From Perna viridis (Eukaryota), in NCBI GenBank assembly GCA_037379345.1, contig CM074511.1, forward strand, positions 61,200,862-61,264,861: 64,000 nt of DNA, in the 5' to 3' direction. Both the position numbers and the translations under genes were made by a program. Numbering within the stretch: the stretch's first letter is position 1; each line of letters opens with the position of its first letter. Positions 1 to 64,000 of this stretch are shown piece by piece. The notes beneath the pieces were generated by a model. That model searched no databases and was not told the origin of the DNA. It saw only the letters and a program-made list of their open reading frames with translations.

Positions 1-12394: not shown

Positions 12395-13000
12395 ATGCAT
12401 TTGATGGATGCGCTTAATAATACAATTGGATGTAATGGAACTGCGAACAATCAAACGGCTTTAGCAAGGAACTATGACGCTGAAGGAGCTCTAAAATTCA
12501 CTGTTGCCGTGGTTATGGTTTATGGAGTTGCTGTTATTGGAGTTTTTGCGGTCAGCTATGTAAGCAGACGAAAGCCACAAAACTTCGACGTAGATAAACA
12601 GGCAAGAACGTACGTAAAAACATTGGACAATGTGAGACTTAAGCTTGAAAGGAATAACCGATTACATTCAATAAACTCATTATTGAAAAATATTCATGGA
12701 GGTAATGAGCTACAAGTACCTAAAACTAAATCTATTCACGATGGAATTTTATCTTATGTAGCATTCCCTGTTATGGTAGCATCTGGAGATCCACCAAAGA
12801 GCCTTACAGGAAGTGTCAAACGAAGTAGTTCCACCGGAAGTGAAACAATAACATCCCCATTAAATTCGGACTATCCCAGTAGACTAACTTTATCAGTGCT
12901 TGCTGAGGAAAATGAAAGTGAATTCGACGATATAGACGTGTTAATAGATAATGAGAGAACAGAAAAAGAAAAATGTGAGTTTTTTGTTTCCATATCGTGA
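12395..13000 (+). CDS. 201-aa single-pass type III membrane protein with KCNE/MinK-like architecture
   Basis: Longest complete ORF in the track, non-repetitive. Three N-glycosylation sequons (N8, N14, N19), no signal peptide, one TM segment (F35-V56), then SYVSRRK...D...YVK and a Ser-rich, acidic tail. Possible acceptor near 12344; AATAAA at 13073-13078. Confidence 0.9.
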   Translation: MHLMDALNNTIGCNGTANNQTALARNYDAEGALKFTVAVVMVYGVAVIGVFAVSYVSRRKPQNFDVDKQARTYVKTLDNVRLKLERNNRLHSINSLLKNIHGGNELQVPKTKSIHDGILSYVAFPVMVASGDPPKSLTGSVKRSSSTGSETITSPLNSDYPSRLTLSVLAEENESEFDDIDVLIDNERTEKEKCEFFVSIS

Positions 13001-13228
13001 TACATGCTATAGTGGTGATTTGAAACTTTTCCCATTAATATCATTTTTTTCCTTTGAACGTGATCATATTTTAATAAAAAGATTTTGTACGTTTGTTTGC
13101 ACTTTTTAAATGCATTATTATTTGAAACGAAACTAAGCGTTTATGCATTTTATGGGGTGAACATTTTGATGGTCATTTGTAACATTTTAAACTACCTTTG
13201 AAAGGTGATTGAAAGTCAACTTTCAGAG

Positions 13229-13346
13229 TGTACCCTAGCTACGAAATTGTAGCTTTTGATTTTTTTTTTTTTGGATTTTGCGATCTAACGTTTCAAAAAT
13301 AAAAAAAAAAAACATAGTTAGAGCTACGTTTCGCAGCTAAGTGTAC
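13229..13346. mobile_element. Small MITE-like inverted-repeat element
   Basis: gtaccctagctacgaaattgtagct ... agctacgtttcgcagctaagtgtac form ~25-bp imperfect terminal inverted repeats; internal poly-T and poly-A tracts are also complementary. Confidence 0.65.
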
Positions 13347-14947
13347 CTTACATAGAAATGCCAATCGCGTAACAACTTCAGTGTTACAAGTAAAGCAAGA
13401 CAACAAATAATGTACGGTTAGAATAATTATACATATAGTTCATATTGTAGAAAAGGATGATAAAGTTATATGTCTGGATGTCACAAAAACATTAATGTAC
13501 CAAAAGCATGTCGAAAAAATATTTAGCTTAAAATCACATTTAAACAACGTGGTCGTAATACTAGTATGTCGACGAAACATTTAACTGAAAAAGGAGCTAT
13601 TTATCAACATAAACGTTGGTAAAGGAAAAAAAAAAAGTAAATTGTTTGGAATATTCTTCGAGAAATTAGGATATAAAATAAGGGTAACAACAAAATTACC
13701 GAACACTAATCCGCTCCAATATCAAGTCAAGTGAAGTCCAATATTAATATGGCAAAAGCAGAAAAACCGAAGTGCCAATGAAAAGTGACATATTCAAATA
13801 CAAAATCATTCGAGAACACATAAAATGACATCGACAAACGACCAGACAGACAACGAAAAACACACTAAAAGCATCACTAACTCAACCAAAAAGTTGAAAG
13901 ATACCTTAGTTATAGTAACAGACCACTTCTCGTTTTCAAATATAATCACGATTTTTAATCGATTTATGAGCTATATAATATTGTAATTGACTTCTTAGTC
14001 CTCTGTGATCACGTATTTGTTCTCAATGCTTAAAGTTATTAATTCGTTCCTCTTATCCTTCAGGATAATGGATTTCCTTCCTTTCCAACTATGACTTTAG
14101 CTTTACTCAATATATTCATTATGAATGAGGATTTCCCTTAAGTTGTTGATCGTTTGTGTTCTGGTATACTTTTATTATAGGATCTTTTTTAAGGTAAAAA
14201 TCACAAAGTGACAAAGAATAAGAATGTAAGGAAATACCCTAGTGCTTGTTTTGCGACAATTTTGCTTCAATTATACTTTTAATAACAATTCAGTTTTATA
14301 TAACTCTTAAACATAAACCATTTATCAGCTGCATTCATCCCCAAAAGTTGGACAAATGAAGAAAATAGTTATTACAAGTTTTAAAAAATACATAACACAC
14401 TGTCAGTATATAAAACCTTTGATCATCATCTACGTCCGTCGGTAAGACATACCAACTATTTACATTCATTTGTAGTTCTAAACGAATACCGATTTGCACT
14501 ACTTTTTTTGCCTACATTTAACATGCATCTGACTTTTTGAACTTTTCATTGAGAGTGCAAACAACAAAAATGTGCTGTATCAATTTAAAAACGCATCAAT
14601 GATACTAAAACATAAAAATTTAGATAACATGTATTCTTAGGTACAATAAGCAGCGATAAATTATACACAAAAGATGTATTTTTTTCATTAAACTTTGTAC
14701 ATTTTCGGTATATCTACGCTTTTACAAGACTATCTGCCTTAAATACCCTGTAAAATTCTACTGTAACAATGAACAATAGATATATGTAGAATAGCAGAGT
14801 ATGTAGTTTGTGATATATAGAATCTGTCCAGTGGTTATTTCTTACTCTGTTGAAATAAAGTTTTTGTAAGTCATATGTACTATTACTATGAATCATATAA
14901 ATGCAGTTTTTCTCACATCTTACATGCATTAATAACAATAAAGTGAA

Positions 14948-17611
14948 TTAATAGAAGACGAAGACGACATCCAAACCACGAGGACAAAGTATTATGGAGG
15001 TGTAGACAAAACTGGCCTGAAAATAGAAAGTGAAATGAAACAGACAATCGTTATTCTAAGTATGAGAAAAAATATAAATCATTTAATTTTGCTCAAGTAA
15101 AAATTTAAGTAGAAGGTTTTATATAAAAATTTGACACTGCAGTAAATGTAGTTCTGAAACTTTACTAAATGGATCTTTTATATATCATTCAACAAAAAAG
15201 CACGTATCAAACTTTGGAGATTATATTTAAAATTTGATATGTACACTTCCATTGCTTGCAAAATATAATTGATTTATGCAATAAGATGATCAACTTTTAA
15301 AAGAAAGGAAAACGCTGATGTGTAGATACCTTTTTAAGAGGAAAGAAGCAGTAAGTAAAGTTTACGAAAGAATAACCAAGGAAATCAAGTTTCTAGGAAA
15401 ACCAAAAGAATGAAATCCAGGGATAAAGACAAAGATAACAGATACACACGACAATGACATGAAATTTCTCAAAACGCGTGCAACAAAAACAAAAACGAAA
15501 ACAAAAGTGAATGAACACCTCTTACTTTACTAAAAACTGGGAGCACGGACCAGGTGGACCGGTAGTGTAAGCGTCCTCTGCTTTTCTAGAAACGCCGAGT
15601 TTTTCATCAAAAATTCAAATCTGTGGTAAACGATTGAGGATAGAAAAAAACATGACATGGTGAACAAAACCGTTGTCATGGCAGATGGATACACCGTAAC
15701 GATCTACGAGTTCATTATGACGACCATAAAACTTCTGTAGTGATGACTCAAATCAACACAACCCTGTTCCAGAAGCCTATTTGTAAGTAGTCTATCCCGG
15801 TACAAAAAGTTTGCGTAGTTACGACAAGCTCTTAACTTATGAGTTATGATATGAAGCGTCCATGCCCAGGTGCTGAAGGGATGTTGCCACAGATACAACG
15901 TTGACAATATGGAATGAAAAGTCATGGCGTTTATCGTATAGTTCGGTCAATAGTTCCCCTTTCCCGTCGATTTCTAAGTGTGGGTCTAGAAATGAGGCTG
16001 ACTTCACAGTGTCTGTACTATCCTTTATCTCAAGTTCTTTAGGATAGATGCGATGTATAAAATTCCCGAAATTAGGATTGGGTAAAGATAAGACGTCATA
16101 TATTATGTATAACGGAAATCTGGGTAAACGATGCTGGATCAGCTATAAAATCAGCCTTAAAATAACTTCATTCTTACAATTTGTTGATGAAAGATATCCC
16201 TGATTTTGACATTAGCGGAACTCAAGCAGGATAACCATGCTGTGTGAACTAGAAGAACCGCAGTCGCAGTAAAAAAACCAAACAAACAAACAAACAAAAA
16301 CAAAAACAAATCAATACAAAACGAACAGAAACGAAAACAAAACAATCATAGTATTCCCATTTAATGTTGCATAAATATAATACCATAACTACCATTTTTT
16401 TTTAGATTTTCAACTTTTAGACCGTTGTTTATAAATATATTGAAAATAAGTTTTGTAATAGAAAAATGCGTAAGAACCGATTTCTCGATTATCCCAATTC
16501 TAAATTCACATATGAAGTTATATCCCTTTTACGTAACGGTATAATACAAACCTGACTTCAAGCATGATAAAAAAGGAAATATTACATGGTTTTAGTGATG
16601 TTATTCCTCCTTTAGTATTTGTCAAATTATCCTCTACATGATTTTTATGCGTCACATATTGTAAAATACACATCTGCTTTTACAATGTATGAGTTGTTAA
16701 TGTAAAATTATTACAGCATGCACCTAACTAGATAATGATAAAAACTTTTTATTTCACAATTTCTCGACCAATTTCCTGTCAGTTGTTTTGCCTTCTTCAT
16801 CATAGAAACGTGTAAGATAAGAATGCAAAAACTAATTGAGGGAATAGCTTGTATGATTTTCATTGATGAGTGCGTACAAAACATGCTTGTGGACTTACTG
16901 ATAAACTAAAGGGAACTTATTACATCATATCAAAAAGAGACAGAATGCGTGTAAGGAAATGAAACGATTGATCTTATTTATATGCGCTTAGTACATATAA
17001 AAGATAAATTTGAATATGTGAAGCCCTGAATGTTTCAAAATCAGTTCACCAAATCTTTTTTTAAACAGTCCGTTCCAAGGACTTATTTAATTGCACCAGC
17101 GGAGCAAAACCTGTCAAGATAATCTACTATTACTAAGTATAAGTGCCAAATAAAAATGACCTTGTTAGTTTTCTAATCAAGAATATCACGTGGTCTTTGT
17201 CTCTATCTTTGGATTATCATAAAAGAGCAATTTCACAAATTGACTAAATACTCTTTAATATTGCATAGTCTGACGATACATTAAATATTGTTACACTTGT
17301 ACGACTAAATATTATCTTAAATCGTAACTAATTAACTAACTAGCATATAACGTCTCTAATCAACAATGTAGTATTATTTGTACTGCCAGTTAAGTAAAGG
17401 ACATTTAGTGGCCCGAGACCACACTTTATGTATTCGGATTAACGAGACCTGTTTCTCAATTGATACGTATTACAGTATTTAAATATACAACAACTTTACC
17501 CGTTGAAATCCATAAACAATGCAAGGAGATAGATAAAAGGTAGTAGATGAACATCGGATATTTTGAATAAAACCGACCCTTGCGTTTTGCAAACCATAGA
17601 AACGCCGCCAT
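14948..17611 (-). other. Putative spliced transcript (exons 17611-17500, 16248-16178, 15016-14948) encoding an 83-aa hydrophobic peptide, a uORF, or non-coding
   Basis: aaaATGGCGGCG start; exon 1 MAAFLWFAKRKGRFYSKYPMFIYYLLSISLHCLWIST G|gtaaag (phase 1). Exon 2: ttcttctAG|...ATT|gtaaga, open only in the matching phase. Exon 3: very strong ctttctattttcAG acceptor, ASFVYTSIILCPRGLDVVFVFY*. Confidence 0.45.
15370..16085 (-). mobile_element. Penelope-like (Naiad-type) retroelement fragment: RT C-terminal half plus pseudo-LTR
   Basis: Reverse complement gives NPNFG...YPKELEIK-DST...LEIDGKG...CGNIPSAP...RACRNYANFLYRDRLLTNRLLEQG with frameshifts, then the same terminal repeat as at 10750-10950. Confidence 0.9.
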
Positions 17612-17766
17612 TTTTTTTTCTGATGTGGGAATTTCACTCTTCATAAATGTAAACAGGTATTTCATAGCTAATTAGCTAAATATAGTGTATTGGATTTTCA
17701 TTTATCTATTTTATCTATGAATTGTCACCTTAAAGTGTCGTGGGAAATATTGTCTGGTAATCTGCA

Positions 17767-18039
17767 ATGATGACAACCGGATCAGGTGTTGTCAGAGATC
17801 TGTATCGGTACCATCATTGGCCGGAGAGGAAGGATTACTGGTCACATATAAGGAATGATGCTTTTCAGAGTAGTCCAAGGAGAGACGATGAATTACACGG
17901 GATTTTCGGCCAAACTGGAGAATATGTCGGGTTCGACAACAAAGTTAATTACAAGAATAGAGAACTGATTCGATACCATCATTGGCCGAACAGACGGAAT
18001 TATTTAAACAGATGGGGACTTAACAAGGTAGGTTCCTGA
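17767..18039 (+). CDS. 90-aa orphan protein with an internally duplicated RYHHWPxRxxY motif; may be the first exon of a longer gene
   Basis: ORF is more GC-rich than its flanks. LYRYHHWPERKDYWSH and LIRYHHWPNRRNYLNR are conserved at protein level with diverged DNA around the core. Possible donor AAG|gtaggt at 18027/18028. Confidence 0.75.
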   Translation: MMTTGSGVVRDLYRYHHWPERKDYWSHIRNDAFQSSPRRDDELHGIFGQTGEYVGFDNKVNYKNRELIRYHHWPNRRNYLNRWGLNKVGS

Positions 18040-21000
18040 TAATTAAAGTGTATATTATGCAACATATATGCACAGAAACATGTTTCCGATGTAGATGAGT
18101 AATCATGATGTATCAATCCTTGTCCGTGTGCATGGCTCCTCGATCTTTCGGTTAAACATTTAAGGTTTTAGGAAACTTGGACCTATGAATGACTTTGTGT
18201 TAACTCTTTTTGATGAATCATAAATTCATTCTGTAAAAAAGTAATATGTATACATTTTTGTCTCTCAAACGTTATCAGCATTTATAGCTTGTGCTTAAAA
18301 ACAATTAAGTGTTTTTTTTAATATTCTTTATTTGAAAACAAAAATAAAAACAATTTTTTGTTAACGCTTTGACGTCGGTTAAGGTACAAATTACCAAATT
18401 TTCCCCAAAAGCGGTTAAACTTTTAAACGTCGGTTAAGTTACAAATTATCCGGTTTCACCTAAAACGGTTAACTTTAACTTTGTAGTAAACAACATATTT
18501 CTCTAATCCTATTTACATGAATATAAAGTTACAGTACAAACGCTTTTATTTTAATAGGCTTTATATTCACAATATAGCTTATAATAGCTTTGTGGACTTT
18601 CAAGCGTTACGATTCTTATTAATAAGGAAACATTCTTACAAGAACTATGCAGATATTTGTTTTATTCATTAACCAAAATGTTATAGAAATAAATAAAATA
18701 TACCTTTGTAATTGATTCTATATTTAAATCAAGTAAAACAACAGTGATGTTGGAACGTAGAAAAAAAGCATTGTATTAATTGCAGCAACTACCAAATATT
18801 GTCAAAGAACAGCTGAATTTTGATTCTGTATTACTTGACTTTTTTTTATCCTTGACTGATATGCGGTAAACCTCGTTTTCAAGAGGGGCACACACCATAT
18901 ACTTTGAATTAGCAATACTTTAGAGACAAGGAATTTGCAAGCTCGTCTATTTCAATGTCCTTGAGAGCGTCATAAACGTCTAGTTACATATATACAACAA
19001 TACTGCATTTTAAATCTGCAGCTATCTTGCAAGATTGTGACATGTTTTTTGTCTCATAGACATAGCGATATGACCAATTCCTGATAGATTTATATATCAA
19101 GTCCAACCTTCCACCAATTGAAAGATTCCTTGACATGTATAAATGTTAAATAGCTGTATATTTTACACTTGTAATGGGCTATTTAAATACTGATATATTT
19201 ATTTTGTCAGTTTTATAGTCATTTGTAGAATATAAAAGGTTGAGATAAATAGACACATCCAGAGTAAAAAGCCTCCTAGTAGATAAAGATTAAAAAAAAA
19301 GTATACGAATTATACTATTCAAACAATAACATCGTATTCATCACAAATATTACCCATTCTTTCAAAGACGGTGAACATATTGCAACAATTTACATCTCCT
19401 GTTCTCCAAGTTCTTGTTGCTATACATACCATTTTATCAAGCTTAGCTGTATCCAAATTTGCTATACATACCATTTTATCAAGCTTAGCTGTATCTTCAT
19501 ATCACAACTGGTGTTCACATCTGTTTCTTTAAATTATTTTTCTTATCAAGTAGTTATGTCTCCAGTCCATTTTTTGTCCATTGTCCATATGAAATGAACT
19601 GTAGCACTGACTCTGCAATAGAAGGTCGATTTCCTCTCCAGTGACATGTTCCTTAATTTCATAGACAATTTAAGTATTTTATAAAATTAACATCATATCC
19701 AACAACTGAAGGCAAAGAATGACACTTCATTTGTAGGAAAAATTTAGCTTTAGACTCTTAGCATATATAAAAGTATTTAGACATGACATTTGTGTACTAT
19801 TGCTTCACACTAGCACAAAAATCCCGAACTAGACTTGTTTGTTTCTTCGTGACAAAATGGGAACAAAGGTATGAGGTTAGTAGCTCTTCCCACAAAGGGC
19901 CAAGTCAGTATTTATTGGGATTGAGCCAGGTGCAAAATGTAATAAAACACACAATTTACCCCCTATATTCAAATAAAACTCCTATTTTTTTTTCATTTTC
20001 AACACTGGGAGGACAGCGACTTTTTCTTATTACAAATTTGGTTCTGCAAATTGAGATACCATGCTTTTTAAAATCTTGTCGGTGGTATTGTATTGTTTTT
20101 GTATTGTCCAAAATTGTGAACTATTCATACGTTAGGTGTTGGAGCATTGTTATCATAATACATTAAATATGTTTTAACTCTACAATTTTTTTCTATCTCA
20201 GTTCCGTTCGTAATTCCTTTATTCTGTTACGGAGAAGCGACCCATCTCCTCTCATACACTATTGAATGGAATTTGATGACAATTCCACAGAATCTTTATT
20301 AATATATTCCTAATGTGTATTTTTATCTAAACCAATTTAGAGGTCAAAAAGTGCATGTGATCAAATGGACAAGTATTGATATCAATTTAGTGAGCATTGC
20401 TCGGACTGAGTCATTCTAGATTTATATGTTTTGAATTAGTTTCTGACATGTCTTTCAACTTTCTTTGTGATTGTACTTTCTAAAACATACCCTCAGACGT
20501 GTTGACGTAGTCAATTTTTACGACTGCATACAGAGGCTTTACAAGTTACAATGATACAAATGTATTTTGACCAAACTTAATTCATAAATGAAGGACGAGA
20601 AGTCAAGACTGCAAAACTCTGACAAACGCAATGATTTCTGTCCGTTTTATCTTTTATTTGAAAATATATGGTTTCGACGATCGCATATAATCTTGCAGAA
20701 TGATTTATGGTCATTTAGTACACAGCAAGTTTAACTTCTTATAAGAGACCCTAAATAGGTTAATTGAAATCAGCAGTCCTTGTTCTAAACATGTGTGTAT
20801 ATCTACAGTGAAAACAAATCAACCTTTGTTTATTCCTTCCATGAACCACTAGAAACTGATATTACCTGAGTGAGCAAGCCCTATCGACGCACTAGGTCAT
20901 GTTAAATATTTATGCATGTTATTTCTATCTGTTTAATAGTCTCTTTATTGTTTAGTGTAATATGTGAGCTAAATGGTACCTACAGTTATCACACTGACAT

Positions 21001-22232
21001 TTCCTTAATAAAGCTTTGCTTTTTACATTTTACCAGGTTATCGCTGTAATGCAATAATTCGTATACTGAAAGAATACCACAACCGGACTTGAAAATGACA
21101 GAGCATACTATTAACCTTATATAAAGACCGAAGTTTTAGTCAGTTTTGTAAATGATTTATCCCATTCTAATGTGTACTTCTTGCCTTGCATAAATGTACA
21201 GCTGACACAGTTAAATCCAAGCTCAATCAATAAAAACAGCTTTAGTGATGTAATCACGTGATAATAAATATAATTAGTTACGTAATAGATTGCATTGATA
21301 GTATTTGGTCTCACTTTTCTTTTAAAATGAGAATGCATAAAAATACCAATAAAATCAATTACATTCGGATTACAATTTTCTTTCATGCTATAGATTTTTT
21401 AGTTTGGATCTATAGTTTAGTTAATCTGACAACTCGAGACCTAAGAAGAGATATACAGTCTGTTAGGGTTCCAATACTTCTAATAAAAATTTAAGTATAG
21501 GATTAAATAATGTTTAGCGGAAATCACGTATATTAAGTAGAAACAAAACCATCTGAAAGTGGTGCATAAATCAGCACAATCACTGTGTTTATGTCAAAAT
21601 TTTGGTTCAGATTAACAAAACAAGCAAATTCATAATCATTGACAACATTCAATATGAAATATTTAAAATAATACATGTATTATCTTCTGTAAGTATGCAG
21701 GGAAAATGCTTTTTTTTTTAGTTTTCTGCTCTTATTTTTCGGAGCATTGTTCGTCATCATTCATAAAATCAACCCCGCCGTTGTAACTATCTCTATCAAT
21801 ATCTCTGACCTATATTGTCTGTACATTTCTACTATGAGTAATGTGTACAATAATAATTAGCGAGTTTGTCCGGGGAAAGAAAAGGCGCTTACCTACCGGT
21901 GAACTTGGTTCATGATACATTTACTTATAGTTTTAGTGTGCTTTATCTTAAGTTGTTAAATTGACCTTTTTTCTATATTCTGTCCTTGTACACTCTAGTT
22001 TTGCTTCTGCCATGTTGAACCCTGATAGATGCTTTCAGTAATTAAAAGATATATAGCTGCATTAAATGCTGACACTTTAGACGTGTGTTTTATATTGTAT
22101 TGAATAAAATTAATTAATCATTACGATTTTGGTGTTTTATTAATTGTTACAAATATACTTCCTGTATCCCAAAAAAAAAGATGGTACACCTAAGTACAAA
22201 TATGTAGTTCTTTAAAGAGATTCCTCATATTT

Positions 22233-23410
22233 TGAGGATGCTTATCCCACCGGTGCACCTAGACTATGCTCCAAGTTTTTAGTGGAGTCCGATTTGCTCA
22301 TTTACCTTTGTTACTATGTATGTATTATTTTAGTTACTTTATGTCCTTTGTTGTGATTCTCTGTTTGCCATGTCTGGTCTTTGTCCCTCTATTACTTTTT
22401 TTATTTCTACTAAAATCTAGGTTCCTTTGATTGCTCTTTGTAAAAACAATTCCAAATCATCTTCCAAGTGTATCGAAGAAGATGTTTTCAAAATTCTGAA
22501 ATTTTTGATCGACAACATATTTATCCAGTGTGGTGGACCTTTTTTCAACAACCGGTCCACATTCAAATGGGAATAAACTGTACTCCTCTAGTGCTGACCT
22601 TTTCCTTCACTCTTATGAGGCCTACTTTATAGCTGATCTGATCCAAATGAAGGAATAATGTTTAGCTAGACCATTTAATCTTAGTGTCCGCTATATAGAT
22701 GACATATTAACGTTAAACAATCCTAGTTTCGGGGATTGCATATATCGTACCTACCCCAAAGAATTTGAGAAGGACACTACAGAAACTTAGAGATCGATGG
22801 TAAAGGAAAACTTTTGACCAAACTAAACGACAAAAACGATGACTTTTCATTCCGTATTGTTAACTTTCCTTTCATCTGTGGCAACATCCTTTCAGCACTT
22901 GCGTTTGAAGTTTTCATAACATATATGTTTCATAACATATTCGTTATGCCAGAGCTTACCGTAACTTACTAGACTTTTCGTGTCACGTTAGACTTCTTAC
23001 AATTAGGCTTCTAGAACAGGGTTGTGTTGTTACAAGGTTGAAGTCATTACTATAGATATTTTATGGTCGTCATCATGGACTCGTGGATCGTTACGGTGTA
23101 TCCATCAGCACCATGAAAACTGATTAGTTCAGCATGTTATATTTTCTTTTTCTCTTTCATCTACCCTGGACTTTTTATGAGCAACTCGGTGAGTGTTTCT
23201 AGAAAAGCAGAGAACGCTTATATCGGTGCACCTGGTCCATGCTTCCAGTTTTTAGTGGAGTCCGAGTTGCTCATTCACTTTTGTTACTTTGTATATATTA
23301 TTTTGGTTATGTTATGTTCTTTGTTGTGTGTGTCTGTTTTCCAAGTCTGATCTTTGTCTCTGGATTACATTCTTTTGGTTTCCGCTGGAATCTTGGTTTC
23401 CTTGATAGCT
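22233..23410 (+). mobile_element. Penelope-like (Naiad-type) retroelement, 5'-truncated RT flanked by direct pseudo-LTRs (22233-22439 and ~23180-23410)
   Basis: Decayed RT: KFLIDNIFIQCGG..QMGINCTP..ADLFLHSYEA..RYIDDILTLNNPSFG..YPKE..DKNDDFSFRIVNFPFICGNI..IRYARA..RLLEQG..FYGRHHGLVDRYGVSI. The same ~200-bp repeat lies on both sides, and no GIY-YIG domain follows the RT. Confidence 0.93.
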
Positions 23411-24395
23411 CGTTGTATTATAAATATTTTTTTAGTTTACAACAATGTTTATATGATATTTTTGGTTCAGTGAAAAGCGGCATAACTCTAGAAAACATGC
23501 CACCGTTATATATACATATAATGATCGATATAAATTTAGTTCCATGTAATAAATGCTGAATATTCGGTATTTATTTTGATAGGTGGTATCATATACTTTT
23601 TGCATGTGTTAAAAGCGCAAAATAAGCACGTACTAATTATATACATGTACATATAAGCCGCTCATTATTTTTTTATATTAATTATTCATGTGTATATTAT
23701 GTTTTTTGTATTAATAGGAACTTCCACCTATTAAACCATCACAGGTAGTATTTACCATTCACTCAAACTATAACTTTTTATACTTCACTTTTGTATGAGC
23801 TTTCAATTCACACCACATTTTTTTCAACGTTTGGAAGGGTACCCTTATTTACTTACTTTCCTCTTTTCGACCTGAACAAAATTTACTGCACATTTATCAA
23901 AGCACGTTTCCTGTTTTGCGCATGTTCTACATTTTATTGCAAACTTTCTGCAACACATTACTTTGCTTTTGTTTTGAATGCAACTTGCACCATATAGTTA
24001 TCCAAAATAATTATCCATCTATTTGTCTGATTAGTATGTCAGCTTTATTTTTGTTTAATGGTAGTTAATAAGATAAATTAACTCGCGGCATAATCGTATA
24101 TTGGCTGTTAATGTTGGATTTATAATGTGTTTCACAGTAATATTTAACCAATAGGTGGGTTGCACATTTTGTTTAGTAAAGATAAATCCACCATAAAACA
24201 ATCATCTATTATATGATAATACTGGTACAGTTTTCTCTTTTAAAACTTGTTTTTTTTTTCTGTCAGAGTATCTGTAACAGAAGTGCCGCGTATGTGTATA
24301 TTTTGAAAAATCATATTCTCAGTAATTTGCTTTTGCATTAAATATTGTACTAAAGTGAGAGAAATAGCATAGTACTTGTATATATTTTCATTTAG

Positions 24396-24440
24396 CAGAG
24401 AAAGCTGTTGACGCCTTTGCTACCAGAAGAAAATGCCAGA
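24396..24440 (+). other. Candidate 45-nt internal exon
   Basis: ttttcatttAG|...AGA|gtaagt. Open as QRKLLTPLLPEENAR (phase 0) or AEKAVDAFATRRKCQ (phase 1). Confidence 0.35.
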
Positions 24441-24867
24441 GTAAGTTTCAGAAATATTCTAACTATTCATGTATTAATACAAAAAATTCTCTCTGGGATA
24501 AAATATATAGCCATATATGAATGCACGAGCTTAAAGTTGACCAATGGTTAATATAAACATAATTCGATGAGTCACATATACCCGTGATGTATGTACTTCT
24601 TTTTTATTTCCTGCTGTATTTGAATAAGTTAACTTGAATCAGTTTTGTCAGCAGAGAGAGATTATTTTCATCTTAATTTTCATTTACAGAAAATGGAAGT
24701 TACACTCAAAGTGTTGCAATTTATGTTATCTTATTTAGGTATATTGCGGGTAACAACCAATTTATACCATTATTTTCTAATATTTCAAATGTATTATATT
24801 CCTATATGTAACGAGTATGGTCTAGCCGTTCTTCATCTTTTGGAAAACTTTAAGCATTCTCGAATTA

Positions 24868-24868
<1 letters not shown>

Positions 24869-24901
<33 letters not shown>

Positions 24902-25382
24902 GGGGTTTAACGTCCGAGCAGCAATATTTCAACTATATTCAGACGATGAACATGAAATGATGATGAAATGAAAAATGGGACGGGACACAAGGACAATGGG
25001 GTCAAGAAATTTTGATTGCCACTGGAAATAGGGAGAGGTGGGTAGGGTCGGGCAATTTAGCCTCCTGTGGCGGAGCCCTATGGTTCCTACTCCGGGGGAA
25101 TACCACAGTAGTGTTTTTTTAACGTGCGAGGAACGTGGCATGTTTCCCAACAAGGTGCACCACTATGGTTTGCGGTCAGGTTTTCCGTATTATAGCCTGA
25201 CAACCCCAGCATGTAACACGCTAGGGGTGTCCCATTCCACCATCTGGGGCACACAACCCAGTTGCTCTGTGGGCAGAGCGCCCTAGCCCTGGCTAGGGTT
25301 CTGAACTCTAGTTAGTCGCCTTTTACGACAAGCTTAGCGCTGCTGCAGGCCTATTCTTTTGACACCCGGACCTGCACGGGTC
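24869..25382 (-). mobile_element. SINE with Meta-like and Deu/Nin-like conserved domains and (CAAT)n tail; no tRNA head visible
   Basis: Minus strand reads cccgtgcaggtccggg...agaatagg...cttgtcgtaaaaggcgactaa ... gcacgttaaa ... gaaatattgctgctcggacgttaaaccccaac(aatc)n. Candidate TSD cgaattaattga (24861-24872) / cgaattgattga (25383-25394). Second copy at 57611-58062. Confidence 0.88.
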
Positions 25383-25551
25383 CGAATTGATTGACGATGA
25401 GAAAATAATGATGTTAATAGTAAAAAAAACTGACGAAATACGTCTTGATTTGTAAAGTACAAGAGTGTGCGAGTATTGTTTTAAAAATACACTTTATAAG
25501 AGCATATTTACATTTTATATTGACACTGCATCAATATCATTGCATCCTGTA

Positions 25552-26808
25552 AGGGGACGACCATTAGATTCCTAGGGAGGTGGGGCCTGGCAGATTTTGA
25601 AAATAAATAATCTGTCTCTGATCATTTTGGAATTTGGCAATATTAAATACATGTACATGTACATAAATGACTTTACGGCATGGGATAGGGTAATGTGTAG
25701 TAGTCCATGGGCTGGGAGGGTCCACCATGCACCTCCACTCATCAACTTCGTGGTGATTTTTAGGTACCTTTATACCTCCCATACCTCCCATTACCGAATC
25801 AAATTGTCGCGAAAGAATATTCACGGATTCTTTTTCTGTATAAGCCTATATTTGTACCCCAGTGGGTCAAAAAGCCAAGATTTTTTTGACTCAATTATTT
25901 GAGTGTCTAAGTCTTCCTGTGACGCTTGTAAGAACAAACTAAACAAATATAGGCATCATCATCATGTAGCCCAATGTCTCAGGTTTACAATGGTACGAAG
26001 AAATTTGCGGTAATACTTAGGATTTTGGGGTTAAATAAAAAAAAAATGTACCCATACCCCACCGCAAAATCACTCAAGTTGACATATTTTTCCATGTCAA
26101 AACCCCTAGAGTATTCATGCTTTATTAAAAAATGGCTAATTTGGTATTTTCTATTTAGTATTATCACAATTAATACTTCTGGCGATTTTTGTAGTCAGAA
26201 TTTATCAAAAAATGCAATAAAAAGGATTTTAGATTTTTCCGTAAAAAGTCATATAAGTTCGACTCTACAAGTTATTGCTCAACTAAAACATCACAAATTT
26301 GGTGTCATCCGATAGATAATTTGATTTTGTACATATAAAAACCTACATGATGATAAATATATATAAGTTTATTTCATTTTGTTGAAAGAAGAAGTTCGAA
26401 GAATAAAAAAAGTAACATGGATTTTTGCCTCAACGAGATATAAAAAGTAACCAAAAAATACAAATATGCTTCGGTCTATTTTTTTGGCGACAAAAAGATT
26501 CATTAATGAGAGGTGTAATGGCACCTGAAAATCATATTTAGGTTGATGAGTGGGGGTGCATGGGAGGTTATTTCAGTCCACGTACTACAGTTGAGTATTG
26601 CAATTGTAGAATTAATTCATATACATAGATATGCGAATCTGTCCCCTGTTACAGGTCAATGAATGCCACCTGTCGGATATAGTGGAGACACTGCCTCGTA
26701 TTATAGAGGATGAACTTCATTTAATAATTTCTTAAATAATAAACATAAATAGTAACACATGCTTTGATATAGAACCCTAACCACATTAAGAATCTAATGG
26801 TCGTCCCT
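25552..26808. mobile_element. Non-autonomous TIR DNA transposon (outer element), TA flanks
   Basis: TA|agg(g)gacgaccattagattc at the left end and gaatctaatggtcgtccct|TA at the right end. Confidence 0.8.
25695..26590. mobile_element. Second non-autonomous DNA transposon with long imperfect TIRs, nested in the outer element
   Basis: ccatgcacctccactcatcaac...gatttttaggtacc...cctcccattaccgaatc..ttgtcgcgaaa (25725-25815) is the inverted match of tttggcgacaaaagattcattaatgagagg...ggcacctgaaaatc...gttgatgagtgggggtgcatgg (26483-26563). Confidence 0.75.
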
Positions 26809-29800
26809 TAATTTAAAAAAAATATAAGACATTTATCCAATAAATATCTTCAAACAAAATATGTTCATAATAATAACTGGTTTGGCCCTGATATGTCGTC
26901 GATTCTCCACGGACATCAACCTCCAAAATCGTACATCAAAATATGACTGTTGTATTTCAATACCGTTTTTAAATATTAGTAAAAGGATTCGATCTTATTT
27001 GAAGCGAAAATATAATCAAATTCTAGAAAAAAAAAAAACAACAGATAAATCGATTGTCGTTTCCATGTTTCACCAATATTAAACAGAATGCTGGAGGTGT
27101 ACCTAGGTACGAATACTAGATAATGTATGAAAGTACAAATACGGCACGAGTTATCTTACTTAGATCGGAAATTAATGTTTAACCGTTGCTTATAACAATT
27201 GCTTTTTATTTTTCTGTGCAAGATCAAAACAATATTCTGATGATATCCTTTTTACAATAAACAGATTTATAAGTTGTATTTAGAAATTTTGCATACTTTT
27301 TTTTAAGAATGTATGATTTACTTTTAACCAAAACAAGGTTTATATGCGTTTCTGACTTGTCACTTCTGGACTATTTTTTAAGCTTCATTAGGTTGTATGA
27401 TAGAAATCATGTGTTAATAATGACAAGCAGAACAAATAACTGAAAGCCTTAGACCACATGAAGAACCAAATATCACGACTTTTGTTATGTTTGTCTAGAA
27501 CTATACTTTTACAAGCTTCATTGTTTATAATATAGTCGTATTGTTGTTCCATCAACAGATAACAAGTCCTGTTAAACTACAAGAAAGGCCATCAGTAAGT
27601 TCTCACAAAAGACACATTTGTATGCGTTAAATGACACTTGCACACCTTTTTGTTTGAAAATCAATATGGTATTATTGATCAATATGGTATTATGGATTAT
27701 TATTGGGGTTAAGTCATCCATCACTCTTGTCGTGTAATCTGACCACCCAATACCATCCATATTTATTACCCCCCCCTATTTTCTTATGTACGGTACATTT
27801 CGTTAATAGTTGTCATCAACATTACATTACAACAACGTAGAAAGAAGTTCGCATCCTAAAATCATGCAGTGGTGACTAATTGATCATCCTGTACTTTCTA
27901 AGTATTGACATTTATTTAGCCAAACGTTTCAAATCTCTACTGCTGCCAAAAATAAATGTTTGGTACTACAATTTTCTGTTAAGGGACAAAACTCTTATGT
28001 CTATAACAACTTGCACACAAAATGGCTCCAAACCAAAGAATCATTTCCCGGTTCAATATTATCTGAACTTGTATCAATAATGAAGTATATAACCAGTTTT
28101 CGAATAAATAGACACTAAATAATGTTAAAGGGTCACGCGTTTTTTAATTATTTTTTAACAATTAGTACTTTAAGTACGACATGCGCGAGTTTTTATATTT
28201 TTGTCATAGAAATTAAGGCTCGGTGTGATTATTACTGATCGTTTAAAATATTATTCGGCTCAACTGTATATATCACTGTATATTTCGCAGTATATATCAC
28301 TGTATATATCGCTGAAAAAAATGATTTTCTGAAGGACCAAATTTGAAAGCTCTCAAACATGAAAATCTGCCCCCTGATAATACAATGGTTGTTGCCATGC
28401 TAGATCCTAATGAGCCAATAACCACGCTTTTACTTGGATGATTTCTTATGAATGCCACCACACGAGAATAACCATATTTAAAAAAGTATTGTTTCGAACG
28501 ATTTTGTTTTGATGATTTTTTATGTTTATTGTTTGAAAGGTTTATTTTTCACTGGGACAAAATTCTATAACTTTATTCTGCTTTAGTGATTTTGGCTACG
28601 CTGGTTACAGCTGTTTATTCTTATTTACAATGGCGTCGATAATTGCTTAGAACAATGTTAAGCAATGTCGACAGTCCTGAAAATAAACTGATCATCATGA
28701 ATTTCCATTAGATATTTGATTAAATTCAAACTATTTCAGTCGTGTAAATAGACAAATATACTACTAGATAAAGATACAAGTTCACGATGAGAAAAAAAAC
28801 ATCTGACAATATGACATTTACGTTAACCAGTATATTTTTCTTTCTTTAGCTTGATATAGTTCAATGTTTCGATGTTTATTAAAAGAAAACTCAGGCGCAA
28901 TTAAGCGCAACAAGACCGCAACATACAGAAAACATAATACATAACAATTTTACAATGTACATAAATACCAAGATAACATAATTCATTTATATATTTTGTT
29001 GACCTTATTAGAACCGTTTGATGGTTGGCAATTTACGGTCCATTTTAAAAATACCTTAGGGTTATTGCAGGGCAATAATTGTTCGGTTCGATTGAGAGTA
29101 ATTTTTATATCTTTCATTGAAGGACAGCGTGTACTCTCATTAAGCCAAAGTTTAACATCAGACATAATAATTATACAAAGGTTACGACTCACTCCTCTTC
29201 TTGGCAATTAAAATATATATTATTGTAACACATCAGATATTTCAACATACGTTTGTCTCTATCTGCCCTATTAGGAACCGGTACTTTTGCAATATTTCTT
29301 TTATGAAATGTGTTCGTAATTACTTTTAATTCTGAGTATTTAACAAATTGGTATTTTGTATGAATTTTATTGTTTGAATCATTGTTTCTTTGTCATTACC
29401 ATTCATTTTATAGCTTTATTAATTCAGCACAATATGATCTGACCAATTGAGGCCTATTTCAAAAGTTTCCATTTTCCATGAATCCTAGGCAAAAGTTGGT
29501 AATTACCACGAACAAGTGTCAACAGATATATATATTAACTAGTGTCAACAGATATATTTTGTGTGTTTTCGTCTTTTGTGCATTGCTGGATAAGGTCCTG
29601 CATTCGGTACCTATAATTTAGGATCTTACATGTTGAGATGAGTACACTGAATAATCTTGCATAAAGAAAAATTCACATTCCCTTTTCCTCACACGAACTG
29701 TACTTTTTTAAATTTTATTAAAGGGTTTCCTTAAATAATGAACTGAACAACTGACATTGTGTTTGCCTAAAAACTTCAAAAAGTTAGATAACAATATAAC

Positions 29801-29974
29801 GGTACGTAACATTTGTTTTGGTCAAAAGTAAATATAACGAACAGATAGCGTTAGTTTAAATACATTATTCAGTTAACTTTATTTGTATTTCTTACAACTA
29901 AATTAATCTAAAGAATAAAATAGAACCAATAAAAACGTGTGGCCTTTAAAATTATGGTCTGTAGTAACTATGGA

Positions 29975-30075
29975 GAACATAGGTCTGATTATCGTTCGTC
30001 AGTCCTGTAGTTGGTCTTTCCAGCGAACATAGGTCTAATTATCGTTTGTCAGTCCTGTAGTTGGTCTTTCCAGCG
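29975..30075. repeat. 50-bp tandem duplication
   Basis: gaacataggtct(g/a)attatcgtt(c/t)gtcagtcctgtagttggtctttccagc x2. Confidence 0.9.
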
Positions 30076-32556
30076 TCCGAACATATAGAGTCCAGACGAT
30101 TCTAGAAATGGAGTTTTCATGATTTTGTCCATTTGAATCCTTTTTTTATCAGACGTTATTCCTTTTTCAAAGATCATAGCTTTAATACATAATACCGAAA
30201 CACAAGGCGTAATAAAAATGTGTACGGAAAGAGCAAACGTGTTTCTTTCCCGTGTTACAAGTTTTAGATAACTAGTTTACATCCACAATTGAAACTATGA
30301 GAAAAGTTTCTCCTATATTTACCTGTATCTGAACCAATTAATATACAAAACAGCTTAAGAAGGCATCGCATAAAATGAAAATATGACATACCTATATATA
30401 AACTACTACAGTTTATAACATTTATTTTGAGTGCCTTATAGTCCTTAGATCAACACCTTAAAATGGAACTGAGGCAATTCATAACGATTTTGGAACTCAC
30501 TAGGGCTGTTGACAGTTTTCGGGGTTCTTTTTATGCGTTATCCAATGTGTATCGAGTACCACAATAGCATTTCATAAAGTCAGAGGTCCTAAATGTATAT
30601 TAGGCATTGACAATTGCCACGTGCATTCAGTTTTTAACTGTCTTATCACATTAACTATTTATGGGTTGATGCTAACTGGTAATTAGTAATGTTCAGTCAA
30701 GAATAAATTTCACTTTTAACGAAAATATCCATAAAATGATTCATCAATTTACATGTAAGAGGCAAAAAAGTTCATTTTACCTCAAACGACAAGACAATAA
30801 AGTTTGAAACATGCAACGTTTCTTCTTATTCAATCATTATGTTGCACATTGCATAGCAATTGATGCATTAGATTGAAAACAGTTTTGTTAACAGAGGATG
30901 AATAGACGGAGAAATGCATTATCACTCTAAATAGTAATGACCTACTTAAACTTTCTGTATAACTTTCAAATGAAATCAGTTTATTGCTGTATACTTGTGT
31001 TGCTATTGTGTTTCTACATAATATAGTTGCTTAAAAATTAGCACAAACAAATATCAGGACATTAGCTTAATTGATAAAGATTTTAAATAGTACTTAACAC
31101 ACCTCACCTTTTCTACAAATTAAATAGATCGAAACACGGAAAATTAAAATATTTTATCGAAATACAGTTTGATTTAAATGGTTTCATTTGGTTATTGTAA
31201 TCATGTTGTAATGCAATTGTGTTTTGTTATTGAAAAGCAATGAGGAGGTCTTTGTAAAGGGGGTATATCATATATGATAGTGAACTGTCGATGTGGCTTT
31301 ACCAAGAGTGGGTTTTAACGTGATCTTATCTGAAAATTTTTTGGCTAGCAATTTTTATATTTTGTATACATTTTGTATACATGCAGTCGCAAAATTTGAA
31401 CAGTGTAATTGTAATTGGATTTCAAAATAATGATAAATTCCCATATAAGCACAGAATTATATCATTATTAGCGCAATGATCAATGGTATTTTGAATTGCA
31501 ATCAACTAAAACATGTTTCTGATGATATCACAAACCTTGATTCCCATGGAATTTATTCGATCATTTTAACATATGAATAAGTCATCATTGTTGGGGTATA
31601 GATATTTATATGGTTAATAAAAACTTGGTCAATAATCTCACGGGGACTGTACTTCGATATATTAGAGTCCCATGATTTTAAATATACTGATATTTCCTTT
31701 CTGCTGATAAGCATCGGTTCAAATAGGACTGGTCGTGTGGTATAACTGTTATCACAGACACATGGGAGCAGGGATAATGACCCTTTTGATACGAACAACA
31801 TCCGATTTATTGCAAGTGTACTCTATGACAACTGACCTCAATGGAAATGTTCTTCTTTTTAATTTCTAAAATAATCCTCTCCTATATAAGTGAATGGATA
31901 CAAGTCTTTTGTATAGCTTTCGAACACAATGTAGTGATGATTTGACGAAGAATGTTCATCAAATGATTTAAAAAGCGATTAACATATATCGAATATACAA
32001 ACATTAATTCTGAATGCAAATACAAAAAAGTCATTCTGTGCCAGTTTTCGTCATGAAGTTATCTTTTTGAAACCAATATTTGTTAACGTATTTAAAGAAC
32101 AAAATTGATTATTTTCATGAGTATTTGAATCAAAGAAATTAAGTTGCTATCCATATCAGTATAGATTCGAAGTTTTAAACGTCTACTTTTATCGATCTGA
32201 TATTAACCTATTGAAAGAATTATTTGGACACTTCGATACGAAACTCTGGTTAAGAGTTAACGTTTTAACGTTGTGCGCTGTTAGGTAAACGTATGCGTTG
32301 GTCTCGGCTGATTGAGCGAGAATTCTTTAGTGGTTTAAATTCATTCAGATGCAAATTCTAAGTTTTTAGATAGAATTGTACAAATATTTCGAATTTGGAG
32401 CAGGTAAAAGGACATATAAATGATGATACCGACGTTTCCAGAAAAGTGCAAGTGATATATTTTTTTCGAAATGTGTAAAACGGGATTATGAACTGAGAAT
32501 TTATAAAGTGATATTTTCTTTCGACTGGAATAGATTTAGATACTTAAAGTGAAACC

Positions 32557-32577
32557 ATGCCGAGGAAAGGACGACGG
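32557..32577 (+). CDS. Exon 1 of a putative 72-aa microprotein (MPRKGRR)
   Basis: aaccATG context; CGG|gtgagt consensus donor, phase 0. Confidence 0.6.
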
Positions 32578-35500
32578 GTGAGTAGAAACATGTAGTTTGT
32601 TTTTAAATGTCTTTCTGATATTTAATCTATGTTAAATAATAAAATATAACAAGATTGTGTTTCAAAATTTGCATGTTAAATACAAAAGATTTCTTAAGCA
32701 TAGCCAGACCTTATGAAAACTACCCGATAAGTTCGTGTAACATTACAATTAATACGTTTAATTTGAATATCAAATAGGTGAATTACTAAATATTCGATGT
32801 AACTTTAATTATAAATCATACAAACACACTTCAGATGTCAAAATTAAAAAAAAAATGAAAAAATCTTACTAAGATAAGAGTTTTTTAGATTCAGATTTGT
32901 CTACTAAGTGTTGATATTCATGAACTTGTTTGACGTTAAGATTTTTATATGGGGATCTATTCTCTCAAAAGTCTTTACTTTTTACAACATAGACGTGTAC
33001 TTTTCTATATTCCCATTTTGTTTAATACCAATGGGCAATTCAGATTTGTAGTATGAATTTCTATTGTAGTGTACCTTTAATACCAATTCATGAAGGCAGA
33101 TATTTGTAAGGGTTGAAAGGATCAAGTTAAACTGTCTATCATCCCATGGAGCTTACTTTACATTGTCTATAGATACAGCTTTGTTGATATTACTACTTTC
33201 ATTTAACCATTATCAGCTTACAAATTCTATATAATGGTTTCAAATCAAACTCCTGAACATAAATGAAGTTCAGTATAGAAGTCATCTGATAAGTAACCTA
33301 GTGGTTTTTATTTGTCATAATACTTGTCATTAGCTTTAGAACACTTTTATAATCATGAACAACTAAGAGCTGTTATATCGCAATCAACTCGTCGTCAAGC
33401 AGGCTTGTATGGAGTTTGGATAAGCCAGCGTTTCAATATCGTTCACTTTACATAGAATTACTTTCGCCTATCTTCAGGTCTATTGATAACTCAACTGTGT
33501 ATATACATTTGACAAAATTTATCTAACGGAACCATTCATATACTCTGTTTGGATTTTATCAATAATCATTCATCTGGGTAAAGTCGTAATAATACTAGAT
33601 TCATGGGGGTTAAAGGTCCAGCGCGGGTAATTATTAAATTGCAGCATACCATGATATGTTCTTCATATATATCTCATAATCTTCTATCTTAGTTACGACC
33701 GTATCTTTCAACCGTATCTAATTCGTTAACACGTATTATAAAAAAAAAGCAAAATGGCTATAGGTCTAATGATTTTATATGAAATAAAACTTGTACATAT
33801 GCAAGTTCTACCACAGTTTACTGATATAAGCACTAAATCCATGTATACGGGACTTCCAGGTACGCCGAATAAAATGTTCTTGAATTATTTACATTTGAAA
33901 AGACTGCAGAAAATGTTCTTCATAATAATCAAAGGTTTTTTTTTGTGATATATTATTAATCCTACACAAGTTTGCTTAGCAGTTTATACACTTCATTTAG
34001 TCTTTGCTAATAAATTCAAAGGGTTGAATGTAACTTTTATTGTATGTTAGATATGGGAAATTTGATTTATAACAATATCATTAAACGAAATTGACATATT
34101 GTCGATTTCCCACTTAAAAGTATTGGTCCATATATTTGAAATTTACATTGACAAACACGTAAATTTCAATTTTACGATCGACAATCCTTTGAAACCCACT
34201 AAGGGTATGCTACGCTAATCAATAGCACCAACCCATTTTTGTATAACCCATAACGTTTTTTTTTTATTTGATATTCATTTGCACACCGATAACTTGATTA
34301 ATTCTTGAGTGTTATTTTGAAGTTTGGAAAAGTGATGTCGACACAACATGACTGACCATTGGCTCCCTAGATACAGTGACAACAACTGTATCAAACAAAA
34401 TTGATCATGGTGATATATTTTTAGTATTGTTTGTTTTATTAAGTTTAAGTGTTTCTAATATATTGGATCATCATTTCTTTCTTATGTCACTTTCTAAAGA
34501 AATTTAGGCGAAACCACATTATATCATTGGGTTAAATACAGTTACTTGTTTCACTTCATTTGTAAGCACTTTCTTTGTTAATAATACTGAACAGTATTAA
34601 TTACGGTGTAATAGGAGGAACCACAGTGGGAATGCTACTCAAAACTTTATTTAGTGAATGGACAATAACAACACGATAAACCGAAGAACCAAATGAAAAC
34701 CTAGCAAACAAAACACCAAGAAGAAAATGACCAAAACATACTTCACAAAAAACTAGGTGCTTTAACCTGGTCCTTCGAGAAGGGAGAACATCATCCTTTT
34801 TTTTCCAGAAACACCACCTGCATTTACTTTAGGATTTACTCCCGAAATCTGTATGTTTTCGGGAGAAGGTAGCTATAACGGCAGAAGAATGTCTAACCGG
34901 AACAAAATATGGAAACACTATATCTTTTTCCTCCCAAATCGATGATTGTTTCAGAGTAAAATAAAATGTACTCGATACAGAACTTGATATAGCAATTACC
35001 ATATACAATGTCCATCACCCATACAGATTGAATTCACTAATGAACTCAATTGTTCATAAATTGTTTAATTTAAAAACGAAACTCGATCGAAAAACTTTAT
35101 TAAAATATACCTCGTAAAATTAAACACCGTTCATCGGAAAAATGCGTTGAGTAACTAAATGTAACAGGAAACTCTTTTGTTGTTTTTAATGTGTCGAGCG
35201 TTTGTATCATACGTTTGATCAACATTTGTATTTATTTGTATTTAAATATATGGAGAATGTTTAACAACAGCTTTGAATGTTTGCCTTGTAACCCGTTTGT
35301 AAAATTCCATATTTCATACGCTTTTTGTAAATTTTCAACTTACCTCTCATTAATATAAAGAAGATTGCAATTGAATATTCTGAAGATTGATTCTTTATGA
35401 GTTCAGACCTAGTAGAATTTCTGGTTACAATGTTCATTGCATTGCAAATATCATAGAACTGTATCTATGTGTTTGTTTTGCATAATTTCTTGAGATTCAC

Positions 35501-36234
35501 TGTTGTCATCATTACTGACTATTGCTACAACCGTATTCGGAAGTATATTTTTCTAGAAAATAATAGTATAAGTATAAAAAATATACACGAGGTCAATGAA
35601 ATTTGACTGATCGTTGGTTAGTAATTTGACTTCAGATCTTAGTTACTGGTCATGTATTGTGTATTACGTTAGTTCATATGGTAAGGCATGGTTTCAAACC
35701 TTTTTTTAGTAATAATCATCTCTTTAGATTATATAGCTTGCTCAACTAAATAAGTTTATTGGGCTATGGTACATACTAAACTCCGGTAGCATTTAGTACA
35801 GTCATTAAGTGATCACCAGAAAATACTTTCTTATATGAAGGGTTGTCCCCTACCTCGAATTATACATGTTTAAGCTAAGACGGGTGAAACCCGCCTTAAT
35901 CACAATTTAGTATTGGTCAATAAAACTTAATAAAAGTGCGTCTTTTTCATTAGTCACTTAACTAAAATAATTAAATGAAATAGAAATTAAACTTTTGACA
36001 GCTGTCACAAAACTATTGTACACGGCAACTTGGATATTTCATTAGATAAATCCGATAAGATCATTTTATGGGATCTTGGATATTTTTTTTACTTAAGGGT
36101 ACATTTTTTATGATTAAAGTTTGCGTTTTACGACATACTAAACAAATGTATTTTGGGAGATCAGAGTAGGAACCAATAGGATCGGGCTTTATAAAGTATG
36201 AAACGGAGTACAATAAGTGACATCCTTCCTTTAG

Positions 36235-36323
36235 CGGGGTTCCATTCATGGTCTTGACATATCTAGAACGTTGCTAGATACTAATACTCGTCTAGTTCCA
36301 TACATCATCTTCAACAAGGAACG
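36235..36323 (+). CDS. Exon 2 of the putative 72-aa microprotein (RGSIHGLDISRTLLDTNTRLVPYIIFNKE-R)
   Basis: ccttcctttAG acceptor, open in phase 0, CG|gtacct donor (weak, phase 2). The frame also stays open to TAA 36438 if the donor is skipped. Confidence 0.5.
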
Positions 36324-37831
36324 GTACCTATTCAAATCAATGACTGAAATCTTCAAAATCGCTATTCGTCAAATATTCTCTGTCACTGATTTAGCTTACT
36401 TTCAGCATCATAAATGGGACGAATACGATATGCTCTAATATCGGGTGACTTCCGCTAAAATCTTGGTTATATTAATATGGTTGCGTACTCTTTCGTAACC
36501 GAGATGACCCGAATGTTTTCAATTACACGGAACCAAATTAAACAACTGGCAATGGCTATATATAGGGTAAACTGGGTAATATTACATAAATTCAATGCTA
36601 ACTGATCATTTCATTTTTTAATGTAAACTTCCCGCTCTCAGACAAGCATAGACATGTGTATATTTTTTTAAAAGAGGTACGTTGTAGCGATTTTGGGTCA
36701 CTTATGATATTGACCAGGGAACCAGATTAAACACCTGGCGATGGATATTCATAGATATAGGGGCCGAGCTAATGTATATGACCTGTATAGTCTTGTAACG
36801 AGCCCCTGTGTCTGAATCGGAAACTGAGTAATGTTCAATTTTAACCGATCATTTCATGTAATTTAAACTTCCCGTTCTCATACAAACAAGAAAGACTTGT
36901 AGAACACATGCGTATGATATTTAAGAGGTACATTTTTATCTCGTATGAAGCTAGAACTATGACACTATGGCGGTTAACACGGCACAGATCTGCAGCATGT
37001 GAAGTATAAATATCAATAAAAATCATATGCGCATATAAAGTACTGAAATTACGAGATTGCAAGAAGTCACTAACAATACTAGCGACTTAAAAATGTCCCT
37101 GTTATGCATTTCTATGTATAGACAAGGGTAACACCACTAACAGCCACGGGTTGATATATATAGACTGCTTTCTTTGTTTGACAATGCATTATGCATTCCC
37201 TGCCAATGTTAGATAGTTGTATCATAGATTTATGTTCTTGCTCGTGAATTTAGCTTTCCTTCATCGAATCCTGGATTTGGTTTAGTCATATGCTTTTTAT
37301 GTGGCTATATATGCCATAACCTTCATAGAAACATAAACGTTTATTATCACCCCTGGTTTTCCTTATTTTCAAATGTTTCTATGGTACACAGCCATTTCGT
37401 ATAATCATAACACACCTGTCATGTGATTGACGCTTACGCTTATACAATTTGATACAATAAAACAATGGAACGTTTAACAAATGTGTGCTTATCGTATTCA
37501 AATATAATTAATCATGGCTACCACTAGCAAACCGAACTGGGTGGCGATAAGATAGTTTAGTTGGCACCCAAGTTACAAGTAAATATTTCGTATATAATTG
37601 GAATGCGAATGGGAATTTAGGATCAACTAATGTCTGATGTTGTATATGGTCAAAGAAGTAGTAACATAGCAAACGTTTTTTTTTAATTTATACAATTTCA
37701 AATCACTATTCTGACGGTGTAAATTTTACATAACATTTGTTTGTGCCGGCGGAAAACACACGATACCCACTTTTGTCTCGGTGAATACATGGCTAATTTT
37801 TTTTTATATGAATGCCATTTCACCATGATTG

Positions 37832-38062
37832 AATATTAATTATGTCATATTACTGTGGGTGAATATGTTTCATTTTACCGTGGGTGAATATAATGTCATT
37901 TTACTATGGGTGAATATTATTTCATTTTACTATAGGTGAATATTACGCCATTTTACAATGGGTGAATATTATGTCATCTTACTATTGGTGAAAAAATTGT
38001 CATTAACTATCATGGGTGAATATTATGTCATTTTACTGTAGGTGAATATTTTGTTATTTTGC
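37832..38062. repeat. Minisatellite, ~26-bp unit, ~8-9 copies
   Basis: ggtgaatattatgtcattttactatg repeated with substitutions. Confidence 0.9.
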
Positions 38063-52400: not shown

Positions 52401-54046
52401 AAATGATCCATATTATAAGGCCTGCAAAAGATATACAAGTAAAATTGTTTCAGGGGCCAGTCGAAGGCAGACTCCGGGTTTGAGTATTTTTGAACTGTTC
52501 ATTTAAAGCCTATGAATTTTTGCAGTCTGGTTGGATTGTTATACCTTTTACACAATCGTTGTTTCCACTTCCCTCTCTTTTTTCTTTCACAAATCAATCC
52601 TGGCATCTTTTAACAAACAAGTACTTACAGCTGGTACAATTGATGAACTATAAATTATCTTTGCTACCATAGTCAAACTATAGGTGTAACTATGTGTAAG
52701 AAGTGTGTTTATGTATAAATGCACCACCAATGCAACAATAATGACGAGGTCCATTAACCCATCTTGTGACCATTAACCCACCATGTGACCATTAACCCAT
52801 CATGTGAAGATGAATTAATACTGGGTGGTGTAGGAAATGGAAACTTAATATATGGTGTGGATACAGACAGTATACCGATACAATTTTGAACACAAAATGG
52901 TCGTGATTTTTTTCTTACAGAAAGTATTCGTCATTGATATACACTGAAGCTACCGTTAGATTGACAAATACTACAAATTAACTTCATTGATAAATTGAGA
53001 CGGTCGTTATCCTCCTTAAAGATCCAATACGTTGATCCCGTTTTAGGGTTTCTTAACTTGTATTTTTCAATGCGTACATGTCTAATACAGACATCTGGAA
53101 ATATCAGCAGGTAATGTCTATTGCTTTGATAGTTTTATTTTTAAATTATTTTTACCGTTTTCTTTTCCATGAATTGCATGAAAATTACCCATTGAAAATA
53201 TACAATTCTAAAGACGATACTGTCGTCGTAAAATAAATCCATGTTTCAACAAGAATACAAATTCTTTTAGCTTTCTTAAGTTACATTCAATAGATGTAGT
53301 CATTAGAATATATTATGTCTGCCACAATATAACTCCCACAGTTCACACTTTGTTTTAAAGGTCAACTGTTTAACAAATAGAAATGTATAATTACTCTGTC
53401 ATGAGAAACAATAGAGAGAATCGAAAATAGAGAAAATTGATCCATGCCTTTCATACAGGTATAAATTATATTAAATGTTCGAGCAGGTTGTATACAATAT
53501 ATACGTGAAGTGATTGCACCTTACAAAATACGAAGTAGCTTTTCAACTCCGAATAAATAGGACCCACCGTTTAATTGAGGATTTCATATCGCTCTTAGAT
53601 ACGATAAGGATATCAATATTACATATTCAATGTACATATTGGTCTCAAAAGGAACTATTCGATGGCAAAGATTGTTTGCGAATGATATCTAAATCAATCA
53701 AAAATTTAATCCTCTATTAAGACAAGGACAAACACTGCCTTTTCCACGACATCTGTGTATCTAGCAGTTGACAGGACCTAATTTTTTTCTACTTTTACAA
53801 GCTGTCAAGAGTATTTGCTTTCTGTGGATAACACTGATCTGCATTAAGAAAGACGCGATTACCCGTAGCATTGAAAAGAACTCTTTGAAACATAAGATTT
53901 TAGTGATAGTAAATTCTCTTTGAAAGTCTGTGATCTGTGAAAAGATCCTTTTGTTTGTACATTTGTAAAAGGGGCGCTAATGTGTATATAAATATTTCTA
54001 AGTATATTTGCACGGATTTAAGATCATTGGATAGATATTCACCATC

Positions 54047-54139
54047 ATGGCATGGGTTTGGCCTACGGATCAACTTCCATCCGAGAAGAAAACATGGAAA
54101 AGGCCCTCATCTATAACAAACCAACCAAAAAGACCTCAA
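54047..54139 (+). CDS. First coding exon of an orphan multi-exon gene (MAWVWPTDQLPSEKKTWKRPSSITNQPKRPQ)
   Basis: atcATGG context with an upstream in-frame TAG; CAA|gtatgt donor, phase 0. Confidence 0.65.
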
Positions 54140-57100
54140 GTATGTAAATTTACTTTACTCTTACAGATGATAATCTTTATCTTCAATTCCTTAAAATTTA
54201 AAATCTGGTAGTGCCTTAAATGGGTTCCTTAAACAATTTACTTATCGAACATTCTTAACCTTATCTAGAAATTTGTAGACAAGAAGAACTGTATTGCATG
54301 TTAAATCGGATAGGGGTAAAAAATCACATTAACTTGGAGAAGTCAGGGGATGCAAAACATTCGTAATCACATAAACAATGTATAATATCTTATTAAATTG
54401 TTTGGTTTGCCATATAAGAAGTCCAGATAATCATTGCGTTCGCAGCCTCCCGGACGGCATAATTATTTGGACTATCCCGAAATATGCCCGATACATAAAA
54501 TGTAGTCATCATTTTCATATTGAAGTGCGTAAATTTCTCTCCTTAAACTGATACTGTTCAAGTTTGTATGTTTAAAGTATGACATTGAAAATGCCAATGT
54601 CATAAAATAAATTTCTTTCCATTACAAGTTTTAAGCCCCAACAAAGTTTTGTCAAGACTTTAGTTTTCTTTATTTCATATTGGCTATTTATCTTTCTCAT
54701 CGGTATTTGTCTAAGTACGCAACACAATTCGACGGATTTGGCGAGGCTTAAACTAATAAAATTGAAATTTCTCTTTTCAATAAAACAAGATTTACGCCTT
54801 GGTATTTTGAACCTTTTGAGTACAGTCGCATAATAACGACCAATATTTTATTACTATTACACGAATGCAAAAGGTAATATTGAACCCTTCCGAATATTCT
54901 AATGTTGATTCTCAACTTTCCATTGATAAGAACTCTGGTTTATTTTCAACCAAATCTCAATAAAGTTGTATATCTAAGTTTTTAAGACTATATCAGTTGT
55001 GTGGATAAAGATTGGTGAAGTGCAGAGACCTATACTGCTAACTAAATCAAAGCACGTTCCTCTGCGTATCTATGTTTCATTTTTTTTTACTTCCGGTTAG
55101 TGTCTTGATATACTAGAAGACTGGAATTTGGCATATCCCTCATTGATAAAGAATTTATAGGCATCTTCTTTTGCCATTGAATTTTTGTGAGAGATTTCTT
55201 TTGAGGGAAGACAAAAACATGCACCAGTTAACTTGCTAATGTAAATTATTTTATATCTTCTAGTCTGAAGCATGCTTCTAAGAGTAAATCATAATTTCGT
55301 GTATGAAGTGGTCTATCACTTATCTCCCGCTCAAGAAACGTATTCAGTAGTTGTTGAATGGATAGGTTTATGATTGTATATTACCTTTAGACTTAGTTGG
55401 TGTTCGTGTGTTCCGTCGACTCTGAAGTCTTTCTTACTGTGAATCGTGAATGATAAACAAAGTTTTTTTCTGTTGCAACACTTTTTTTTATGTTAGTAGG
55501 CGCCTTGGAATACTGCAATATGTACTCCCTGTCTTAAATTTCCTACTTTACGTTTTTCTTCATAACTTTGTTTTCTTTCACTTCATTGGTATTTTAATTG
55601 AAAGAACAGGTAGACTTGCACTTTTAATTGGTTTTGAAACAGGAAGGCGGCAAGAGAGATTGGAAATTGTTTCCAGGTAGCAAAATTCAAAGTGCAAACT
55701 TTTATTTGAAGATGAAAATCAATAAGGAATACTTCAGTCCAGAATGTGAAAGAAAGCAGAATTGCTTGAAGATCATAAACGAATATTTGTAAAATCTAAT
55801 TACATTGTATGTAAGCTAATTCACAATCAACACATCACTCGTTTGATTGAAAGCAAATATAAAAACTTCATCATCAGCTTTATGATTGTTACTCCTGATC
55901 TCAATTTTATGTACACACGGTGCTTAACACATGTATGTTCCTTGGTGTTAGGTGGATTAAAAACAATATCCACCATTTGACCCACTAAATCGTGCTTCTT
56001 AAAGTTAAGTTTAACTTTAAACATTCCGACTTCTATAGTTTACTCTCAACAGTGCTGTTACAAGTATGTATACAATAGTCTACAATATTAATAATTAAAG
56101 TATGTGCATTATGACAATGCAAAAGTATAAAATGATATCCCCGAAACGTAAGGTTAAACAAGCACACAAATTTTGCTTAGTTACTGTGTATAGTATAGCT
56201 AAAGAACTGTATTCTTAATTCTAATTAGTTAAATATATATACATAACATTCTCTGTTTTGAGTTGTAATTTTACACCGAAATAAACATTTATTGATGTTG
56301 TTAGATTGTTTGATTTGTTATTTTCAACAAAGAGCACCAACAGTATACTGACATTGAACACGCTTTTTATTGTCCACAATTAAATGCCAAATACCCTTTA
56401 TTTGTTCTCTGACATAGAGTATAACAAATCGAAGATGATATCCTTTGTATACATTCTGTTCATTAAAAATTATCATCGAGAAATATAAACAGGAGTTAAT
56501 GCATTAAGTAAAGGGCCCACATTATAGTTCTGTGAGTACCTGTTTACTGCTTACATGCCAATTATGTCAAATAAAGTGCTCAATACTGAATATGGTGAGA
56601 CATCTTCTCTGGATAAGAAGAACATGACAAGCAAAAACAAAGTAAGTATGCGCAGATTATTTGTTTACTCAAGCTTGGAAATTTTCGTAGGTTTGCAGAA
56701 TTTTTTTGTACAAAATTCACTAGAAATTTTAAAAGCAACCAACCTAAAGTCCGTGTATAAATGTCAAGTCATCAATTACCCACACATTCCGGCACAATAT
56801 GACCAAACTTCACTAATGTGCTATTTTTTAATTAAGGATGGAAGATGCATGTTGATAGTGCATTGAGAATGATGTCTATAAGCTTATCTCGCTATAGATT
56901 TTGGTTCTATATCCTTGTTCTTTAAGTGGTATTTATAAATTTGTCGTTTTTAATCATGAAGTCAAAACTCGTCTTAAATGAATTCCTCTGTAGAACTCTA
57001 TGTATTCAAATTAAAACATTTCTTCCGAACATTTTTTTAATGTTACGTAAAATTTGTAAGCACTAACTGATTGAGGTCAAGATCACTTTATATCTGTTAA

Positions 57101-57610
57101 ACACATTATGTATAAAGGAATCTAATTAGTAGAGAAAACTGTCTCTTGAAATGTTTGTAAATGTATGTCTATAAGTAGTTCGTAGGTAGTCTTTCTTTCA
57201 GTAAATCGGTATTTGATCGTTCGTTGCTAAGCATGGTTTTGTCATATATCAAATAAAATGCTTGTTTAGTAAATATTTACCAGAGGACTTATTCTAACGA
57301 TAAATCGTTATGCAGGCGTTTATTGTAAACACATTACCTATGGAAATGATCGTTCTGATGGTCTGGTCGAGTGTTTGAGATAGGTTTAGTTCTGGTATGT
57401 TTGCTCACGCTTCCATCTGACCTAGTTACTGGTCTTACTCAAAACATTGGTCCAAGTTTCAAATATTATTCTGGACCTTCTTTGTGGTTATTTTGAAGGT
57501 TTGTTTTAAGTTTTAATGTTCCGATATGAAAATTCTCATGACAATGTTTACATTTTGTTATGACCACTAAGGAATAATTGTTATATTCAAATTTTTATAC
57601 TGTTTCCCCG

Positions 57611-58062
57611 AAAGGCGACTAAATAGTGCTCAGAAACCTAGCCGGGGGCTAGGCGCTAGAGCAGATTGGTTGTGTACCCCGGGTGGTGGAATGGTGTACC
57701 CCTGGCGTGTTACATGTTTGGGTTGTCAGGTTGTAGTACGGAAGGCTTGACCGCAGACCATAGTGGTGCACCGTGTCGGGAAAGATGCCACGTTCCTTGC
57801 ACGTTAAAGAACCCTGCTGTGGTATTCGATAGGAGTAGGAACCTTTGCGCTCCGCCACAGGATGCTTAATTAACCGACCTTGCCCATCCCTCCCTTTTTC
57901 TAGTGGCAATCTAAATTTGTCGACCCTGTTGTCCTTGTGTCACATCCCCTTTTCATATCATCGTCATTTCATGTTGATTTAATCATTATTTTCATGTTCA
58001 TCGCCTGAATATAGCTGAAATATTGCTGCTCGGGCGTTCAACCCCAATAATCAATCAATCAA
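57611..58062 (+). mobile_element. SINE, second (5'-truncated) copy of the 24869-25382 family
   Basis: aaaggcgactaa...cctagcc...gcacgttaaagaaccc...gaatatagctgaaatattgctgctcgggcgttcaaccccaataatcaatcaatc; colinear with the first copy. Confidence 0.9.
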
Positions 58063-58123
58063 CGACCAATATGTCAAAAACATCCATTAAAAGTTATTAT
58101 ATTCAAACCGTTTCTAACTAAAC

Positions 58124-58670
58124 TCTTATTTACAATGATAACCTGTTGAAACCAAACTTTGTCTCTTATTACAATAATACCCTATTTTAACCAAACATTG
58201 TCTCTTATGACAATGATAACCTGTTGAAACCAAACCTTGAATCTTATTACAATGATACCCTGTTTTAACCAAACATTGGCTCTTATTACAATGATAACTT
58301 GTTGAAACCAAACGTTGTCTCTTATTACAATGATAACCTGTTGAAAACAAACCGTGTCTCTTATTACAATGATAACCTGTTGAAACCAAACCTTGTCTCT
58401 TATTACAATGATAACCTGTTGAAAACAAACCGTGTCTCTTATTACAATGATAACTTGTTGAAACCAAACCTTGTCTCTTATTACAATGATAACCTGTTGA
58501 AACCAAACCGTGTCTCTTATTACAATGATAACCTGTTGAAACCAAACCTTGTGTCTCTTATTACAATGATAACCTGTTGAAACCAAACTTTGAATCTTAT
58601 TACAATGATAATCTGTTGAAACCAAACTTTGAATCTTAGTACAATGATAACCTGTTGAAACCAAACCTTG
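58124..58670. repeat. Minisatellite, 39-bp unit, ~14 copies
   Basis: tcttattacaatgataacctgttgaaaccaaaccttgtc repeated; explains the four overlapping repetitive ORFs in the track. Confidence 0.97.
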
Positions 58671-60339
58671 ACTATCTTTGAAACCTGTCTTATGGTATCT
58701 TTGATTAAGATTATACTTGAATCCATATTGAACCGAATAATGGAATCATATCCAAATTAAACTCTAGTTATACTGAAAGCATGTACATTAGTAACTCGAT
58801 TTATACTGAAAGCTTGTTACATTTAAACAAGATTTATTGAATCGCAATTAAAACTGAAACCTGTCAATATAAAGGAGACACAATATACCGTCTTAACCGA
58901 AGACTGTGGTGGACAACCATAATATTAGTTCGACTTCAGTTTTTTGTGCGTTTTGAGCTATATATGCTCGATGAAATAATTTTCAGGTAGAAACCTTTAA
59001 CCACTTCCTTCAACAGGATAAAGCAAAGTGAGGTCTTCCAAGGTCTTTCAAGGGTCTATACGAATTCTAAACATCTTCTATGAAGCACAAGCTGCTAACA
59101 TTTACCATGTAACGATGCTGTCATTGTATCTAAATTTGAAATTATATGATCTTTATCTTACTTCCTTAGTGCTTTCTGATTATGCATATGTTGTAGAAAT
59201 CCTTGTTTTAATTTGCTTTATTCATGTGAAGTTCATGTGCAGATTATTCTTTTAAAGAAAGCCTACTTTCTTAATTTATTTTTTATCGCAATATCTGAGT
59301 ACTCAAGGTTTTTTACATATTACAGCAGAAAACTGTCTTATTCATATTAACTTCATGTTTCAACTACATGAATTATTTTGATCCTCATAAAGTCTGACTA
59401 CTCTCCGATATACGATTGAAGTTACTTTTCTCTGTAAAGCCAATTATCAATAATCTTTTGTAAACAATCTTGCCATATCTAACATAAAAAAAACCCATTT
59501 TTATCCATAGTACAAAAGATGTCATCATGGTGTAGAATCTGACGTCTCCAAAATTTAACTGTAATTCAACCATTAATAACAATCTCATTATAATGAAATT
59601 CTAAATATAAGTCATATTTATAAAAAAAAAAATCAATGTCATGTCAACAATAAATTCTATTTTTATATGTAGGTATTAATGGGTTAATTTTATGAAATTA
59701 ATCTTTAAAGGTATGTAAATTGAACAGGTTACAATTGGATTTAAATCAAGGCGCATTTAAAATATTTATTCCAGTATTGTACAGTATGATATGGATCAAC
59801 AATATCTCTACTGGCAACTACTGAATAACTACCATGTTTAAAACCTCGACCTTTACCGTTAAAATTTGGAGGAAATCCAAACCTGAGCTTTACTTCACCG
59901 AAAAAGACTGTTTGCAAATATTTGGTTTGTTGTGAAAATTATTGCACCATCGATGTATATACTTTTAGTTTCGATGAGATATTCGTCTGTACATGTAAAA
60001 GGCAACTATACTGAATAAAGTATATGACACTACATTAAATAATGATTTAAGATAGTTGTATAACCTTAGACGACTTCCTTATCGTCCATTCATTTCTTTC
60101 CCCTCTCTCTCTCTTTATTCCCTATACCCATTTACTTCAACCTAAATACAAATGAAGTATCTTAATATTTAAAACATTAAAACAGATAACATTCACTATA
60201 TAAGACTTTGTTTGATATTCTTGTCTGACAAAATCCTACCACAATACTGATGCATCCTTACTTTACGGTAAGTGCGATCTTAGTAATGATCTTAAAATAT
60301 TGAAAATGTATTGAAAAACTTTTACTTCTTTTTTTTCAG

Positions 60340-60479
60340 AGTGAGCGTATGGAATATGACTTCAGTAAGGCACCAAACTACAATGTCAATATTACCTCGC
60401 CATTTGGTACAAACTTCACACCGGAAATGGAATGGAAGCTTGTTTCCAGTCACTGGAAACCTCATATTACAAAATTACG
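60340..60479 (+). CDS. Internal exon of the orphan gene (SERMEYDFSKAPNYNVNITSPFGTNFTPEMEWKLVSSHWKPHITKL-R)
   Basis: Strong cttcttttttttcAG acceptor and CG|gtaagt donor; phase 0 to 2. Confidence 0.85.
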
Positions 60480-61214
60480 GTAAGTCTCGTTTGCCAAGTA
60501 AACTCTAATAAAAGTACAAATATATAAACGAAGCGAAAAACCAAGACATTACAGACAAAAGGTAGCCGAGTGATCTCAACATTTAAGACCGCAGATTGTG
60601 ATAAAAGTGGAGAGTCCTGATTTCAGTTTGAAATCTGCAATTTTCTTCTACTATACTCGTATTACTAGTCAAGCGATTGTAGCGGGAAAATGTTTAAATG
60701 AAGTGGCTTTGCGGCTGGTATGACTTGCATAGTACCAAAAAATATGTGCTATATACTCCCGCCATACCGTGATTTTGGTATTACAACTCTGAATTGTACA
60801 GTGTATGTGATCTTGTATTTGTGGGGCAGAATAATGTTAAAATTAGTCGATTGAACAATGACTAATTCCTAATTGATTTCCATATCCGTTGTTTACGTGT
60901 TTTGATATGTTTAGTAAACAAACCTGTAAAAAACTGGTATCCTTAATTCCGTTCAAATTTGAGCATATTTTGTTATTTACTTTAATACCTAAATAAACAG
61001 AGTGATTGCAAATTTTCATTCACCTTCGTTGTTGAGGTAGTACAGATTTCCAGTTTTATCCAGTATAGATTGAAAATTTAAAATATCCTTGCATTTTAAA
61101 ATAGTTCTTTACCTTTTTAATCTCTGGAGTTTTATGCTAAGCCTCTTTAACTACTATATTGAACAAATACTGCCAAAGGTCAAGTCAATTTACTTAGTTT
61201 GTCGTGTGATTTAG

Positions 61215-61350
61215 AGCCAACGGTACAGAAAACCCACCAGAGTCATATGGGCCTCGTGTGCCTCCTGTACAATCCATAGCAGAAAACCCAACCAAAGTAG
61301 ATCCTCGACTTCTAGCAGAGGGAACAAAAGGATATTATAGCGCTCAAAGA
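61215..61350 (+). CDS. Internal exon of the orphan gene (ANGTENPPESYGPRVPPVQSIAENPTKVDPRLLAEGTKGYYSAQR)
   Basis: gatttAG acceptor and AGA|gtaagt donor; phase 2 to 0, matching the preceding exon. The alternative phase hits a TAG. Confidence 0.85.
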
Positions 61351-62670
61351 GTAAGTATAAAATGAGTCTTGTTAGTCTATGAGTAACATGAATACGATAT
61401 ATGGAGTGAGTTTCTTGGAAATTAAAGTCATGGTTTACCTTTGTTTGGTTTATAATAGTATGAATTCCATCATCTAATATCCTATCAAAGGATAATTATA
61501 TTGATATTTTTTTTTTCAAATGTTTTAAGGAATAATAGTATGAAAGCATGAACATTCATGGATGTAAATAACTTATAGTTAAATCATGTGAAGAAGGTCC
61601 AACCAAATTTTATTTCGAAAATTATACTAAATGCAAGGCCCGAATTACTCCAAACGTTGACATAGTTAGCTTCCGTTTTACTTAACAACAAACATCGATT
61701 CACGATTAATCTGGATCATCTTTGTCACTGACTTTTCCCTATCTATTACTCATTTTATATTTCATTAGCCATCATCGAATAACATAGAATACGGAGAGGT
61801 ATGAAAACGATTTGTCTAGTATAGTGCACTTTCTCTTAGTCATACACACTGTTGAATTCCTGTATGCTTTTGGATTTTGAGTGATTTTTTTCTTAAATGC
61901 AAATTTGCCACATTATGAACAAAAAACAAATGATATCCAAAAAGATATAGATAATTTTGAATTAATTGGTGTTCTGTAGCAAATAATACAATGATGGCAG
62001 ATTTGCTGCGATAAACGGTGATCGTTTGTAGTCATTTGTAATTTTAATGCATATTCATTCATCATATCATATAATTGCAGTCATATGTGATCAACATGAT
62101 TTATACATTCACACTATTTCACAATATTATACATATCAGAGACAGAAGGCTCTGCAGTTTTTTAGACAAAATGTGGTATGTATAAAAGACATTAAAATTG
62201 CATGAAATACCTGTAACGTGACTAAGTTTCAAATTTTCATTTCCAAAAAGCATGTATGCTCATTTCAAAATTTCTAACGAAATTAGATTTATTTTATTAA
62301 TGATGTAGACTATGTATAGACTATTTGTTTACTAGTATATTAACGAATGAATATCGCATTTTTATTTGTTAAAACCTTGATCTTGTTTTCATATTCAAGT
62401 CTCCATAAAATCGTTTACTGCATAATTTTGAATGTTTTATATAGAAGTCACTTCGGCATCTACTTCTAATACTGTACTACTGGCCTGGATTACCTAGGAC
62501 AAATATAGGTTACAAAGGCGATGACTAGCTGTCTATCGTTGCGATAAAGTGTTACTGTTGGTTGTTAAGGGACTTCCCTTCTCCTGCGTTTTGATATTCT
62601 GTTTTTATTTTTCATTAGCTATAGAAAGATGACATCATTTGCATTCATTATGCTATAAATGGTCTAGCGT

Positions 62671-62912
62671 TCTTCTGAGGACCTTGTTTGGTAGTATAGG
62701 TCTTCTGAGGACCTTTCTTTGGTATTATAGGTCTTCTGAGGACCTTATTTGGTATTATAGGTCTTCTGAGGACATTGTTTGGTATTATAGGTCTTCTGAG
62801 GACCTTTGTTTGGTAGTATAGGTCTTCTGAGGACCTTGTTTGGTATTATAGGTCTTCTGATGACCTTTTTTGGTATTATAGGTCTTCTGAGAACCTTTTT
62901 TGGTATTATAGG
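62671..62912. repeat. Minisatellite, 30-bp unit, ~8 copies
   Basis: ggtcttctgaggaccttgtttggtattata repeated. Confidence 0.95.
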
Positions 62913-63876
62913 TTTTTTTTTGTTCTACAACACTGTTAATCATTTGAATAAACATATATTGGTTCTAGAATTTTGTACAGTACCGGACATGATTGGTAGA
63001 TGTTTCTGTGAAGGCAAATGACGTTTATCATCCACTTGATAAGGGTTCTTTTTGAATTATTTTGTTTGCACCCGGAATTCCCTTTTACATCTAGTTCCGT
63101 GTTTGGTTTCTTAGTTTATTTAAGTTGTTTATCTATTCTTTTCTCCGTTCCTTTTTTATTTTTGTGTTATGAACATCAGACTTGCTGTGGTTTCCTTTAA
63201 TCCATGTAATTTTCCCCTAAAGCTGACAATTGGTCTTGTAAATAATGTATGTTCGAAGTAAGGTGGTCTATTAATGTTGTCGCCCGTGTGTGTTTGTATT
63301 TCAGATTAACTGCATGATAATTCCGCATTCAAAGGAATTTAAAACGGTGTGTTATTTGATATTATCTTCTAATCTGGAACGAAACTTAAAATAACAGTTT
63401 TAACTTTCTTTAAAATCCTAATGTTTCTATTTACATTCATTGTTTTTTCATGGACCATTGACTTTTAAAAATTTACTGTTACGAACCTGGTTTTCAAATT
63501 AAAAACTATATCTGAGTAAATAAGAGAAGGGGAATTAGTTAGTCGCTTTTCGATTATAAAAAAATATTAATTCTGTAAAAACTTTAGTTAGAACTATAAA
63601 TCCTTTCCCCAGTAGTTAATACAATTAAGTACCTTTTTCGCAGTTATAACACACTCGTTATTTGTCCCATTTTTCAAAACTCCCAAAGGGAGCCTCTATA
63701 ACGGTACCTGCTTTCTTGACACCGACAATCTGTTTTCTTTAGAGACTATATCGGCCATTACAGTTCTCTGTGAGTAATAAAATATTTTCCACTATTTATT
63801 TTCTATCTTCTAATTTTAAAAAAACAACATTTTTTAATAACATGTATATTGCACTTTCTGTCTTTATTCTTTACAG

Positions 63877-64000
63877 ACAGTGTTTAACAAAAGAAGAAGA
63901 AACAAAAGTGATTTTATTTTTCTTGTTTGTGTATTAGTAACATTTAGTGTTATACCAATAGATTTTACGGTACTATACTACACTGTTATTCATATTGGAA
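63877..64000 (+). CDS. Candidate next exon of the orphan gene, boundaries ambiguous
   Basis: Strong acceptor tctttattctttacAG (63876). Phase 0 reads TVFNKRRRNKSDFIFLVCVLVTFSVIPIDF... open to the window end. A second AG at 63880 gives a 27-nt exon CLTKEEETK|gtgatt. Confidence 0.45.

What the first reader, a model, noticed from the sequence alone, without database searches (positions are those of the whole stretch)
12395..13000. Candidate molluscan KCNE/MinK-like potassium-channel beta subunit
Seen: single coding exon, short N-terminus with three N-glycan sequons, no signal peptide, one TM, and the segment EGALKFTVAVVMVYGVAVIGVFAVSYVSRRKPQNFDVDKQARTYVK. Known (recalled): KCNE proteins share this topology and a single coding exon; KCNE1 reads [41 protein letters not shown], with the same aromatic-GxxxxG, SY-basic cluster and downstream D...Y[IV] pattern. 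KCNEs are characterised mainly in vertebrates, with divergent MPS proteins in C. elegans. Inference: this may belong to an unannotated lophotrochozoan KCNE-like family; the long Ser-rich tail (KRSSS) suggests phospho-regulation.
Basis: partly seen in the sequence, partly recalled or inferred. Interest (0 to 1): 0.75.

Follow-up and report, generated by a model that had tools for sequence, protein, structure and literature searches.

The report
Mussel single-pass protein, distant KCNE-like kin
This is a real, expressed, intron-less mussel gene for a small one-helix membrane glycoprotein whose gene family grades into a sister family that weakly matches the vertebrate KCNE potassium-channel helper proteins, so it may be a very divergent invertebrate relative of them, but this is not proven.

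Summary
Window 12395-13000 (+) is an intact 201-codon ORF, the longest in the window. It has three N-terminal sequons, no signal-like start, one TM helix and a basic cluster after it. Full-length orthologues in Mytilus are 56-57% identical. Contigs of four runs, which the tool only guesses to be RNA, lie collinear and unspliced over it.

The KCNE reading is partly supported, and only indirectly.
- Direct tests fail. The ORF has no Pfam ISK_Channel hit, 1 of 56 family members hits it at E 0.027, and family profiles find no solved KCNE chain.
- The ORF is one of 11 single-frame paralogues in its genome, 9 of them on contig C1.
- These paralogues form a sequence continuum. Its other end is a family conserved in bivalves, abalones and an annelid. 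Two of that family's members pass Pfam's ISK_Channel cut-off (26.3 and 29.5 bits). Its best solved match is KCNE2, at a non-significant E of 0.4.
- Protein-language-model neighbours of the ORF include 12 KCNE clusters among 30 hits.

Papers I read state that no kcne genes are known in invertebrates. I put KCNE-type descent and function at about 0.45. The KRSSS stretch is not conserved.

The parts
12395..13000 (+). Complete coding sequence: 201 codons plus a TGA stop, in one exon
   Evidence: ORF list. Full-length orthologues of 193-203 aa, conserved to the last residue. Collinear contigs with no joint inside.
12395..12490 (+). Predicted extracellular N-terminus (residues 1-32), with sequons N8, N14 and N19 and the conserved Y-D-x-x-G-A motif just before the helix
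   Evidence: Sequons and charge balance. G12, C13, N14, T16 and Y27-A32 are invariant in 8 orthologues. G31 is invariant, and D28 and A32 are at least 90% conserved, in 56 family members.
12491..12559 (+). Transmembrane helix core (residues 33-55; the model's helix is 29-58), with conserved Y43, G44 and G49
   Evidence: Hydropathy. AlphaFold2 helix 29-58, with mean pLDDT 97 for residues 31-50. Conservation.
12560..12694 (+). Basic cluster S-R-R-K-P followed by a conserved cytoplasmic juxtamembrane helix (residues 62-100)
   Evidence: AlphaFold2 helix 62-100, with block mean pLDDT 80-97. R58, R59, K60, P61, D65, D67, Q69-R71, K75 and L96-G102 are invariant in orthologues.
12743..12787 (+). Short conserved hydrophobic patch (residues 117-131, G-I-L-S-Y-V-A-F-P-V-M-V-A-S-G), too weak to be a second TM helix
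   Evidence: Invariant columns G117, L119, S120, A123-V128, S130 and G131. The 19-residue hydropathy maximum there is 1.1. The model's pLDDT is low there.
12788..12877 (+).
   Evidence: Not conserved among 8 orthologues. Mean pLDDT 45-55 in the blocks covering this linker.
12878..12997 (+). Conserved acidic C-terminal tail ending in a hydrophobic V-x-[IV]-S terminus
   Evidence: S162, T165, L166, V168, L169, E171, E172, E174, V198 and S201 are invariant.
12139..13062 (+). Smallest span covered by collinear contigs of the guessed-RNA runs, taken as the transcribed unit
   Evidence: X3 record 15 (12139-12859), X1 record 8 (12171-13062) and X4 record 24 (12446-13050), with empty flanks.
13073..13078 (+). 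AATAAA, a possible polyadenylation signal 73 bases after the stop
   Evidence: Pattern search in a script. Its use was not shown.

Best explanation
The ORF is an expressed, intron-less gene for a small N-out, C-in single-pass glycoprotein. Its layout is a short glycosylated ectodomain, one TM helix, a basic cluster, a roughly 40-residue cytoplasmic helix and a disordered acidic tail. It belongs to a mollusc family that I call the 'A2 type'. That family is one branch of a larger lophotrochozoan superfamily with 11 intron-less paralogues in this genome, 9 of them on one contig.

The conservative branch of the superfamily, the 'A3 type' (for example G000:C1:59276332-59276703), matches Pfam ISK_Channel, the KCNE family. 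I therefore read the ORF as a strongly diverged KCNE-like protein. Its most likely role is as an ancillary subunit: its TM helix would pack against a voltage-gated K+ channel, and its juxtamembrane helix and tail would tune gating or trafficking. KCNQ-type genes are present in the genome as possible partners.

Shown here: the gene is real, its topology, its family and the link between the A2 and A3 types. Inferred: common descent with vertebrate KCNE. Pure inference: the channel partner and the function.
For: Real gene:
- Searches support this.

Family:
- A phmmer search of 1.84 billion representatives gave 55 hits at E <= 0.001.
- Every named member is a bivalve or gastropod: 9 named clusters of the 20 I asked about.

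Pfam ISK_Channel in the ORF's own genome:
- A six-frame scan of the genome gave 4 matches at E <= 10. The two best are intact single-pass ORFs at 27.3 bits (over the 22.1 cut-off) and 21 bits.
- As proteins they score 26.3 bits (E 6.7e-6) and 20.9 bits.
- 13 of the 20 members of alignment A3 hit ISK_Channel at E <= 1.
- ISK_Channel is the top Pfam hit for L014 (19.1), P0068 (29.5), P0069 (21.1), P0072 (17.1) and P0083 (14.3).

Link between the A2 and A3 types:
- hhalign gave probability 76.2% and score 41.0. Reversed controls scored 19.0 and 17.1. Of 100 block-preserving column shuffles, 0 reached 41.0 (mean 20.7, sd 5.2, max 37.3).
- The A2 HMM scores 23 of 30 A3-type sequences at 15 bits or more, while reversed controls reach at most 3.4.
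- Two ORFs, L010 and L011, are found by both profiles at genome-wide E of 7e-8 and 1.5e-4 and 8.8e-5 and 1.3e-9.
- The pairwise score matrix is a continuum: ORF-L010 scores 21, L010-L016 scores 30 and L011-L001 scores 30, against a reversed maximum of 5.

Chromosomal clustering:
- 9 of the 11 loci lie on C1, which is 10.0% of the assembly.
- Six of them, with A2 and A3 types interleaved, lie within 57.1-61.2 Mb.

Other support:
- ESM Atlas: a KCNE4 cluster ranks 3rd (score 0.92, 197 of 256 features shared), and 12 of the 30 best hits are ISK_Channel clusters. The Pfam-positive paralogue L001 has the same mollusc and nematode neighbour clusters at 0.93.
- KCNE2 (2m0q_A) is the top solved-structure hit for L001 alone and for the A4 profile.
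- The models of the ORF and of L001 have the same layout: a TM helix, then a cytoplasmic helix, then a disordered tail.
- KCNQ_channel (PF03520) is present at 3 places in the genome.
Against: - The ORF has no ISK_Channel hit at E <= 10, and the genome-wide scan with that model did not find it.
- 0 of 6 A2-type paralogues hit ISK_Channel, and only 1 of 56 family members does, at E 0.027, which is chance level.
- The A2 profile and the union (A5) profile find no KCNE chain among 177,635 solved sequences at E <= 10.
- The A3 profile finds none either, nor does L016 alone.
- The KCNE2 hits have E of 0.44 and 0.4, which is not significant.
- Only 2 A3-type proteins pass Pfam's cut-off. P0080, P0082 and P0086 show no ISK_Channel hit at E <= 1.
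- The A3 HMM reaches 15 bits or more on only 4 of 71 A2-type sequences, and the ORF's direct scores to L001, L002, L014 and L016 are 5-10 bits.
- All the similarity lies in a TM helix and its charged flank, where composition and topology can mimic homology.
- By the Atlas tool's own figures, a third of shuffled proteins also get ten same-family hits.
- Fold searches gave nothing specific.
- No functional data exist.
Confidence: 0.45

Rival explanations
1. The ORF belongs to a lophotrochozoan single-pass membrane protein superfamily that does not share descent with KCNE. Its likeness to KCNE would be convergent, arising from the same topology, a small-residue TM face, a basic stop-transfer cluster and an acidic or aromatic juxtamembrane stretch. 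It would serve another purpose, for example as a partner of a different channel, transporter or receptor, or as a sorting adaptor.
For: - There is no direct ISK_Channel or KCNE hit for the ORF, its close paralogues or its profiles.
- The A3-type hits are borderline: 2 above the cut-off, and KCNE2 at E 0.4.
- Other short TM families (EVI2A, CrgA, NCE101) also appear as weak hits for A3 members, which shows that TM-driven noise is present.
- Papers state that kcne genes have not been found in invertebrates (PMC11659587 and PMC13516689, passages read).
Against: - ISK_Channel is repeatedly the best of 24,736 Pfam models for divergent A3-type paralogues.
- In the six-frame scan of 723 Mb with that model, the two best matches are both members of this one small superfamily.
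- The Atlas neighbours are KCNE clusters rather than other single-pass families, which score 0.82 or less.
Confidence: 0.45
2. It is a member of another known family of small single-pass regulators, such as FXYD, whose defining motif (recalled) also ends in Y-D just before the TM helix.
For: Only a visual resemblance: a conserved Y-D just before the helix and glycines within it. The FXYD motif itself is recalled, not taken from any call.
Against: No Pfam family other than one chance-level hit (tRNA_synt_2f, E 0.15) is seen for the ORF at E <= 10. No FXYD family (PF02038, an accession I recall) appears among the 25 families listed for the 56 members; 72 families matched and 47 were not shown. 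The Atlas neighbours do not include it.
Confidence: 0.03
3. It is a chance ORF, or a decaying pseudogene that makes no functional protein.
For: None found. The runs that cover it are only guessed to be RNA.
Against: About 0.02 such ORFs are expected by chance in the window. Full-length orthologues are 56-70% identical, with an invariant core and a variable tail, the pattern expected under purifying selection. Contig coverage is confined to the ORF plus about 250 bases upstream and 60 downstream, with empty flanks. All 7 A2-type loci have intact frames.
Confidence: 0.02

Closest known systems
Vertebrate KCNE proteins (KCNE1-6 and lamprey KCNE0; Pfam PF02060 ISK_Channel)
   Same: N-out single-pass topology without a signal peptide, N-glycan sequons in a short ectodomain, a basic cluster after the helix, a cytoplasmic helix followed by a disordered tail, and an intron-less coding sequence. 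KCNE clusters are the nearest named neighbours in the ESM Atlas.
   Different: There is no detectable match to the Pfam model or to solved KCNE chains. The protein carries its own conserved Y-D-x-x-G-A motif before the helix, a conserved hydrophobic patch at residues 117-131 and an acidic tail. No vertebrate KCNE sequence was available for me to align directly.
Lophotrochozoan 'A3-type' ISK_Channel-like proteins (for example G000:C1:59276332-59276703; Mytilus edulis, Haliotis and Capitella teleta 'uncharacterized' proteins)
   Same: Same topology, intron-less frames, same contig and an interleaved gene cluster. Related by profile-profile comparison, cross-HMM scores and the bridging paralogues L010 and L011.
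   Different: The A3 type is much more conserved, with a nearly invariant TM and juxtamembrane block from bivalves to an annelid. It scores on ISK_Channel. The ORF's branch does not score on it, and named members of that branch are molluscs only. Direct pairwise scores from the ORF to A3-type paralogues are only 5-10 bits.
C. elegans MPS-1 to MPS-4 (described as MiRP/KCNE-like, nematode-specific; PMC13516689, passage read)
   Same: Invertebrate single-pass proteins proposed as KCNE-like. A nematode cluster of unnamed proteins is the ORF's second Atlas neighbour (0.92) and L001's first (0.93).
   Different: I do not know whether that nematode cluster is the MPS family. No MPS sequence was available, so nothing was compared.
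Flatworm sequences classed as 'Isk potassium ion channel (KCNE)' by an automatic pipeline (PMC4794918, one passage read)
   Same: They come from another spiralian group and carry automatic KCNE-type labels.
   Different: Only counts are given in the passage I read (8 in S. japonicum, 4 in S. haematobium, none in S. mansoni).

Membership tests
KCNE (Pfam PF02060 ISK_Channel) | Scores over Pfam's gathering cut-off (22.1 bits) on the ISK_Channel model | tested here: not met
   No hit at E <= 10 for the ORF, and the genome-wide scan with the model did not find it. 1 of 56 family members hits at E 0.027. 0 of 6 close paralogues hit.
KCNE (Pfam PF02060 ISK_Channel) | Single-pass, N-out, C-in membrane protein without a cleaved signal peptide, with a glycosylated short ectodomain | tested here: met
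   One hydrophobic peak, a non-hydrophobic start, 4 K/R after the helix against 1 before it, and sequons at N8, N14 and N19. N14 and T16 are invariant in orthologues. This is a prediction from sequence only.
KCNE (Pfam PF02060 ISK_Channel) | Coding sequence in a single exon (a feature recalled for KCNE genes) | tested here: met
   Uninterrupted ORF. Collinear contigs with no joint inside. All 11 paralogous loci match within single open frames with no stop inside. L014 has no ATG start in its frame.
KCNE (Pfam PF02060 ISK_Channel) | Sequence or profile similarity to experimentally solved KCNE chains | tested here: not met
   The ORF, the A2 profile and the A5 union profile have no KCNE chain at E <= 10. 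Only the sister branch lists KCNE2 first, at E 0.44 and 0.4.
KCNE (Pfam PF02060 ISK_Channel) | Homology by transitivity to proteins that meet the Pfam criterion | tested here: inconclusive
   The A2-A3 link is well supported. The A3-KCNE link is borderline: 2 proteins over the cut-off and 13 of 20 at E <= 1.
KCNE (Pfam PF02060 ISK_Channel) | Conserved post-TM juxtamembrane motif of KCNE (recalled; seen here only for KCNE2 in the alignments) | tested here: inconclusive
   The A3 type aligns its basic-acidic-aromatic stretch to that of KCNE2. The ORF has a basic cluster and a conserved D...[YF]-[VIL]-K pattern, but no alignment to a KCNE sequence could be made.
KCNE (Pfam PF02060 ISK_Channel) | Assembles with a voltage-gated K+ channel alpha subunit and changes its gating or trafficking | not testable with these tools
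   I could show only that KCNQ_channel-domain genes exist in the genome.
C. elegans MPS family | Sequence similarity to MPS-1 to MPS-4 | not tested
   No MPS sequence was obtainable from any tool. The only lead is an unnamed nematode Atlas cluster.
FXYD (Pfam PF02038, accession recalled) | Match to the Pfam FXYD model | tested here: not met
   No such hit for the ORF at E <= 10. It is not among the 25 families listed of the 72 that matched the 56 members.

The most novel reading that the evidence does not exclude
KCNE-type channel helper subunits are not a vertebrate invention. On this reading, an ancient superfamily was present in the protostome-deuterostome ancestor, survives in lophotrochozoans and has expanded in mussels to at least 11 intron-less genes clustered on one chromosome. 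This ORF would represent a fast-evolving, mollusc-specific branch that ordinary family models no longer recognise.
Probability: 0.35. Interest if true: 0.75.

Novelty: new variant of a known kind. Interest (0 to 1): 0.55.

Why it matters
Recent KCNE papers state that no kcne gene has been identified in invertebrates and that the family arose in early vertebrates (PMC11659587 and PMC13516689; passages read). My four searches that paired 'KCNE' with mollusc, protostome, Crassostrea or invertebrate terms turned up no description of a molluscan or annelid KCNE-like family. The one exception is an automatic flatworm classification (PMC4794918).

If the superfamily described here is truly KCNE-related, the origin of these subunits moves back to early bilaterians. 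It would also provide a set of natural, highly diverged variants for asking which features of a single TM helix suffice to tune Kv channels. If it is not related, it is still an unannotated, conserved and expanded family of small membrane proteins in molluscs, with a KCNE-like build and no known function.

Tried and rejected
Steps that led nowhere:
- Single-sequence and profile searches of solved structures with the ORF, A2 and A5 gave only chance hits: pectate lyase C at E 0.041, SMG-8 at E 0.5 and mS62 at E 1.2.
- Foldseek of the ORF's model against the PDB gave one row at E 7.2.
- VIA-align against 48,161 chains gave only generic long helices and coiled coils at Z <= 5.4. The fold is too simple to be informative.
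- The second word-indexed protein search, with profile A2, added few relatives: 14 proteins, none with a Pfam domain.
- L016 alone against the PDB gave GPCR noise.
- The literature search was badly posed. With min_terms 2 it returned mollusc papers that do not mention KCNE.
- The findings index held nothing on KCNE in this genome. The three notes near this place concern other features.

Ideas considered and rejected:
- A splice donor at the GTGAGT that begins at 12977. Contigs read through it, and orthologues conserve the residues encoded after it.
- A second TM helix at residues 117-131. Hydropathy peaks at only 1.1 there.
- FXYD membership (see the rival explanations).
- P0062 as the orthologue of L010. 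The A4 alignment shows it is A2-type and resembles L007.

Results that cut against my controls:
- 1 of 60 full-column shuffles scored 131.8, above the real 41.0. It aligns only 4 columns at the template's end, and I treat it as an hhalign artefact. The other 59 were at or below 35.
- One X6 contig shows a joint from 10935 to 13038 with non-canonical ends (AT..TA) and a 22-letter side. It starts in a highly repeated element, and I regard it as a repeat or chimera artefact.

Rows I left out:
- P0051 (1151 aa, 12 matched stretches) was left out of A2.
- P0067 (100% identical to L001's protein over 242 aa) and P0073, P0075, P0077, P0078 and P0079 (close to P0072) were left out of A3.
- A5 holds 71 sequences chosen from A2, A4 and the paralogues. 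It omits A2 members P0030, P0032, P0038, P0047, P0048, P0055 and P0057.

Things I could not do:
- Supplements were not opened. Those of PMC4794918 may list the flatworm 'Isk' sequences.
Full report
1. THE OBSERVATION

Window 12395-13000 (+) is an ATG-to-TGA open frame of 201 codons that contains the quoted segment. It is the longest of the 6 ORFs of at least 110 aa in the 64-kb window. The DNA is about 32% G+C, and a stop is expected at 7.5% of codons. About 0.02 frames of this length are therefore expected in the whole window by chance.

The protein has these features:
- N-X-S/T sequons at N8, N14 and N19.
- No hydrophobic start.
- One hydrophobic peak at about residues 33-55.
- 4 K/R in the 15 residues after the peak against 1 in the 15 before it, which predicts an N-out, C-in single-pass topology.

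2. IS IT A GENE?

A word-indexed search of 5.8 billion proteins gave 8 proteins at E <= 0.01 among 150 candidates. They include an identical sequence from assembled public runs, a 70% identical protein, and full-length orthologues 56-57% identical in Mytilus coruscus, M. edulis and M. trossulus. These are named only 'unnamed', 'uncharacterized' or 'Transmembrane protein'.

In the alignment of 8, the stretch from Y27 to G102 is almost invariant. So are a hydrophobic patch (residues 117-131), an acidic block (162-174) and the last residues.

No run on record as RNA holds the stretch, but 14 small runs that the tool guesses to be RNA do. I laid four of them, from four studies. They give collinear contigs at 12171-13062, 12139-12859 and 12446-13050, plus three short pieces from the fourth run, X6. 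No joint lies inside this span. All four runs have zero depth at 11376-11966 and 13937-15315. That patchy pattern suits a transcript rather than genomic DNA, but the RNA label is a guess.

The contigs read through the GTGAGT that begins at 12977, and orthologues conserve the residues encoded after it, so the coding sequence is a single exon. An AATAAA lies at 13073. I consider the gene real, at above 0.95.

3. THE DIRECT TEST OF THE KCNE READING FAILS

- Pfam gives the ORF only a chance hit (tRNA_synt_2f, E 0.15) and no ISK_Channel hit at E <= 10.
- phmmer against solved structures gives no KCNE chain.
- An exhaustive phmmer search of 1.84 billion cluster representatives found 55 relatives at E <= 0.001, 30 of them at E <= 1e-10.
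- I aligned 54 of these with the ORF and P0005, leaving out the 1151-aa P0051, to make A2 with 56 rows. The conserved core is a Y-D-x-x-G-A motif, the TM helix with Y43 and two glycines, a basic cluster, and an amphipathic helix.
- Scanned one by one, 1 of the 56 hits ISK_Channel, at E 0.027. Nine hit DUF4381 (best E 0.0038), well below curated thresholds and which I read as TM-driven noise.
- The A2 profile finds no KCNE chain among 177,635 solved sequences at E <= 10.
- Named members are all molluscs: Pinctada, Saccostrea, Mytilus, Patella, Babylonia, Batillaria and Bulinus. That is 9 named clusters of the 20 I looked up.

4. AN UNEXPECTED LEAD

I searched the window's own genome (723 Mb, six frames) with the Pfam ISK_Channel model. 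There were four matches at E <= 10:
- 27.3 bits (over the 22.1 cut-off; genome-wide E 0.00135) at C1:59276332-59276703.
- 21 bits at C1:39659393-39659587.
- Two 16-bit scraps.

The ORF of the finding was not among them. The two good matches are intact ORFs of 243 aa (L001) and 170 aa (L002) with the same build: sequons, one TM helix and a basic-acidic-aromatic juxtamembrane stretch. As proteins they score 26.3 bits (E 6.7e-6) and 20.9 bits (E 3.2e-4).

L001's relatives number 24 at E <= 0.01 among 311 candidates. They occur in Mytilus edulis, three Haliotis species and the annelid Capitella teleta, and 2 of the 24 carry a precomputed PF02060 label. Their TM and juxtamembrane block is nearly invariant (A3, 20 rows).

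- Of the 20 A3 members, 13 hit ISK_Channel at E <= 1, best 6.9e-7.
- Per protein, the scores are P0068 29.5, P0069 21.1, L014 19.1, P0072 17.1, P0089 15.8, P0083 14.3 and L016 12.7 bits. P0080, P0082 and P0086 have no hit.
- KCNE2 (2m0q_A) is the first solved-structure hit for L001 alone (E 0.44) and for a broader profile A4 (E 0.4).
- The A3 profile and L016 alone do not find KCNE2.

This 'A3-type' family is therefore KCNE-like at a borderline level. It is consistently best matched by ISK_Channel, but only two proteins pass the curated threshold.

5. IS THE ORF'S FAMILY RELATED TO THE A3 TYPE?

Profile-profile comparison:
- A2 against L001 gives 64.6% and against L002 gives 66.3%.
- A2 against A3 gives 76.2%, score 41.0.
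- Reversed alignments score 19.0 and 17.1.
- I ran 100 shuffles that keep the TM block and the juxtamembrane block in place but permute columns within each. They give mean 20.7, sd 5.2 and max 37.3, and 0 of 100 reach 41.0.
- Of 60 full-column shuffles, 59 score 35 or less. One scores 131.8 over 4 columns, which I treat as an artefact.

Scans of the genome:
- The A2 profile finds 7 intact single-frame loci. The A3 profile finds 6.
- Two loci are found by both. L010 (171 aa) has E 7e-8 with A2 and 8.8e-5 with A3. L011 (139 aa) has E 1.5e-4 with A2 and 1.3e-9 with A3.

Cross-HMM searches:
- The A2 HMM scores 23 of 30 A3-type sequences at 15 bits or more, against a reversed maximum of 3.4.
- The less diverse A3 HMM does so for only 4 of 71 A2-type sequences, against a reversed maximum of 8.9.

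The pairwise matrix of the 11 paralogues is a continuum:
- The ORF scores 48 and 41 to L006 and L007, 24 and 20 to the L008 pair, and 21 to L010.
- L010 scores 30 to L016 and 20 to L002. L011 scores 30 to L001.
- The ORF's direct scores to the four A3-type genes are 5-10 bits. Reversed controls reach at most 5.

Position in the genome also links the two types. Of the 11 loci, 9 lie on contig C1, which is 10.0% of the assembly. Six lie within C1:57.1-61.2 Mb with the types interleaved: L016, the L008 tandem pair, L001, L014 and the ORF. I take A2 and A3 to be branches of one superfamily, at about 0.8.

6. INDEPENDENT VIEWS

- The ESM Atlas places three clusters nearest the ORF: an unnamed mollusc cluster (0.93), an unnamed nematode cluster (0.92) and a KCNE4 cluster (0.92, 197 of 256 features shared). 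12 of the 30 best hits are ISK_Channel clusters. Other single-pass families (DUF5527, SRTM1, TMIE) score 0.82 or less.
- L001 has the same mollusc and nematode neighbours at 0.93. It also has a mollusc cluster in which 25% of members carry PF02060.
- The tool warns that such agreement also occurs for a third of shuffled proteins, so I count this as moderate evidence.
- AlphaFold2 with A2 gives a TM helix at 29-58, a break at R-K-P, a confident helix at 62-100 and a disordered tail (mean pLDDT 66.9). L001 with A3 gives helices at 38-90 and 95-137 and a disordered tail.
- Fold searches are uninformative.
- The genome has KCNQ_channel-domain exons at three places, so a classical partner exists.

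7. LIKELY MECHANISM

Shown: the topology, the conserved TM face (Y43, G44, G49), the conserved basic cluster and juxtamembrane helix, and the variable linker.

Inferred: like KCNE proteins, the helix would lodge against a voltage-gated K+ channel. The juxtamembrane helix and acidic tail would then contact cytoplasmic parts of the channel or of trafficking machinery. The conserved GCNxT sequon suggests a glycosylated ectodomain.

None of this was testable here. The rival reading, an unrelated lophotrochozoan single-pass family with a convergent build, is about as likely.

8. COMPARISON WITH WHAT IS KNOWN, AND NOVELTY

[quoted passage not shown] Searches pairing KCNE with invertebrate, mollusc, protostome or Crassostrea terms gave no paper describing a molluscan or annelid KCNE-like family. 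One passage in PMC4794918 reports an automatic pipeline that classed 8 Schistosoma japonicum and 4 S. haematobium sequences as Isk/KCNE. For the remaining papers I saw only the search listings. Of PMC10950684 and PMC11148248 I read only the passages that matched my search terms, and they add nothing on invertebrate KCNE.

The ORF fails the tested membership criterion, the Pfam model, so I do not file it as a KCNE. I describe it as a divergent variant of a KCNE-like kind, with homology unproven.

9. VERDICT

- Confidence in the KCNE-like reading is 0.45.
- Interest is 0.55.
- The more conservative A3-type genes outside this window are the better entry point for testing whether KCNE subunits predate vertebrates.

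Noticed in passing
G000:C1:59276332-59276703 (-), locus L001 1141..1872 (-); also L002 1237..1749 (-), L014 1417..1680 (-), L016 1363..1740 (-): Four intron-less single-pass ORFs outside the window whose best Pfam family is ISK_Channel (KCNE), or second best for L016. They score 26.3, 20.9, 19.1 and 12.7 bits against a cut-off of 22.1. L001's family is conserved in Mytilus, Haliotis and the annelid Capitella. These are stronger candidates for invertebrate KCNE-like genes than the ORF of the finding.
   Followed up: partly
G000:C1:58553282-58554334 (-), locus L008 652..1164 and 1384..1935 (-): A tandem pair of A2-type paralogues (170 and 183 aa) lying 220 bases apart. It is part of a cluster of six family members within C1:57.1-61.2 Mb.
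   Followed up: partly
L014 1417..1680 (-): This L002-like paralogue has no ATG start in its open frame. The ORF list starts it at TTG, with 87 aa, while the open frame is 130 aa. It may have an upstream exon or be a decaying copy.
   Followed up: no
Alignment A3, C-termini of P0081, P0082, P0084, P0085, P0087, P0089 and P0090: Several A3-type proteins, the named ones from Haliotis, end in V-T-N-V or V-T-S-V. This looks like a class I PDZ-binding terminus (a motif I recall), which would fit a channel-complex scaffold link.
   Followed up: no
window 10391-10981, 13543-13739 and 15513-15700: Summed contig depth in the four laid runs is very high here, up to about 145,000 at 10785-10981. There are many partial fits and loose ends, which marks highly repeated, probably transcribed elements. 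The 112-aa ORF at 10404..10742 (+) lies in the first of them.
   Followed up: no
window 58123-58670: A 39-base tandem repeat with 14 copies and 89% matches. It creates the 139-aa and 160-aa ORFs on the minus strand, which are repeat artefacts rather than genes.
   Followed up: partly
window 12201, 12352, 12688 and 12885: Differences between the public contigs and the window. One base at 12201 is left out upstream of the ORF (X1, X3). C>A at 12352 is also upstream (X1, X3, X6). A>G at 12688 is synonymous at K98 by my reading (X3). T>A at 12885 changes L164 to Q in the acidic C-terminal tail, at a position that varies among the orthologues (X1, X4, X6). They look like ordinary polymorphism.
   Followed up: partly
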